A stretch of DNA of 64,000 bases from Gemmatales bacterium. GTDB taxonomy: Bacteria > Planctomycetota > Planctomycetia > Gemmatales > HRBIN36. The stretch lies in the NCBI GenBank assembly GCA_041640595.1, contig JBEPZY010000003.1, positions 572,342-636,341 on the forward strand. The letters are read 5' to 3'. Below, piece by piece: positions 1-64,000 of the stretch. Below the pieces are notes generated by a model that had not been told where the DNA came from, did no database searches, and was given only the letters and a program-made list of their open reading frames with translations. Position numbers and translations under genes: made by a program. Numbering within the stretch: position 1 is the first letter of the stretch; each line of letters begins with the position of its first letter.

Positions 1-2
1 TC

Positions 3-3000
3 TACGCGGAAGCTGAAGCAGCCGCATCGCTTTACCATCCCAATATCGTGGCCATTTACGAGATCGGCTGCGATCGGGGCTTGCATTTTTACGCGATGCG
101 TTATGTGGAGGGTGGTTGCCTGGCCGAACATCTCAACAGTTACCAGGGGCGCTGGCGAGAAATAGCCGACCTCATGGCGAAGGTAGCGCGTGCCGTCGAG
201 CATGCCCATCGGCACGGTGTGTTGCACCGCGATCTGAAACCGGCCAACATTCTGCTGGATGCCGAAAGGCAACCTGTCGTGTCGGACTTCGGGCTGTGTC
301 AACGACAGACGGGAAGCAAAACGGAAGCGAACGCGGATGGCCAATCCGCTCAGCCGGACGAAACGGGCTGCCTGGTGGGCACGCCGTTATACCTGGCTCC
401 GGAATTGGTACAGGGGCGAGAACCGGCCAGTGTGGCCAGCGATGTTTACAGTCTGGGAGCGATCCTGTATGAGTTACTCACCGGCCAGCCGCCATTTCCC
501 GGAGACAATGTCGCCGAGGTGTTGACGGCCATTGTTACGACGCAGCCGAAACCACCGTCGTTCTGGCGTCGGGATGTGCCCCGGGATCTGGAAGCGATTT
601 GCTGCAAGTGCCTGGAAAAAAACCCGGCGAAGCGGTACGCATCAGCGGGAGCGCTGGCGCAGGACCTGGAACGCTTCCTGTCTGGTGAGCCGGTTCTGGC
701 GCGTCGCATCAAGCGGGCCGAACGGTTCTGGCGATGGTGCGTTCGGAATCCGGTGGCGGCATTGCTGACGCTCGCAGCCGCCGTGACCGGCACGCTGGCC
801 GTAGTGGGTGTGCTGGTGATATCTATGCTGACGACCTGGCGGGAAAAACAGGCCGCGGAGCGGTTGCAGTCACTCTACCAGCAGACCCTGACCGCCAAAG
901 AAGAGGCAGATCGGCAGCGGCAACGCACTGCGCAGCTGCTGCGCGATAGCGAGATGCAGCGGCGTCAAAGTCAACAAGAACTGGCCGACCTGGCACTGGA
1001 GCGTGCCGCTGTGGCACTTCGCAAAGGGAATGTCTCGGCAGGTTTGCTCTGGCTGGTTCGCGCTTTGAGTCTGGTGCCTGCGGAGGACGAACCGCGGAAC
1101 CAGCGGATCCGCACGATGCTGGCCGGCTGGTCGGGAGCGGCCCACCGCCTGGTTTTTTACGCTCATCTTCCAGATAACTGGCGAAGCCTGCATTTACATC
1201 CGAGCCAGGAAGAATGTTTCGGCGTCAACGACACCGGTCGGGCCTATCGCTGGCCGTATCGGCAAGAGAAACATCCCATACCGATATGCTGCACGCCTCT
1301 GAACCTGCGGGACCTGTGCTGCGTGGATGGCGGGCGAGGTCTGTTAGCTTGGCACGAACATGGCTGGCAATTGTGGAACGATAGCGGCGACCAGATTCTG
1401 GTGGAATGGAGCAGTCAGATTCCTTTGCGATGCTGGGCGGTGAGCACTTGTGGTCTCACCTGGGTAGCGCAAACGCAAAGCAACGAACTTTGCCTGTGGA
1501 AGGTGATATCCGGTTCAATGCCGAAATTGGTGCGGCAATGGCAAATGCCTGAAGCTGCGGACTTGCTGCAATGCAGCGATGATGGCCGCATCGTCGTTGC
1601 ACGGACACGCCGCGGAACCTGGATTCTGGACTCGGAAACGCCAGCTACGCCGGAAAGAGTGGTTTTGCCTCACAGGCCGCCAGCGCTGGCTATGGCAGGT
1701 GAGGGAAAGCGAATCGTTTGGGTGAGCTACGACAGGGTCATCCGCGCCAGCGACGTACATGCGCCCGAAAAAGTGCAGACCGTAGCTTTTGCAGCAGGGC
1801 CGATCCGGAGTCTGGCGGTCAGCGCAGATGGTCGGGTGGTGGTCGCGGTGAATAACCACGACTGGCGGGTGCAGATTGTGGATATGCAAACGCGGCGGCA
1901 AATTGGCCAGCCGACTTACGGCAATGGAACGGTCGTTTCCGTAGCCCTGACGCCCAACGCTCGCCGACTGGCAGTGCTCAGGAACACAGGTGAACTCCGC
2001 ATCTGGGAATTAGTGCAGCCCGATGAAAAACCTCTGCATGAATTGCCCGAACCTGTGGGACAGGCAGAACTTAGCGAGGATGGTTCCTGGCTGGTAGCGG
2101 CGAACGAGCAGGCGGTGCGATTGTATCGCCGCGATTCCACGCAGTGGGAAGCACACTGGCAGTTGCCGGTGGCCTCTCCGATACAGCGCCTGGGCATCAG
2201 TTCAGACGGGCGACTGGTTATGGTCGCGCATCGCCAGGGCGAAGTGGTGCTAATGCCGACGCGTTCGTCCGCTGAGGTGATTGCCCAGGTCAACCACGGT
2301 AAGTCGCTCAAGAACGCGGTGCTCGACCCTACCGGTCGCTGGCTCGCCACGGCCGGCGAAGATCATCAGGTGGCTATCTGGGACATCCGCTTGCAGCAAC
2401 TGCTCGGGCCGCGCTGGCAATTGCATGTACCGATAACCGCGCTGGCCTGGAGTCCGGACGGTATGTCCCTGACAGTGGGGCTGGCTACGGGCGAGATCGC
2501 TTACGGGAAAATTAGCGTCCCGTTGGAACCGCCCCAGCGCTGGCCCGCGCATTTGGCTCCGGTACGGGCAATCGCTTTCATCCAGCCGGAAAGGTGGTTG
2601 TTGACAGGCGGAGCAGATGGCAAACTCCTTTTATGGGATTGCGAACGGCGCAAGTCCCTGGCCAGCCCCAATATCAACCTGCAAGCCATTACGAAGATGG
2701 CCGTGAGCAGGGACGGTCGGCTCATTTTCGCTGCCGGCAGCGACTTCAGCGGTCTGCTGCTCAGACGAGCAGCAAGTGAGGATCAGACATCAACAGTCCC
2801 GGCAAACGGAAGTTACCGCTTCCTGCACGAACCGCCTTGCAGCGAAGTGGTAGCCGCTTCGTTCTCACCCCAGGGCGAGTTTCTGGCCGTTGCGTATGCT
2901 GACGGCAGCCTGGAAGTCTGGGACACGCAAACCGGGTATCGCTTGCTGCCCACCCGAGTGGTGCCGTCGCGGATTGTGGCACTGGCTTGGCCGAGCAACA

Positions 3001-3212
3001 GCGAACTGGTTGCGGTATGTGCGGACGGAAAAGTGGTGGCCAGGCAAATCCCCACGCCGTTTTCTGCTGATCTCGACACCATCCAGGCCCAGATACGATT
3101 CTTGACCGGTCAGCAACTTGATGCTGGGACAGTTCGCAGCCTCACCCCGGAGCAGTGGCAGGAACTCGCCTGGCAGGTAAGCACTTCCGGTCTCAAGTCG
3201 CCGGCCAGGTAA
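3..3212 (+). CDS. Ser/Thr protein kinase with TM segment and C-terminal WD40 repeats (5' end lies outside the window)
   Basis: Frame is open from base 3 (YAEAEAAASLYHPNIVAIYE). Kinase motifs HRDLKPAN, DFG and APE are present, then a hydrophobic segment and repeated WD-type units (LATAGEDHQVAIWD, LLTGGADGKLLLWD). Confidence 0.92.
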   Translation, partial: YAEAEAAASLYHPNIVAIYEIGCDRGLHFYAMRYVEGGCLAEHLNSYQGRWREIADLMAKVARAVEHAHRHGVLHRDLKPANILLDAERQPVVSDFGLCQRQTGSKTEANADGQSAQPDETGCLVGTPLYLAPELVQGREPASVASDVYSLGAILYELLTGQPPFPGDNVAEVLTAIVTTQPKPPSFWRRDVPRDLEAICCKCLEKNPAKRYASAGALAQDLERFLSGEPVLARRIKRAERFWRWCVRNPVAALLTLAAAVTGTLAVVGVLVISMLTTWREKQAAERLQSLYQQTLTAKEEADRQRQRTAQLLRDSEMQRRQSQQELADLALERAAVALRKGNVSAGLLWLVRALSLVPAEDEPRNQRIRTMLAGWSGAAHRLVFYAHLPDNWRSLHLHPSQEECFGVNDTGRAYRWPYRQEKHPIPICCTPLNLRDLCCVDGGRGLLAWHEHGWQLWNDSGDQILVEWSSQIPLRCWAVSTCGLTWVAQTQSNELCLWKVISGSMPKLVRQWQMPEAADLLQCSDDGRIVVARTRRGTWILDSETPATPERVVLPHRPPALAMAGEGKRIVWVSYDRVIRASDVHAPEKVQTVAFAAGPIRSLAVSADGRVVVAVNNHDWRVQIVDMQTRRQIGQPTYGNGTVVSVALTPNARRLAVLRNTGELRIWELVQPDEKPLHELPEPVGQAELSEDGSWLVAANEQAVRLYRRDSTQWEAHWQLPVASPIQRLGISSDGRLVMVAHRQGEVVLMPTRSSAEVIAQVNHGKSLKNAVLDPTGRWLATAGEDHQVAIWDIRLQQLLGPRWQLHVPITALAWSPDGMSLTVGLATGEIAYGKISVPLEPPQRWPAHLAPVRAIAFIQPERWLLTGGADGKLLLWDCERRKSLASPNINLQAITKMAVSRDGRLIFAAGSDFSGLLLRRAASEDQTSTVPANGSYRFLHEPPCSEVVAASFSPQGEFLAVAYADGSLEVWDTQTGYRLLPTRVVPSRIVALAWPSNSELVAVCADGKVVARQIPTPFSADLDTIQAQIRFLTGQQLDAGTVRSLTPEQWQELAWQVSTSGLKSPAR

Positions 3213-4039
3213 TTGCTCGGTCATGCCCCTGCGTTCGAGCACCCTGGGGAAACCAGCCTGCGCGCCGAGCACTTGGCTAAAGGCGCGGCATCTATCCATG
3301 GGTGACCGTCACGCCTTCCTTTCAGGTCTATCCAGCCAGAGAGCCAGCATGTGTCCGCACTGTGTCGGCGTATCATTTCCCAGCTTCGGTTTCAGCTTGC
3401 CACAACTCAGGGAAGTCGTTACTCTTATCCGCGGGCGGTCTGATCGTCGCTAATTGGTCCCATGACCAGGTGAACCGTTATTCTGAATCGGCTCCGAAAT
3501 CGGTTTTGCCCAGCGCGACCGCTACCGTGCACATAAGTCAGGCATTTTGCATAAAATCAACTTGGGCAGCTAACATCGCAAACTGATGGAAAGCTCCCGC
3601 CCAGGCGTAGGGAACTAAGCACCAGAAGCGATAAATTGGCTGCACGGTGTGGCCGTCGCAGGTAAGGATACCGGAGCTGGTGCCAACGTCGGCCACGAGC
3701 CTTTTGGCGGGAATTAAAAACTAAGATTGCACCAATCGGAACGAAGCATAGGCAAACTTTTCCGAACCAGACAGCGATACCAGGAGCTTCGCCGGCATGA
3801 AGCGACCTGCCCGGCCGACATAAGCAGTGATCGGCTGCGTTTTAACCGCGGTGCCGGGCCAACTTTGGCCGAAAAGCTAGCAGGCGGCCTGATCCCAGCC
3901 GCTGGGCTAAGATTATCGGGAACCGGTAGCAGCGGCCCGTGACCAGCGGACAGAAGGAGAAGACAAACCCGCGCATGGCCCATTACACTTGGCCAATGGA
4001 CACTGATTGCCGGCTAGCCGGAACGTGAGGAAACAGCAC

Positions 4040-5434
4040 GTGAAGAAACTACTGGCACTCCTGATGGTGGTTGCAGCAGGACTGACAGCAGCGGCGTATT
4101 GGTGGAATCACAGCCGACCTGCATCGCAGACCGTACCTCGCACTGAACCGGTCACCCGCGGGCCGATCATCCGCCGACTCGCCAGCGGTCAGGGGCGATT
4201 TGTCCCCACCCGTATCGTTCCGGTCGTTACCGAAGTAGCGGCCGGCAAAATCGTTGCCATCAATCCCAGGGCGGAACCAGGGCAATTTGTCCAGGCCGGT
4301 GAATGGCTGGCCCGGCTCGACACCACCCAGGCCGAACTGACACTCAAACGCACCGAAGCGGAACTGGCGTCGGCTCAATGGGATTTGGAACAGGCCCGAC
4401 TGCGCCTGCAAGAAGTCGAAACCAAAAAGAACCAGGCCGATTCCGCAGTCCGTTACGCCGAGAAATACCTGCAATCCGTTCAGGGCGTCAATCAGGAACT
4501 GGAAACTAAAGCCAAAGGCCAGCTGGAATTGGCTCGCGAACAGCAAAAGGCGGCCGAACTCGGTTTGAAAGCGGCCCAGGCAGCAGTCCTGGCCGCTGAG
4601 AAAAAGGTGGAAGCCTACCGTGTCGGAGTGGCGGCTGCGCAGAAACAGCTGGACATGTGCACCATCAAGGCTCCGGAAGCCGGGGTCATCCTCGAAAAAC
4701 GTATCGTTCCCGGCCAGCTGATCACGCCGCAGGCGGTGCCTGTTTTATTCGTTTTGACGCCGAATCCCGACGATCTGGAACTGGCCGTCCAGGTCAACGA
4801 ATCCGACATCCCCCAGGTGGAAGAGGGGATGGAAGCGGAGTTCAGCGTGGACGCATTCGCCAGCGAAAATCTGGTCTTTCGCAGCAAAGTGAGCCGTATC
4901 AGTCTGACCCCGACCACACCTGGAATGACTGGACTGCGCTTGCCTATCGGCCCGGTGGAAAGCGGAAACCTGTGGAGCATGCTCAGCGGCATGTCTTCCG
5001 GCCCGGTCAATTACACCGTTACCCTCAAAGATTTCCAATCGCCGCCTCCGCAACAGGGAAGGCCGCGCCGATTCAAGCCCGGCATGACCGCCAACGTGGA
5101 TTTCATTCGCCGCGTAGTGCCTGATGCGGTATTGCGTATTCCCAATGAGGCTTTAAGCTTTCGTCCGCCAGACCTCAAGCCTGAAGAAATGGAGCAAATT
5201 CGGGCTCAGGAGACGGCCACGCGAAAACCGGTCTGGGTGTGGATTCCCAATGGGCGCGGAGGACGCAGGGAGCTGCGCTGGGTAACCATTCATCCCCAGG
5301 CCACCGATGGCAGATACACCCAGATCGAAGAGGGAGGCGATCTTCAAGAAGGCACGCTGGTGGTGGTAGAAATTCCTCCACCGCCAACCAGAACCGGCCT
5401 TTTTGAAACACCGGTGCGAATCGGCCCAAACTAA
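4040..5434 (+). CDS. MacA/HlyD-family periplasmic adaptor of an ABC exporter
   Basis: N-terminal TM anchor, coiled-coil hairpin, IKAPEAGVI lipoyl half-motif, VNESDI and KPGMTA motifs. GTG start after GAGG. Lies upstream of ABC ATPase and permease. Confidence 0.85.
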   Translation: MKKLLALLMVVAAGLTAAAYWWNHSRPASQTVPRTEPVTRGPIIRRLASGQGRFVPTRIVPVVTEVAAGKIVAINPRAEPGQFVQAGEWLARLDTTQAELTLKRTEAELASAQWDLEQARLRLQEVETKKNQADSAVRYAEKYLQSVQGVNQELETKAKGQLELAREQQKAAELGLKAAQAAVLAAEKKVEAYRVGVAAAQKQLDMCTIKAPEAGVILEKRIVPGQLITPQAVPVLFVLTPNPDDLELAVQVNESDIPQVEEGMEAEFSVDAFASENLVFRSKVSRISLTPTTPGMTGLRLPIGPVESGNLWSMLSGMSSGPVNYTVTLKDFQSPPPQQGRPRRFKPGMTANVDFIRRVVPDAVLRIPNEALSFRPPDLKPEEMEQIRAQETATRKPVWVWIPNGRGGRRELRWVTIHPQATDGRYTQIEEGGDLQEGTLVVVEIPPPPTRTGLFETPVRIGPN

Positions 5435-5563
5435 AGGACGGGGCGATAACCAGACTTCTGGAAATGCCGGGCAGCGAACCGCCCAGGGATTATCAGGGCG
5501 GAACACACAGACAGGGATTTTCGGCTGAAGGATAGGCCTTACCAGTAATCGCGAGGGCAATCC

Positions 5564-6352
5564 ATGAGCGACGAACCCGGCCGCCAGCCCCTGATGGTGC
5601 TGGAAGATGTGCACAAGGTTTACGACACCGGTGCGCTGCAGGTCCAGGCGTTGCGCGGAATCAACCTGGAAATTTATCCCGGTGAATTTGTCGCCATCAT
5701 GGGGGCCAGCGGTTCCGGGAAATCCACGTTGATGAACATTATGGGTTGTCTGGACCGGCCGACACGCGGAGTTTACCGATTCGATGGCGAGGATGTGAGC
5801 CAGCTCGACCGCAACCGGCTGGCCTTTTTGCGAAACCGCAAGATCGGGTTTGTGTTCCAGGGTTTCAACCTGCTGAAAAGGCAGACGGCTCTGGAGAATG
5901 TCGAACTGCCCCTGATCTATGCCGGGGTGCCTGCCCGCGAACGCCGACAGCGGGCTTTGGAGATGCTGGCTCTGGTCGGCCTGCAGGATCGTGCCCATCA
6001 CCTGCCGAACCAGCTTTCCGGAGGTCAGCAGCAACGAGTGGCGATCGCCCGCGCCCTGATCAATCATCCTCAGGTCATCCTCGCGGACGAGCCGACCGGC
6101 AACCTCGATAGCCGCACCAGCCAGGAAATTATGGCGGAATTTCAGCGACTCAACCAGGAATTGCAGCAGACTATCGTCCTGGTAACGCACGAACCGGACA
6201 TTGCCGCTCACGCCGGCCGCATCATCCTCATGCGGGATGGCCGCATCGCCAACGACAAGATCAATCCGCGTCCGCGTCAGGCACGTTCCAGTTCGCCCGG
6301 CGAGGCTCTGGCTGAGGATTCGACCTTGCCTCTGGAGGTTCCGAGCGGCTAA
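5564..6352 (+). CDS. ABC transporter ATP-binding protein (MacB/LolD-like)
   Basis: Walker A GASGSGKS, signature [15 protein letters not shown], Walker [12 protein letters not shown]. Confidence 0.95.
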
Positions 6353-6462
6353 TCCAATCCCGCCAAGGGCGGAATGCCGATGTCGCCTGGATGTCGGTGC
6401 CCGCCGCGCTAACGCTGCAGGCCATTTTTCCAATCACCAATATCGGAGCCTTATCGAGCACC

Positions 6463-7683
6463 ATGAGTCTTGCCAGTGCCATTCGCATTGCCCTGGATGC
6501 TCTGCTGGTCAATAAAGGGCGGTCGTTGCTGACCAGTCTGGGGATTGTGATCGGCATCGCCGCTGTCATCGCTATGGTGGCGGCTGGCAGCGGGGCCCGC
6601 GAAAAACTCGACGAACGACTCAGCAGCGTCGGCAAAACCCTGATTCTAATCCGCGCCACCACCCGCAGCTCCGTCGGGTTGATGACGCTGGCCCAGCCGT
6701 TTTCGCCCAGGGATGTTCAGGCGCTGAGGGAGGACGCCAAACTGCGGCAGTGGCTGATCGGCCTATCTGAATCGCAATTTGAATTGGTATCGGCTTCGAC
6801 GGCCACCGCAGTTTGCCACACCACCGCCACGGGCGGCACACCGGAAATCAAGGAGGTTCGCGGTTGGCGCCTCGCTCTGGGACGGTTTTACTCTGACGCG
6901 GATGTCAAAAAGGCGGCGACCGTGTGTGTCCTGGGCGAGACAGTTCGCAGGAAACTCTTTCCGCAGATCAGCAATCCCGTCGGCCAGACCATCCGAGTTC
7001 AAGGGACAACTATGCAGGTGATCGGAGTAATGGCTCCGAAAGGCCGAGCCCCTACCGGAGCCGACCAGGACGACCAGATTTTCGTCCCGATCACTACCCT
7101 GCAGGAAAAAATCGCCCACAACCGCAACGTGACCGTGATCGTAACTGCGGCCCGCGACCCGGCCTATCTGGCACTCGCAGAAGAACGCATCCGGGAAGTC
7201 CTGCGACAAACGCGGCAAATTCGTCCTGGTATGGACGACAACTTCGAGGTGACCAGCGTGCAGGAAATGGCTCAGCTAGCCGTTTTCCTCACCACCACGC
7301 TCAATATCCTGATCGTGGTCATCGCTTCCATTTCCCTGGTCGTTGGTGGAATCGGCATCATGAATATCATGCTGGTTTCGGTCACCGAGCGCACGCGGGA
7401 GATCGGCATCCGCATGGCCGTGGGCGCTCGCCCGAAAGACATCCGCAACCAGTTCTTGATCGAAGCCGTAGTCCTGGCACTGATGGGTGGGCTGGTGGGC
7501 GTGCTGGTGGGTATGGGGTTAGCGTTACTGTTGGGTTTGCTGCTCAACTGGCCGGTCTATATTTCGCCGTTTTACGTGGCGCTGGCCTTCGGCGTGGCCG
7601 CTACCGTGGGCATCTTCTTCGGCTATTACCCTGCCGCCAAAGCCTCGCGCCTCGATCCCATCGAAGCCCTGCGGTATGAATGA
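6463..7683 (+). CDS. MacB-like ABC transporter permease (FtsX family)
   Basis: RSLLTSLGIVIGIAAVIAM, GGIGIMNIMLVSVTERTREIGIR and C-terminal LDPIEALRYE. Confidence 0.93.
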   Translation: MSLASAIRIALDALLVNKGRSLLTSLGIVIGIAAVIAMVAAGSGAREKLDERLSSVGKTLILIRATTRSSVGLMTLAQPFSPRDVQALREDAKLRQWLIGLSESQFELVSASTATAVCHTTATGGTPEIKEVRGWRLALGRFYSDADVKKAATVCVLGETVRRKLFPQISNPVGQTIRVQGTTMQVIGVMAPKGRAPTGADQDDQIFVPITTLQEKIAHNRNVTVIVTAARDPAYLALAEERIREVLRQTRQIRPGMDDNFEVTSVQEMAQLAVFLTTTLNILIVVIASISLVVGGIGIMNIMLVSVTERTREIGIRMAVGARPKDIRNQFLIEAVVLALMGGLVGVLVGMGLALLLGLLLNWPVYISPFYVALAFGVAATVGIFFGYYPAAKASRLDPIEALRYE

Positions 7684-7941
7684 CCCGGCTGCACCAGCTA
7701 CCACCAGCAGGCGACCGTGGTTGGACACCTTGCCTCGCCCGTCTGCGTTCAAATGTGCAATACGCCGGTATACTTCGAGACAGCAAGCCCTACGTGCACG
7801 CCTTCTCGGACCGGCGTTGTCTCCCATAACCTTGCACAGCCTGAACTATCAACGTGAGTTCCTATAGACTTTCCACGTGAGGAGGTGAACCGGGTGTCAG
7901 ACGATCGCGGAGTAGGAACTCGATGCTCTTCGGAGTCTAAC

Positions 7942-8148
7942 ATGCACGACCTGGAACAGTTGATTCACCAGTTACCGGCGGACCTTCACCAGGAGGTTGC
8001 CGATTTCATTGAATTTCTGCTGGAGAAACGGCGGCGAAAAGAGGGTAAACCGTTGCGACAGGACTGGGCCGGCGCTCTGCGCGAATATCGCGACCAGTAC
8101 ACGGCTATGGAGTTACAGAAAAAAGTCCAGGAGTGGCGGGGAGATTAG
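7942..8148 (+). CDS. DUF2281-like antitoxin
   Basis: 68 aa with LPADLHQEVADFIEFLL and QDWAGAL. GGAG RBS. Sits 3 nt upstream of a PIN gene. Confidence 0.75.
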   Translation: MHDLEQLIHQLPADLHQEVADFIEFLLEKRRRKEGKPLRQDWAGALREYRDQYTAMELQKKVQEWRGD

Positions 8149-8151
8149 GGG

Positions 8152-8559
8152 ATGTTTCTGGTGGATACCAACGTTTGGCTGGAAAGCCTCCTGCAGCATC
8201 AAAACGCTCCGGAGGTAAAAGCGTTTCTGGATCATACGCCGTCTCATCTACTCTCTATAACGGACTTCACCTTCCACTCTTTGGGCACAATTTTGACACG
8301 ACTAAAAAAGGCAGACGTTTTGCTGCGGTTTGTTCAAGACCTGTTTGTGGACGGCGTGGTCTTGCTGGTGCGCCTCGGGCCCGAACATATGTCGCGACTG
8401 ATCGAAGTAAGTAGTCAATTCAACCTGGATTTCGATGATGCCAACCAGTATGTGGCCGCTGAACTTCGTGGATTGGTCATCGTTAGCTTTGACGGCGATT
8501 TTGACCGAACTTTACTGGGACGCAAAACCCCCGCGCAAGTGCTTGGTATGAACGCTTGA
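8152..8559 (+). CDS. PIN-domain (VapC-like) toxin
   Basis: 135 aa with the PIN acidic motifs FLVDTNVWL, LDFDDA and SFDGDFD. Confidence 0.88.
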   Translation: MFLVDTNVWLESLLQHQNAPEVKAFLDHTPSHLLSITDFTFHSLGTILTRLKKADVLLRFVQDLFVDGVVLLVRLGPEHMSRLIEVSSQFNLDFDDANQYVAAELRGLVIVSFDGDFDRTLLGRKTPAQVLGMNA

Positions 8560-8723
8560 TTATGCTGGCTGATCACACCCGCGCTGGTTTGCAGTTAGTA
8601 AAGGCAAAGCGTTGCTTGACCAGTGAGGCAGTACATCTAGCCCTCAGGATGACCAACGAGTCACAGGGTCAAATTGCGCGATTGCTATATTGAAAGCAGG
8701 CGAGGCCAACCAACAGGTTCGCC

Positions 8724-9557
8724 ATGATCCGTGCAGTCTTTTTCGATGCTGTGGGTACACTGCTACGGGCCGACCCGCCGGTGCACGAAGTTTATGCCCG
8801 CTTCGCTCGCCGTTACGGTCTGCACCTGAAAGAGACGGAACTGTGCCAGCGATTCCGCGCCGCTTTTGCCCGGCAGCGGTTATATGATCGGCAACACAAC
8901 TGGCGAACCGATGAAGCGCGGGAACGTCAACGCTGGCGTGAAATCGTCCGGGAGGTTTTTCCCGAACTGGCCGACACCGAGCCGCTCTTTTTCGAGTTGT
9001 GGCACCACTTTGCCCGTGCCGATGCCTGGAGCTGTTATCCCGAGGTGGCGGATGTCTTGGAGCGTCTGGCCGCTCGCGGTTACCTTCTGGGCATCGCTTC
9101 TAATTTCGATGGTCGGCTCCGCCAGATTTACCGAAATCTGCCTTGCCTGCGGCAGTGTTCATGGTTGGTGATTAGCAGTGAAATCGGCTGGGTGAAACCA
9201 GCCCGGCCCTTTTTCGATACCGTAGCCCAAACGGCGGGACTGCCGCCGAACGAAATTCTGTATGTCGGCGACGATTATGAGTCAGATTGCCTGCCGGCTC
9301 TGGAGGCCGGATTCCAGGCGGCCTGGCTCCACCGCGACCTTTCCGGCTCAGCCGTGGTTATTGTTACGACTGCCAGCGATAAGGTAACGCCTGGCGAGAC
9401 GGCCTTCGGAGCATCTGGAAATCTGCCAGAGGGCAAGCCCGCCCGTTCGCCCATGCCAGGCACGGATACAATGCCTGCGTCTCCGTACGTGCTGGCCAGC
9501 CTGAACGAACTCCTGACCGTGTTACCGCCATCGGCGAGAGGCTCTGGCTCAGAGTGA
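8724..9557 (+). CDS. HAD-superfamily hydrolase
   Basis: HAD motifs FFDAVGTL, ASNFD, KP and YVGDDYESD. Confidence 0.88.
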   Translation: MIRAVFFDAVGTLLRADPPVHEVYARFARRYGLHLKETELCQRFRAAFARQRLYDRQHNWRTDEARERQRWREIVREVFPELADTEPLFFELWHHFARADAWSCYPEVADVLERLAARGYLLGIASNFDGRLRQIYRNLPCLRQCSWLVISSEIGWVKPARPFFDTVAQTAGLPPNEILYVGDDYESDCLPALEAGFQAAWLHRDLSGSAVVIVTTASDKVTPGETAFGASGNLPEGKPARSPMPGTDTMPASPYVLASLNELLTVLPPSARGSGSE

Positions 9558-9735
9558 CGGATGCCGTTCTGGACAGAGCGAGCTTCGTCTCATAAACCGC
9601 TTGCAAATCATTGGCTGAGCGACAGCAGGGCAAAATTGCACCAGGTTCGGACCTGCCGCCCTGCTTGCCCGCACCGCTGGCCAGAGTCGGTCGAAGCCGA
9701 GCAAGAAAATCGTCCGAACCTGGGCGAGTGGGAAC

Positions 9736-11151
9736 ATGCCTATACGTACCTACGAGGATGCACTGGCTTTCTGGTTTGGCCGGATCAACTACGAGCAGAC
9801 CGGCATGCCGCCGGACTTGCGTGCCTTGAAACTGGAACGGATGCAAGCGTTGATGGATCGGTTGGGTCGGCCCCAGGATCGCTTGCGGATTATTCACATT
9901 GCGGGTAGTAAAGGGAAAGGTTCGACGGCGGCGATGCTGGCGGCAGTTTTGCAAGCCGCCGGGTATCGCACCGGCTTATTCACCTCACCCCATCTATGTC
10001 GCGTCGAGGAGCGGGTGCAGGTCAATGGCCAGTGCATTTCGCCGCAGGAATTGACCATGCTGATGCAGGAGATCGAGATCGCCTGCCAGCAGGTAGAGGC
10101 AGCCGGGCACACCCCGCCAACGTTTTTTGAAATCATCACCGCTCTGAGCTGGTTGCACCTTGTCCGTCGTCGCGTGGACTGGGCGGTGGTCGAAGTCGGG
10201 CTGGGCGGTCGATTCGATTCGACCAACGTTTGCCGACCGCAAGTGGCCGTTATTACCAGCATCAGCCTCGATCACGTGCAGCAACTCGGGCCGACCCTGG
10301 CACACATCGCCCGGGAAAAAGCCGGAATCATCAAGCCCGGCGTGCCGGTGATCAGTGGCGTAACCGAACCCGAACCGGCCGGCGTCATTCGCGCGGTGGC
10401 CCGACAGCAAAACGCTCCGCTTTACGAACTCGGCGTGGATTTCCATTTCCACTACCGTCCCGGCCAGTTTACGCCGCGCTACGTTCGCTGGCCCATTCTG
10501 AGCTACTGGTCCGAGGGAAAAGGGAAAGCGGCATGGCGTAATGGTCGGGTCGGCGTTCGCCGGGAATATTCACTGTCGCTCTGGGGGCGCCATCAAGCGG
10601 CCAACGCGGCGGTAACTCTGGCGGTTGTGGAACGCTTACGCGAACTCGGTTTACCTTTGCCGGACACTGCTGTGGCACGCGGTCTGGCACAGGTACACTG
10701 GCCGGCACGGGTCGAGGTGATTCACACCCAACCGCTGGTCATTCTCGATTGTGCCCACAATCGCGCCTCCGTAGCTGCTTTAGTGCAAACGCTGCGGGAA
10801 AGTTTCTCCTGGCGGCGGTTGATCGTGGTGCTCGGCTGTTCTCGCGACAAAGACATCCCCGGCATGCTGGCCGAACTCGCTCCCGTCACTGATGTCATCC
10901 ACCTGACCCGCTACAGCACCAGCCCGCGCTCAGCCAGTCCGGAGGAACTGCTCGCACTCTGGCCAGGTCCGGCCAAGGCATACACACATGGCCAGGCGGA
11001 ATCGGCCTGGCTGGCCGCACTGGACTCCGCACGTCCGGACGATTTGATTTGCGTCACCGGCTCGGTCTTTCTGGCCGGGGAACTGCGGCAGTGTATTTTC
11101 GCTACGTGTCGCTCCGATTCACCAGCGCCTCTGTCTTCGCCAGGTCGCTGA
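9736..11151 (+). CDS. folC: Bifunctional folylpolyglutamate/dihydrofolate synthase
   Basis: IHIAGSKGKGST, FTSPHL, VEVGLGGRFDSTNV, IAREKAGIIK and LDCAHN motifs. Confidence 0.95.
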   Translation: MPIRTYEDALAFWFGRINYEQTGMPPDLRALKLERMQALMDRLGRPQDRLRIIHIAGSKGKGSTAAMLAAVLQAAGYRTGLFTSPHLCRVEERVQVNGQCISPQELTMLMQEIEIACQQVEAAGHTPPTFFEIITALSWLHLVRRRVDWAVVEVGLGGRFDSTNVCRPQVAVITSISLDHVQQLGPTLAHIAREKAGIIKPGVPVISGVTEPEPAGVIRAVARQQNAPLYELGVDFHFHYRPGQFTPRYVRWPILSYWSEGKGKAAWRNGRVGVRREYSLSLWGRHQAANAAVTLAVVERLRELGLPLPDTAVARGLAQVHWPARVEVIHTQPLVILDCAHNRASVAALVQTLRESFSWRRLIVVLGCSRDKDIPGMLAELAPVTDVIHLTRYSTSPRSASPEELLALWPGPAKAYTHGQAESAWLAALDSARPDDLICVTGSVFLAGELRQCIFATCRSDSPAPLSSPGR

Positions 11152-11295
11152 AAGCCAATCCAGCAGCTACCCGGAGTGCCGAAGGCGAAAAGCCCCATTT
11201 CGCCATTGCCTTTCGCTAGCGTGAGCGGAGCTGCCGTGTTAAACTTTGCCGGGACACAGCAGCAGTCGCCTTATGGACATCTGCAGGAGCAAGCC

Positions 11296-11727
11296 ATGTG
11301 GCAAGCCTTGTTGACTTCGCTCATCGGCGAGGACACCAGCGGGCTCATCCTCAGTCTCGGCAACGGCAACGAAATTGCTGTGCAACAAATCCTGCATGCC
11401 ACGGCGGAAGCGGTGGTTCTGCGTGGCCGCTGGGCCGGTTCTTCGGAATCAGGCTGGACGTTTCTGGTGCCGTGGAGCCAGATCGTATGCTGTGTATTTT
11501 CTCGTTCGCTGCCGGAGAAGTTGCAGCAGCAACTCGGCCTCCCGGCAGCCACGCCCACCAGTGATGTAAGTCCGGAAACGGCCACGCCAGTGGAAACCTC
11601 GTCTGCGCCGGCTACACTGTCTGCAACGCCCAGCGCCCCAGCAACAGCCCAGACTATTTCTCGGCCAACGCCCGACGACCGGCTCGAGCAATTGCGGCAA
11701 CGCCTTCGCCAACGCTTACAACAATAG
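11296..11727 (+). CDS. Hypothetical protein with Pro/Thr/Ser-rich linker
   Basis: AGGAG RBS before ATG. Fills the gap between folC and the DUF72 gene on the same strand. Confidence 0.6.
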   Translation: MWQALLTSLIGEDTSGLILSLGNGNEIAVQQILHATAEAVVLRGRWAGSSESGWTFLVPWSQIVCCVFSRSLPEKLQQQLGLPAATPTSDVSPETATPVETSSAPATLSATPSAPATAQTISRPTPDDRLEQLRQRLRQRLQQ

Positions 11728-11763
11728 TGGTACTTAGTATACTATACAGCGGCTGCTCCAAAG

Positions 11764-12582
11764 ATGATCGAGACCTGGATAGGCACTTCCGGTTATTCCT
11801 ATCAGGATTGGGTTGGCCCGTTCTATCCGCCGGGTACACCTCCGGGACGCATGCTTCGTTATTATGCCCAGCATTTTCCGCTGACCGAACTGAACTATAC
11901 TTTTTATCGCGTCCCCACGCCCGGGGAATTAGTGCACTTAGTCGAAAAAGCGCCCCGAGGATTTCGCTATCTGGTCAAGCTCTATCAATCACTCACCCAC
12001 GAACTAAGCAGCGACGATCTTGCGCCCTTCCGCGAAGCCGTGGATGCCATGGCGCAAACCGGCGCATTGCTCGGATTATTAGCGCAATTTCCGGAGCGAT
12101 TTCATAATACCAAAGCTAACCGGGCCTGGGTGGAAACGCTGCGAAGCTCGTTTTCAGGCCACACCCTGGCCGTGGAGTTTCGCCATTTTTCCTGGGATCG
12201 CGACACCATTCGCCGCTGGCTGCGCGAGCTCAACATTGTGCAGGTCTCCGTAGATGTGCCGCCTTTACCCACTATATTTCCCACTAAGCTGATCCTCACC
12301 GATTCCCTCTTATATTTGCGGCTGCATTCCCGGCGTGCGGAGACCTGGTACGCCGACGATAAGGCTCGCTATGATTATCTTTATAAGGACGAGGAATTAC
12401 TGGAGTGGGTGGAGGCCATGCGGCAAGCGCGACCCCGGCGTGCCTGGATTTTATTCAATAACTGCCAGCGGGGTCAGGCAGCGATCAATGCCCGCCGCAT
12501 GCAAGAACTATTGCGCCAATTCCCCCAGGATTTCGCGCTGGTTTCCCCTGCCCATGGCTCCGACAGCGGCTTATTTAGCTAA
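11764..12582 (+). CDS. DUF72 family protein
   Basis: WIGTSGYSYQDWVGPFYP, ELNYTFYR, AVEFRH, YLRLHSR and FNNC motifs. Confidence 0.9.
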   Translation: MIETWIGTSGYSYQDWVGPFYPPGTPPGRMLRYYAQHFPLTELNYTFYRVPTPGELVHLVEKAPRGFRYLVKLYQSLTHELSSDDLAPFREAVDAMAQTGALLGLLAQFPERFHNTKANRAWVETLRSSFSGHTLAVEFRHFSWDRDTIRRWLRELNIVQVSVDVPPLPTIFPTKLILTDSLLYLRLHSRRAETWYADDKARYDYLYKDEELLEWVEAMRQARPRRAWILFNNCQRGQAAINARRMQELLRQFPQDFALVSPAHGSDSGLFS

Positions 12583-12725
12583 ATGTTAGTGAGCCGACAC
12601 CGTCCGAAGCTCTCCCGCATATTACAGCACTACGCGGGCGGCAACCAGGTGGCCCTTTCTATAACAGGGAAATGGAAAGCTAAACTCCAACAACGTGCTG
12701 GATTCACAGAACTGATCAAGCATCT

Positions 12726-13121
12726 ATGAGCCTTGCCAACGATCCTGAAAAAGTGTCCGCATCTGGCGGGCGTTTCGTACTGCTTTATCATACCTGGCCG
12801 CAACCGCATTATGACTTGATGTTAGAATGGCAGGGTGTGCTGAAAACCTGGCGGCTGGCGGAACTGCCTTACCCTGGCATTCGCTTAACCATAGAGGCTA
12901 TCGGCGATCATCGCCTCGCCTATTTAGATTATGAGGGCCCTGTCTCTGGTAATCGCGGCGAAGTCCGACGCATAGATAGCGGTACCTATAACGGCGATCT
13001 AAGCATCAGGGATAGGCCAGTCCGTATCGTTATACATGGCCAGCGAATGCAGGGCACCTGGGAACTAAGTCCACTACCGGAAAGCGGGTTGTGGGAACTA
13101 TGCTGGTTGTCCGGTGAATAA
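12726..13121 (+). CDS. Stand-alone LigD N-terminal 3'-phosphoesterase-like protein
   Basis: RFVLLYH, HYDLMLE, LKTW and DHRLAYLDYEGPV resemble the LigD PE domain motifs. Confidence 0.72.
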   Translation: MSLANDPEKVSASGGRFVLLYHTWPQPHYDLMLEWQGVLKTWRLAELPYPGIRLTIEAIGDHRLAYLDYEGPVSGNRGEVRRIDSGTYNGDLSIRDRPVRIVIHGQRMQGTWELSPLPESGLWELCWLSGE

Positions 13122-13156
13122 TCGCCTATTATCAGGCCGCGACATGGCACGCTGCG

Positions 13157-13735
13157 TTATTTAGATACCAGTTCGGCCAGGAAGCGATCTACATCCGAAT
13201 ACTTGAACTGTCGGTCGGGATCGTCGCGGTCGAAGCGTCGCAGGAGCTTTCCTTCGCGGTCAAAGACGAGCACGATGGGAATACCTTTGATGTTCCACTG
13301 GTTCGTCCATTCATCGAAATCGAGCAGGAAATTAGGGAAATCGGCCTGCTGTTCACGGAGAAAGCTGAGGGCTTTCGGGGCGTCTTTAGGATCGTCAATG
13401 GTGACGGACATGACCACCACGCCCTTGTCGGCATACTTGCGATGCAAGGCAACCAGGTGCGGAAATTCCTGTCGGCACGGCAGACACCAGGTCGCCCAGG
13501 TATCCACAACGACGTACTTGCCGCGATACTCCGCGAGGGCTTTCTGCCATTCCGCCAACTTGACCGAACGGAGCTGAATCCGATCGGTTTCCTGGGGACT
13601 TTGTACCTGGGAAGTCGCACTGGAGGATGGAACGTCTCGGTTGCAGCCCAGCGGCATCAACAGCGTGATAAGCACCAGGCCTAACGCTGCTGGGAGCCGA
13701 TCTTTCTTCACCTGGACCGGTAGCTGGCGGGGCAT
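13157..13735 (-). CDS. TlpA/ResA-like thiol-disulfide oxidoreductase (probable lipoprotein)
   Basis: WATWCLPCRQE CxxC motif and cis-Pro GIP. Lipobox-like MPLGC. Confidence 0.9.
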   Translation of the reverse strand: MPRQLPVQVKKDRLPAALGLVLITLLMPLGCNRDVPSSSATSQVQSPQETDRIQLRSVKLAEWQKALAEYRGKYVVVDTWATWCLPCRQEFPHLVALHRKYADKGVVVMSVTIDDPKDAPKALSFLREQQADFPNFLLDFDEWTNQWNIKGIPIVLVFDREGKLLRRFDRDDPDRQFKYSDVDRFLAELVSK

Positions 13736-14006
13736 AGCAATCTCCTGATCGAAGAGAGCAATTGAAGGGGCAAGGATCGCACAAATCTGTCGGCCATGCA
13801 GGTCTTATTATTACGAAGCGGCGCGGCGGTTGGATCATGCTCACCCGTGATGGCTCATGTGCTGGGGAATTGCCGCCCGTGAAAAAGCTGGGAAAATAAC
13901 CTGCGGAAATGTCGGAACTGAATCCGGCTGGGAGGCATGGACTGTGTCAGGGGCTTGTCGGAGCGAATGATCAAATCGCTTCTGTACCGTTGTTGAGGAA
14001 GGAGCT

Positions 14007-17000
14007 ATGTCGGCAGAAACAATGCAGGCAACCGCCTGGCCCCGGGCGAAACGCTGGCCGTTCTGGATAAGTCTGGCGCTGGTGGCAGTGGTTGGAGCAG
14101 GGGCCAGCCTGTTCGCCGCCTGGGCAGTACGCAACCACGAGGAGGAAATGTTCTGGACGGAGTTTGAACAGCAATGTCGTGCCTGGGGCGAACCGGTCAA
14201 TTCGGCGGTGCAAGAATCGCTGGCGTTACTGGCCGGATTACAGGATTTGTTCTCAGCATCCGATCAGGTGGACACGGAGAAATTCCGGTACTTCGCCCTC
14301 CGTTCGTTGAACCGGCAGAAAGCACTGAAGTTAGTGGCCTGGGCAGCGGTAACAAGCGCAGAAGCCTGGCCGGACCTGCGTCAGCGTGCAATGCGGGATT
14401 GGGGTGTCGCCAGCCAATATCAGTTGCGGAATGCCCAGGGGCAGCCCTATGTCCCACGGTCGCCGCAGGAAAGCCTGTGTCCGGTCACTTTCGTGGAGCC
14501 AGCCGGGTTAGCGGACAAGTATTTGGGCGTGAATTTGGCCAGCTACACGGACTGGGACCAGGTTGTGAACAGCCTGAGGGATATGCAGGCGGTGGCAGAG
14601 TGGATTAGTGCTGCACCGGACTCGCCCGAAACGAGTCGGCAAAACATTATTTTCGCAGTCGCTGTGAAAACCGGCAGGATGGGCCGTTCACCGGTGCCTC
14701 AGAATATCCAGCAAGGTATCGTTCTGGTAGTGCTGGATGCCGAGCAATTGGTCGAGCAGTACCTTGGTGGCGGGGTGCCGGAGGAAGTGCAGGTGCGGCT
14801 TGTGGCCGAAGGAAGCGACATGCCACCTGCCCAGAACATCGTCTTGTACGAACGAGCCGCTGGCCAGGCTACCCTCGCTGCTCGATCGGCGGTCTATCCT
14901 CTGGAGACCCCGGACGACATCTGGCTGGAATTTACGCCGACGCAGCGCTATCTCGGTCAATGGGTGCCGTGGCGTTCCTGGACGACGCTGGCGGGCGGAC
15001 TGGTTTTGCTCGGTTTGCTGGAATTCTGGGCGGTTCTGGGATTACGCCACCGGGAGAAAATCGAGGCCATCATCCGCAAGCGAACGCAAGAATGGGAAGA
15101 GGCGCACCGCCATCTTGCCGAAGAAGCCCGTCGCCGCGCCGAAATGGCCGAGGAACTGTTCCGTCAGCAGCAACTCCTGTACGGTATCGTGGAAAACTCT
15201 CCGGCGGTCATTTACGCCAAAGATTCGCAGGGGCGTTACTTGTTCGTCAATAAACGATATTGCGAACTGTTCCAGGTGAAAGCGGAGGAAGTCGTGGGGC
15301 GTAGTGATGCGGAAATTTTTCCGCCCGAGTTCGCCGCACGCTTTCAGGAGAACGATCGGGCCGTGTTAGAGCACGGCCGGGCCCTGGAGTTTGAAGAATT
15401 CGCTCCCCATCCGGACGGTACCCATACCTACATCTCCGTGAAGTTTCCCGTGCGCGACGCTCAGGGCCGATACGTGGCTGTGTGTGGCATTTCTACAGAC
15501 ATAACCGACCGCAAACGTGCCGAATTGGCCCTCCGCGATTCCGAAGCGCTGTATCACTCCCTGGTGGAATGTGTACCGTTGTGCATCCTCCGTAAAGATC
15601 GGCAGGGGCGTTTTACCTTCGCCAATCAGAAATTTTGCCAGCTGCTGGGACGATCGGCCGAGGAAATCCTCGGCAAAACCGACTACGATTTCTTCCCAGC
15701 AGCGCTGGCAGACAAATACCGTCGCGATGATCAGCGGGTGCTCAGCACAGGCGAGGTCTTCGAGGACATCGAGGAACATCAAACACCCAGTGGCGAAAAG
15801 CTCTTCGTGCAGGTGCTCAAATCGCCGGTTCGGGATGCGTCCGGGCAGATCGTCGAGGTACAGTGCATGTTTATGGACGTAACGGATCGCAAACGGGCAG
15901 AGGAAGAGTTACGGCGTGCCCGGGAAGCAGCGGAAGCCGCTAATCGAGCCAAGAGCGATTTCCTGGCCAACATGAGCCACGAGATTCGCACGCCACTCAA
16001 CGCGATTATCGGCCTGACCGAATTGCTGTTGCAAACGCCCACCAACGCTCTGCAGCGCGAATATTTGCAGATGATTCTGGAGTCGGGCGAGTTGCTGCTG
16101 GCGCTCATCAACGATGTGCTGGATTTCTCGAAAATCGAAGCGGGGAAACTGTTACTCGAACGGCTGCCGTTCACCCTGCGTGAACAGGTGGGCGATACCG
16201 TGAAACTGCTGGCAGCGCGGGCCAGTCAAAAGGGGCTGGAACTCGCCCTCGATGTCGCCGCGGATGTGCCGGAAGTGGTGGTTGGCGATGCCGGGCGACT
16301 CCGGCAGGTGTTGCTGAATCTGCTGAGCAACGCCATCAAATTTACCCATCAGGGCGAGGTGGTTGTCGAGGTGCGTTGTTCCGAGCGCACGGAGTCGGAA
16401 TGCCTGCTGCAATTTTGTGTGCGGGATACGGGCATCGGTATTCCCCGCGATCAGCAGGAGCGGATTTTCCAGGCATTTGAGCAGGTGGACACGTCAACGG
16501 CGCGACGTTATGGTGGGACGGGACTGGGCCTGGCGATTGCTTCCCGGTTGGTGGCATTGATGGACGGGAAGATTTGGGTGGAGAGCGAGCCGGGTTGCGG
16601 CAGTGCTTTCTATTTCACCGCACGTCTGGGGATCGGCCCATCGGAAAAAGATGGCCGCGAAGAACAACTGGCGCGGTTACGCGGTTGGCGTGTGCTGGTG
16701 GTGGATGACAACGCTACCAACCGCACCGTCCTGCAGGCCATGCTCCGTAGCTGGCACCTGCAACCAGAAACAGCCAGCACCGCTGAGGAAGCCCTTCGGC
16801 TCCTGCAGGACGCCCGTCTGGCCGGGGTTCCTTTCCATCTCGTGATTACCGATGTCGCCATGCCGGGGATGGATGGCTTTCAGCTCGTCGAAGCGATCCG
16901 CCAGCAGGAGTCCTCTCCCCCGATCATTGTGATGCTCGCTTCCGCTCACTATGCGGACGACCTGGAACGGTCCCAAAAACTGGGAGTGGCCAGGTATCTC

Positions 17001-17945
17001 CTCAAGCCGGTCAAACACTCGGAGTTACTGGAAGCGGTGCTGAGTGTGTGCGCACCAGAGACCGCGGCTGCGAAAACAACCGACCAGGAGCGACCAGCCA
17101 CCAGCCAGGCGTTACCTCAACCGAAAGCAACCCGGAGCCTGCAAATCCTCCTGGTAGAAGATAGCCTGGTGAATCAACGGCTTATGCAGGGATTGCTGAG
17201 CTCCTGGGGCCACGAGATAATCGTTGCCGACAACGGTCCGCAAGCTCTGGAATACTTCGCCCGACGCCGCTTCGACCTGATCCTGATGGACATTCAAATG
17301 CCGGGCATGGACGGCTATGAGGTGATGCGGCGGATCCGTGCCTGGGAAAAACAGCACGGCGGACACGTGCCGATCCTGGCCATTACTGCGCGAGCCCTTC
17401 CCGACGATCACCAGAAATGTCTGGAAGCGGGAGCCGATGGATACCTGGCTAAACCCATTCGCGCCGCGGCCCTGGCGCGGGAAATCGAACGCGTTTTGGC
17501 ACCACCTTCCCCGGCGGAAACTGGCAGCGCACCGCAGCGGGATACATCGGTGGCTACTTCGGCAGAGCCACCGTCGGCCGTGAGCAGCTCGGCGGAATCT
17601 CTGGTTTCCTTGCAGGCAGCGCTGAGTATGACCCGCGGCGACCCGGCATTGTTAAGGCAGGTGGTGCAGGCGTTTCTTACGGAAGGCCCGCGTCTGCTGG
17701 CCGAGGCTGAACAAGCCCTGACCCAGCAACTCCCGGAAATTTTACAGCGCTGCGCGCATACCCTGGCCGGCAATCTTCGCCTGTTCGGCGCTGAGAAACC
17801 GGCAGCTGTTGCCTGCGATTTGCAACAGGCGGCTCAACAACGCCACTGGCCTCGCGCCATGGAATTAATCGAGCAACTACGCCCCTTGCTGCAGCAGGTC
17901 TTTCAGGAACTCGGGGGACTTACCGCGTCAGCCAATTCTCGATAG
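14007..17945 (+). CDS. Hybrid sensor histidine kinase (CHASE-like, 2xPAS, HisKA, HATPase, 2xREC, Hpt)
   Basis: Two TM segments, FLANMSHEIRTPLN H-box, NLLSNAIKFT, DTGIGI and GGTGLGL boxes, two receiver domains and a C-terminal AHTLAG Hpt. Confidence 0.95.
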   Translation: MSAETMQATAWPRAKRWPFWISLALVAVVGAGASLFAAWAVRNHEEEMFWTEFEQQCRAWGEPVNSAVQESLALLAGLQDLFSASDQVDTEKFRYFALRSLNRQKALKLVAWAAVTSAEAWPDLRQRAMRDWGVASQYQLRNAQGQPYVPRSPQESLCPVTFVEPAGLADKYLGVNLASYTDWDQVVNSLRDMQAVAEWISAAPDSPETSRQNIIFAVAVKTGRMGRSPVPQNIQQGIVLVVLDAEQLVEQYLGGGVPEEVQVRLVAEGSDMPPAQNIVLYERAAGQATLAARSAVYPLETPDDIWLEFTPTQRYLGQWVPWRSWTTLAGGLVLLGLLEFWAVLGLRHREKIEAIIRKRTQEWEEAHRHLAEEARRRAEMAEELFRQQQLLYGIVENSPAVIYAKDSQGRYLFVNKRYCELFQVKAEEVVGRSDAEIFPPEFAARFQENDRAVLEHGRALEFEEFAPHPDGTHTYISVKFPVRDAQGRYVAVCGISTDITDRKRAELALRDSEALYHSLVECVPLCILRKDRQGRFTFANQKFCQLLGRSAEEILGKTDYDFFPAALADKYRRDDQRVLSTGEVFEDIEEHQTPSGEKLFVQVLKSPVRDASGQIVEVQCMFMDVTDRKRAEEELRRAREAAEAANRAKSDFLANMSHEIRTPLNAIIGLTELLLQTPTNALQREYLQMILESGELLLALINDVLDFSKIEAGKLLLERLPFTLREQVGDTVKLLAARASQKGLELALDVAADVPEVVVGDAGRLRQVLLNLLSNAIKFTHQGEVVVEVRCSERTESECLLQFCVRDTGIGIPRDQQERIFQAFEQVDTSTARRYGGTGLGLAIASRLVALMDGKIWVESEPGCGSAFYFTARLGIGPSEKDGREEQLARLRGWRVLVVDDNATNRTVLQAMLRSWHLQPETASTAEEALRLLQDARLAGVPFHLVITDVAMPGMDGFQLVEAIRQQESSPPIIVMLASAHYADDLERSQKLGVARYLLKPVKHSELLEAVLSVCAPETAAAKTTDQERPATSQALPQPKATRSLQILLVEDSLVNQRLMQGLLSSWGHEIIVADNGPQALEYFARRRFDLILMDIQMPGMDGYEVMRRIRAWEKQHGGHVPILAITARALPDDHQKCLEAGADGYLAKPIRAAALAREIERVLAPPSPAETGSAPQRDTSVATSAEPPSAVSSSAESLVSLQAALSMTRGDPALLRQVVQAFLTEGPRLLAEAEQALTQQLPEILQRCAHTLAGNLRLFGAEKPAAVACDLQQAAQQRHWPRAMELIEQLRPLLQQVFQELGGLTASANSR

Positions 17946-17973
17946 CCTTTCCGGGACAGCGGGAGGAATCACC

Positions 17974-18873
17974 ATGAGCACCATTCTCATCGTGGATGAT
18001 GCCGCCACCGACCGAGTGCTGGTCAGCGGATTGTTACGGCAAGGGCTAGCATGTACCGTAACGGAAGCGGCGAGCGGACAGCAGGCCATCGAGCAGATTC
18101 GTCGGCAGTTGCCCGACCTGATTCTGACCGACCTGATTATGCCCGACATGAACGGTCTGGAACTGGTGGATTACGTTCGCCGGCACACTCCCGGCATTCC
18201 GGTCATTCTGATGACAGCTCACGGTAGCGAAGAGATCGCCATGCAGGCCCTTCAACGGGGGGCCGCCAGTTACGTCCCGAAAAAGCTCCTCGCCAGCGAT
18301 CTGCTGCCGACAGTCGAAAGTGTGCTCAGTCTGGCAACAGCTCGCCGGGAGCAGGATCGCCTCTTTGCCGAAAGCTGGGTCGCTTCTCGGACACATTTTC
18401 GCCTGCCGAACGACGTCACGCTCATTCCCCCGCTCATCGAATATGTCAGCCAGAACTTGTCCCGGCTACGCCTGTGCGATGAAACGGGCTTGATCCGCGT
18501 GGCGGTTGCTTTGCGGGAGGCTCTGGTCAATGCTATTTATCACGGCAACCTGGAAGTGAGTTCTGAGATTTGCGAACGGGATGAAACCGCCTATTACCGC
18601 CTTATCGAACAACGCCGACACCAGGAACCTTACTGCAACCGTGTGGTGGATTTCATCGCCGAGGAAACGCCCGGAGAAGCCCGCTACACTGTCCGCGACG
18701 AAGGACCGGGATTCGACCCGGCCAGCCTTCCCGATCCCACGGATCCCGCCAATCTGGAACGAACCTGCGGGCGAGGCTTATTGCTGATTCGCACCTTTAT
18801 GGACGAGGTGCGGCACAACGAACGCGGCAACGAAATCACCATGATCAAACGCCGCGAATCACCGCCGGTGTAG
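17974..18873 (+). CDS. Response regulator with C-terminal RsbW/SpoIIAB-like HATPase domain
   Basis: REC (ILIVDD, LTDLIMPDMNG), then EALVNAIYHGN, VRDEGPGFD and GRGLLLIRTFMDEV. Confidence 0.88.
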   Translation: MSTILIVDDAATDRVLVSGLLRQGLACTVTEAASGQQAIEQIRRQLPDLILTDLIMPDMNGLELVDYVRRHTPGIPVILMTAHGSEEIAMQALQRGAASYVPKKLLASDLLPTVESVLSLATARREQDRLFAESWVASRTHFRLPNDVTLIPPLIEYVSQNLSRLRLCDETGLIRVAVALREALVNAIYHGNLEVSSEICERDETAYYRLIEQRRHQEPYCNRVVDFIAEETPGEARYTVRDEGPGFDPASLPDPTDPANLERTCGRGLLLIRTFMDEVRHNERGNEITMIKRRESPPV

Positions 18874-19122
18874 CCTGTTTGCTCGGGCAGGAACGAAACT
18901 TTCGGTACGAACCCTGTCTTGTACCAACGCACAAAGGCTCCCAATGCACCTGTGAGTGGACGGTGTCCTCGTGCAAACGCATGACTTGTAGCAACGCGCA
19001 CGCTGGGCGAGATTAAGAATCTGGCTTTCGGCCAGGCGACCATTGTCCTGTGGAAGACTTGGAGCAGCTCAGGCAGGGTAAGTCAGCGAACCGGGTCGCT
19101 AACGATCGTGGCCAGCGTTGGC

Positions 19123-19935
19123 TTACGGAGCTTGCGACAACCAACGGCGGAACTGTTCCTGCGATGCGAATGCCGGGTCGGCTTGCACTGCCGAGCGTGC
19201 ATAGGAAGCGACCAGATCAGCGCGACCGACATGCTCCGCCATGAGGGCCAGGTAATAGTATGCGCGTGCCGGCCCCAAAGCGGCCTGGAGTTGCTGCTCG
19301 GCTTCCGGCCAGCGTTGTGCTCGCGCCAGCGCCAGACCGAGATGGGTGGCAAAGCGTGAGTTGTCCGGCTCTAATTGACAGGCACGTTGCAGACAACGGA
19401 TTTGCTCGTCCCAGCGCTGCTGGCTGCCGTAACACATGGCCAGTTCGTACCAGCCCGCGGCCAGCTTCGGCGATTTCTCAAGCAACTTTTTCAAAGAAGC
19501 GATAGCCTGGTCGGTCTGACCGAGCTTTTTGTAAACGCGGGCCTGACCGAGTTGGGCCACGTGATTGTCGGGCTCCTGTCGCAAAACCTGCCGATAGATT
19601 TGCAATGCCTGCTGATAATGATCGTAACGCTGATTGGGATCGCGGGTGGCATCGCCAGCTGCTTCGTAGCACCGCTGGGCCAGCAGGAGCAACGTTTCCG
19701 TTTTGGGCTGGCGGGGAGTATCGTCGGGCTTATGGAGCACAGTGGCGGGGAGGATTTCCGCGCTGCGCTCCGGTTGCGGCAACTCGCCACGCCAGTTGAC
19801 CGAAGCGTCCGCAGTCCGAACGGGGATCGGCGTGGCCGACATCCCGGGACTATCGAGCCGGGAACTGCTCAGGCAGCCAGTTCCCAGCAGGCACAAACCA
19901 ATTGCGAAAGGCACACCGGCCCACCGTGGGGCCAT
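19123..19935 (-). CDS. TPR-repeat lipoprotein (TadD/pilotin-like)
   Basis: Lipobox LLGTGC and several TPR helices. Last gene of the minus-strand tad cluster. Confidence 0.7.
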   Translation of the reverse strand: MAPRWAGVPFAIGLCLLGTGCLSSSRLDSPGMSATPIPVRTADASVNWRGELPQPERSAEILPATVLHKPDDTPRQPKTETLLLLAQRCYEAAGDATRDPNQRYDHYQQALQIYRQVLRQEPDNHVAQLGQARVYKKLGQTDQAIASLKKLLEKSPKLAAGWYELAMCYGSQQRWDEQIRCLQRACQLEPDNSRFATHLGLALARAQRWPEAEQQLQAALGPARAYYYLALMAEHVGRADLVASYARSAVQADPAFASQEQFRRWLSQAP

Positions 19936-20208
19936 GATTCGTCTTCCTCCCGGTAGCCGTTGGCATCCCGTCAGCTTCGCCGGCCGCGCTCAGCCTCGCC
20001 CGTCAACCATGACGCAAGCCGCAATGCTTACTGCGTCGTGGAACCCGCAGGAAATGGCTGCATGATCCGTTCGCGGGAAGCGTGGACGACGGGCCAACTG
20101 GTTACGTGAAAAGCCAAGTATCGCACACGTATGCGCCATCCTCGTGCAGGTGCCCGACTGGACTGGTAGCTTCGCTTCCCCAAGGGCCGAATGGGCGAGA
20201 ATAGGAGA

Positions 20209-21591
20209 TTAGTTGAACTCGCAAATAAAGGTGGCGGCTGCTTCGGCGATGAGCTCCCTGGTCAGATGCACCGGCTGTTTTCTAAATCGGCAGATCGCCT
20301 GTACGATCTCCAGTAAATCCCGGCAATCCGAGGCTCGTGGACTACGCCCGCGGGAGTAATAATGCTCATATAAGTAATCCACGGCTTCCGGGCAGAAATT
20401 CATCCCCAACCGTTTACATTGCAACTCGAAAATCTTTTCGTAAACCTCCCGCGAAGGAGCATCTATCGCCAGCTTGTGTCGGATTCGCCGCAGAAAAGCA
20501 TCATCCACCAGGTCGCGTGGGTCGAGGTTGGTGGAAAAAATGACCAGTTCCTCGAAGGGAACCTCGAATTTTTGACCACTGGCCAGCGTGAGAAAATCGT
20601 GGCGATCTTCCAGCGGGAGAATCCAGCGGTTCAGTAATTCGCGTGGGCTGACGAGCTGGCGACCGAAATCGTCAATGAGAAAAACACCGCCATTGGCTTT
20701 GACATGCAAGGGAGCCTGGTAATAGTTGCCCTCGGCGTTATAGCGGAGGTCGAGCATTTCCAGAGTGAGTTCTCCCCCGGTGATTACCACCGGTCGGCGC
20801 ACCTTAACCCAACGAGCGTCCAGGACGTTGTGGTTGAGCAATCGCCGCACGGTCGCTTCGGCGTCTTCGGCGCCACGGCTCAAATCGTCATCCACTCGCT
20901 GGTGGATGGTCGGATCGTAAACAGTGATAATGCTGTTTTCCGCGAAGAAAGCGTAGGGTACATAAATCGCACCGCCGGAATGGTTCAGAAAATCACCGAT
21001 GGCGCGGGCGATCGAGGTTTTGCCGTTGCCGGGCGGCCCGTAGATGAACAAAGATTTGCCGCTGACAATGGCCGGACCCAGCGCCTGAAACAACTCCTCC
21101 GGCACCACCAGATGGGAAAAAGCTTCCCGCAATGCTTCCGGCGTGCAGCGAATGCCCGTGACGGCCTGACGATAGGTCTGTTCGACATAATCGAGCAAAG
21201 GCACCGGAGCCGGGCCTACGTAGCTGCATAATTTCATGGCGTCCCGTGCCCGTTCCCGGCCCATATCCGTCAACGAGAAGCGGTAGGAAACCTCGCCAAT
21301 GAGATCGCCAGCTGTTACCTCGATGCACTTCTCCTTCTTCAAAAAAGCCAGCACTTCCTCCAGACAGCGGAAGGGCAAGCACAGAAAGCGTGCCAGTTCC
21401 AGACCGAGCATGCTGCCCCGTGTCAGCAGGGTGCGCAACACCAGATCGGCCAGAAACGCCAGAGGCAACCCCGTTTCCTCCAGGTTTCGCGGTGCACTGG
21501 GCGCTTCCGGCAGGTCGGAATTCTCCCATTCCAGTAACACACTCCGCGAAGAGGAAATCGGCAGTACCGAGGTCTGATTCAGGCCATGCAT
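20209..21591 (-). CDS. AAA+ ATPase
   Basis: Walker A GPPGNGKT, Walker B VFLIDDFG, sensor/Arg-finger region STNL...AFLRRI. Confidence 0.85.
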   Translation of the reverse strand: MHGLNQTSVLPISSSRSVLLEWENSDLPEAPSAPRNLEETGLPLAFLADLVLRTLLTRGSMLGLELARFLCLPFRCLEEVLAFLKKEKCIEVTAGDLIGEVSYRFSLTDMGRERARDAMKLCSYVGPAPVPLLDYVEQTYRQAVTGIRCTPEALREAFSHLVVPEELFQALGPAIVSGKSLFIYGPPGNGKTSIARAIGDFLNHSGGAIYVPYAFFAENSIITVYDPTIHQRVDDDLSRGAEDAEATVRRLLNHNVLDARWVKVRRPVVITGGELTLEMLDLRYNAEGNYYQAPLHVKANGGVFLIDDFGRQLVSPRELLNRWILPLEDRHDFLTLASGQKFEVPFEELVIFSTNLDPRDLVDDAFLRRIRHKLAIDAPSREVYEKIFELQCKRLGMNFCPEAVDYLYEHYYSRGRSPRASDCRDLLEIVQAICRFRKQPVHLTRELIAEAAATFICEFN

Positions 21592-21732
21592 GGCAGCTTA
21601 GCTCCTGGTGCGTTGTTGAGGGTCATCCTCTGTCGCTGAGGGAAGCCTTGCTCGTGTCGGTAGCCATCCCCGTCAGGAAAGCCCAGTCCATTTCGGCTCT
21701 TGCCTGTGAACGGGAATGGCGCGAGCAGGTTC

Positions 21733-21888
21733 TTACTTTTTGACCAGTACCCAGAGGGCGAGCAGGACGGCGATGGCACTTACCAGCACCAGCCGCTGCT
21801 GACTATGCAGCGCGTCCAGCGTCAATTGCCATTGCTCGTTGAGCCAGTTCGTCCACGAAGCCAGTAGAGCAGCGGTGTATCCTGCCAT
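21733..21888 (-). CDS. Small 51-aa membrane protein (not in the ORF track)
   Basis: My translation: MAGYTAALLASWTNWLNEQWQLTLDALHSQQRLVLVSAIAVLLALWVLVKK. AGGGAG RBS upstream. Co-oriented inside the tad cluster. Confidence 0.6.
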   Translation of the reverse strand: MAGYTAALLASWTNWLNEQWQLTLDALHSQQRLVLVSAIAVLLALWVLVKK

Positions 21889-22042
21889 CGGAGTGGACTC
21901 CCTAAGTGCCGGTTGGCATTCATCCCTGGGCCATCGGCAGTGGATCGCATGAAGTCAGACGCGGATGGCCGGGGTGGACGTCGGGCTAGCCTGTCCGCGT
22001 GAGCGAGACGCCAGCCGCCAGAAAAATCGCGGGCCGACAGCC

Positions 22043-22681
22043 TCAGCGCGAGCTGCTACCGCCCGCTGTGCTGGTGGAAGTAGTGGTCGTGGCAGTGCCT
22101 GCACCGCCGGCACCGGTACCGCTCCCGGTGAAGCTGGTAAAGACGGCCTGCCCGGTGGCACCGCGATGCATCGAGCGGACAATCTGCTCGGCTTCCCGAC
22201 CATGCGTGCGAACCTCAGGCGGATCGTGGACAGCCACCTGAAATGCCACCTCCGGCCGAATCGTTCGCAGATAGGCCTGCACTGCCTCGACTCGTTTGCG
22301 ATCGAGTTCGGCACGCTGGCTGGCCCATTCTTGTTCCTTGCCTCGTTGCAGTGGCAGATCGTGAGCGGTTTGCACGAAGACATACGGGACAGGTTCCGGT
22401 TGCCGGCGTGCGAGTCGGCTCAGGTGAGCCATGCCCGCGGGAGTTAATTCATCGGAGCCGGCCCGAAAATGGCTGACCCAGACCGTTTGTTCCAGGGCTA
22501 GTCCATTGCCGGCTTGCCGCAAAAGCGGGGCAGCTACTTCCTGTCGGGCCAGGGCGCTGTAGCGCGGTAATCGGCATGGGTCGGCCAGATCGTTGAAGCA
22601 GTGGTAGCCGCAGTTCACGCAGCCAACCTGGGGCGTGATCAGTGCGGCCAGGCCAAGTCCGAGCCATTCGCGTTTGCCCAT
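22043..22681 (-). CDS. Lipoprotein with OmpA/CpaD-like domain
   Basis: GGAGG RBS, signal peptide ending QVGC, and HFRAGSDELT...RVEAVQAYL OmpA-like pattern. Directly downstream of tadC. Confidence 0.6.
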   Translation of the reverse strand: MGKREWLGLGLAALITPQVGCVNCGYHCFNDLADPCRLPRYSALARQEVAAPLLRQAGNGLALEQTVWVSHFRAGSDELTPAGMAHLSRLARRQPEPVPYVFVQTAHDLPLQRGKEQEWASQRAELDRKRVEAVQAYLRTIRPEVAFQVAVHDPPEVRTHGREAEQIVRSMHRGATGQAVFTSFTGSGTGAGGAGTATTTTSTSTAGGSSSR

Positions 22682-22778
22682 GTGCGACCTCCTTTTCGCC
22701 GGGTTGGGCACAGTGAAAATTTCGCCGGCCATGCATTCTTTTGTTTCGTCGCTAGCCGGGCCAGTTCGGGTATGCCAG

Positions 22779-23747
22779 TTATTTGAGCATGATGTTGTAA
22801 ATCTGAATCGCCGCCGGTCCCACCAGCACCACGAATACTCCCGGAAAGATGAACAGCACCAGCGGGAAAATGAGCTTCACCGCAGTTTTCTGGGCGCGTT
22901 CTTCGGCCAGCTGGCGTCGGCGGACTCGCATAGCGTCGGATTGAACGCGGAGAGCCTGAGCGACGCTGGAGCCGAATCGTTCGGCCTGAATGAGAATGGC
23001 CGCCAGGCTTCGCACGTCATCCACGCCAGTGCGGACACCGAGATCGTGCAGAACATCGCGGCGAGGTCGGCCCACCTGCATCTGGAAATTGCACACGGCC
23101 AGTTCCTCGCAAATCGCAGGCGCCACCGGTTTCATTTCCTCGACAACTCGCCGCATGGCTGCATCCAGACCCAATCCGCTTTCCACACACACCACCAGCA
23201 AATCGAGAACATCGGGCAGCGTCAGGAAAATCTGTTCTTGGCGTTTTTTCACCAGCCACCACAATACCACATCGGGCAGGAATAATCCGACTCCCGCGAA
23301 GATCGCCGCCCATTTAACAACGTCGAGTCCCAATCCGGTGGCCGGCATAAAAATCACCGTCCCCAGCACTCCACCCAGCAGTAACGACAGAAACTTCAAA
23401 CCGATAAAAATGGGAACAGCGCTCTCCTGTCGGAAGCCGGCGTTTGCGAGTTTGAGACGCAGCTTGTTTTGTTCCAGCTCGGATTTGGGCATTAACGGTT
23501 TGGAGAACGCCGCCGCTTTTTCCAGCAATTCCTTGACGCGGAGATTCGGCGTGGAAGTTTTGGAGGAGGGATCCGGTAACTGAATTTCCGCCTGACTGGC
23601 GGCACGACTGAGGCGTGCGAGTCGGTCTTCGACGCGCGATTCGCTACGGCGAGCCAACCACGATAACAGCAGCCACACCGCACACGCCGTGCCAGCAAAC
23701 GCCAGCACCGTCAGCAAATCCTGCGGGTTCACCAGTTCGTTGAGCAT
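22779..23747 (-). CDS. tadC: Tad inner-membrane platform protein TadC
   Basis: LPDVLDLLVVCVESGLGLDAA, and AEERAQKTAVKLIFPL. Confidence 0.9.
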   Translation of the reverse strand: MLNELVNPQDLLTVLAFAGTACAVWLLLSWLARRSESRVEDRLARLSRAASQAEIQLPDPSSKTSTPNLRVKELLEKAAAFSKPLMPKSELEQNKLRLKLANAGFRQESAVPIFIGLKFLSLLLGGVLGTVIFMPATGLGLDVVKWAAIFAGVGLFLPDVVLWWLVKKRQEQIFLTLPDVLDLLVVCVESGLGLDAAMRRVVEEMKPVAPAICEELAVCNFQMQVGRPRRDVLHDLGVRTGVDDVRSLAAILIQAERFGSSVAQALRVQSDAMRVRRRQLAEERAQKTAVKLIFPLVLFIFPGVFVVLVGPAAIQIYNIMLK

Positions 23748-23754
23748 GGCCGCT

Positions 23755-24726
23755 TCACACCTTGATGTTCACGATCTTGCGGATCACCAGCGCCCCAAAT
23801 ATCTGCATCAACAATCCGAACAGGCTCATTTTGATCCCCATTTCCGTTTTCCAGAGCATGGAGATGTAGTCCGGATTCAGATACAGCATGACCAGGAACA
23901 GAACGAACGGCAGAGCGATAAGCACGACGCCACTGAGTCGGCCTTCGCCGGTCAGTGCCTTGACCTGGTTCTGAATGCGATAACGTTCGCGGATGAGGGA
24001 ACTGATTTTGTCGAGGATTTCCGCCAGGTCACCGCCGGTTTGACGCTGAATGACCACGGCGGTGGCGAAAAAGCGCAAATCGAGATTGGGCACGCGGTCG
24101 CATAGGGATTTCAGCGCATCCTCGATGGCAACACCGAGGTTCTGTTCCTCATACACCCGTCCGAATTCGGTGCCGAGAGGCGGCGGCAATTCCTGCGCGA
24201 CCAGGTGAAAACCAGAGGCCAAACTGTGTCCGGCTCGCAACGCCCGAGCGATAAGTTCCAGGGCATCGGGCAGCTGAGCGGCAAATTTTTTCAGGCGCGT
24301 ACGGCGTTTGTTCCATAGCCACAACCATGGTACAGCGAACAATCCCAGACCGACCGCCAGGGACAAAAACAGCGGTGTCCCGACCACGGTCAGGAGCACG
24401 CTACTGCCCAGCCCCAGAGCTACCGCAATACCGAGTAATCGCGCCGGTGGAATGCCACAATCTGCCTGCAGGAAAAGCTTTTCCACACGCGGCATCGCCT
24501 GAATCAGCCGCGTCCACAGGGATTTCTTGTCTTCTTCAAACGGAATTTTCCGCCAGATTTCGATCGGCTCGGAAACCGAGGGTGTGCTGTGTACCGTTTT
24601 GGTCGAGGCGAAGACGGACAGGCGATCTTCTACGGAAGCATTCGGGTTGCGCACCAGATACGCCAGCAGCACGATGGTGCTGCTCACCAGAATAAAAGCA
24701 AGAAAACTGGCCAGCATGGCGTCCAT
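23755..24726 (-). CDS. tadB: Tad inner-membrane platform protein TadB
   Basis: QLPDALELIARALRAGHSL, IQRQTGGDLAEIL and LTGEGRLS. Confidence 0.92.
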   Translation of the reverse strand: MDAMLASFLAFILVSSTIVLLAYLVRNPNASVEDRLSVFASTKTVHSTPSVSEPIEIWRKIPFEEDKKSLWTRLIQAMPRVEKLFLQADCGIPPARLLGIAVALGLGSSVLLTVVGTPLFLSLAVGLGLFAVPWLWLWNKRRTRLKKFAAQLPDALELIARALRAGHSLASGFHLVAQELPPPLGTEFGRVYEEQNLGVAIEDALKSLCDRVPNLDLRFFATAVVIQRQTGGDLAEILDKISSLIRERYRIQNQVKALTGEGRLSGVVLIALPFVLFLVMLYLNPDYISMLWKTEMGIKMSLFGLLMQIFGALVIRKIVNIKV

Positions 24727-24817
24727 TGTTCGCGTCGCTCGTGTTTGCAGATTCCGGGTTGCTCAGCTCAGGAGCCAGGCCTGCGGATGCCTGGCTTTGC
24801 CACAGTCACCAGGCGTT

Positions 24818-26182
24818 TCAGTCGCGTAGCAGGACTCGCTCCTGGAAGAGATTGGCCGGCAATCGGATACCCGCGGCTTCCAGCCGATGCATGAAAGTGG
24901 GGCGCACTCCCGTCGCTTCAAATTGACCGAAAGCCCGGCCGTTCTGGTCAATCCCCAGCTGACGGTAGCGGAAAATGTCCTGCATGATGATGATGTCCTG
25001 TTCCATGCCCACCACTTCGGTGATTGAAGTAACTTTGCGCGGGCCTCCTTGCAGACGGTTGGCCTGAATGATCAAATCCACCGCTGAAGCGATCTGCTGT
25101 CGCATCGCTTTAACGGGTAACTCAAAGCCAGCCATCATGATCATGGTTTCCAGTCGTGCCTGGGCATCGCGCGGACTGTTGGCATGGAGCGTGGTGAGTG
25201 AACCTTCGTGGCCGGTGTTCATGGCTTGCAGCATGTCGAGCGCTTCCGGACCACGGCACTCGCCGATGATGATGCGATCAGGGCGCATGCGCAGAGCGTT
25301 GCGGACCAGGTCGCGCGTGGTCACCTCGCCTTTGCCTTCGATGTTGGGCGGTCGTGTCTCCAGACGGACGACGTGCTCCTGTTGCAATTGCAATTCCGCA
25401 GCGTCCTCGATGGTGATGATGCGTTCCTCGGCGGGGATGAAACTGGAGAGCGTGTTCAGCAAAGTCGTTTTACCGCAGCCGGTACCACCGCTGATGATGA
25501 TGTTGAGCCGGGCCTTGATCGCCGCTTCCATGAGCATGGCCATTTCCGGCGTGAAAGCTTTGAGATTGAGCAGGTCTTCGAGTTTGAGCGGATTGGAACC
25601 GAATCGGCGAATGCTCAGGCAAGGCCCATCGAGAGCCAGAGGCGGAATGATGGCGTTGATGCGGGAACCATCGGGCAAACGAGCGTCCACCATCGGCGAG
25701 GTTTCATCAATCCGCCGACCGACTTTCGACACCATGCGGTCAATGATCTGCATCAGGTGCTTGTTATCCCGGAATTTGACATCGGTTTTCTCCAGTTTTC
25801 CTCGCCGCTCCACGTACACCTTGTACGGGCCGTTGACGAGAATATCGCTGACGGTCGGGTCTTTCAGGAGCACTTCGAGCGGGCCGAAACCGAACGTTTC
25901 GTCCAGCACCTCGTCAATGAGGCGTTCCCGTTCCATGCGGTTCAGGAGCGGGTTTTCCGTGTCGCAGAGGCGTTCGACAACGAGACGGATTTCCCGCCGC
26001 AACACATCGCCGGCCAGGTCGGAAACCCGCGACAGGTCGAGCTTCTCGACCAGCTTGCTGTGAATGAGTCGCTTCAGTTCTTCGAAACTTTTCTGCGCAT
26101 CCCGCGGATTGGCCGCAGGCGTGGTCACGGGTCGGCTCGGCGTTTGTGTCGCCGGAGTATTACCGCGAATCAGTGGGGGCAT
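24818..26182 (-). CDS. tadA: Tad pilus assembly ATPase CpaF/TadA
   Basis: [30 protein letters not shown] and AMNTGHEGS. Confidence 0.95.
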
Positions 26183-26500
26183 GGGTGCTTGCTCCTGCGT
26201 TGGCTGGGGAGATCGGCTCGAACGGTGAATAGGATTGACGGCCAGGTTATCGCCCTGCCGCGCTTAGGCGGTAAAGGTTTCCCGTCTGGTGCTGGTTCCT
26301 GCTCCTGGCGGCTGGGAACTTGTCCGCTGCGATTCCTTGAAAAAGTGAGGGATCACCCTTCCGTCGCAGGACAGCTGAGCAGGGGCACATGGCGAAAGCT
26401 TCCAGGCGAGGTATGCCGAATCGCTCACGGGCAAGCCCACTGCTTCAGCGTTTCCGCCTTCCCTGGTCGAACCATCTCCGCGGTATCCCAACCGCTGCGG

Positions 26501-27712
26501 TCAGGAGAAGAGGGAGAATCCTTTGCGTGCTTTCTTGACGGTGGCAGCTTCCGGAGAGACCGGTTCGCCGCACAAAGCGCGTGCCAGGTCCTGAATGCTT
26601 TGCCAGACTTTGGAACGCGGTGCCTGCTGCAATAGAGGCACACCGAGATTGCGGGAGGCCAGCATCGCCTTCGCGTCGTTGGGAATCTGCCAGAAGATGG
26701 GGCGGCCCAGAGTTTCCTCGGCTTTTTTCACCGTGATTTCCTGATGATCGGCACCCACGCGGTTGAGGATCACCTGCACCCGCTGGTCCAGCCCATCCAG
26801 ACTTTGCAGGGACATCAGCAGCCGCACCGCGTTCCGCAAAGCTGTCAGTTCCAGTTGCGTGATCAGCAGGATGACATCGGCCTGACGCAGGGCAGCTAGG
26901 TCGGTCTGGCGGTATCCTTTGCTGAGGTCGCAAATCACATGAGTGAACGCCGCCCGCAAAAGGCCGAGCACACGATTGATTTGTTCTTCCTGGATCGCCG
27001 CCGCGTCTTCGAGTTGCACCGGATGCGGTAATAACGACAAACCAGTGCTATGCCGGATCAACGATCGCCTGAGCAAAGTCATGTCCAGTCGTTCCACGCT
27101 CAAGGCGATATCTGCCAGCGTGTAGCTGGGAATCAGGTCGAGGGTAACGTCGGCGTCGCCCAGGGCGAGATCCAGGTCCACGAAGACCACGTTGTGCTGC
27201 GGATTCTGGGCCAGCGCCACACCGAGATTGATGCCGATGCTGGTACAACCGATACCCCCCCGCGAGCCGATGAGCGCGATCACCCGCGAACTCGAAGCGT
27301 GGGACACTCCGTTGTTTTCCGCAGGAAGCAGCTGCTGCCTTACTCGTTGCAACGCCGCTACCAGTTCATCCATCGCCACGGGCAGGGTAAGAAATTCTCT
27401 GGCACCGCTGCGGAGGGTCTGAAGGATGAACGGCCCATCGGTGCGTGAACTGGCGGCGAGAATCCCCAGTTGTGGAAATTCCTGAGCCAGTTGCTGAATC
27501 AGAGACAGGGCCACCTGGGGATTGCTATCCATAGCCACCAGAGCGATGTCCGGCTGGGATTGCCGAACTACATCTGCAAAAAACTCGTAGCGGGCGCACT
27601 CCGCTTCCAGCCAGACCGTGTCCAGCCCCAGCAGGCTATCCCGCAAGGCATCGCGGGTTTGGTCGCAGGGATCTACTAGCGCCAGGCGGACCCAATCAGT
27701 TGGCGTATTCAT
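26501..27712 (-). CDS. cpaE: CpaE/TadZ receiver plus MinD-like ATPase
   Basis: N-terminal atypical receiver (LRSGAREFL), deviant Walker A GSRGGIGCTS, VDLDL. Confidence 0.88.
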   Translation of the reverse strand: MNTPTDWVRLALVDPCDQTRDALRDSLLGLDTVWLEAECARYEFFADVVRQSQPDIALVAMDSNPQVALSLIQQLAQEFPQLGILAASSRTDGPFILQTLRSGAREFLTLPVAMDELVAALQRVRQQLLPAENNGVSHASSSRVIALIGSRGGIGCTSIGINLGVALAQNPQHNVVFVDLDLALGDADVTLDLIPSYTLADIALSVERLDMTLLRRSLIRHSTGLSLLPHPVQLEDAAAIQEEQINRVLGLLRAAFTHVICDLSKGYRQTDLAALRQADVILLITQLELTALRNAVRLLMSLQSLDGLDQRVQVILNRVGADHQEITVKKAEETLGRPIFWQIPNDAKAMLASRNLGVPLLQQAPRSKVWQSIQDLARALCGEPVSPEAATVKKARKGFSLFS

Positions 27713-27765
27713 GTCTGTGCACCGTTGGCCATCGCGCAAGCGCGTGGGCAAGTGACACGGAGCTG

Positions 27766-29613
27766 TCAATCTTCGCGCAAAGGACGATAAAGTGGCCGGG
27801 GAGTTGGTCGGCCAAGAGTAGCTCGCGGCGGTCCCGTAACGGTTGGCTCGACCACTACCGTCTCCGCTACCGCCGGCGGTGGAGACGACTGTTCGCGTGG
27901 TTCCTGTTCCGTTCCGGTTGCGGTCATGGTTGGGAATGAGCTCACTGATGGCTCGACCGGCCGGGTATCCGTTTGAGGAGGCTTGTTCACCGGCGGTGGA
28001 CTTTCCGGTAGCTGCTGCACCGCCGGTGCTTGCGATCCCTTCATTCGCGGCTGTCCCGGAGAGGTTTTCAAAGGCAGCGTGCCGGTCGGGCGATTCTTCT
28101 CGCTGCTCATGGGTTGCGGCGGAGGCAAGACAGACTCGGCAGGAGAGCTCATCTCGGCCTCGGCCAGCCCGGGAGTAAAATGCCAGTGGGCTGGACGATA
28201 GCAGCCATCTGGCTTGAGCGACCGCGGTCCCGGCGGCGCTTCGAGGATGCCTTCCAAGAATAGCTCAAAATCCGTAGGTCGGCGTGTTTCCTGACCAGGA
28301 AAACAAGTTGGCCTTTGGTGCGGCCACAATCCATCTACCAGCCGCGGCGTGACCAGAATGATCAGCTCCTGCTCGCGTTCCTCGTACTGCACCCGACGGA
28401 AAGCCGTTCCGACAAACGGCAAGTCGCCGAGCACCGGGACCTTGTTCGTCGCCGCATCCACTTCCGACTGGATCAGTCCGCCGAGCACCAGACTCTGGCC
28501 GCTTTCCAAATCTACCGCAGCTTCCGCCTCCTGTGTCAGGAAACGAGGCACAACCGTACCCGAAATCAGAACCGGCTGGCTGAAATCGAGTCGGCTGACT
28601 TCCGCACGCACTTGGATGCGAATCCGCCCGTCGCCCAGCACTACCGGCAAGAATTGCACAATGGTACCAAATCGGCGAAACTCGACCCCTGGTGCCTGGC
28701 CAAGCGCGGCTGGCGTCGGATAAGGTTGTTCCCCGCCCACGGTGATACGGGCCGGACGACCACTCCGCGCCACGATCACCGGACTGGACAAAATTTTCGC
28801 CAGACCCTCGCGCCGTAACGCTTCCACAAAGCCCAGAAATGCCGAACTGGCATCGGTAACGCCGTACAGGAAATTCGTCGCTGCGTCGAAGATCGGCCGA
28901 TCGGTAGCGAACGTGCTGACACCACCTCGCAGGTTGATCGTCTGCGGATTGATCAGCGAGCCAATCGTGCTACCGAAATAGTCAGCGCGGTCCGACCAGA
29001 GGAAGTTGAACCCGAATCGGCGCAGTTCCGTGCGGTCCACCTTCGCCACGATCACTTCCAGTTGCACCTGGTTGGGACCGGTGATCCGCAGGTTGTTGGC
29101 TACCCGACCCGTGCCGGCATAACCCTCGAGGAAACGCATGAGCGGCTCAATGTCTTCTGCCGATTCCACGGTGCCGCCTACGATCAGGGTTCGATCGGGT
29201 CCCTGCGTGATTTCCAGATTGGCACGGGGGAACTGTTTGGCGACAGCACTGCGGATGAACTGCAAATCCGGTTCGACGGCCACCACTAGTGTGGTTACCT
29301 GGTCTTTTTCATCGGTAAGCGTGATGCGTGTACTGCCTACGCCTATGCCAACCACCTGCAAAACATGCGGTTTATTCTGCACGGGCCGCAGTTCCACGAT
29401 ACCGTCGCGGGAAGTGGCCGCCTCTTTGATTCGTAAGCCACTCCGTGCCCAAATGTAGATGGTCTCCCCGATAGTGAGCGTCTCGTCAGGGCCGCTTCCC
29501 CGAGCGGCAGGTGTGGCTGGAGGTTGAGCGGTAGCCAAAGCGGTCACCATCAGGGCCGCCAGTCCCGCCACCGCCACCATGCCGACATGTTTCCTGAACA
29601 ACTTCGGGCGCAT
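27766..29613 (-). CDS. cpaC: Tad secretin CpaC/RcpA
   Basis: Signal peptide, QVQLEVIVAKVDR, KVPVLGDLPFVGTAFR and ELIILVTPRLV secretin motifs. Pro-rich tail. Confidence 0.92.
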   Translation of the reverse strand: MRPKLFRKHVGMVAVAGLAALMVTALATAQPPATPAARGSGPDETLTIGETIYIWARSGLRIKEAATSRDGIVELRPVQNKPHVLQVVGIGVGSTRITLTDEKDQVTTLVVAVEPDLQFIRSAVAKQFPRANLEITQGPDRTLIVGGTVESAEDIEPLMRFLEGYAGTGRVANNLRITGPNQVQLEVIVAKVDRTELRRFGFNFLWSDRADYFGSTIGSLINPQTINLRGGVSTFATDRPIFDAATNFLYGVTDASSAFLGFVEALRREGLAKILSSPVIVARSGRPARITVGGEQPYPTPAALGQAPGVEFRRFGTIVQFLPVVLGDGRIRIQVRAEVSRLDFSQPVLISGTVVPRFLTQEAEAAVDLESGQSLVLGGLIQSEVDAATNKVPVLGDLPFVGTAFRRVQYEEREQELIILVTPRLVDGLWPHQRPTCFPGQETRRPTDFELFLEGILEAPPGPRSLKPDGCYRPAHWHFTPGLAEAEMSSPAESVLPPPQPMSSEKNRPTGTLPLKTSPGQPRMKGSQAPAVQQLPESPPPVNKPPQTDTRPVEPSVSSFPTMTATGTEQEPREQSSPPPAVAETVVVEPTVTGPPRATLGRPTPRPLYRPLRED

Positions 29614-29742
29614 CCATTCACCTCGCTTGTTGACAAGGAATTGCGGCGTAAATCGGGGCCACCAGAGCCAGCATGCGGCCGCGGGCAATGGTTACGGCAC
29701 CGGTGCGCATGGGCTTTTGATCCGGCGCTGACCCAGGCCAGC

Positions 29743-30612
29743 TCATGGAGCATCTTCGGCGTCGTATTCGTAAACACGTACCTGTCCGTTGTTGATGATG
29801 GTTTGCTTGAAGCGCTGGCGGACACTCGGTTGCGGCGCCGAAGCAGGCAAGCTGGCTACCGCTGGTCGGGTTTCCGCAGGAGCTTCCGTAGCCAGTCCGG
29901 CCAGGCGTTTGTGCCAGCTCGGCGAGGCCCCACTCGTTTTCACCTCCTGTGCGTCGTCCGGTCGCCTCACCACCAGCCGCAAGCTGCCGGTGTCCGCATA
30001 AACGCTCAAAATCTCCGCCTGTTCCAGCGTCACCCGCAACGTAACCCGATCATACGTCTTGGCGATGGTGCCTTCGGGAATCTGCGGTTGCTGGTCAATC
30101 GCCAGGACTTCGATGTTCTGCAAAATGGTGTGGGCATACGGTTGATTTCCCTCTCCTCGCATCTGCGTCGCCACCACATCCACCCGTGAACCGGGCAGAA
30201 TGAATCCGCCCGCGGCACTATCCAGCGTAACTTTGACGGTCATCAGACGTTCGCCTTCACGGAGTTTGGCAACCAGCGGCTCCTGTCCCGGCGGCAACAG
30301 ATCCTTTTCGGTGAGCACCTTCCCCGCCTCGATAGCCGCACGTAAGGTCCGACCGCGAGCTTTGCGAATATCGCCAATCGCGTCAGCGGGCACTTCACCT
30401 TTGGGGTAAGTCTTCAGCTCAAACCACTGTTTGGGGTCGTCGAGAGTGGTGTAACCGGGCACCCGCTGGGTTGCCACCAGCACGGTAACGTTTTCCTCCA
30501 CCGGGGCCGGTTCCGCCTGGCGACCGAAGTATTTGCTCGTCGCCACGCTGGCGACCAGTCCAGCCAGCACTGCTAATGCCACGGTCAGAATCATTTTGGG
30601 CTTGATTCTCAT
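29743..30612 (-). CDS. cpaB: Flp pilus assembly protein CpaB/RcpC
   Basis: SAF-like domain, GFILPGSRVDV and ILQNIEVLAIDQ. Confidence 0.9.
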   Translation of the reverse strand: MRIKPKMILTVALAVLAGLVASVATSKYFGRQAEPAPVEENVTVLVATQRVPGYTTLDDPKQWFELKTYPKGEVPADAIGDIRKARGRTLRAAIEAGKVLTEKDLLPPGQEPLVAKLREGERLMTVKVTLDSAAGGFILPGSRVDVVATQMRGEGNQPYAHTILQNIEVLAIDQQPQIPEGTIAKTYDRVTLRVTLEQAEILSVYADTGSLRLVVRRPDDAQEVKTSGASPSWHKRLAGLATEAPAETRPAVASLPASAPQPSVRQRFKQTIINNGQVRVYEYDAEDAP

Positions 30613-30879
30613 GAGTCCGCCTCGTTTCCAGGGAGCTGGTCCAAGATGCACCGAGGGGATTACCTATCGCGCGGGGCAGGGTTCATTCCGACCGGACAGG
30701 GCTGGATTTACCCCTGGTCAGACCCTGCCCGATTTGTGCTTCGGCGAAAATCTAGCGAAGACTTGAGATTTTCCGGTTCTGAGGAAAAAATCGAATTTGC
30801 CGGAGTTACCAGGTTTGCGTCGGTTTTGGCGGCCCCGCTGCTATGAAGCGGAGCACCTGCACGGCATGATGCTGGCAAT

Positions 30880-31461
30880 TCACAAGGACAGGCCACGCCA
30901 CGCCAGGTAGCCAAGAAAGCCCAGACACAGCGGCAGGCCGTAAGGAAGCAACACCATTCGCCGTTTGCGCTCCGCCGCCCGTTGGGTGATTTGCTGCCAG
31001 TTCGCAGCCTGTCCCAGGTCGCTGAGAATGTCGCGGGTGTTTTGCCGGTATTCCCGCCAGCGACCGTGCCAGAACATCATGGCAATGGCCAGCACGCCCC
31101 CGATCACCGCCGCCAGGCAGAACCCGTACAGCACGATCCAGAATCCCTCCGTCCAGCCATACAGGGCCCCGATCCAGGCACCGAATCCCATTTGCATTTT
31201 CACATCGCCCGCGCCCATGCCGCCGATGGCGTAAACTGGCCAGAGCAACACAAAGCCGAAGACCAGCAGCGCCAGGCTCGCTCCCAATCCCGACCAGCCG
31301 TGCCACCATCCTGCCAGACCCAAACCGCTCAACATCATGCCGAAGGTCAGCCAGTTGGGCACTTTGAGCTTCCAGCAGTCAATGACCGCGCCGGTTATCA
31401 GCAGGGCGCTGAGTAAAGCCAGGGGCCAGCTTTCGTAGAAAACGTTCACCCAGTCGGTCAT
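30880..31461 (-). CDS. cpaA: Prepilin peptidase CpaA/TadV (A24)
   Basis: IDCWKLKVPNWLT, GGMGAGDVKM and LPYGLPL. Confidence 0.9.
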   Translation of the reverse strand: MTDWVNVFYESWPLALLSALLITGAVIDCWKLKVPNWLTFGMMLSGLGLAGWWHGWSGLGASLALLVFGFVLLWPVYAIGGMGAGDVKMQMGFGAWIGALYGWTEGFWIVLYGFCLAAVIGGVLAIAMMFWHGRWREYRQNTRDILSDLGQAANWQQITQRAAERKRRMVLLPYGLPLCLGFLGYLAWRGLSL

Positions 31462-31728
31462 GGAATGGCTCCCGAAGTGCCAGGTTGCTTTACCGTGAAG
31501 ATTAGAAAAAAGCACCGATTGCAGACCGGGCAGCATCACTCGCGGAATTGGCCTCGTCGCTGACAATGTGCGCTACCGTGCACTCGCCGCAGCAACAGCC
31601 CGCAAGGGTTTCGCAGGCCGGGCTTGCATTGACCCGACCTGACGAAACCCCAACAGGTCGCTGAATCACGTGAGCCAGCGTTTCGGCACAGGGCCAGGTC
31701 AGCTCCAATGGACACGCCTGCCCGGACG

Positions 31729-31911
31729 CTACTGGGCGTTCTGGATGGTGTCGCTGACCAGCTGGAATTTGCCCTTAGCACTCTGGCCGAGGCTGGTAAT
31801 GGCCGCGATGCAGACCACAATGATCAGGGCCAGCATCACCGCGTACTCGACGGCGGTCGGGCCATCTTCGCTTTGCACGAAGCGTTTCACCGCATGCAGC
31901 ACAGACCTCAT
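31729..31911 (-). CDS. flp: Flp type IVb pilin
   Basis: 60 aa with EDG/PTAVEYAVMLALI Flp motif. GGAGG RBS. Confidence 0.92.
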   Translation of the reverse strand: MRSVLHAVKRFVQSEDGPTAVEYAVMLALIIVVCIAAITSLGQSAKGKFQLVSDTIQNAQ

Positions 31912-31982
31912 GGCAGTACCCTCCAGTTGATGGGTGCCCAGACTCATCTTTTCCCGGCAGACCGTCTGCCAGGCTCGATCGC

Positions 31983-32198
31983 TCACGGTGAAGGAGAAGG
32001 CGAGGGAGCGGGAGACGGCGGACCAAATCCGCCTTCGCTAATCACTCGCTGGAATCCCGAAAGAGTGGGATTGCCGATACTGGCAATGGCACTGAAGCAG
32101 ACCAGAATGATGAGCGCCAGCAGAATGGCGTACTCGATACTGGTTGTCCCATCTTCAGTTGACCGCCACTTCCGTAAGCAGCGGACGAGTCGCGCCAT
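31983..32198 (-). CDS. Second Flp-family pilin with Pro/Ser tail
   Basis: EDG/TTSIEYAILLALI motif. Ends GPPSPAPSPSPSP. Confidence 0.85.
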   Translation of the reverse strand: MARLVRCLRKWRSTEDGTTSIEYAILLALIILVCFSAIASIGNPTLSGFQRVISEGGFGPPSPAPSPSPSP

Positions 32199-32566
32199 GC
32201 CAGGTTGCCTTTCGTGAATTGGACGGTTTTGTCGAGGCGATCCATTACGGGGAGTTTGGCGGTCAGCGGGGAGAAACTGCCCTTCCTGGTGCGAGGGGAG
32301 ACAAACAACCGATAACCCGAAGCCTTCCAGCCACCGACTTTGTGGCCGGTGGTCCTGACGCCTCTGAGGGGATTTTTGTCTGGTCGAAAATTTTTGTCAC
32401 CGATGCGGTTGGCGTCTGCTCGCTCGTCGGAAAGTTAGCTTACGTTTACACGCCTGTCAAATTCGGAAAACTCATTTTTATCGCGGTCTTTGTTCGGCTG
32501 GGAATATTGCAACTGAACCGGGAATTTCCCACAATGATTGCAACCGGTATCACAGGAGGAATGGTT

Positions 32567-33433
32567 ATGCGGACGCGCTGGCAGCTAGCGGCAGTGCAAA
32601 TGGCGGTTACTTTCGGCGACAAGCTCGCCAACCTGAACCGTCTGCGGCAGTCGATCCGCGAGGCCGCGGAACATGGGGCACAGCTGGTCATTTTCCCCGA
32701 GTGTAGTTTGACCGGCTACGCTTTTGAAAACAAAGCTGCCGCACTGGAGGTGGCCGAGCCGATTCCCGGACCCAGTACGGTCGAGTTATCGCTTTTATGT
32801 CGGGAACATCAGCTTTACGTGATTTACGGCTTGCTGGAGCGCGACGGCGATCGCTTTTATAACAGCTGCGTGCTGCTGGGCCCGGAAGGAGTGGTCGCAA
32901 CGTATCGGAAAATCCATCTGCCCTATATCGGAGCCGACCGATTCGCCACGCCCGGCGATCGGCCCTTTGCAGTGCATGAGCTTCCCGGTTTGCGGTTGGG
33001 GATGCACATCTGCTACGATGGCAGTTTTCCGGAATCGGCACGAGTAATGGCACTTCTGGGAGCGGATTTGGTCGTTTTACCGACCAACTGGCCGCACACC
33101 TCCATGTGCACGGCTCAATGCGTGCCGATCTGTCGGGCGATGGAAAACCACGTTTACTTCGTCGCCGTCAACCGTGTCGGCGAGGAAGAAGGCTTTCGCT
33201 TCATCGGCCACAGTCGCATCGTGAGTCCGACAGGGGATACGCTGGCGTTAGCCGATCACGACCGCGAAACCATTCTCTACGCCGAGATCGAACCGAAACT
33301 CGCCCGCCAGAAACACCGTGTCCTGATTCCCGGCAAACACGAAATCAATCGCATCGCCGACCGCCGGCCGGAATTTTATTCCGTGATTACCCAGAAAGGT
33401 CTTCCACACCATGACGCCGCAGCTCATCGTTAG
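32567..33433 (+). CDS. Carbon-nitrogen hydrolase (nitrilase superfamily)
   Basis: Glu-Lys-Cys triad in FPEC, YRKIHL and HICYD. AGGAGG RBS. Confidence 0.92.
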   Translation: MRTRWQLAAVQMAVTFGDKLANLNRLRQSIREAAEHGAQLVIFPECSLTGYAFENKAAALEVAEPIPGPSTVELSLLCREHQLYVIYGLLERDGDRFYNSCVLLGPEGVVATYRKIHLPYIGADRFATPGDRPFAVHELPGLRLGMHICYDGSFPESARVMALLGADLVVLPTNWPHTSMCTAQCVPICRAMENHVYFVAVNRVGEEEGFRFIGHSRIVSPTGDTLALADHDRETILYAEIEPKLARQKHRVLIPGKHEINRIADRRPEFYSVITQKGLPHHDAAAHR

Positions 33434-33617
33434 CGGCTTTTTTGCGCTGATATGGTTAGCCTTGGGAATTTATCTGCTGTGGCTTTACCACGGCCCGGAG
33501 CAAATCTGGCGTCTGGATACGCGGTTGATGGGAGTAGTATCATTGCTGCTGGCGGCGTGGAATCTCGTGCGGCTGACCATGGAATGGCAACGCCTGCGCA
33601 GGAATCGCTCACCATGA
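33411..33617 (+). CDS. Small two-TM membrane protein
   Basis: Two hydrophobic helices. Its stop overlaps the tsaB start (ATGA). Confidence 0.65.
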   Translation: MTPQLIVSGFFALIWLALGIYLLWLYHGPEQIWRLDTRLMGVVSLLLAAWNLVRLTMEWQRLRRNRSP

Positions 33618-34321
33618 CGCCCGCACCGAATCCGCGACTATTACTCCTGGAAACTTCAGGGCAGCCGGGACAGGTCGGTCTCGCTCAGGGAAAAGTGCTC
33701 CTGGCCTCCGCAAGCCTGCCCATCGCCCGTCGGCATGCCCGCGACCTGGCCCCGACCGTTCAGCAACTCTTGCGGGAACAAGGCTGGCGTCCCGGTGATC
33801 TTCAAGCCGTCGCTGTTGGTCGCGGACCGGGAAGTTACACCGGTCTGCGAGTGGGCATCATTTCTGCCAAAGCGCTGGCCTATGCCCTGCAGATTCCCAT
33901 CCTGGCCGTGGACACCTTTGCTATTCTGGCGTTGCAAGCCGGCCCGGGCCCCGAACTGCATGTCCTAGAAGACGCCCAGCAAAATAAGGTTTACGCGCAG
34001 GTCTTTCGCTTCGAGCCAGGCCAATCACGCCCCGAACCGATTAGCTCGTTGACCATTCAGCCATTCGCCGCCTGGTCTTCCACGGTGCCAGCAGGGGCAC
34101 GAGTAACTGGCCCGGCTCTGGAAACGTTTGCCTCCGCACTGCCCGCTCACGTTACACCGCTGTTGCCAACGCTGTGGCATCCACAATTGTCAGCCATGCT
34201 GTCGCTGGTGCTCGATTTGTGGTCGCGGCAGGAAACCGCGGACTTGTGGAAACTCGAGCCGCTCTATCTGCGTCCCAGCGAAGCCGAGGAAGCCTGGGAA
34301 AGCCGGCGTCCGCGAAGCTAA
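33614..34321 (+). CDS. tsaB: tRNA t6A biosynthesis protein TsaB
   Basis: LLLETS, AVAVGRGPGSYTGLRVG and LEPLYLR. Confidence 0.93.
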   Translation: MTPAPNPRLLLLETSGQPGQVGLAQGKVLLASASLPIARRHARDLAPTVQQLLREQGWRPGDLQAVAVGRGPGSYTGLRVGIISAKALAYALQIPILAVDTFAILALQAGPGPELHVLEDAQQNKVYAQVFRFEPGQSRPEPISSLTIQPFAAWSSTVPAGARVTGPALETFASALPAHVTPLLPTLWHPQLSAMLSLVLDLWSRQETADLWKLEPLYLRPSEAEEAWESRRPRS

Positions 34322-34438
34322 CGCTGGCTTCAGGTTTTCTCGACGCCAGAACTGATCCGCATGGTTTTCCCGCCCAACGGTACATCCCGATTTGCTTCGA
34401 CCGGAACGCCTCGCACTTATAGACGCCACACGAACTTC

Positions 34439-35011
34439 CAGCAGCGGCTGACATAAACAAGCCATGCAAACACCAACGCAACTCCAGAAACGAACCGCCA
34501 CCTGCAACAACTACCGCACGCCCAACCAAGAGCGGCTGGCGTGGACCAGCCGTGGGACGCACGTGTTCCACTCGGAGAAAAACGTCCGCGACTGCGGGTA
34601 CGTTTGCGAACCACCGCGGGCTGACGCCCGCTGCTCTTGCACGGCCGTCACGTGGTCGCGTAAAGTGCACGATTTTCGCCGCGCAGCGTTGGTTTCACCA
34701 AACCACGGCGGGCTGACGCCCGCCGCTCTTGGTCGAACGTGCGCTCGTGCACCGCAAAATCGTCGTTCTTCCGGTGGATGGCCGTTGTACCAGCGCCAAG
34801 AGCGGGGGGCGTAAGCCCCCCGTGGGAAAAGTATCGCTCTCGTCGGCGAGAATCGCCCATCTGCAACGGCGTCTGCACGTGCGACCAAGAGCGGGGGCGT
34901 AAGCTCCCCGTGGAGTGCATTCGGCGTGCGAACTCGCAATGCGGAAATGCAGCGCATTACACTTGCCGACGCGGTTTGTCACCTACGGCGGGCTGACGCC
35001 CGCCGCTCTTG
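34439..35011. repeat. Short REP/BIME-like palindrome cluster (6 clear plus 1 degenerate ~29-bp units)
   Basis: Units at about 34527, 34611, 34703, 34797, 34886 and 34983 match CCACGGnnGGCTnACGCCnnCCGCTCYTG in either orientation. Degenerate copy at about 34439. Lies between convergent genes. Confidence 0.85.
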
Positions 35012-35018
35012 GAAGGCA

Positions 35019-37355
35019 TTACCAGTAGCGGGCCAGCAAATCACCCACCAATCCCACCAGCCTAGCCACGGTGAGCACCAGCATCGTGGCCGTCCAGCCA
35101 ACAGTAAGGATTTGCACCAGCCAATCACTCACACGCTCCCACCAATGGCGGTTGAAAAGCTCCCCCAGCCCGGTCTGGCCAGTGATCGGTGTGAGCGTTT
35201 CCGCGGTCGCAACTTCTCCGGCAGAGCTGGCCCGCATACGGACAGATTCGGGAGGACTATCAGCGTCACTCCGGTGTTTCGCCTCATGCTCAGGAAGCTC
35301 GGCAGTCAGTTTTGTTCGCGGCGAAGCGTATCGGATTGTCAACGGCAACCAGACCCACGCCAGTAAACACGGAAATAAATACCGCACCTGCATGCCGTAA
35401 ATGAAGGGATACCGGGGCGGCGTAACCGCCAGGTACATGGTCAGCGCGGTCAGCACCCACGTGCCAGCAAACAGCAGCAAACCGATAACCATGACCACGA
35501 CCAGTTGCAGCATCGCTTGCCGGTTCAGCCAGCTTGGGGCAAGCAAGAATGCCCGCAGCAGATCCACGGTTATCGCCGTAGCGACCAGTCCCCGCAACAC
35601 GCCCAGATGATACGGGTGGAAATAGGTATCCACCCAACCGAGCGGCATGCACCATCTGTCGAAATGCAGGGGAATGTCCAGGGCTGTGGCTAGCGGCTGC
35701 TGCAGAAAATAACGCCAGCCGCCTTCCTGAATCAGAAACTCCAGCTGCTGGCGAAACTGGTCGGCCACGGGCAGTTCGTGCATCGCCCGGTAGGCCCGCC
35801 AGATTACCAGCACCAATAGTCCGGTCAAAACCAGCACAACCAATCCACCAATGCTCAGCACCAACTCCGGTCGCCAGCGCCGCCAGAAAGTCGCCCACAG
35901 CGGCAGCAAAAACAGACTCACGTAGATGGGCGGTTTCGCCAGAAAGGCCAGCAGAGCCATCAGCCACAACGCTGCATAGCAGGCCAGCCAGTTTCGGCCA
36001 TTTGCCGCTCCTTCATCCTGCCGACGCAGGGCCAGAAAAGTTAGTCCTGCCGACATGGCCGCCAGGTTGGCCAGCGTATCCGTACTGATGACCGTGCATT
36101 GCTGCTGCACATACGGAATCGAGAAAACGGCGAGCACGAAAGCCGGCAAATGTTCCCGACGCCAGAACCAGTACAGCAACGCCAAGATAATCAGCACCGG
36201 CAACAACCGGCACAAATAGTAAAAGACCAGCGCCTCGTTCACCGTCTCCACACGCGGGAAGCACCACGCTACCACCGCCACCATCGGGTAGGAGTGATAC
36301 CAGGCGTAATTGACAAATTTCCGCTCGGTGATGGGCGTAATGTCCGCTCCCGTGGCACGGAACAGCGTCGGGGAAACTGCAGTTTCTGCCCGCCAGCGAA
36401 CGCGATCAAAGCCGGTGATTTCCGGAAGGTTATACAGCAGCTTTTCCTCCACAGCATGACGCCGATAACGAAGCAATGCGTCGCGCCAGTGGTCCTGCTC
36501 ATCCGGGCCCTGAAACGGTGGTAGCCCGAAAACGGTAATGAGGAAACTGGCAGCGACAACCACCAGCCCGAATCCTTCCAGCATTTTCGTATGGATCACT
36601 CCGGGCCACAGCAGCATCGCCGCCAGTCCCGCACAGGTACAAGCCAGAATCAGCCCGGTCAGTCGCCAGGCACGCTGTTGCCACGCAGAAGCCGTCCACT
36701 TACCAGCATCGCCGGTGACCACTGCCTGCCAGCCGCCTATTCGCAACCGACAGAACTTCGGCAAGGCGATCCGCACCTTCCTGGCCGGTTCTGGAAACCG
36801 CCAGATCACTCGCAGACCATCCTGCCACGTTTCCACTTCGCCACGCATCCGGTGCACATTAAGGAACGCATCCAGACTCAAACAGAAGGCTTCCTGATCC
36901 GCATCGCTCACCGTCACCGGCACCCAGGCGAGTTTCCATTCCGGTACACAGGTACTGCCCGGTTCCAGATACAATCGCAACTCTAGCATACCCCCAGCTA
37001 CGGGACCAAACTCGAAGCTGCCGGCAGACTCTACGGTGCTGAGAACACGCTCGAAATCCTGGACGCCAACGAAACGCCCCAGCGGAGCCTCCAACGGCGA
37101 CCATTCCTTCAGGTAAAGAGCCAGACTATTCGACCCATCCGTGCCACGAGCCGTCGCGCTTGCATCCCCGGCGAAACGCTCGTGCACCCTCGGCACAATC
37201 AGCCCCAGAACCAATACAGCTGCAGCGGCAAGCACACGTGCTCGCCTGACCTGAATCCCAGTCATCCCGCAATCGCTCGTCGTCATTGCTTCGCCCACTT
37301 GCATACCCATACTATACCCCAACACCAGCCTGGCTAACCCTCTGACACTCAGCAT
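35019..37355 (-). CDS. Large polytopic membrane protein, DUF2142/GT-C glycosyltransferase-like (start uncertain)
   Basis: More than 10 TM segments, PPFQGPDEQDHW loop motif, LGWVD and GMQVRYLFP. Confidence 0.65.
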   Translation of the reverse strand: MLSVRGLARLVLGYSMGMQVGEAMTTSDCGMTGIQVRRARVLAAAAVLVLGLIVPRVHERFAGDASATARGTDGSNSLALYLKEWSPLEAPLGRFVGVQDFERVLSTVESAGSFEFGPVAGGMLELRLYLEPGSTCVPEWKLAWVPVTVSDADQEAFCLSLDAFLNVHRMRGEVETWQDGLRVIWRFPEPARKVRIALPKFCRLRIGGWQAVVTGDAGKWTASAWQQRAWRLTGLILACTCAGLAAMLLWPGVIHTKMLEGFGLVVVAASFLITVFGLPPFQGPDEQDHWRDALLRYRRHAVEEKLLYNLPEITGFDRVRWRAETAVSPTLFRATGADITPITERKFVNYAWYHSYPMVAVVAWCFPRVETVNEALVFYYLCRLLPVLIILALLYWFWRREHLPAFVLAVFSIPYVQQQCTVISTDTLANLAAMSAGLTFLALRRQDEGAANGRNWLACYAALWLMALLAFLAKPPIYVSLFLLPLWATFWRRWRPELVLSIGGLVVLVLTGLLVLVIWRAYRAMHELPVADQFRQQLEFLIQEGGWRYFLQQPLATALDIPLHFDRWCMPLGWVDTYFHPYHLGVLRGLVATAITVDLLRAFLLAPSWLNRQAMLQLVVVMVIGLLLFAGTWVLTALTMYLAVTPPRYPFIYGMQVRYLFPCLLAWVWLPLTIRYASPRTKLTAELPEHEAKHRSDADSPPESVRMRASSAGEVATAETLTPITGQTGLGELFNRHWWERVSDWLVQILTVGWTATMLVLTVARLVGLVGDLLARYW

Positions 37356-37649
37356 TCTGTTTCATTCATTGCTTATCCATACGCGTGCCCTGCCCACCCA
37401 TACGGGCGGTACTCGTCTATCTGGCAGCCGGCATTTTGACTCATTGCTTACCCATACTGTACCCCGATACCAACCCCTAGCCAGGAGGCCCAACCCCATC
37501 CACAATCTGCCCAACGAACACTTGCACGTCTCCAACCGCGCTTATTACCAGCCAGTTCCAGGCCAACACGCACAGCTTTAAACTGCATCAGCGGTTGACC
37601 GTTATCATGCGGTTTAGTCGCATTCAACAGCCGTTACCTTTGACCTATT

Positions 37650-38200
37650 CCCAGCTTTCACGGAGGGACCCCCCGCATCTACGGTCTTGGAATCATCCTG
37701 GTTACGTCGGCCGGCTTGTTATTCGGGGGCTTATCGAGCACGGAGAACCCGCGAGTGGGTGTCCCTGACTTGGTGCAAGCAGACGTTTTTTGGGGGACAG
37801 TGCAAGCACGGAGAGAGAGTTGCCATGCGATACTCGCCAAGTTTGTGCCCAGTTTTTCGGGCACAGAGGGAGCACGGAGAGCCCGCCCAACTTACTTCGG
37901 GGGCTTGGAAAAGCTCCAGCTGGAACTGGGTCCGGTCTCCGTGGTAACCACGGAAAACCCGTCCGAGTTGCTTCGAGGCCCGCAAGGGGCTCGTTCATCG
38001 CCAGCACGCGGTTGGCTCCAATCGGCTGGGCCGAACGCCGCAACGTCGTGAGCGTGCGGTGTTCGAGGCTGAAAAAACGGGACTGTTCGTAAGCGGTTTT
38101 CCAGCCTGTGTTGGAAAATCGCCCGCGCCGAGCAAAGCTGGCGATGAGCCAGCACCCGCCACTGCCAAAACTGGGCATAAGTCAGACCGAATACCGCTGG
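37650..38200 (+). ncRNA. Candidate structured non-coding element (unclassified)
   Basis: Nested inverted repeats (37843-37856/38167-38180, 37995-38005/38137-38147, 38066-38076/38097-38107), GCAA and cUUCGg loops, and no convincing ORF. Confidence 0.3.
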
Positions 38201-38659
38201 CGGTACATAGTCGGGATGGTCGAGTGCGAGTTATTAAGTCTTGAACTATTAGGAGCAAAACCAGAATCCGCTGGCGGTGCGTAGTTGGATGCTCGAGCGC
38301 TAGGCCGCTGGCGTTCCTGAATGATGGCCGGCTGAAACCGACGCCCAGCATATACCGTTCGCGTCGGCATGTGGAACTTTATAGGTGCGTTGAATCGTAC
38401 CCCTACATCGCAGTGGATGGCCCGGCGAAAAAATAGAGCCTGCCAGCCAAGCTCCGTACTCAGCAACGACACAAATATGCCTATCTGGCCGGCGGAAGCG
38501 TTAAGCCTGCCACCCAAACCTCCACCCACGTTCAGCCACAATTGCGAGCCAGATACAAGCGGACGTTGAACCATGAAGCGGCACTGCCGATGATGGCTTA
38601 CGCCATTCGCCGCATATTTTTCACTCCACTCACGTTTTCGACATCAAGCCTGCTTCTTC

Positions 38660-39577
38660 TCAGCGGTCGGTGAAAGGGATGAATTTGGCGCGATCGCGGA
38701 CGAGCGGGTGTTCGTCTGCGTGTAACTGCTTGACAAGTTCCGGCGTCCGCAGGAAGGGATATTTCAATAGCACATGCACCACATACCGCCGCGAATACCA
38801 CGCCCCATCGTTAGCCAGCCGTTGCAAGTGATCCCGAGTCAGCTTGATCTCAGCAAACTGCCTATGTCCACGCTGCATTCGCCACGCTGTCGTCTCAACC
38901 AGGTGGTTGGTCAATTCGACTTCCTGTAACGTGAAACGGGTTGAACAGGAATTATATACCGCCCATTCATGTCTCCTAAATTCTTCCCAGGCTTCGCATG
39001 GGAGTTCCTCAAACAGGTATTCGATGAGCTCTCTTGGCACATCTTTTTTGTACTCCTGCAAAACCTGACCGTAGGTTCTTCTTTTCCACTCCTTCGGAAC
39101 ATCTAGCTGATAAGGGCATTCAGCAACACTATCTACAAGGCGAAGCAGATAGTGAGCCGTGATTGCCACAGACCTTCTCTCGTCCGGCTCCTCCGGGTCT
39201 CTCCACTTTTCCAGACTCCCATCAGGATAGCATGACAGATACTTCACCAGCTCGCTCCGCGCGTCGTCGTGATGGCCTAAAAGGAGCAAATGAACACCTT
39301 TGGCCTGCAGTTCTATAAAGGGAACCTTGTCGTGTGTTAGTAGGACCAGAACAGCCTGGATAAACTCCGCAGGACTGTCCAGGTAGACCTCGTTCAGAGT
39401 CCGAACGGGCACAGTGTCCTTCCCTGACATGACTTTATATGACTTTGTCTTCCGAACTTGTTCAACATTAAGTTTTGGCCGGTCTTGAGCCGAAGCTATG
39501 AGGAACCAGCCTAAACTCAACGAGCCTACGAACGCAAGCAGGAAATGCGGGAAATTTAGATGTGGGCCCCTGCACAT
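38660..39577 (-). CDS. Secreted hypothetical protein with HEAT-like C-terminus; candidate immunity protein
   Basis: AGGAGG RBS, signal peptide ending ASA-Q, and LHADEHPLVRDRA HEAT-like end. Starts 31 nt after the upstream hydrolase module. Confidence 0.7.
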   Translation of the reverse strand: MCRGPHLNFPHFLLAFVGSLSLGWFLIASAQDRPKLNVEQVRKTKSYKVMSGKDTVPVRTLNEVYLDSPAEFIQAVLVLLTHDKVPFIELQAKGVHLLLLGHHDDARSELVKYLSCYPDGSLEKWRDPEEPDERRSVAITAHYLLRLVDSVAECPYQLDVPKEWKRRTYGQVLQEYKKDVPRELIEYLFEELPCEAWEEFRRHEWAVYNSCSTRFTLQEVELTNHLVETTAWRMQRGHRQFAEIKLTRDHLQRLANDGAWYSRRYVVHVLLKYPFLRTPELVKQLHADEHPLVRDRAKFIPFTDR

Positions 39578-39608
39578 AAGTGTTCCTCCTGTTAGTCAGA
39601 AGCCAAAC

Positions 39609-41600
39609 CTAGCGCATATTCACACGCCCTAGAAAGCGGTTCCGAAGCTCCTCCTGAACAAATTGATCATCATCAATCGCTCTGTGGTCTAATTGTTGGC
39701 CAGGATTGATCTGCGGGGCGTTTACATTGCGATCGACATTGCTACCGGGAACCGGCGCTCCTTGGGGTCCCCCCAATTGCTGATAGTAATTGGCATGAAA
39801 CTGAGTCCGCCGAGGCAGATTGGTTTCCGCTCTCGGAGGAACGGACCCATGTTCGATGGCATCCACATAAGCAGTAAACGGAACCACGAAGTGGCGCTGG
39901 AATGGATTTTGTGGGTTGGCGAGGTCCTGGTCAATCCGTGCCAGAAGGTTGCGGGTCGCTCCGCCGCCGTAACTGAAACCCATCACTACTAAATTGTTGA
40001 TATTGTGGCGATTTACCGCGCGTAGCGCCCAGTCATAAGCCAGCCCTGTACCGGCTTGGTCCCCTCCACGCTGCTCGTTTTCACCAAACAGGTGCACGTC
40101 ATAGCCATCCTCAGCATATAGCCGCTGCCTGGCAAAATTGAACAAACCGTTCCCTCTCTGATTCGTCATCGGATCAGGATTTTGTGTGAAGCCGCCAATT
40201 ACGATGACCGTGGTTTGGAAGCGATAGAACGTCAGGCTGTCGGACTGGCCCACCACCTGTCCGTTGGCATTCCGTGCCTCGAAAGTCAACACCGCATTCA
40301 CCGGCTGCTGCTGATCCCCTATCCATTCCACCCACAAGGTCGCCGTTCCCCCTTGCCCAAAATTGACCTTCACCTCATTAAGATTATTACCAAACAAACC
40401 GTTCCCGGGTTTCGCCGGCCCCGTCCAGACCTGCAGCACACCGGCACTCCGTTTCAAGTAATAGTCGATTCCCGCCGGTGGTTGTTGCACGCCAAACTGC
40501 AAGTCTATCCGCACCAGGTCATCCTCACCCGCCACCCCGTTGTTGTCGCGATAATCAGCCATCCCATCATTATCATCGTCATCGCCATTGAAGCGAATCC
40601 CCACGCCGGGATTATCCTCTTGATTGGCCGGTACCGGCGGCACCTGCTGCTCCTGCCGAGCTGCGTTCGGTGGCATAAACCGGTTGTACGGCCGATAGCC
40701 TGTCAGGTCTAATACTAAATTCTGAGGTGGCGGTTGCTGATTCGGCTTTACTTGCACCTGTACCTGAGCCACCGCAGAAGTGGCTCTACCATCGCTAACC
40801 TGGTAATAGAATTCATCCTCACCAGTGTATCCCGCTGCTGGAGTATAGACGAGCAATCCACCCAGGTCAACCATCTCACCATGCCGCGGCCCAGTTATGA
40901 TTGTGTAGCTCAGAAGATCACCATCCGGATCATACGCTGCCCAGGCATACTCTGAACCGAGTGCCGGTTCAGCCATGATGCTCAGACTAAACATCACGAG
41001 GGTATCCTCAACCGTCTCGATAGACATATCTACCGCCACCGGGGCCCGATTCGAAATCTCGATGGTGACGCTCGCTATTTCACTAGCCGAGATACCATCC
41101 GACCAGTAATAAGTAAAGGTTTCCGCACCGACAAATCCTTCCGGCGGGATATAAGAGAAAGTTCCGTCTAATCCTAAGTACACCGAGCCCACGCCTGGTT
41201 CCGAATTCAAGAACGCATAAATCGGATCACCATCCGGATCATAACCATCCAGTTGGCCACTGACCAGCTGATTCCGATAAGTATGAACAACTGCTTGGTA
41301 AGCCACCGGTGCGCTGTTATACACATCTATCGAAACCGTCACCGTGTTGCCGGTGGTCAAGCCGTCCGACCAGGTGTAGGTGGAACTGTCGGCGCCGATG
41401 TAGTTCGTGTTCGGTGTGTACGTAAAGGTGCCGTCGGGATGGAATGTTAGTTTACCGTTGGTCGGGCCCGTTGGTGGGGCCGGAGGCTGATTACGCCGAG
41501 AAAACGCCGGGGCTTGAAAGCATTGGCACGGTAATAGCGTCGCCGTCGGGATCGTTGCCGTATACGGAGACGCTCAGTCCGTGATTAGTGGAGGCACAAA
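39609..41600 (-). pseudogene. Headless Ig-like (Big_9/cadherin-like) repeat protein with C-terminal GxSxG alpha/beta hydrolase; 5' part disrupted (continuous ORF 39609-41360)
   Basis: Repeats YDPDGD...DGTFSY...F.Y..SDG, an acidic NGDDDDNDG...GEDDL motif and VMGFSYGGG. Homologous coding extends upstream through a TAA (41491-41493) and a 13-nt duplication frameshift. Confidence 0.7.
41488..41562. repeat. 75-bp direct repeat, copy B (copy A at 44269-44343)
   Basis: 70 of 75 positions are identical to copy A by manual alignment. Confidence 0.92.
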
Positions 41601-41720
41601 AAATGGGCTAAGGGAGTTAACTCTGCTTGGCCGATGCCGCAAAAAAAATCTGAGTGTTTCCTTGCCTTCTCAGTCCTGAGAGCGAATTGTTTATATAGTT
41701 GTTCGCTATAAGCGCGGTAA

Positions 41721-42542
41721 TCATTCAAGACCAATTAGCTTCAACTGCGACAGTTTCCAGGGCAGGTCTTTGGAGGCGGGATCCTCGGCCTTGCCAGAGA
41801 CAAATTCTATATCACAGGGACCTATTTGGCATTGAATGATCCATTTTTCGGATTTCGCATCCCAACGCAGGTCGGTAAGTTTGATTCCCCGTCTTCCGAG
41901 CAGCTGTTGGGATTCCCAATCCGCAAGACCCACGAATAGAGAGAGTTTTTCCCCGAGCGTAATTTGTATCGAGCCTTCAACGCTGATCGGCAAGCTGTGC
42001 TGCCAGATGCTAGAAAAATACCTATGATGAACGATACTTTCCAACTGCCGTTCCTCCGGTTTTGCAGGCAACTTTGGTGGTGCGTCCGGGTCCCTAAGTG
42101 TTTTGCTCAGATCAAGCTGGTAAAACGCAATCTCACTCGGTCCGGCGATGAACGCCAGGCCTATACGGTCGCGGTCTCGGGCTACCACTCGGAAGTCGCG
42201 GGGTATATATTTTGGCTTAGTAAATTGGGTGTCGCGATAATTTTCAATATAGTTAACTTTCCAGACCTCTCTGCGTTCCAATTCGCTACTAACCACTCCA
42301 CGCAGCACCACCCAAATCGCCTTGTAGGTTGTCCCCGGCGGGGCACCGTAATCATACTCCATTTTAACCTCTTCCATGTAAATCTCGAACTTGCGATTAT
42401 CAGGCAATGGAAACGTAGCCACAGGCTTATTCGGAGAGCTACTCACCGGCTTACCCTCATTCGGCAAGAGCCTAGTCGTGCAGGCGAGGAAGAAAATTAA
42501 TCCTGACGCGAATGCTGCTAATTGTTTTACACCTCTCAGCAT
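41721..42542 (-). CDS. Hypothetical lipoprotein; candidate immunity protein
   Basis: TAAGGAGG RBS before ATG at 42542 and lipobox-like FFLAC. Follows the transglutaminase-like module. Confidence 0.72.
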   Translation of the reverse strand: MLRGVKQLAAFASGLIFFLACTTRLLPNEGKPVSSSPNKPVATFPLPDNRKFEIYMEEVKMEYDYGAPPGTTYKAIWVVLRGVVSSELERREVWKVNYIENYRDTQFTKPKYIPRDFRVVARDRDRIGLAFIAGPSEIAFYQLDLSKTLRDPDAPPKLPAKPEERQLESIVHHRYFSSIWQHSLPISVEGSIQITLGEKLSLFVGLADWESQQLLGRRGIKLTDLRWDAKSEKWIIQCQIGPCDIEFVSGKAEDPASKDLPWKLSQLKLIGLE

Positions 42543-42612
42543 GGTTGACCTCCTTAGCGGTTCGTTATGGTTGCAGTTGAGTGATGAGGCGTTCTGCAAC
42601 TGCAGCTAGGAA

Positions 42613-44244
42613 TCACAACTCCACAAATCTTGTTTCTATCCTTTTAGGGTCGTTCTTCTTGTAAAAGGTGCCGCCAAACCTGTCCTGTCCGAATCCATCT
42701 AGAGAAGCGTTTTCCCAGGCGTCTTGCGTCCTAAATGGGCCAGTGCCATAAGACGGATCGTAGTATTGACCTTTAAGACGCACAATATAATGGTTGTAAA
42801 AATTGCTAGGGGGATCATCGTTTCCTTGTCCAGGAACGCCTCTCAGTTCCGTTACGTCAGTAGAGCGATAAATGTATGGTTTCGTCGCAGGCGAGGTCGG
42901 TTTGCCAAAGCGCCAGTTCTTTACTAGTATCCGAGTCTCGGCAGGCAGTCCGTCAGGCGTCATTGGACGGCCAGCAGCATTGACTGGTTCGTCTATGTTG
43001 AATACATGCACTCGTTTCACGTCGGTTATACCTTGGGCGAGCATGATATCCCTCAAAAAGTACGCCCAGGAGCCGCACTGCCCGTTTGCGTGGGCTAAAA
43101 GTTGCTGTGTGTTGACCGCAGTGGCCCTGCCGCCATCCCAGTACCTCAATTGAGTGCCATCCACCCGGCGGACTTCCCGATCAGTGAAATCACTCCAAAT
43201 TGCTGAGATAACATCCGATTCGTTTGCTTTGCCGTCAGCGTTCTTCGAGCCCAGATGCACCAGGGTATGGTATAAGTTCACCCCTGGTTTGAGGGCAGGG
43301 TCGGCAAAAGTAAGGTACAAAGGATTTTGCGTGGTCCCGGCCTTCGTCCAGGTTGAGTTGGCGCGCTGGCTGTCGGAGGTGGCTTGCCAGTCCAGCCTGA
43401 AGAGATTTGCACCAACGTAAGCTTGCACCACATTCGGAAATGCCACCGGCGACTCCGTCTCGTCAAGCACGAGTTCAGTCGGGTTCGTCGGGTCCACGCG
43501 CACAGCCTTCGGCCCTACGTGAATCTGGAATCCCGTCGCAGGGTCCGCCGGCCCCGTCGCCATCACATAAATCGGGCCGCCACCCCACGCAGTATCTAAG
43601 ACGAACCGGGCACTCACTTTTAACGTTGCACCCCGGGTGTAAGCGTATGGCCAGCTATGCTCACCCGCATCCTCCGCATCCCCGTCTAAGTTTGTGTCCA
43701 ACCAGTGTTCCGAACTATAGGCCACGTCGGGAGCTATTGCTCCAGTCGGGTCCAGCTCCGGGTCCCGGTACACGGTATGCCCGCCGCTGAACGTTACCGA
43801 CCGGCTACCAAGGATTTTAGCCGTGTGAACAACGACCGTTTGTGTCGCCTCGGCAACGCCATCACTAACGGTGTACGTGAACGAGTCGTCCCCAGTGTGG
43901 TCGGCAGCTGGATAATAAGCAAAATCACCGTTGGGATTCATCACCAGATGAGCACCGGATGGGAGTCGCATCCACTGCGGGAGTGGCTGATCGTCAATCT
44001 TGACCACGCGTAAGCTATCGCCATCGGCGTCCGTATCGTTCGCCAGGACGTTTCCCCAAACGGCACTCCCCGCCAGGACGTAATACTCGTCATTTACAGC
44101 CTCCGGAGCAGTGTTATGAACAGCAATCCAAGCCATAGCCAGGCCTAAAGCTATACCATCCGTAAACCCAAATACAAAAGCATCCGTGCCAGTATAACCA
44201 GCCGCCGGTGTATATATAAATCTGCCATCATCATTCAATACCAC
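42613..44244 (-). CDS. Ig-like repeats plus C-terminal transglutaminase/papain-like domain (in-frame continuation of 44272-45186)
   Basis: NVLANDTDADGD repeat and GQCGSWA...NHYIV...YYDPSYG (Cys-His-Asp). Separated from the upstream stop by exactly 27 nt in the same frame. Confidence 0.72.
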   Translation of the reverse strand: MVLNDDGRFIYTPAAGYTGTDAFVFGFTDGIALGLAMAWIAVHNTAPEAVNDEYYVLAGSAVWGNVLANDTDADGDSLRVVKIDDQPLPQWMRLPSGAHLVMNPNGDFAYYPAADHTGDDSFTYTVSDGVAEATQTVVVHTAKILGSRSVTFSGGHTVYRDPELDPTGAIAPDVAYSSEHWLDTNLDGDAEDAGEHSWPYAYTRGATLKVSARFVLDTAWGGGPIYVMATGPADPATGFQIHVGPKAVRVDPTNPTELVLDETESPVAFPNVVQAYVGANLFRLDWQATSDSQRANSTWTKAGTTQNPLYLTFADPALKPGVNLYHTLVHLGSKNADGKANESDVISAIWSDFTDREVRRVDGTQLRYWDGGRATAVNTQQLLAHANGQCGSWAYFLRDIMLAQGITDVKRVHVFNIDEPVNAAGRPMTPDGLPAETRILVKNWRFGKPTSPATKPYIYRSTDVTELRGVPGQGNDDPPSNFYNHYIVRLKGQYYDPSYGTGPFRTQDAWENASLDGFGQDRFGGTFYKKNDPKRIETRFVEL

Positions 44245-44268
44245 CGTGCCATTCGTCGGAGCGGAGAT

Positions 44269-44343
44269 TGATTACGCCCAGAAAACGCTGGGGCTTGAAA
44301 GCATTGGCACGGTGATAGCTTCGCCGTCGGGATCGTAGCCGTA
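44269..44343. repeat. 75-bp direct repeat, copy A (contains the in-frame TAA)
   Basis: TGATTACGCCCAGAAAACGCTGGGGCTTGAAAGCATTGGCACGGT... is shared with 41488-41562. Confidence 0.92.
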
Positions 44344-45186
44344 GAGCTGGCCGACCAACTCGCGGTCGTGCAGCACGCTGAAGCTGGCGTCGTAGGCATA
44401 CGGCGCGTTGTTCGTGATCAGGATGTTAACCATCGCGGTGTAGCTGTCTAAGTCGTCGCTAATCGTCAGGCTGAACGAGTCGGTACCAGTAAAGTTTGGC
44501 GGTGGGGTATAGCTAAATGTGCCGTCCGCCCATACGGTTAGCGAGCCACCCGACGGCAGGCTCATCGGCTCCCCGTAACTAATCGCCTGACCGTTGATGT
44601 GAGTAATGCGTATCGCGTCGCCGTCCGGATCATAAGCACCACTAAGTAAGTTGCCCATTAAGTCCCGATCGTGCAGGATACTAAACTCCTGGTCGCCTAA
44701 CTGCGGCATATTGTTGAACACATTGATAGTTACCCAGGCCGTGCTCTCAGATTCCCCGTCGCTGATCGTATAGCTAAAACTTACCTGCCCCTTATATCGC
44801 AGCGTCGGCGTAAAGGTGAAACTGCCATCCTGCTCGACGGTGAGATAACCGTAAATCAAGTCGCCATCCTGCAAGGTAATCTGCGTGCCGGGTGTATAGG
44901 TCTGACCGTTGATGCGGGTGATGCTTAGTGTGTTGGCGTCGGGATCGTAATCGTTCGACAGGAGGTTGGCGAACAGTGTGGTGTCGTGCAACAGGTCGAA
45001 CCAATCGTCCGCGGCGAAGGGCGAACTATTGCCTAAACCGTTGGGAGCATTGCGATCCTCTAACATTTCGACCCTCAACCGAACCTGACTCGGCGGACTT
45101 AGATGCCGATTGCGTTTGAGCCGACTCCAGAGTTCACACCACCAGGCGCGCAATCGCCCGTGTGTGTGTGTGCTCGTTCCAGGCAC
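44272..45186 (-). CDS. N-terminal part of an exported Ig-like repeat protein with planctomycete extracellular motif
   Basis: Basic N-terminus, then LRVEMLEDRNAP, then LLSNDYDPDA/GAYDPDGD repeats. Stops in the middle of a repeat. Confidence 0.75.
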   Translation of the reverse strand: MPGTSTHTHGRLRAWWCELWSRLKRNRHLSPPSQVRLRVEMLEDRNAPNGLGNSSPFAADDWFDLLHDTTLFANLLSNDYDPDANTLSITRINGQTYTPGTQITLQDGDLIYGYLTVEQDGSFTFTPTLRYKGQVSFSYTISDGESESTAWVTINVFNNMPQLGDQEFSILHDRDLMGNLLSGAYDPDGDAIRITHINGQAISYGEPMSLPSGGSLTVWADGTFSYTPPPNFTGTDSFSLTISDDLDSYTAMVNILITNNAPYAYDASFSVLHDRELVGQLYGYDPDGEAITVPMLSSPSVFWA

Positions 45187-45329
45187 ACACAGCGGTCAAC
45201 GAAGCTCATCATGGCTAGCCTCCTCTTGGGAACAGACCGAAGGGGAAATCTGCGTCGGGTCGCCTGATGCCCGCGTGCCCGACTCCCGATAGGCACCGAC
45301 CGAAGTGGAGACGGCCACCAACCGCAGCC

Positions 45330-45413
45330 CAAGCGACTGCAATCGCAGGTAAAGCAACCGCAATCGCAGCTCAAGCGACCGCAATCGCAGGTGAAGCGAC
45401 GGCAATCCAAGCT
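45330..45413. repeat. Four 21-bp tandem repeats
   Basis: CAAGCGACTGCAATCGCAGGT / AAAGCAACCGCAATCGCAGCT / CAAGCGACCGCAATCGCAGGT / GAAGCGACGGCAATCCAAGCT. Confidence 0.9.
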
Positions 45414-45609
45414 GAAGTTACCAAAAACCACGCCGCCCTCCGGAGCAAACGACAAAAATTTTTACTGCGGCGGTAATTTTCGGCAAGTTGCGGACTGTGC
45501 ATAGGTTACGGAGGCGGCGGACGGGCCCGATCCGGCAATTGTGCGAAACGCAGAAAGGGGACCCGACAAAGGGGCCCATAGCCAAGGCAAACTCTAATCC
45601 CGGGTCAGG

Positions 45610-45726
45610 GCGAGAAAGTGCTTTTCGACCGGTGCGGAATGTAAAGGGAGAAATACAGACCAACATGTCGAGCATTCATGGTCGCGAAAAAGTGTTATTC
45701 GGCCGGTGCGGAATGTAAAAGGAGAA
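45610..45726. repeat. Two 43-bp imperfect direct repeats separated by 31 bp
   Basis: 45610-45652 and 45684-45726, 5 mismatches, shared core CCGGTGCGGAATGTAAA. Confidence 0.88.
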
Positions 45727-45740
45727 CAGAGTCAGCGGGG

Positions 45741-47177
45741 CTAATACTTAGGGAGGATGTTTTTGATGCCTTCGTCGAGGGGCATCTTATCGGGCCAGCC
45801 TTCGGTTTCTTTGAGCAAGCGTTCTAATTCCGCCTGTAATTCAGCGACCTTACCGGCGTATTTAGGATCATCAATCAGGTTATGGCGTTCCAGGGGGTCG
45901 CTTTTGAGGTGGTATAGTTCTGCCTTGTGTCGGTCGGGTTTACCGTCGCCGTGAGGATAACGGATGTATTTCCACTCTTCGGTACGCACGCCGCGAACGT
46001 TGGGAGTATAGGGGAACTCTTTTTCGTAGTTATACTCGTAAAGCCAGCTGGTGCGCCAGGGAATCGCTCGCCCTTGCAGCAAAGGTTTCCAGGAGCGTCC
46101 GTGACAGTATTCCAGGGGTTTTGCGCCGCAGATATCTAAGATGCTGGGAGCAAGGTCTATATTGAGTACCATCTGCTCGACAGTTGAGCCGGGACGTGCC
46201 AGTTTCGGATAGCGTACTAATAAAGGGACGCGGATACTCTCCTCGTACATAGTGCGTTTATCCACGCGGCCGTGCTCACCGAGAGCAAAGCCGTTGTCGC
46301 TGGTGAAAATGATCACGGTGTTGTCGAGCTGGCCGGTGGTTTTCAAGGTCTCGTAAATACGGCCGACACTGTCATCCACGGAAACCAGCGTGGCGAGATA
46401 ATAACGCACGAATTTCGGATACTCTTTCAAGCCGTACAAGGGGCCCCCGATACCATGCCAGGTAGGGCGACACAATTTGAGCCATTCCGGTTTGCCGGTG
46501 TAATCATCGGCGGTAACCGGTCGTGAAACCGGTTGGGCGTCGAAAATCCGCTCATATTTAGGTTCCGGAACGATCGGCCCGCCATGGGGAGCTTTGTGTC
46601 CGAGGATGAGCAGGAAGGGTTTGTTTCTTCGTTGCCGCAGCCAGTTGACCGCGTAATCGGTAATCACGTGGGTATAGTAGCCTTTGATGAGCTGACGCTG
46701 GCCATTGATGTTGAACTCGTTGTCGAAGTAATTTCCCTGTCCGCGATGGCTCATCCAGAAATCGAAACCCGGGCGAGGCTGATCCTCCTGTTCGCCCATG
46801 TGCCATTTGCCGATATAGGCAGTTTCGTAGCCGAGCTCGTGCAAACGACGGGGATAGCTGGGAAGGTGGTTGGGGTAATCGGTGAAGTTATTGAGAACCC
46901 CGTGGCGATGGGCATACAGTCCGCTCAGCATCGAGGCCCGACTCGGCGAGCATAAAGCTGTGGTGACAAAGGCATTGGTAAACCGCACTCCCTCGTGAGC
47001 CAGGCGGTCTATGTTGGGCGTCTTGAGAAACGGATGGCCGGCACAACTCATGGCATCCCAGCGCTGATCGTCGGTAATGATGACCAGCACGTTGGGGCGA
47101 TCGGGTTCGGCTGCGAAAAGGCCGGTGGTTACCAGCAGCCCGCTCAAGAGCATTATCCAGGACACAAGCCGACGCAT
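45741..47177 (-). CDS. Sulfatase (formylglycine-dependent)
   Basis: Signal peptide, PNVLVIITDDQ, CSPSRASMLSG, GKWH and FTSDNG. Confidence 0.95.
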   Translation of the reverse strand: MRRLVSWIMLLSGLLVTTGLFAAEPDRPNVLVIITDDQRWDAMSCAGHPFLKTPNIDRLAHEGVRFTNAFVTTALCSPSRASMLSGLYAHRHGVLNNFTDYPNHLPSYPRRLHELGYETAYIGKWHMGEQEDQPRPGFDFWMSHRGQGNYFDNEFNINGQRQLIKGYYTHVITDYAVNWLRQRRNKPFLLILGHKAPHGGPIVPEPKYERIFDAQPVSRPVTADDYTGKPEWLKLCRPTWHGIGGPLYGLKEYPKFVRYYLATLVSVDDSVGRIYETLKTTGQLDNTVIIFTSDNGFALGEHGRVDKRTMYEESIRVPLLVRYPKLARPGSTVEQMVLNIDLAPSILDICGAKPLEYCHGRSWKPLLQGRAIPWRTSWLYEYNYEKEFPYTPNVRGVRTEEWKYIRYPHGDGKPDRHKAELYHLKSDPLERHNLIDDPKYAGKVAELQAELERLLKETEGWPDKMPLDEGIKNILPKY

Positions 47178-47376
47178 AGTTCTCTCCTCCTGGCCAGTTG
47201 GTTTTCGGACATGGCTATTGTGTATGCGACAGGGCCAGTGGCCAGGCTCGGCACAGAGCCGCCGCATTTTGTTCCAAGCATGCCGCCTAACCCGAAAGGT
47301 ACTTGTCTTGTGCGTGAGCGGCAATAACCTAAACGGTAGCGGCCAGTTCCGGCGGAGTACCACAAGGGAGTCAGCC

Positions 47377-47784
47377 ATGGCGCGGCGGTCGGGCAAGGCA
47401 AAGAAGCAGGGCAAGACAACCAGGGTATCCCGGCGGCGGAGCAAACGCCCTCCCTCAGACCACACAACGCAACCCCAACAGGAGCACGAAATGGAAGCTG
47501 AACCTCAATCCCCTTTGCAGGAAGCTCGTCAAGAAGAGACCGGTGAAGAAGCTGCCGCCACGAAGGTCAAGAAACCTCGCAAGGTGGCCAAGCCGAAAGC
47601 TGCTGTCCGGATGCGTGTGGTTTGGGGCGTGTTCAGCAGTTCCGTGCAGTGCGTGCAGACTTTTCCGTATCCGCAGAAACGAGAAGCGGAGACGCTGGCC
47701 GCCAAACTGACCGCCGAGAAAAAATCGCCTTATTTCGTGCAACCGATCAAAGAACCGATCCCTGAAGAATCTGCCGCCGACTAA
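47377..47784 (+). CDS. Hypothetical basic protein
   Basis: AGGGAG RBS, Lys/Arg-rich N-terminus and a compact C-terminal domain (RMRVVWGVF...YFVQPIKE). Confidence 0.65.
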   Translation: MARRSGKAKKQGKTTRVSRRRSKRPPSDHTTQPQQEHEMEAEPQSPLQEARQEETGEEAAATKVKKPRKVAKPKAAVRMRVVWGVFSSSVQCVQTFPYPQKREAETLAAKLTAEKKSPYFVQPIKEPIPEESAAD

Positions 47785-47852
47785 AGCATTGGTCTGCGGC
47801 AGATACCGAGCGCCAGTAAATTTGCCGAGAAAGACGGTGCGGAGGAAGGGCG

Positions 47853-48689
47853 TTATTCCGGCCGCTCGGAGATGAGGGTGAGTATCCGCCGCAATTTGGG
47901 ACCGATGAATAGCACGTTGCGCACGGTAAGTTCGTCCTGCGAGATTTCCGGAGAGCGCAGGCCGGGCACCATGACCAGATCGCCGCTGCCCAGACCGAGA
48001 ATGACATGGCGGAACAGGTCATCCCGCAGCTTATCGAAGTGCATACCGGTGGTGTCATAGGATTTGACTGCACCGGTCAACCACCAGATGTGCCGCACCT
48101 GTCCCGGGGCGATTTCCCAGTAACTGAGCCGGTCATAAATGAAAAACGCAACAGCCCACAAAATAAGCAGCACCGTTGAGAAAAACATGTAAAAGCCCAT
48201 GTTCATGTGGATGGAAAGCAAGCCGAACCAGTCCGATATCTTGTCCCACCATCCCATCAGCGAGAAAAACAATCCCAGCGCGATGACCAGCAACATCACC
48301 ACCATCGAGTAAAGACCGCGCAACGGTACATTGGTGATGAAAATGACCAGAAGCAGCAGAATGGTGTACAGCACGCCGGGATTTTTATCTTCCGTGACGC
48401 GCTCGCGCAACAAGAATTCGCGTCCCTTCTTTTGCTGGTCATCGGCTTTGGGGTCGCCCACTTGAGCGATAATTCGGCTGCGGGAGTTTTCGCCGACCAG
48501 TCGCACTTCCATTTTGCCGTGCTCTTTCAGCTCGCGGGCGCGAACCGGCAGTAGATACGTATCGCTGAACCAGGTGTAAATGCCGAACGCATAGCCGAAG
48601 ACCCAGAGCGGCCAGAAGTAGAAGATCATGGAGTGGCCATAAATGCGTATGGTTTTCACTTCGCCCGGAACTGCAGGTTTCTGGCTCAT
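47853..48689 (-). CDS. Hypothetical membrane protein
   Basis: Long ORF with about 4 TM segments and normal codon usage. Confidence 0.75.
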   Translation of the reverse strand: MSQKPAVPGEVKTIRIYGHSMIFYFWPLWVFGYAFGIYTWFSDTYLLPVRARELKEHGKMEVRLVGENSRSRIIAQVGDPKADDQQKKGREFLLRERVTEDKNPGVLYTILLLLVIFITNVPLRGLYSMVVMLLVIALGLFFSLMGWWDKISDWFGLLSIHMNMGFYMFFSTVLLILWAVAFFIYDRLSYWEIAPGQVRHIWWLTGAVKSYDTTGMHFDKLRDDLFRHVILGLGSGDLVMVPGLRSPEISQDELTVRNVLFIGPKLRRILTLISERPE

Positions 48690-48959
48690 GGTTGGCTCCG
48701 CAATTCGCCCCTTGCCGAGCCGGGCCGGGTTCGATCGCGGCAGGTCACCCGCCCGCGGCATCTGGGGCTGATATGCTCTTATGTTGCCGCAAAGCTGCGA
48801 TTTGTCAAGGAAAAACCGCCATCAGGGATGCTCACTGGATCAATCGCCGATCGCCGGTGAAAATTGTCGGGGATGGGCCTGACCACGAAAATCCGCCAGA
48901 GGCAATCCCGATGGTGCTAAAATAAAAAGCGTGGCTTACCAACAACAGGAGCGAAGCGC

Positions 48960-50153
48960 ATGGGACTTTCTTTATCGGCGATGGCGCGGCAGATTCAACC
49001 GTCGGCAACGCTGGCGGCTGGAGCAAAGGCCAGGCAACTGCGAGCCAGCGGTGTGACGGTGTACGATTTCAGCCTCGGCGAACCGGATTTTGCCACTCCG
49101 GAACACATTTGCCGGGCCGCTTTCGAAGCGATGCAAAAAGGCTATACGCATTACACACCGGCCAACGGGATTCCGGAATTGCGTTCGGCCATCGCCGCGT
49201 GGTACGACCGCCACTACGGTATCCGCTACAGTCCTGAAGAGGTGATCGTTTCCAGCGGTGCCAAACACGCTATTTACAACGTGGTAGCGGCTCTGTGCGG
49301 GCCGGGCGACGAAGTGATCATGCCGGCTCCCTGCTGGGTGAGTTATTGCGACATTGTTCGCATGACCGGGGCCCAACCGGTACTGGTGCCGACCGACCCG
49401 CAGGATCATTTCAAACTTACCCCGTCGCAATTGCGTTCCGCCCTTACGCCGCGATCGCGGTTGCTGTTGCTTAATTCGCCGAACAATCCGACCGGGGTGG
49501 TGTACACCCGTGCCGAGTTGCAAGCCCTGGCCGATGTCGTGCTCGATTCACCGCTGGCAGTGCTCAGCGATGAGATTTACGAATATCTGGTGTACGACGG
49601 TGCCCAGGCCACATGCTTTGCGACCCTGCGGCCGCAATTGCGCGAGCGAACCTTCACGGTCAGCGGCGTGAGCAAAACCTATGCGATGACCGGCTGGCGT
49701 ATCGGCTGGGCCTGCGGTCCTGCCGAAATAATCCGCGCCATGGGCAATATCCAGAGCCAGCAGACCGGCAATCCCTGCTCGATCAGCCAGTATGCAGCGC
49801 TGGCGGCATTGACAGGCGATCAGAGTTGTGTGGAGCAGATGCGCCAGGAAATGGCACGCCGAAAACAATTTGTCTGCCAGCGACTGCAGGAGATTCCGGG
49901 AGTGCGGTTGATTCCGCCGCAGGGAGCGTTTTATGCGTTTTTTGATGTCTCGGCCCATTTTGGCAGGCGCTGGAACGGTCAGGTCGTGAACAACTCTGCG
50001 GAATTCTGTCTGGCGGCTCTGGAGCTGGCCCATGTGAATCTGGTGCCGGGCTCGGCTTTTGGCAGAGAAGGATATGTTCGCCTGTCTTTCGCCTGCCCGC
50101 TTGCCGATCTGGAGGCGGGTCTGGATGCGCTGGCAAAATTCCTGAAGCGCTGA
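48960..50153 (+). CDS. Class I/II PLP aminotransferase (aspartate aminotransferase-like)
   Basis: GEPDF, NSPNNPTG, SDEIY and SKTYAMTGWRIG. Confidence 0.93.
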   Translation: MGLSLSAMARQIQPSATLAAGAKARQLRASGVTVYDFSLGEPDFATPEHICRAAFEAMQKGYTHYTPANGIPELRSAIAAWYDRHYGIRYSPEEVIVSSGAKHAIYNVVAALCGPGDEVIMPAPCWVSYCDIVRMTGAQPVLVPTDPQDHFKLTPSQLRSALTPRSRLLLLNSPNNPTGVVYTRAELQALADVVLDSPLAVLSDEIYEYLVYDGAQATCFATLRPQLRERTFTVSGVSKTYAMTGWRIGWACGPAEIIRAMGNIQSQQTGNPCSISQYAALAALTGDQSCVEQMRQEMARRKQFVCQRLQEIPGVRLIPPQGAFYAFFDVSAHFGRRWNGQVVNNSAEFCLAALELAHVNLVPGSAFGREGYVRLSFACPLADLEAGLDALAKFLKR

Positions 50154-50225
50154 TGATCGGGTTGCCGGGCAGGCGCGAACGAGAGTAAAACCGGGTCGCT
50201 CTCCACCGCACACGAGGGCACGAGC

Positions 50226-51209
50226 ATGCTTTACCTCACGGAAGCGGAAGTGCAACAAATCCTGAGCATGGAGCTGGCTCTCGAGGCGGTGCGCGACGCC
50301 TTCCGCGCCTGGGGACTGGAAGAAGCGGAATGTACGCCGCGGCAACGGTGTCAGACCGATCATGCCATGCTGCACACCATGTCGGCGGCGATTAAGCGGA
50401 TAGGAGCGGGAGGTGGAAGTCCGTTGCGGTCGGGCGGCTATCTCGGTTTCAAAGCCTACCTGACCAGTCGCCAGGGTGCCCATTTCCATGTGGTGCTGTA
50501 TCAGGAAGGCACGCTGCGACCGCTGGCCTGGCTGGAGGCGGATTATTTAGGTCAGGTGCGCACCGGAGCGGTCAGCGGATTGGCCACGGAACTGTTAGCC
50601 CGGCCCGATGCCAGCGAAGTTGGAGTGTTCGGTAGTGGCCGGCAGGCACGCACACAACTCTGGGCCGTCTGTTGCGTTCGTCCGATACGCTGCGTCCATG
50701 TTTACAGCCCCCAGCCGGAACATCGCCTTCATTTCGCCGAAGAAATGAGCCGTCGGCTCAACGTCGAGGTGCATCCCGTTTCCCGTCCGGATCTCGCCGC
50801 CGCAGACAAGGATATCGTCATCACCGCTACCAGTAGCCGCGACCCGGTGCTGCGCGGGGACTGGCTGGCCGAAGGAACGCATCTGAACGTCATCGGCTCG
50901 AATTTCCTCAGCAAAGCCGAGATCGATCCCGTTACCATCCGCCGTGCCGATGTGATTGTCGTGGACAGCAAGGAGCAATGTCGGCGAGAAGCCGGAGATT
51001 TTGTCGCTGCTCTCGAAGAAGGTTCGCTTCACTGGTCGGATGTGTATGAACTCGCCCAGGTGCTCATCGGTCGCTATCCCGGACGCCGCAAGCCGGAACA
51101 GATCACGCTTTTCAAGTCGGTCGGTGTAGCTCTGGGCGATGTCGCGATTGCCGCCCGAATCTATGAACTGGCTCGGCAACAGCAGATTGGACGTGAGGTG
51201 CCACCGTGA
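50226..51209 (+). CDS. Ornithine cyclodeaminase/mu-crystallin family protein
   Basis: RTGAVSG, GVFGSGRQA and ITLFKSVG. Confidence 0.9.
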   Translation: MLYLTEAEVQQILSMELALEAVRDAFRAWGLEEAECTPRQRCQTDHAMLHTMSAAIKRIGAGGGSPLRSGGYLGFKAYLTSRQGAHFHVVLYQEGTLRPLAWLEADYLGQVRTGAVSGLATELLARPDASEVGVFGSGRQARTQLWAVCCVRPIRCVHVYSPQPEHRLHFAEEMSRRLNVEVHPVSRPDLAAADKDIVITATSSRDPVLRGDWLAEGTHLNVIGSNFLSKAEIDPVTIRRADVIVVDSKEQCRREAGDFVAALEEGSLHWSDVYELAQVLIGRYPGRRKPEQITLFKSVGVALGDVAIAARIYELARQQQIGREVPP

Positions 51210-52225
51210 CCGATGTACCTGCGGACCCCGGGAAACCGACTCCCCAGGCCGAACCCCGGCGTTCTGATCTTTCCCGCCCTTCTCCTCCTCGCTCGCCGCG
51301 GCAGACGCTTTCCTACCTGCGTGGTCTGCTCGAAGCACACGGTTTGCGTCCCAAAAATAAACTCGGCCAATCGTTCCTGATCGATCTCAACTTCCTCGAC
51401 TTCATGGTGCGTCAGGCCGAGCTCTCCAGAGCCGACCTGGTGATCGAAGTCGGCAGCGGTACCGGCAGCCTCACGGCAAAACTGGCCGAACAGGCGGGAC
51501 ACGTGCTGAGCGTGGAAATCGATCCCGGCTTCTTCGCGCTGGCTCAGGAAAACACCGAGCAATTCGACAACGTTACCCTGCTGCTGGCGGACATTCTGGA
51601 GAAAAAGAGCCGCCTCAATCCTGAAGTATTGCAACATCTGCAACGCCTATTGCAATCGGGACACTGGCAACGCTTGAAACTGGTTTCCAATTTGCCGTTC
51701 GTCGTCGCTACGCCGGTCATCGTCAACTTTCTGTTGACCGACCTGCCGCTGCAAATGCTCCTGGTAACTATCCAGTGGGAATTGGCAGCGCGGCTGGAGG
51801 CATCGCCCGGCACCAAGGATTACAGCGCCGTCAGCGTCATCGTGCAAGCGCTGGCCGACGTGCAGGTGCTCAGACGAATGCCACCGCAATTGTTCTGGCC
51901 CCGGCCCAAAGTGGATTCCGCGCTGGTCAAAATCATACCGCGACCGGATAAGAAGGCGGCCATTCCCGACCTGCCCTGGTTCCATCGCCTGGTGCGCGAC
52001 ATTTACCTGCACCGTCGCAAGAACCTCCGCAGTGCTCTCGAACCGCTTTACAAGGGTCAGCTCACCCGTGAGCAACTCGACGAGTTGCTTCGCCAGCACG
52101 GCTTCGATCCCCACGGTCGCGCCGAAGCCCTTTCCGTTGCCGAGCATATTCGCCTGAGCACAATTTTGCCACGTTACGAACATCCATCCGCCGAAAGCCA
52201 GGACGCGGACACCGAATCGGACTGA
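51206..52225 (+). CDS. rsmA: 16S rRNA A1518/A1519 dimethyltransferase
   Basis: KLGQSFLID, IEVGSGTGSLT, VEID, SNLPF, FWPRPKVDSA and RRKNLR. Confidence 0.93.
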   Translation: MTDVPADPGKPTPQAEPRRSDLSRPSPPRSPRQTLSYLRGLLEAHGLRPKNKLGQSFLIDLNFLDFMVRQAELSRADLVIEVGSGTGSLTAKLAEQAGHVLSVEIDPGFFALAQENTEQFDNVTLLLADILEKKSRLNPEVLQHLQRLLQSGHWQRLKLVSNLPFVVATPVIVNFLLTDLPLQMLLVTIQWELAARLEASPGTKDYSAVSVIVQALADVQVLRRMPPQLFWPRPKVDSALVKIIPRPDKKAAIPDLPWFHRLVRDIYLHRRKNLRSALEPLYKGQLTREQLDELLRQHGFDPHGRAEALSVAEHIRLSTILPRYEHPSAESQDADTESD

Positions 52226-52272
52226 ACACCGGCCCCGTTCATGCCAGTTGCACCGAACAAACACCGCGCAAC

Positions 52273-54361
52273 CAGGAGCGGCTGGCGTGAGCCAGCCGTG
52301 GTTCGAGAAACGCGTTTGCAGCGGTAACACCGCAATTGTCGCGCAGAGGCCACCAGTCGGTGGTCTGTGCACGGACACCGTTGCAACTGCGTTACTCACA
52401 CCCACGGCGGGCTGACGCCCGCCGCTCCTGCTGGTACGTTCGCGAGTCGGCGAACAGTGCTCGATTTTTGCGATAGCCCATTGTATCACCCGCCACGGCG
52501 GGCTGACGTCCGCCGCTCCTGGGAATGCGCGTTCGTGCATCGCACAAATCGTTTTTCCGCCGACAAACGTTCGCAACTCAACACAAGAGCGGGGGGCGTA
52601 AGCCCCCCGTGGTGCGGGAGCCGATTGTGCAGTGGCAAACGTAACCACTCCACGGAGATCGCTCGCCATTGCAGATGCGTTTTTCGATACCACGGCGGGC
52701 TGACGCCCGCCGCTCCTGGGAATGTGCGTTCGTGCATCGCACAAATCGTTTTTTTCCCCGACAAACGTTCGCACTGCACCAAGAGCGGGGGGCGTAAGCC
52801 CCCCGTGGGATACAAAACGCCGTTGCAAATCGCAACCGCTTTTCTGCGGCAATCTGCGCGCGGGCAATCAGGAGCGGCTGACGTGAGCCAGCCGTGGTTC
52901 GAGAAACGCGCTTGCAGCGGCAACACCGCAATTGTCGCGCAGAGGCGACCAGTCGGTGGTCTGTGCACGAACACCGTTGCAACTGCGTTACTCATACCCA
53001 CGGCGGGCTGACACCCGCCGCTCTTGCGAATGTGCGTTCGTGCATCGCACAAATCGTTTTTTCCCCGACAAACGTTCGCACTGCACCAAGAGCGGGGGGC
53101 GTAAGCCCCCCGTGGGATGTTCTCGGTATGCGAACTCGAAACGCGGAAATCCAACGCGTTGCCGTTGCCAACGTGGTTTCCGACCAGCGGCAGGCTGACG
53201 CCGGTCTCTGAACGAAAGCGCCCGCAATTGCAATAACGTTACTCATACCCACGGCGGGCTGACACCCGCCGCTCTTGTTGGTACGTTCGCGAGTCGGCGA
53301 ACAGTGCTCGATTTTTGCGATAGCCCATTGTATCACCCACCACGGCGGGCTGACGCCCGCCGCTCTTGGGAATGTGCGTTCGTGCATCGCACAAATCGTT
53401 TTTCCGCCGACAAACGTTCGCAACTCAACACAAGAGCGGGGGGCGTAAGCCCCCCGTGGGATGTTCTCGGTATGCGAACTCGAAACGCGGAAATCCAACG
53501 CGTTGCCGTTGCAACCGTGGTTTGCGACCAGCAGCAGGCTTACACCGGTCGCTGGACGAAATCGCCCGCAATTGCAACTGCGTTACTCATACCCACGGCG
53601 GGCTGACGCCCGCCGCTCCTGGGAATGCGCGTTCGTGCATCGCACAAATCGTTTTTTCGCCGACAAATGTTCGCCCTGCACCAAGAGCGGGGGGCGTAAG
53701 CCCCCCGTGGGAAACAAAACGCCGTTGTCAATCGCAACCGCTTTTCTGCAGCAATCCGCGCGCGGGCAACCAGGAGCGACTGGCGTGAGCCAGCCGTGGT
53801 TCGAGAAACGCGTTTGCAGCGGTAACACCGCAATTGTCGCGCAGAGGCCACCAGTCGGTGGTCTGTGCACGGACACCGTTGCAACTGCGTTACTCATACC
53901 CACGGCGGGCTGACGCCCGCCGCTCTTGCTGGTACGTTCGCGAGTCGGCGAACAGTGCTCGATTGTTGCGATAGCCCATTGTATCACCCGCCACGGCGGG
54001 CTGACGCCCGCCGCTCCTGGGAATGCGCGTTCGTGCATCGCACAAATCGTTTTTTCGCCGACAAACGTTCGCACTGCACCAAGAGCGGGGGGCGTAAGCC
54101 CCCCGTGGGATGTTCTCGGTATGCGAACTCGAAACGCGGAAATCCAACGCGTTGCCGTTGCCAACGTGGTTTCCGACCAGCAGCAGGCTGACGCCGGTCT
54201 CTGAACGAAAGCATCCGCAATTGCAACTGCGTTACTCATACCCACGGCGGGCTGACGCCCGCCGCTCTTGTTGGTACGTTCGCGAGTCGGCGAACAGTGC
54301 TCGATTTTTGCGATAGCCCATTGTATCACCCACCACGGCGGGCTGACGCCCGCCGCTCCTG
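52273..54361. repeat. Large REP/BIME-like mosaic array: 20 intact 29-bp palindromes (3 variants) plus 3 degenerate, with reused linkers
   Basis: R1 (+) CCACGGCGGGCTGACGCCCGCCGCTCYTG x11, R2 (-) CAAGAGCGGGGGGCGTAAGCCCCCCGTGG x6, R3 (-) CAGGAGCGGCTGGCGTGAGCCAGCCGTGG x3. Lies between convergent genes. Confidence 0.93.
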
Positions 54362-54384
54362 TTGGGCCGACCTTGATTCGCAGC

Positions 54385-55623
54385 TTACGTTACCACCGAT
54401 TCACTAGCGGTTTCACTGCGGAGGCAGCGGTGGATTTGCCGCAATGCCTGGCGTAGCCGCTGTTCATTTTCGACCAGTGCCAGGCGCACGTAACCTTCTC
54501 CCGCTTCCCCGAAACCGCGGCCCGGACTGACCGCGACTTCCGCTTCTTCGAGCAACTTCATGGCAAAGTCGAAGGAACTCAGATGCTGCCAGGCCGGCGG
54601 ATATTTGGCCCAGACGAACATGCCCGCCTTCGGCGTTTGCAGTTCCCAGCCTCCTCGCCGCAATCCCTCCACCAGCACATCGCGGCGACGTTGATAAACC
54701 AGGGCCTGGCGTTGCACGGCTTCCTCGCATTCCCGTAACGCAACTATCGCCGCGATCTGAATCGCCTGGAAAATTCCGTAATCGTAATAGCCTTTGATGG
54801 TGGCCAGGGCGCGGATCATCTCGGCGTTTCCAGCACAAAAACCGATCCGCCAGCCGGCCATGTTGTACCCTTTGCTCATGGTCGTTGTTTCCACACCGAC
54901 TTCCTTGGCGCCGGGCACCGAGAGAAAGCTTGGCGGCTGGTAACCATCGAAGCCGACATCCCCGTAGGCAAAATCGTGGATCACCATAAAACCGTACCGT
55001 TTCGCCAGCCTCACCACTTCCACGAAAAAGTCCCGTTCGACAACCGTTCCCGTCGGATTGTGCGGGAAATTCAGCACCAGCAACTTCGGTCGCGGATAAA
55101 GATGCTCCGCCATCATGGCCACACGAGACAGGAAAGTCTCCGGCTGGGTGCAATCGAGGCTGATCACATTGCCCGAAGCCAGGTACACCGCATACACATG
55201 GATCGGGAAAGAAGGCGCGGGCACGATGGCCGTGTCGCCCGGCCCGATCAAAGCCAGGCACATGTGGCTGAACGCTTCCTTCGAGCCGAGGCAGGCGATG
55301 ACTTCCGTTTCCGGGTCGAGCCGAACCCCGTGTTTGCGTTCATAGCGCCGGGCCACTTCCCGACGAAGGTTGTACAACCCGGCACTGACGGAATAGCGAT
55401 GATTGCGGTCATCGTGAGCCGCCTCGCAGAGTTTCTCGATAATCAGCGGATCGGGCACATCCGTCGGGTTGCCCATGCCCAGGTCAATAATGTCCCGGCC
55501 TTCGCGGCGCTTTTGATATTTCAGGGCATTGAGCTTGGCGAAAAGGTAGGGCGGCAGGCGTTTGACCCGGTCCGCTACCTGCACCACAAATGGCTCCGAA
55601 GATTCGTTCCTGGTCTGGCTCAT
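54385..55623 (-). CDS. Class I/II PLP aminotransferase (AlaC/LL-DAP aminotransferase-like)
   Basis: [29 protein letters not shown] and [13 protein letters not shown]. Confidence 0.92.
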
Positions 55624-55781
55624 GTTGGACTTTTTCTCCTGGCACGAAAAAGGAGACCGGCCCGCCTGGTATCGCAGTTGCTCGGCACATTACCGCGTGG
55701 GCCCGGAACACATCGCTATAATGCCGTTCGGACGAATCTTCCGAAAAGCATCCTTGGGCATTGTAGCTCGGAAGCGCAGAT

Positions 55782-56606
55782 ATGGCTGCCGTACACGTCC
55801 TGGTGCTGCGTGCTCCCGGGGCCAACTGTGACGAAGAAACGCAATTTGCTTTTCAACTGGCTGGTGCCCAGGCGGAGCGCGTCCATATCGGTCGGCTGCG
55901 CGAAAATCCCCGTTTGCTCCGCCATTACCAGGTTCTGGCCATTCCGGGTGGTTTCACCTACGGCGATGACGTGGCCGCTGGCAAAATTTTGGCCAATCAG
56001 CTTCGTTTCTACCTCGCCGAGGAATTGCAGCGTTTTCGCGACGAGGGCAAGCTGATCCTGGGCATCTGCAACGGTTTTCAGGCCTTGCTTAAAGCAGGCT
56101 TGCTCGTTCCGCCTATTCGCGTCCCCAAGTCCGTACTGTGCGTAATCGGCGAAGCTGCGGATCAGGAAGAAGTGGAGGTGATCCCGGCGACGCTGGCGGC
56201 CAATGCGCACGGCCGATTCGAGGATCGCTGGGTCTTTCTGGCCACTCAGCCCAACCACTGTCCGTTTCTGGCCGGTTACGACCGCTGGCAGGCACCGGTA
56301 GCGCACGGGGAAGGCCGCTTTCTTTGCCCTCACCACAGCGTCTGGCAGGAACTGGAACGTCGTGGCCAGCTTGTGCTTCGTTATGTGGACGCCGAGGGCC
56401 AGCTCGCTGGTTTTCCCTTCAATCCGAACGGTTCCCAGGGCAACGTCGCCGGCATGTGCGATCCCACAGGCCGCGTTCTTGGACTGATGCCCCATCCGGA
56501 ACGCCATGTCTTGCCGACGCACCATCCGCACTGGCCACGCCGCGGTCTTGCCGTTGAAGGTGACGGTCTGCGCCTCTTTCGCAATGCCGTTCGCTATTTC
56601 ACCTGA
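55782..56606 (+). CDS. purQ: Phosphoribosylformylglycinamidine synthase glutaminase subunit
   Basis: PGANCD, PGGFTYGD, GICNGFQ, AHGEGR and MPHPER. Confidence 0.95.
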   Translation: MAAVHVLVLRAPGANCDEETQFAFQLAGAQAERVHIGRLRENPRLLRHYQVLAIPGGFTYGDDVAAGKILANQLRFYLAEELQRFRDEGKLILGICNGFQALLKAGLLVPPIRVPKSVLCVIGEAADQEEVEVIPATLAANAHGRFEDRWVFLATQPNHCPFLAGYDRWQAPVAHGEGRFLCPHHSVWQELERRGQLVLRYVDAEGQLAGFPFNPNGSQGNVAGMCDPTGRVLGLMPHPERHVLPTHHPHWPRRGLAVEGDGLRLFRNAVRYFT

Positions 56607-56858
56607 TGTTATTCCCCCTCGATCGCCTCCAGTCTCGAAACTTGCCGACCGCTTCGGCCAGCTCGACCCGCCGCCTGCCTCCGTTATTTTTTCGCCCGTG
56701 CCCGAAACCAAGGTCGCCAACCTTATCCCGGCGGGCAAGCAACCTGCCAGACATTGCCCAGCGCCCTTGCTAAAATGCCCGGCGATCCAGCACAAATTTC
56801 GCCCAATAACCGATGCTGCTTCTGCAGCAGCCGTCGGGCCTTCTCTTAGGAGCTACCT

Positions 56859-58283
56859 ATGCCACGTGCAGTCCTTACCACCGCCTTGATTCTCGCTAGC
56901 CTATCGTGGGCAACTGCTCAAACCAGGCCACCCAACATTATTATCATCCTGGCCGACGACTTAGGCTATGGCGATCTAAGTTGTTATCATGCCGCTAAAT
57001 TCCGCACGCCGCATATAGATCAGTTAGCAGCCCAGGGAGTACGCTTTACTCACTGCTACGCTCCTTTCCCTTACTGTGCGCCTTCGCGTGCCACGCTCCT
57101 GACAGGCCGCTATCCTTTTCGTCACGGCCTGCAAGCCAATCCGTTTCCGGGTGGCGATCCCTTAGTAAAGAACGCCGATCACCTCGGCCTGCCCGCTTCC
57201 GAACTTACACTCGCCAGGCTCCTCCAGCAGAAAGGTTATGTGAGTTTAGCTATCGGTAAATGGCACTTAGGACATCAGCCTCAATTCTGGCCGACACGCT
57301 TTGGCTTTGATCATTATTTCGGCATCCCTTACAGCAATGACATGCACCCCGTTCGACTGTATGAAGACGAGAAGGTTGTTGAATACCCTGTGGTGCAGGC
57401 GACCCTTACCAGACGCTATACGGAAAGAGCTATCCACTTTATTAAGGAAAATGCCAGCCGTCCTTTCTTCCTTTATTTGGCCCACGCTATGCCTCATAAG
57501 CCCCTGGCTTGTTCCGAGGACTTTTACGGTAAAACGGGCATGGGACTGTATGCCGACACTTTAGCGGAATTAGACTGGAGTTGCGGCCAGCTCCTCGACA
57601 CCCTTCGCCAGTTAGATCTGGATAAACATACCCTGGTGGTCTTTACCAGCGATAACGGTCCCTGGTATGGCGGGAGTACGGGGGGATTGCGTGGCATGAA
57701 AGGACAAACCTGGGAAGGCGGTGTGCGCGTCCCGTTGATTTTCTCGATGCCGGGTCGGCTGCCGACCGACCGCACCATTGACGTCCCGGTTATGCTCGGC
57801 GACATCTTTACCACCTGCCTGTACGCCGCCGGTGTGAATCCGCCTCAAGATCGCGTCATTGATGGTGTTAACCTCTGGCCTCTTATGGCCGAGGGTAAAC
57901 CGCTGGCTCGAGAGGCGATCTATATATTCCGTGGCCCACAATTAATGGCTATACGGCAGGGAAAATGGAAATTGCATGTCGCAGCACCTCAACCGCCTAA
58001 ATTCAAGGTCTATAAACCAGGCGACCCCTATAAAGACCCGCGGGGCCCTGACGGTGTGCGAATCCTTGCACCTTATGAACAGCCTCATCCCAGCCAGTAT
58101 CCAGGACTGCTCACCGGCGATCCGGTTACAGAGATTGGTTTATTCGACCTGGAAAACGATCCCGGCGAGCAGCATAACCTTGCCGAAAAGTACCCAGAAA
58201 TCGTCCAGAAGTTAAGCGCCTTAGCTGACGGCGTGCGTAAGGAGATGCAGAAGGAAGCCAGGCAACGCATGCGCCCTCATTGA
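56859..58283 (+). CDS. Sulfatase (arylsulfatase A-like)
   Basis: PNIIIILADDLGYGD, CAPSRATLLTGR, GKWHLG and TSDNGP. Confidence 0.95.
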   Translation: MPRAVLTTALILASLSWATAQTRPPNIIIILADDLGYGDLSCYHAAKFRTPHIDQLAAQGVRFTHCYAPFPYCAPSRATLLTGRYPFRHGLQANPFPGGDPLVKNADHLGLPASELTLARLLQQKGYVSLAIGKWHLGHQPQFWPTRFGFDHYFGIPYSNDMHPVRLYEDEKVVEYPVVQATLTRRYTERAIHFIKENASRPFFLYLAHAMPHKPLACSEDFYGKTGMGLYADTLAELDWSCGQLLDTLRQLDLDKHTLVVFTSDNGPWYGGSTGGLRGMKGQTWEGGVRVPLIFSMPGRLPTDRTIDVPVMLGDIFTTCLYAAGVNPPQDRVIDGVNLWPLMAEGKPLAREAIYIFRGPQLMAIRQGKWKLHVAAPQPPKFKVYKPGDPYKDPRGPDGVRILAPYEQPHPSQYPGLLTGDPVTEIGLFDLENDPGEQHNLAEKYPEIVQKLSALADGVRKEMQKEARQRMRPH

Positions 58284-58419
58284 ATTGAAAGGATCAGTCG
58301 CCTTTTCCGAGTATTTGGAGCCTCAACCTATCAGGCGGACTTTCCTATGTGCAGCTCGATGATGCGAATTCTATCTAAGCATGTCCTATAATTGCCGACT
58401 GTGTGATTAGACGCGGAAA

Positions 58420-60057
58420 GTGCCGATGAGCAACTTCGTAACCCGGTGGCAGGAAATCCTGGCCGATCTCGAAAAGCAAGAAGCGGACTTACGCTTAGGA
58501 GGCGGGCCAGAAGCGATTGCTCGACAGCATGAGAAAGGCCGATTAACTGCTCGCGAGCGCATTGCTTTACTTTGCGATGCCCTGGATATTGATGGACATA
58601 AACATGCCATCTTCTGGGAACTGGGATTGTGGGCCGGCTGGCAGATGTACCGCGACTGGGGTGGAGCTCCCGCTGGCGGTGTGGTTACCGGCATAGGCGC
58701 GGTTCAGGGCCGATTGTGTATGATCATCGCTAACGACGCGACGGTAAAAGCGGGCGCATTTTTTCCAATCACGGCGAAGAAAGTTTTGCGGGCCCAGCGC
58801 ATTGCTTTAGAAAATCGCCTCCCCTTGATTTACCTCGTGGACAGTGCCGGCGTATTTCTCCCGCTGCAGGATGAGGTGTTTCCTGACGAAGACGATTTCG
58901 GCCGAATTTTCCGCAACAACGCGGTTCTAAGTGCTGCCGGCATACCTCAACTCGCCGCGATTATGGGCAATTGTGTGGCCGGTGGCGGTTACCTTCCCGT
59001 TTTGTGTGACGTCCTGCTTATGACCGAGGGTTCGGGACTATATTTAGCGGGGCCCGCCTTAGTCAAGGCGGCGATTGGCCAGCAGGTTTCCCACGAAGAA
59101 TTAGGCGGAGCACGCATGCATGCCTCGATTAGTGGCACTATTGATTTCCGCGAACCTGATGATCGCAGTTGCCTGAACCGCCTGCGCGAATTGGTTGCTA
59201 ATTTGTCCGAAGATGCCGGATTGCCTCCCCTGAATGCTGGCACTACAGAACGTCCACCCGAAAGCATTTATCAATTCGTCGATCCCCAGGGAATTCGTGA
59301 ATACGAAATACGCGATGTGATAGCATGTATAGTGGATCAAGGCACCTTCGAGGAATATAAAGCCGACTACGCACCGACTCTGGTATGCGGTTTTGCCAGG
59401 ATAGGGGGAATGCGTATCGGCATCGTTGCTAATCAACGTCACCGCTGCCGCGATGCACATGGTCAGTTACAGTATGGCGGTGTCATTTACGTGGATAGCG
59501 CTAACAAAGCAGCCAGGTTCGTTATGGTCTGCAATCAGTTGCGAATACCGCTTGTTTTCTTGCAAGATGTAAATGGATTTATGGTGGGTCGGGAAGCGGA
59601 GCAGGCAGGCATTATTCGTGCCGGAGCTAAGCTCGTCAACGTCATCAGCAACAGCGTGGTACCTAAAATCACCATTATCATCGGTGGCTCCTTCGGTGCG
59701 GGAAACTATGCTCTGTGTGGCAAGGCGTTCGATCCCCGTTTTATTTTCGCCTGGCCGAATGCCCGCTATGCCGTCATGGGAGCGCACCAGGCCGCCAGCA
59801 CGTTGTTAGAAATTACCATTAATCGCCTTGCCCGCGAGGGACGAAAAGTCGAGGCAGAAGAAATAGCCTCCCTCCGTCAGCGTGTACAGTCCGCCTACGA
59901 AGAACAGGCGGATATTCGCTACGGTGCAGCTCGCCTCTGGGTAGATGGCATCATTCCACCAGCCGACACTCGCAAGACCTTGATCTGGGCTTTACATATA
60001 GTCTATCGTACACTGCCTGACACAGGGCACTTTAGAACCGGTGTTCTGCAAGTATAG
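58420..60057 (+). CDS. Acyl-CoA carboxylase carboxyltransferase subunit (methylcrotonyl/geranyl-CoA carboxylase beta-like)
   Basis: KGRLTARERI, ANDATVKAG, GNCVAGGGY, LAGPALVKAA and GSFGAGNYALCG. Confidence 0.92.
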   Translation: MPMSNFVTRWQEILADLEKQEADLRLGGGPEAIARQHEKGRLTARERIALLCDALDIDGHKHAIFWELGLWAGWQMYRDWGGAPAGGVVTGIGAVQGRLCMIIANDATVKAGAFFPITAKKVLRAQRIALENRLPLIYLVDSAGVFLPLQDEVFPDEDDFGRIFRNNAVLSAAGIPQLAAIMGNCVAGGGYLPVLCDVLLMTEGSGLYLAGPALVKAAIGQQVSHEELGGARMHASISGTIDFREPDDRSCLNRLRELVANLSEDAGLPPLNAGTTERPPESIYQFVDPQGIREYEIRDVIACIVDQGTFEEYKADYAPTLVCGFARIGGMRIGIVANQRHRCRDAHGQLQYGGVIYVDSANKAARFVMVCNQLRIPLVFLQDVNGFMVGREAEQAGIIRAGAKLVNVISNSVVPKITIIIGGSFGAGNYALCGKAFDPRFIFAWPNARYAVMGAHQAASTLLEITINRLAREGRKVEAEEIASLRQRVQSAYEEQADIRYGAARLWVDGIIPPADTRKTLIWALHIVYRTLPDTGHFRTGVLQV

Positions 60058-60101
60058 TGCGGTAGCGATGAACCTGGCTCATCGGATGCTGGGGTGAAAC
60101 C

Positions 60102-61460
60102 ATGACCATGCAGCGAATTCGTGTTGGCAATGGTTGCGGTTTCTGGGGCGATCAGCCCGATGCACCGGTTTTCTTAGTTCAGCATGGCCACTTAAATTTT
60201 CTCACCCTGGAATATCTGGCCGAGCTTACTATGTCGATCCTTGCCCAGCAGCGCCAGCGCGATGCTGCACTAGGATATGCCACCGATTTCGTCGAAGTAT
60301 TAGAACGTCTCGTTCCACTGTGGTGCGAGCAACCGCAGTTGCGGATCATTACTAACGCTGGGGGACTAAATCCGCTTGGTTGTGCGAAACGAGCCGCGGA
60401 AATTATCACCCGCCAGGGCTTACACAAACGTATCGGCGTGGTACTGGGCGATGACCTGATGCCACGCCTCGACGAACTGTTAGCAGCTGGCCATGCGCTA
60501 AATCATCTCGATACCGGCGAGCCACTGCAGCATGTGCGTGACCGCGTGGTTACTGCCAATGTATATTTAGGCGCGGAACCGATAGTTGCGGCGCTAGTTC
60601 AAGGGGCAGATTTAGTTATTAGTGGTCGGGTGGCCGATGCCTCGCTTACGGTGGCTCCCGCAGTCTGGGCCTTTGGCTGGTCGTGGCAGGACTACGATAA
60701 ACTCGCTGCCGCTACAGTAGCTGGGCACCTGATCGAATGTGGCGCCCAGGTGACTGGGGGACTATATACCGACTGGCGGGCCGTTCCAGACTTATGGAAC
60801 GTCGGTTATCCCATCGCCGAATTAGAATCCGATGGCACGGTGCGAATACTGAGACCGGAAGCAAGCGGGGGTTGCGTTACTGTAAACACCGTGCGCGAAC
60901 AATTGCTATACGAAATAGGCGACCCGACTGCCTATATAACGCCCGACGTCGTTGCCGATTTTACTTCTGTGCATTTACGTCCTTTAGAACCAGACGGTGT
61001 TGAAATTACGGGTGCTCGCGGTCGCCCAGCTCCTTCGACTTATAAAGTGGCGATCACCTATCGTGATGGTTATACATGCACCGGACAGATCGTAGTGACC
61101 GGACGCGATGCTGTGGAGAAAGCACATCTGTGTGCAGATATAGTGCGGCGACGGTTACAACGAGCCGGCCTGCAACCGCAGGAATATCACGTCGAATGCC
61201 TGGGTGCCGGCGACAGCGTTCCGGGAGTCTGGCCACGATCCCAACCTTATGAAATCGTGTTGCGAGTAAGCGTCTGGGACACCCGTCGCCAGGTCCTGGA
61301 ACGATTTGCCCGAGAACTCGCTCCGCTGGTAACCAGTGGACCTCCTGGCGTAACAGGCTATGCTACAGGGAGACCTCCTATACGCGAGGTCTTTGCCTAC
61401 TGGCCTGCGCTCATTGCTCGCTCGACTATTCGGCCGGAAATCCATATTTTAGAAACCTGA
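60102..61460 (+). CDS. AtuA-like protein, N-terminal part (DUF1446)
   Basis: IRVGNGCGFWGD, EYLAELTMSIL, GRVADAS, AGHLIECGAQVTGG and EQLLYEI. Confidence 0.88.
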   Translation: MTMQRIRVGNGCGFWGDQPDAPVFLVQHGHLNFLTLEYLAELTMSILAQQRQRDAALGYATDFVEVLERLVPLWCEQPQLRIITNAGGLNPLGCAKRAAEIITRQGLHKRIGVVLGDDLMPRLDELLAAGHALNHLDTGEPLQHVRDRVVTANVYLGAEPIVAALVQGADLVISGRVADASLTVAPAVWAFGWSWQDYDKLAAATVAGHLIECGAQVTGGLYTDWRAVPDLWNVGYPIAELESDGTVRILRPEASGGCVTVNTVREQLLYEIGDPTAYITPDVVADFTSVHLRPLEPDGVEITGARGRPAPSTYKVAITYRDGYTCTGQIVVTGRDAVEKAHLCADIVRRRLQRAGLQPQEYHVECLGAGDSVPGVWPRSQPYEIVLRVSVWDTRRQVLERFARELAPLVTSGPPGVTGYATGRPPIREVFAYWPALIARSTIRPEIHILET

Positions 61461-61473
61461 ACGAGGGCAACCC

Positions 61474-61839
61474 ATGCGCCTTTACGATGTGGCCACGGCT
61501 CGCAGCGGCGATAAAGGTAATCACGCTAATATAGGCGTGCTGGCACGCTTTCCGCAAGCGTATGATTTTCTTAGACATTATTTGTCAGCGGAGCGAGTGG
61601 CACATTATTTCGCAACGCTCCATCCCCGGCGCGTAGAGCGTTACGAGGCCCCGAATTTGCTGGGACTAAATTTCGTACTATACGACGTGCTGGCCGGTGG
61701 TGCGGCTCGATCATTGCGACTCGATAGCCAGGGGAAAACACTTGCCGGGGCATTATTAGAGATGGAAATTCCAGACGAACTGGTCGCTATCCATCTATCC
61801 GGTCGTGGAAGTGAAACTTCTGCACAGGCGAAGTGCTAA
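61474..61839 (+). CDS. AtuA-like C-terminal ferredoxin-fold protein
   Basis: ARSGDKGNHANIGV and SLRLDSQGKT motifs. Confidence 0.85.
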   Translation: MRLYDVATARSGDKGNHANIGVLARFPQAYDFLRHYLSAERVAHYFATLHPRRVERYEAPNLLGLNFVLYDVLAGGAARSLRLDSQGKTLAGALLEMEIPDELVAIHLSGRGSETSAQAKC

Positions 61840-61862
61840 GCTTTATCGGGAGTGAGTATGCT

Positions 61863-63086
61863 ATGAAGTATGCGATCATCATTCCGGATGGTGCCGCGGA
61901 TGAGCCTCAGGCCGAATTAGGCGGTCGCACGCCATTGCAGGCGGCTCGTAAACCGAATCTCGATCGGCTGGCGCAGATGGGGCGATTAGGCCTCTCCAAC
62001 AACGTGCCGGATCAGTTTACACCCGCCAGCGATGTGGCGACGCTTAGCCTTTTCGGTTACGATCCAGTGCGTTACTATACCGGTCGAGCTCCTCTGGAAG
62101 CTGCCGCTCAGGGAATATCGCTTGGTCCTCATGACTGGGCTATACGTTGTAATCTCGTTTACGTGGAAAATGAAGAGATGCGCGACTTTACTGCCGGGCA
62201 TATTAGTTCGGAAGAAGCGCGGGAATTAATGGCCACCTTACAGCAAGCATTAGGCACCGCGAGCTGGCAATTTATCCCTGGCGTAAGCTACCGTAATCTG
62301 CTTATCTATCGAGGCAGTGAGAAGCCTCTTTTCGGGCCGGATACTAAGACTCAACCACCTCACGATATTCCTGACCGACCGATTGCCGGCTATCTTCCCA
62401 CAGGACCGGGAAGCGAATGGTTGCGCGATCTAATGACGCGCAGCCGTGAGGTGCTCCGCGATCATCCGGTCAATGCCCGACGCCGACAATCAGGCAAGCG
62501 TCCAGCTACGCAAATCTGGCTGTGGGGATTAGGTCAGGCACCGTCTCTAACACCGTTCCAGCAACTGTACGGGAAACGCGGAGCCATTATCACCGCCGTG
62601 GATTTAGTGCGCGGTGTGGGCGTTTTGCTCGGCTGGAAACGTATAGATGTTCCGGGAGCCACTGGATATATAGATACCGATTACGCAGCCAAGGGAAGAT
62701 TCGCAGTATCGGCTCTGGCTGATTATGACTTAGTCTGTGTCCATATCGAAGCACCGGATGAGGCTTCCCATGAGGGGAAGGCAGACGTCAAGGTATGGAC
62801 AATCGAGCAAATAGATGAACATATTGTCGGCCCAATCGCTGAAGCGCTGGCGCAATACCCATCCTGGAGAATCTGGGTTTCTCCTGACCACCGCACCACT
62901 TTACGAACGCGAGCCCATGCTCGAGGATTCGTGCCCTGGGTTATGGCAGGCACTAATATTTCAGCGGAAGGATTTAGAAGCTACGATGAAAGCGAAGCAG
63001 AAAAAACACGCTGGCGCTTCGATCAAGGGTGGCAAGTGATGCGAAAGTTCCTGGGACAGGAGAGCGACCATGAAACTCCTTTATGA
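61863..63086 (+). CDS. apgM: Cofactor-independent phosphoglycerate mutase (archaeal ApgM type)
   Basis: PDGAADEP, SDVATLSLFGYDP, GRAPLEAA, HIEAPDEASH and PDH. Confidence 0.88.
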   Translation: MKYAIIIPDGAADEPQAELGGRTPLQAARKPNLDRLAQMGRLGLSNNVPDQFTPASDVATLSLFGYDPVRYYTGRAPLEAAAQGISLGPHDWAIRCNLVYVENEEMRDFTAGHISSEEARELMATLQQALGTASWQFIPGVSYRNLLIYRGSEKPLFGPDTKTQPPHDIPDRPIAGYLPTGPGSEWLRDLMTRSREVLRDHPVNARRRQSGKRPATQIWLWGLGQAPSLTPFQQLYGKRGAIITAVDLVRGVGVLLGWKRIDVPGATGYIDTDYAAKGRFAVSALADYDLVCVHIEAPDEASHEGKADVKVWTIEQIDEHIVGPIAEALAQYPSWRIWVSPDHRTTLRTRAHARGFVPWVMAGTNISAEGFRSYDESEAEKTRWRFDQGWQVMRKFLGQESDHETPL

Positions 63087-63891
63087 TCAGATTCAGGAGG
63101 CGGTAGCTGCAATCCGGAATCAATGGCCTGGCCAGCCCCGCTTCGGTATTATTCTCGGCACCGGTCTGGGCGGCGTAACTCAGGAAGTGGAAGCAGAAGT
63201 GGTTTTGCCTTACGAAACGATCCCTTATTTTCCGCGTGCCACCAGTATTAGTCACGCCGGCAACCTGATCTGCGGGTACTGGCAGGGGCGTTGCGTTGTA
63301 CTCATGGAAGGACGGTTCCACTATTATGAAGGTTATACGATGCAGCAGATTACTTTTCCGGTGCGGGTGATGCGTGCCCTGGGTTGCGAAATCCTTATTG
63401 TTACCAATGCCTGCGGTGGCCTGAATCCGCAATGGCAAAAAGGTGACTTAGTCTTGATCGAAGACCATATCAATCTCATGGGCGATAACCCCTTAATTGG
63501 CCCGAATGATGACCGACTGGGGCCACGGTTTCCGGACATGTGCTACGCCTACGACCGGGAGTTATTAGCCCTGGCTGAACGAATCGCCTTAGAAGAACAG
63601 ATTCGGGCCCATCGCGGAGTGTATGTAGCCCTGACAGGGCCGAACTTAGAAACGCGAGCGGAATATAGGTTCCTGAGGATTATCGGTGCCGATGTGGTCG
63701 GCATGTCCACGGTGCCGGAGGTGATCGTGGCCGTGCATTGTGGCCTGCGCAGTCTCGGAATTTCCGTCATAACCGATATGTGCCTGCCGGATGCCTTGCA
63801 GCCGGTTTCGGTGGCGGAAATTCTTGCCACCGCAGCCCAGGCGGAAAAACCTTTACGCACCTTGATTCGGCGGGTGGTTGCGGAAGCCTGA
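63070..63891 (+). CDS. punA: Purine nucleoside phosphorylase (trimeric type)
   Basis: IILGTGLG, GRFHYYEG, TNACGG, GPNLET and VGMSTVPE. Confidence 0.93.
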   Translation: MKLLYDQIQEAVAAIRNQWPGQPRFGIILGTGLGGVTQEVEAEVVLPYETIPYFPRATSISHAGNLICGYWQGRCVVLMEGRFHYYEGYTMQQITFPVRVMRALGCEILIVTNACGGLNPQWQKGDLVLIEDHINLMGDNPLIGPNDDRLGPRFPDMCYAYDRELLALAERIALEEQIRAHRGVYVALTGPNLETRAEYRFLRIIGADVVGMSTVPEVIVAVHCGLRSLGISVITDMCLPDALQPVSVAEILATAAQAEKPLRTLIRRVVAEA

Positions 63892-64000
63892 GCCGGAACC
63901 TAGACCAGCAGCGATGTCCTGATCGGCCTGGCCAGAATTGTGACCAGATTGGGCAATCTAATTCTCATCAGCACATTCGAGAAAATCATCTAAGCATCTG

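Follow-up and report, generated by a model that had tools for sequence, protein, structure and literature searches.

A candidate polymorphic toxin-immunity system with Ig-repeat stalks and exchangeable enzyme tips in thermophilic Gemmatales

A 64,000-nucleotide stretch of a Gemmatales genome (the window) carries on its minus strand the genes of what, judging from their arrangement and predicted products, is probably a polymorphic toxin-immunity system of thermophilic Gemmatales, a variant of the polymorphic toxin systems already known. The full-length genes of this family share an order of Shine-Dalgarno (SD) sequence and ATG, (CA)n tract, LEDR motif, variable Big_9 repeats, linker and enzyme tip, and each is followed by a co-oriented, tip-specific partner gene that has its own SD and a product predicted to be exported. 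Further downstream, and in other arrays, there are headless cassettes of stalk, tip and partner, and near-identical stalks carry swapped tips. Beyond the initial annotation of the window, which had proposed such a system, we add a candidate frame switch in the (CA)n tract, an SD-led start for the head gene at ATG 45212, and larger arrays elsewhere in the genome.

Layout of the locus

The source organism is a hot-spring planctomycete. Its head gene in the window starts at ATG 45212-45210, led by an SD at 45224-45219, an arrangement also present in the relatives L035, L037, L038, L043, L044 and L053; the start had previously been placed at GTG 45186, which has no SD. The long frame from 45186 to 42613 (protein A) is, as described initially, a single frame with one internal TAA at 44274-44272, and encodes the LEDR motif, Big_9/cadherin-like repeats and a Cys-His-Asp tip. 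The 13-nt (CA)n tract (45172-45160) lies between the start codon and the planctomycete cell-surface or export motif, LxVExLEDRxxP (45078-45043), which shows one conservative change relative to the consensus LxLExLExRxxP; passages of a study of Tuwongella attribute that consensus to 52 genes with the cell-surface motif (PMC8567305). In a profile search against PF07595 the window motif scores 15.5 bits, with a cut-off of 25.5 bits, and it is a predicted export signal only; 27 motif-bearing ORFs are present in the source genome. The stalk of the head (45042-44272) consists of Big_9/cadherin-like (tandem-95) Ig repeats (PF17963, E 2.6e-33; NF012211) and ends at the in-frame TAA, and the rest of protein A (44271-42613) comprises two Ig repeats, a beta-sandwich and a transglutaminase-like tip.

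The minus-strand order of two stalk proteins and their partners stands as first reported. Protein A is followed by gene b (42542-41721), which does have a strong SD, by a headless module C (41573-39609) with Big_9 repeats and a GFSYGG hydrolase, and by gene d (39577-38660), which has an SD and encodes an N-terminal hydrophobic stretch. The description of gene b as a lipoprotein is doubtful, because its lipobox, F-L-A-C, is non-canonical and its paralogue in the C4 array has no Cys following the signal peptide. Tips and partners had also appeared more AT-rich than their surroundings; a difference exists and is modest only, with a GC content of 0.50-0.53 relative to a genome mean of 0.576 and 0.544 for the upstream sulfatase. 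No cdiB, vgrG or mafA-type export gene is seen beside the locus, and promoter and terminator scans of the window yielded nothing informative. Contigs from RNA run X15, which may contain DNA, cover this stretch.

Within a stalk repeat of the head there is an extra 33-nt segment (44310-44278), followed by the TAA, which is common to the 5′ leaders of headless cassettes. It occurs in five copies in the source genome, four of them followed by TAA, and is missing from the head of the relative L036. One copy lies in a broken cassette leader (41569-41468) composed of a decayed stalk repeat, the 33-nt segment, a TAA and a frameshift, and over 95 nt this leader shares 87% identity with 44343-44249. The TAA at 44274-44272 is not a sequencing error, because it is shared by a second assembly (L035) that is 99.8% identical over 6.8 kb; the stop being genuine, the window copy is therefore unable to display its tip. 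We considered and rejected roles for the segment as a site-specific recombination site or a CRISPR repeat. It is found in stalk repeats only, and against a single CRISPR repeat it aligns at best over 10 of 11 nt. As for a putative origin by decayed duplication, it matches the adjoining normal repeat at 15 of 33 positions, with a random control set at 17. The contig joints between 41468 and ~44320 provide no evidence of excision, because they carry the letters of normal stalk repeats.

Enzyme tips and their partners

Tip A is predicted to belong to the transglutaminase-like cysteine enzymes, with a Cys-His-Asp triad (Cys codon 43077, His 42792, Asp 42759) placed on a transglutaminase core. The Cys is found in at least 90% of aligned homologues and the His and Asp in all 12; four of the 12 family members match Transglut_core, and the best fold matches are transglutaminase 3 (Z 8.6) and factor XIII (Z 8.1). 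When the tip-A protein alone was used to scan species genomes, no match was returned. The product of gene b, partner B, is predicted to be exported and is a candidate immunity protein for tip A. Searches of Pfam and NCBIfam returned no match for it, and nothing in the ESM Atlas rose above chance (0.81), so far as known families go; its homologues do accompany the closest relatives of tip A (C4 paralogue, 30% identity; L039, 42%; L041, 88%).

In module C the stalk segment (41467-40230) contains Big_9 repeats (PF17963) and then an Ig linker resembling the PAD middle domain (~40736-40230), for which the best Foldseek matches are PAD1-4; in distant planctomycetes this linker precedes other tips as well. 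The tip itself (40229-39609) is predicted to be an alpha/beta hydrolase with a G-x-S-x-G elbow and with Asp and His in place on the fold (Ser codon 39974, Asp 39863, His 39686). Among 18 homologues the Asp and His are invariant and the Ser occurs in at least 90%, with Cys replacing it in one allele. Lipase 6nkc matches with Z 13.9, and all of the matches listed are hydrolase-type entries; the phospholipase TleB is among them at Z 12.9, level with many esterases. Among type VI secretion effectors, the Tle lipases pair with exported Tli partners. The product of gene d, partner D, is a predicted exported, helical or HEAT-like protein and a candidate for immunity against the hydrolase tip. Its HEAT-like character comes from language-model features (0.93) and is a lead only, and its profile matches 578 clusters at 50% identity. 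Complex prediction for the hydrolase tip with partner D gave a score of 0.01, relative to a mark of 0.32, and counts neither for nor against pairing.

Exchange of tips and relation to known systems

In the source genome and its close Gemmatales relatives the combination of LEDR leader and Big_9 stalk carries at least seven types of tip. The boundaries of exchange are sharp: protein A and its C4 paralogue are 88-100% identical in nucleotide sequence up to 43042 and 48-64% beyond it, and module C is 95% and 92% identical to P0004 and P0006 ahead of the tip and 56% and 46% identical inside it. L037 has two copies of the head that share an N-terminus and have unrelated tips and partners. The converse also occurs, with the transglutaminase-like tip on other N-termini in G050, G052, G040 and G048, and the hydrolase tip on several. 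Orphan tip/partner cassettes that retain stalk homology, as the initial annotation had anticipated, include module C itself, the C4 arrays, L038, L041 and L047.

The downstream genes covary with the tip. In these arrays every one of the eight hydrolase alleles has a D gene behind it (8 of 10 when two distant solo homologues, G187 and G216, are counted), none of 16 transglutaminase-like tips does, and a DUF3238 tip is followed by a WD40 partner in both cases. Genes with an N-terminal hydrophobic stretch follow 16 of the 17 scorable transglutaminase-like tips, with a background of 149 of 419 genes. These tips are accompanied by several unrelated families of partner, not by one. Many partners in the arrays are beta-propellers of 400-800 aa. 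Some tips and some D genes are orphans, and D genes also occur in tandem. In four of six partner/tip pairs dN/dS is 0.8-1.2, the substitutions being few. An integrase element lies inside the C4 array, with no tRNA beside it. Homologous stalks thus do not always carry the same C-terminus, and these genomic predictions support reading the locus as a polymorphic toxin-immunity system.

The system resembles CDI, Rhs and Maf, the polymorphic toxins reviewed as CdiA/CdiI, Rhs and MafB/MafI (PMC3482391, 2012; Jamet and Nassif 2015, PMC4436062), in having a putative trafficking N-terminus, a repeat stalk, a variable C-terminal enzyme, an adjacent partner and homologous orphan cassettes, and in that an N-terminus can bear many tips and a tip can sit on several N-termini. 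It differs in its leader, which is the planctomycete LEDR motif and contains a candidate (CA)n frame switch, and in its stalk, built of Big_9 or He_PIG Ig repeats and not of RHS or filamentous haemagglutinin; Pfam and NCBIfam searches yield only Big_9/cadherin-like/tandem-95 repeats, with no TPS/haemagglutinin or RHS/YD repeats. The partners differ too, being large, predicted to be exported and often beta-propellers, a fold that had not been found among immunity proteins (PMC3482391). Enzyme folds and triads are shared by the window tips with the Tox-TGase and Tox-ABhydrolase1-3 toxin domains (PMC3482391) and with Tle lipases, but neither window tip, nor any other tip on a Big_9 stalk, matches a Pfam toxin family. 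A planctomycete-specific leader on predicted toxins has a precedent in one sentence of Zhang et al. 2011 (PMC3113570), on nuclease toxins of Planctomyces whose signal peptide is specific to the genus; the passage containing it mentions neither a motif nor a stalk, a cassette array or a switch. The motif proteins of PF07595 and PMC8567305 likewise combine a large Ig-repeat sequence with the motif close to the N-terminus, but the passages of that paper describe surface enzymes and Ig proteins, with no occurrence of 'toxin'.

By analogy, the LEDR motif would export the protein to the cell surface and the Big_9 stalk would present the tip to a neighbouring cell, where peptidase/transglutaminase and esterase/lipase tips could harm envelope targets; the exported partner, acting at the surface or within the periplasm, would neutralise its own tip, and new tips may be loaded by recombination within the stalk repeats. 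A different reading, which we regard as unlikely, is that this is a diversifying surface system that is not toxic, its tips cross-linking, trimming or deacylating the surface of their own cell or the mat matrix, or serving kin recognition or phage evasion, with the partner as chaperone, anchor or substrate and phase variation governing adhesion, not killing. The stalk is an adhesin-type repeat, the partners include large beta-propellers, the motif is common on ordinary surface proteins, as the counts here and in passages on Tuwongella indicate, and simple-sequence-repeat (SSR) switches are described as typical of surface molecules in passages of PMC3546556. Moreover, G187 and G216 encode full-length hydrolase homologues without a D gene, and because G216 fuses the motif straight to linker and hydrolase, export of the enzyme apparently does not require a partner. 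Against this stand the exchange of unrelated enzyme classes at one position, the retention of orphan and tandem partners after loss of the tip, and the sister LEDR heads of the source genome, which have the same kind of leader on a different Ig stalk and carry known CDI toxin domains, including nucleases, together with PT-HINT (PF21111, E 2e-14; PF18431, E 9e-29; PT-HINT, E 2e-17).

The (CA)n tract in the leader

Because the 13-nt tract intervenes, ATG 45212 is out of frame with the stalk. In L035 the tract is one unit shorter (11 nt) and in frame, so that a 5′ coding tract alters the frame between near-identical strains in a comparison of assembled contigs; the in-frame L035 nonetheless carries the TAA. 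Tracts in head copies range from 10 to 24 nt. Two of the 14 tract-bearing heads are in frame, which is no clear departure from the one-third expectation (binomial 0.11), and all five in the source genome are out of frame. We regard the tract as a candidate phase-variation switch of the head gene. It resembles the SSR contingency loci of Neisseria, Campylobacter and Helicobacter in placing a dinucleotide tract just past the start codon of a surface-protein gene in which near-identical strains differ, but occurs here in a free-living thermophile and on candidate interbacterial toxins. The tract is present in two of 15 family genomes.

That the system was once active and is now decaying, the tract being just a hotspot of gene-inactivating mutation and the arrays relics with no current function, is improbable: the source genome yielded no intact full-length Big_9 gene, several cassettes are broken by stops, frameshifts and repeat-insert-repeat scars, the head of G003 C415 contains a stop, and 12 of the 14 heads are out of frame, but the stalk dN/dS is 0.13 relative to both L036 and L037 (at dS 0.19 and 0.70), relatives retain uninterrupted ORFs of 950-1449 codons behind out-of-frame leaders (in L037 and L038 the frame is open from there through the tip), and AC tracts of at least 12 nt number only three in the 4.45 Mb genome, all within LEDR-type leaders, with long tracts retained across paralogues and two species.

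For the toxin-immunity system that we favour, slippage in the tract would toggle a costly toxin on and off as the partners remain translatable. Since the window copy is out of frame, and so switched off, and is also interrupted by the TAA, the source strain is probably immune but unarmed at this locus. A bolder proposal, to which we give somewhat less than an even chance, is that the LEDR/LEPR motif serves as the export signal for a class of contact-dependent toxins of its own. Two Ig stalk types would bear both the known CDI nucleases and new enzymes that attack the envelope, HEAT-like and beta-propeller proteins, likewise exported, would be new immunity families, and the (CA)n tract would make toxin display phase-variable; mat populations would then mix armed cells with cells that are unarmed but immune. 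If the system works as proposed, the Planctomycetota would gain a defined interbacterial conflict system, a long-unexplained N-terminal motif would gain a testable cargo with a lethal readout, and a polymorphic toxin under a repeat-tract switch would connect bet-hedging with bacterial warfare in a mat organism that is free-living. About a dozen small tip/partner pairs are assayable in E. coli, candidate new immunity families (the D family and the beta-propeller partners) among them; besides those of the window, the tips include calpain-like, DUF3238 and HExxH types. A hairpin formed by the GT and CA runs of the leader is unsupported (z -0.69 relative to shuffles). The GT run does offer GTG codons in all three frames, each without an SD, from which leaky starts may occur.

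Modules of the locus and their enzyme tips

The four modules that the initial annotation placed on the minus strand (38660-45186) were recovered at those positions on re-examination: protein A, whose head gene combines a LEDR motif predicted to direct export, a stalk and tip A; its candidate partner B; module C, a headless stalk with linker and tip C; and its candidate partner D. The Ig-like repeats proposed for A and C correspond to Pfam Big_9 and cadherin-like domains in both halves of protein A and in module C; a Pfam search with B and D returned no family above the cut-off. The window is part of contig C3 in a 4.45-Mb genome, named homologues are affiliated with the Gemmatales, and most of the sequencing runs containing the stretch are metagenomes of hot springs and mats.

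Tip A comprises a beta-sandwich and a transglutaminase-like core, and within its proposed Cys-His-Asp set the His and Asp are invariant and the Cys nearly so in 12 homologues; the best fold matches of its structure model (pLDDT 81) are transglutaminase 3 (Z 8.6) and factor XIII (Z 8.1), with rmsd 7-8 over 278-294 residues. Tip C, an alpha/beta hydrolase, has a Ser-Asp-His set (Ser is replaced by Cys in one paralogue), and its model (pLDDT 87) matches a lipase with Z 13.9 and rmsd 3.0 over 161 residues. The linker preceding it resembles the PAD middle Ig domain; a PAD-like linker also lies 5′ of other tips (papain-like, HExxH-like, unknown) in four loci of distant planctomycetes (L061, L062, L063, L064), and may be a general pre-tip domain. 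Tips and partners had also been described as AT-rich, and at 0.50-0.53 GC they do fall below the genome value of 0.576, but the signal is modest because the adjacent sulfatase is also low, at 0.544.

Upstream of the head lie four repeats with a 21-nt period (45319-45423), where contigs of three runs lack 43-46 nt and copy number is therefore variable, and a 43-nt direct repeat of period 74 (45610-45726). The head's upstream region is copied at 86% (309 nt) elsewhere in this genome (L004, G000:C3:267233-268850), 5′ of a lone exported lipoprotein-like gene that resembles the partners in style. At 29743-31986, 7 kb from the locus, sequence motifs identify Flp pilin, prepilin peptidase and CpaB-like genes, which we take to be a Tad pilus.

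Variable tips and covarying partners

When C-termini on homologous stalks were tabulated the tips differed, and a C-terminus shared by all stalks was not found. More stalk-tip-partner cassettes lie at about 199.9-239.1 kb of contig C4 in the same genome, in an array interrupted at G000:C4:216397-221000 (L002) by an integrase-bearing element with no adjoining tRNA, and a metagenome scan using the head gave 23 loci. Locus L037 holds two long copies that share one N-terminus; they contain 10 and 4 Big_9 stretches, and neither their tips nor their partners are related. Tips on Big_9 stalks include transglutaminase-like, hydrolase, calpain-like (Peptidase_C2, E 2e-7 in L050) and DUF3238 (L042, L048) types, HExxH, papain-like and hydrophobic-helix domains called from motifs only, and at least four more without an assigned type. 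Identity drops abruptly at the exchange points: in 100-nt bins, window A matches its C4 paralogue at 88-100% as far as 43042 and at 48-64% beyond, and module C shares 95% identity with P0004 before the tip and 56% within it (92% and 46% with P0006). The transglutaminase-like tip is present in 12 of 61 related genomes, where it is joined to different N-termini; the motif could be recognised in three of the seven examined.

As proposed, the downstream genes covary with the tip. The 27 hydrolase and 36 transglutaminase-like rows were reduced to alleles by counting duplicate retrievals, re-assemblies and the two halves of a split allele once. A D-family gene then follows all eight hydrolase alleles (these arrays or this genus) and none of 16 transglutaminase-like tips. 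Conversely, a hydrolase precedes eight of the 11 D genes scorable after exclusion of three at contig ends; two of the others are in tandem behind a truncated head in genome G056 and one stands alone in G446. Protein P0016 joins a hydrolase and a D-like domain (E 2e-7) in one chain. For transglutaminase-like tips, the next gene is co-oriented and encodes a hydrophobic stretch at its N-terminus in 16 of the 17 alleles that could be scored (another three, at contig ends, were excluded and L041 was merged with the window allele), compared with 149 of 419 long genes with a co-oriented neighbour scored by the same heuristic. These partners fall into several families, with B homologues only behind the closest relatives of tip A. 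The tip-partner p-values are too strong, because kin are non-independent and some of the counted sequences went into building A3/A4.

Several observations count against a toxin-immunity reading. Solo hydrolases exist: among 351 genomes of the phylum, two distant full-length homologues (G187, G216) have no D-family gene next to them. No Big_9-stalk tip matched a Pfam toxin family, dN/dS of partners and tips against close strains spans 0.19-1.18 with few changes, and beta-propellers, the fold of many partners, were absent from the immunity proteins known in 2012 according to PMC3482391.

Relatives in this genome and published systems

The genome's other heads carry He_PIG stalks, in arrays that contain PF21111 (CDI restriction-endonuclease-like domain) and PF18431 (CdiA-CT RNase A domain); PT-HINT occurs in a 1698-codon gene without a tract. 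Small genes (170-190 aa) follow the PF21111 and PT-HINT genes and exported partners follow peptidase and esterase tips, a pattern that, we infer, would be expected if each partner acts at its tip's site of action. A second motif-led family (L095, G000:C2:394290-407600; L112, C3:561713-570448; L113, C3:419426-425941; L114, C8:40379-43965) combines He_PIG stalks with alanine-rich coiled coils; its tips are CDI-type nucleases or PT-HINT, and its partners are LRR or beta-propeller proteins. At G000:C2:584430-587140 (L096) a head remnant with Shine-Dalgarno sequence (SD), 15-nt tract and motif directly precedes several small exported genes (about 160-180 aa), as if the toxin had been lost by deletion and only partners were left in the array.

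In its genomic layout the window locus is very probably organised like a polymorphic toxin system, with the features of one that can be tested from sequence, and it belongs to neither CDI nor Rhs. We found no such system and no phase-variable polymorphic toxin in searches of the open-licence PMC and bioRxiv literature; LEPR, Gemmata, cadherin and phase variation are absent from the available text of PMC3482391. One sentence in PMC3113570 mentions predicted nuclease toxins that carry a signal peptide specific to Planctomyces, and the general idea therefore has precedent.

A leader tract and an internal stop

Beyond the finding of the initial annotation is a candidate switch. An SD precedes ATG 45212, and a 13-nt (CA)n tract (45172-45160) puts this start and the motif in different frames. 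In runs X3 and X15 the tract has one additional unit; in a second assembly (L035) it is 11 nt and in frame. Among Big_9 heads the tract measures 10, 10, 11, 13, 15, 15, 19 or 24 nt, or is interrupted, and of the eight heads whose start is visible two are in frame (L036 lacks an ATG and two short dead heads were excluded). Only three AC tracts of at least 12 nt occur genome-wide, the other two in leaders of further motif-bearing heads; two additional heads have tracts of 9 and 10 nt, and in the remaining motif ORFs (24 of 27 listed) the AC tract is at most 7 nt. None of the five tract heads in this genome is in frame, nor are two in G003, which makes two of 14 in frame overall. Such leaders could reflect decay, but stalk dN/dS is 0.13 and 950-1449 codons remain open behind the out-of-frame leaders of L037 and L038, a pattern that reversible switching would fit better. 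A toxin-immunity mechanism with this switch is the probable function predicted for the locus.

The single internal TAA reported in the A frame is real, being present in L035, and the three differences in an X2 contig spanning it all lie elsewhere. Before it is an extra 33-nt segment with five genomic copies, four with the TAA, which also occurs at the 5′ end of headless cassettes in L038, L041 and L047; the L036 head has neither segment nor TAA. A crossover with a cassette leader would have brought the stop into the head, the only Big_9 head found in this 95%-complete genome. Stalk genes are also broken by repeat-insert-repeat scars at G000:C4:208540-208690 (L001) and near 1190-1230 of L036, with a 37-38 nt repeat, a 35-37 nt insert and a period of 73-74, sizes that agree with the 37-nt CRISPR repeat period of this genome.

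Follow-up and report, generated by a model that had tools for sequence, protein, structure and literature searches.

A stop-bearing insert as a probable passenger in a polymorphic-toxin-like, tip-swapping array on Big_9 repeats of a hot-spring Gemmatales bacterium

In the main/orphan arrays of Rhs genes, a full-length gene is followed by start-less orphan cassettes, each made up of a tip and its partner (Koskiniemi et al. 2014, PMC3967940). In Vibrio T6SS arrays, effectors are displaced via homology-facilitated illegitimate recombination (Kirchberger et al. 2017, PMC5361080). Compared with the parts of these two papers used here, the locus described below resembles the Rhs arrays in that homologous recombination uses a shared region to fuse an orphan tip onto the main gene, and in that one tip is an orphan in one strain and part of the main gene in another. 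It is unlike them in that the shared region is not an Rhs core but a Big_9/tandem-95 Ig repeat, that export presumably proceeds via an N-terminal planctomycete leader and that the main gene, which has probably taken in a decayed leader, is broken. As in the Vibrio arrays, tip-partner pairs enter upstream and remnants have variable 5′ breakpoints; unlike there, whole tips are kept, beyond immunity genes alone. The traits of polymorphic toxin systems (Zhang et al. 2012, PMC3482391, in part) recur as well, namely a constant 5′ body with variable C-terminal enzyme domains, papain/transglutaminase-like and lipase-like domains, toxin-then-partner order and cassettes in pairs. The parts of that paper used here contain no Big_9-stalk system from Gemmatales and not the word 'cadherin', and literature searches, mostly of main texts in non-subscription journals, returned nothing on a tip-swapping Big_9 array or on the insert.

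The window, a 64,000-nt stretch of the source genome (G000), holds the head gene and two tip modules, with all features given below on the minus strand. The head gene (44272..45212) encodes an N-terminal leader with the motif RLRVEMLEDR, followed by Big_9/tandem-95 repeats, and ends at the TAA of the insert. The ATG at 45212 (or 45209) is where it truly starts, but in the source genome this ATG is out of frame because of an (AC)n/(GT)n tract in the 5′ coding region (45160..45171; 6 units here); the homologues P0174 and P0058 have the same leader as the head (MMSF../MSGV..THTH). RLRVEMLEDR, which we take to be a planctomycete-type motif, is common to the head and four other long proteins of the genome. 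None of the signal models of Pfam and NCBIfam matched the head.

The tip 1 cassette (42613..44271) lies in the frame of the head past the TAA and comprises Big_9 repeats and a transglutaminase-like domain in which Cys, His and Asp are conserved. Foldseek matched it to transglutaminase-like structures with E 3e-6 and low TM-scores of 0.23–0.34, indicating the fold class only; in the ESM Atlas, unnamed clusters were found at 0.95 and transglutaminase clusters only at 0.77. It is followed by partner gene 1 (41721..42542), immunity-like by position, whose N-terminus by inspection resembles a signal peptide. The orphan tip 2 cassette (39609..41462) consists of Big_9 repeats, an Ig-like domain and an alpha/beta-hydrolase (lipase-like, GxSxG) domain. 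Structural comparison of the latter with alpha/beta-hydrolases gave Z 14.1 and rmsd 3.1 over 159 aligned positions, again for the fold class only, and a sequence search of the tip 2 profile against solved structures yielded nothing better than E 0.13. Partner gene 2 (38660..39577) is likewise immunity-like by position; homologues of its family were also found 3′ of hydrolase tips on contig C4 and in genome G002. The partner genes matched no family, and the predicted complex between partner 2 and the hydrolase domain of tip 2 scored 0.02.

This layout suggests a polymorphic-toxin-like array composed of a secreted head, a Big_9 stalk, swappable tips and partner genes, for which a toxin-immunity function appears plausible from sequence. 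A constant N-terminal body is combined with variable C-terminal domains of enzyme class, orphan cassettes are homologous to the main gene and exchangeable with the head, and the partner gene after each tip moves together with that tip. Twenty head proteins from related strains fell into 10 C-terminal groups, 1 of them truncated, with 9 different tips. Tip 2, an orphan here, shares 96% identity with the C-terminal portion of P0448, a full-length protein in which it is joined to a head, and a calpain-like tip is head-joined in P0005 and an orphan in locus L030. The sequence-only reading was correct in placing tip exchange at this Big_9 repeat position. Junctions with a common upstream partner diverge 86–156 nt downstream of the insert, these values being ends of homology and not crossover points, while leaders start between 26 and >300 nt before it.

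The two modules in the window share a 75-bp direct repeat (44269–44343 and 41488–41562) with 70/75 identical positions, as the sequence-only reading had reported; identity is 87% over 95 nt and the spacing is 2,781 nt. Both copies translate to DPDG(E/D)AIT-VPMLSSP(S/G)VF(W/S)A followed by a stop, and the TAA is present in both, at 44272..44274 in copy A and at 41491..41493 in copy B. The insert of copy A (44278..44310; 33 nt, VPMLSSPSVFW) lies in the third repeat of the head, which is exactly 33 nt longer than the empty repeats of C4 reading ITAQLVSGPTNG, and is in frame with tip 1. As had been noticed, its TAA severs tip 1 from the head; with the head ending at codon 305, tip 1 cannot be presented. 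The insert of copy B (41497..41529; 33 nt) lies in the first repeat, now decayed, of the orphan cassette of tip 2, where the upstream head is absent and only a decayed leader of ~35–40 nt precedes it. Here, the extra length is 46 nt, made up of 33 nt and a 13-nt duplication (41463..41475), so that tip 2 is in a different frame. The proposed 33 or so extra, frame-preserving nucleotides thus hold for copy A and not for copy B. Both TAA copies are also present in the metagenome locus L026, which shows 48 differences over 12 kb (99.6% identity); this excludes an assembly artefact.

A genome scan revealed six copies of the insert rather than the two that had been considered, the other four all on C4, and 5/6 sit at cassette 5′ edges. 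An exhaustive 33-mer scan of the genome gave 5 matches of ≥24/33, all of them known copies, against a background of up to 23/33; the sixth copy (C4, 201.5 kb) contains a 1-nt gap. Scanning for the insert pattern yielded 10 loci in metagenome_contigs, including one unrelated match by chance (L025) and two entries for the same contig (L026 and L027), and 0 in either genome_contigs or viral_contigs. Over 12 junctions, the extra length was 32 nt (1), 33 nt (2), 45 nt (4) or 46 nt (5); six carry the TAA, five read open and one is frameshifted without a stop, and a stop together with a kept frame occurs in 1/12. The TAA of copy A occupies the site of the Gln codon (CAA) in the native AQL motif, and the C4 copy at 208.8 kb has CAA where copy A has TAA.

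None of the 26 AQL-type repeats from 18 head proteins contains the insert, nor does any of 14 non-first repeats, against 6/17 first repeats of headless proteins; the pattern behind the latter count missed two further insert-bearing proteins, P0258 and P0417. TAA-bearing heads would fall below the length of the long-protein search, so stop alleles would go unseen in the head count, which comes from strains that are kin. The matching repeats found in two further congeneric species with shared tip families lack the insert in 6/6 cases. A DNA search of 40 relatives matched 2/3 congeners and gave two weak matches, none of which covers the insert.

The sequence-only reading had expected recombination between copies A and B to join the head to tip 2. 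In simulation, 95/95 crossovers retained the stop at codon 305 and left tip 2 out of frame, and the natural fusion of head and tip 2 in P0448 has an empty repeat.

We consider it probable that the insert is a decayed duplication that tagged spare cassettes and was recombined into the main head gene, breaking it, and that it is a passenger. There would be one secreted head with a Big_9 stalk, onto which spare cassettes of repeat, tip and partner are swapped by recombination in the 267-nt Big_9 repeats. The insert would have had a single origin, probably when the AQLVSGPT codons were duplicated locally in tandem, and its birthplace would be the first, untranslated repeat of a spare cassette, where it would presumably have been neutral. 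Further decay in the leader would comprise the change of CAA to TAA, the 13-nt duplication and the 1-nt loss, and recombination and gene conversion would have spread the insert among cassette leaders. A crossover downstream of the insert would give a working, insert-free head-tip gene; with a crossover upstream, the insert would be captured by the only head of the strain, which would then end at codon 305. The fallback named by the sequence-only reading, a single event copied through recombination or gene conversion, is the best fit, although the copies number more than two.

The duplication origin is suggested by the first 24 nt of the insert, which match the native codons that follow at 13–15/24 positions in comparisons with three empty repeats of the genome (shuffle p 0.0004–0.007); among protein alleles such as APIVSSPS, up to 4/8 residues match AQLVSGPT. 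The signal is weaker with gapped alignment (p 0.02–0.85, 12 comparisons) and against empty repeats of other species (p 0.02–0.5), and the last 9 nt of the insert are not explained by duplication. The insert is present in 5/6 Big_9-type cassette leaders of the genome, and the genes upstream of it are of at least five kinds; such a frequency is high for a neutral passenger and counts against the passenger reading. Only 2/45 within-insert site pairs fail the four-gamete test, and gene conversion inside the insert is therefore weakly shown. The insert is most likely debris, yet it is a useful tag, as it records for every exchange of tips the side of a fixed point where this took place. It thereby brings to light that hot-spring Gemmatales have an effector array of Big_9 repeats among which no fewer than nine tips are swapped, and suggests that a wrong-way exchange with spare leaders can break the main gene.

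We regard it as unlikely that the insert is a collapsed off-target CRISPR spacer scar of 66–67 or 73–74 nt that was cut to 33 nt, with spread and effect as in the passenger reading. Isolated two-copy repeats in the genome show period peaks at 65–68 and 72–76 nt, fitting repeat plus spacer of its two CRISPR arrays (30+36 and 37+37), and two cas1 genes are present. As in off-target Cas1-Cas2 integration ('neo-CRISPR'), repeat-spacer-repeat scars with array-like periods occur genome-wide and also in the cassettes: the C4 copy of tip 1 has a scar-like unit of 147 extra nt (73+74), cassettes in contigs of the runs X2-X4 and X16 contain units of 37+37 and 38+35, and a 69-nt unit directly precedes two copies of the insert. 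Foreign letters after a decayed first copy are also what such a scar would be expected to show. The insert itself, however, does not have that period: the extra lengths are 32, 33, 45 and 46 nt, the full 66–74 nt were found in 0/12 DNA alleles and 0/8 protein alleles, and a secondary deletion has to be assumed. A spacerless duplication class at 30, 33 or 36–37 nt does not occur in the genome.

Likeness to a CRISPR repeat was weak. The 12-mer that had been likened to the 3′ end of some CRISPR repeats matched the C1 repeat at 10/12 positions, a score shared by 2.7% of 300 random windows of the locus; the best match is equalled by 57% of random windows at 16 nt and by 31% at 20 nt. The insert matched the C1 repeat at 17/30 positions (~3% of controls), its likeness to the C8 repeat was unremarkable, and it forms no array. 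Comparing 577 spacers with the locus in the window, the C4 array and four loci gave only partial matches of ≤22 nt. The hairpin-like character described earlier was not supported on folding both strands of both copies (z = 0.60, −0.04, 1.13 and 0.87), and a promoter and terminator scan marked neither insert.

A decidedly unlikely alternative is that the insert is a selected OFF allele, with conversion from leaders switching the head off and conversion from empty repeats switching it on, alongside the (AC)n tract. The tract has length alleles between strains that switch the frame, with 5 units in L026 (in frame), 6 in the source genome, 7 in the runs X3 and X16 (part) and probably 8 (in frame), as judged from THTHTH of P0174; these four lengths, like the frequency of the insert in leaders, speak for such a role. 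The tract is one of 3 AC tracts of ≥6 units in the genome. Exchange at the third repeat of the head is feasible, since 98/102 nt upstream of the insert are shared with an empty C4 repeat. On the other hand, the stop is variable, with 5/12 junctions open, the OFF head was found only in the near-identical source genome and L026, the sister species have the same system without the insert, and no within-population switching was found in run contigs.

Slightly less probable still is a combination of both, according to which misfires of the CRISPR integrase would scar effector cassettes and one collapsed scar would have become a transferable OFF allele, switching the effector together with the (AC)n tract with the partners kept. 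If this were true, errors of the CRISPR integrase would be linked to the control of bacterial conflict genes.

That the insert is a site-specific exchange site, as the sequence-only reading had considered, served by a recombinase, for instance the tyrosine recombinase lying in the C4 array (217.1–217.5 kb), is very improbable. In the related loci L032, L033 and L028, flanks known from C4 are connected across insert-bearing repeats with different order and orientation, but these rearrangements equally fit homologous recombination in the 100–400 nt shared repeat. The reading is largely refuted by the intact heads, which as exchange products lack the site, by the length varying from 32 to 46 nt and by the missing dyad. 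Moreover, the recombinase family is absent from contig C3, with 4 matches genome-wide, and no insert-like repeat lies beside the recombinase element.

A recoding or readthrough signal at the TAA, yielding some head-tip 1 protein, is scarcely credible: the frame is kept in copy A, and tip 1 is intact and retains its catalytic residues, but in copy B and four further TAA alleles the frame is shifted beyond the stop, there is no ochre tRNA among 51 tRNAs, the region 3′ of the TAA folds into no structure (z −0.19), the three sub-threshold Rfam matches at E up to 5 all lie off the insert, and the head of the source genome is out of frame at the AC tract as well.

Contigs from 4 of 24 runs, from which rare variants are lost, contained no 2,781-nt skip at the 15 joints shown of 17. 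The nearest skips, of 2,841 and 2,852 nt, look like empty repeats from elsewhere.

The stop-bearing insert occupies 33 nt on the minus strand at 44278..44310 (copy A), within the third Big_9 repeat of the head gene, and recurs ahead of tip 2 at 41497..41529 (copy B). The near-identical repeat pair described in the sequence-only reading was borne out, with 70/75 identity and a spacing of 2,781 nt between the copies. The TAA of copy A terminates the head, and tip 1 lies directly past it, in frame with the head. The earlier yardstick for copy A had been distant repeats; its proper comparators are three empty repeats (lacking the insert) from contig C4, reading ITAQLVSGPTNG, relative to which copy A has 33 nt extra and TAA replaces the Gln codon CAA. 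Frame preservation, previously proposed for both copies, holds for copy A but not for copy B, where 46 extra nt are found, tip 2 lies in a different frame, and upstream, behind partner gene 1, nothing but some 35-40 nt of decayed leader remains. Both TAA copies are present in L026, a related locus with 48 differences from the window over 12 kb, and the feature is therefore real.

Four more insert copies were found in C4, at ~201.5, 208.8, 224.6 and 238.9 kb, with both orientations represented. A pattern scan of metagenomes gave 10 loci, including one chance match and two representing a single contig. Alignment of 12 junctions (six from the genome under study plus metagenome loci L024, L028 and L030-L033) revealed extra lengths of 32 nt (1 junction), 33 nt (2), 45 nt (4) and 46 nt (5); TAA was present in 6, 5 were open and in frame, and 1 was frameshifted without a stop. 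Copy A alone combined a stop with a kept frame. The protein alleles of other strains differ in their first four residues (VPIV, MPIV, APIV, VPML); given this variation among junction and protein alleles, neither ATG nor stop is conserved. The pattern was absent from genome_contigs and viral_contigs in the pattern scan, and all 6/6 matching repeats of two congeners were empty, despite tip families in common. On these comparisons, the insert is species-restricted within what was searched.

As to its position, the insert was found in 0/26 repeats of the native AQL type from 18 head proteins, in a long-protein search where TAA-bearing heads are too short to show up. It was found in 0/14 non-first repeats and in 6/17 first repeats of headless proteins, a distribution whose Fisher p of 0.008 is too strong because of the missing short heads and the kinship of the strains. 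Junctions with a common upstream partner gene and different tips diverge 86-156 nt downstream of the insert, these points being ends of homology and not mapped crossovers; exchange, therefore, need not happen at the insert. Leader starts range from 26 to over 300 nt upstream of it, as expected from the displacement with variable breakpoints outlined for effector arrays (PMC5361080). Since copy A has its downstream sequence in common with the open C4 cassette at 208.8 kb, the head most likely gained tip 1 via a crossover upstream of the insert, which would have come along. The suggested 2.8-kb deletion fusing the head to tip 2 would not arm this tip, as 95/95 simulated crossovers between copies A and B retained the stop with tip 2 out of frame; the head-tip 2 fusion in protein P0448 formed through an empty repeat. 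We conclude that the insert is a real, species-restricted scar marking spare cassettes, and that this strain's only head gene is broken by it.

Regarding its origin, the first 24 nt of the insert agree with the native codons after it at 13-15/24 positions (shuffle p 0.0004-0.007), and some protein alleles resemble the product of these codons more closely still. The signal is weak once gaps are allowed and leaves the last 9 nt unaccounted for, so that a decayed duplication is probable but falls short of proof. Off-target CRISPR spacer integration, by a putative Cas1 mechanism, is suggested by two CRISPR arrays, two cas1 genes and genome-wide peaks in repeat period (65-68 and 72-76 nt), with scars of repeat-spacer-repeat geometry inside these cassettes; in its C4 copy, tip 1 is disrupted by two such units, stacked. 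The 33-nt insert, however, has neither period and could thus only be a collapsed scar. The CRISPR-repeat likeness noted earlier amounts to a marginal resemblance to the C1 repeat, and the insert has no full spacer match. Other roles suggested for the insert were rejected: the hairpin-like character noted for the plus strand was not borne out by folding, no Rfam-type RNA element matched, and the genome has no ochre tRNA for readthrough.

A second break concerns the start of the head gene, whose true ATG is at 45212 on the minus strand according to homologues P0174 and P0058. In the 5' coding region that follows, an (AC)n tract, (GT)6 at 45160-45171, sets the frame: 6 units in the window are out of frame, 5 in L026 are in frame, two runs have 7, and P0174 has 8 by inference. 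The tract, one of 3 AC/GT tracts of at least 6 units in the genome, is a candidate for phase variation, but once TAA has stopped the gene, as it has here, AC slippage is also free to drift.

The head carries Big_9/tandem-95 repeats and an RLRVEMLEDR motif, shared with four other proteins of the genome and presumably of the kind known from planctomycete secreted proteins. Named relatives are labelled Gemmatales, and hot springs are the source of most runs containing the DNA. The head was present in 20/453 proteins collected, with 10 C-terminal groups, one of them truncated. The tip 1 model is confident (pLDDT 91) and best matched transglutaminases, with Cys, His and Asp conserved but low TM-scores, and tip 2 combines an Ig-like domain with one of the alpha/beta-hydrolase type (Z 14.1, rmsd 3.1, 159 residues). 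Downstream of each tip comes a partner gene without family match. Tips move between two states: tip 2 is an orphan in the window and head-joined in P0448 (96% identity, 583 residues), and a calpain-like tip is head-joined in P0005 and orphan in L030. The organisation of head, orphan tips and partners matches that of Rhs arrays (PMC3967940) and of polymorphic toxins in general (PMC3482391). We infer toxicity of the tips and an immunity role of the partners. Literature searches, whose coverage misses most subscription journals, found no paper on array or insert.

Another array, lacking a head, lies at C4 199-239 kb (L001-L003). It comprises six or more tip-partner cassettes, found in either orientation; tips of the metallopeptidase-like (HExxH) and hydrolase types occur in it, as do short hydrolase C-terminal fragments. 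A tyrosine-recombinase element lies within this array at 216-222 kb; no such recombinase is on C3, and a role of the insert in recombinase-driven exchange was likewise rejected. In related loci, insert-bearing repeats are spanned by other joins and by inversions; these fit homologous recombination, and single assemblies can misjoin at repeats. The C4 flanks are linked in a different order in L032, L033 and L028, a pattern that ~13 and ~30 kb inversions between oppositely oriented Big_9 repeats could account for. Scar units in tip 1 coding sequence lie at C4 208.5-208.7 kb (L001 18500-18700) and, in the window, at 44105-44141 and 43982-44019; the stacked C4 units measure 147 nt, and single units occur in runs X2-X4 and X16. 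The C-terminal residues of P0174, a head protein, are those of the broken C4 copy.

Upstream of the head, 45252-45556 has an 86% identical second copy at C3 268543-268850. The gene that follows this copy is partner-like, stands alone and begins like a signal peptide, an arrangement suggestive of a lost head-tip gene. A 21-nt tandem repeat at 45319-45423 differs in copy number between runs, and isolated two-copy repeats at 45610-45728 and 37360-37457 (periods 74 and 75 nt) have the genome-wide scar geometry. GC-rich palindromic clusters of alternating orientation at 34439-35024 and 52244-54380, with others elsewhere in the genome, are presumably REP/BIME-like, and two similar short minus-strand stretches (31786-31869, 32073-32156) resemble tandem Flp-type pilin genes by eye. 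In run X3, 41384-43093 (tip 1 end, partner 1, copy B) has ~3x the depth of flanking contigs, perhaps owing to additional copies or to DNA of other strains, contig depth not being a copy number.
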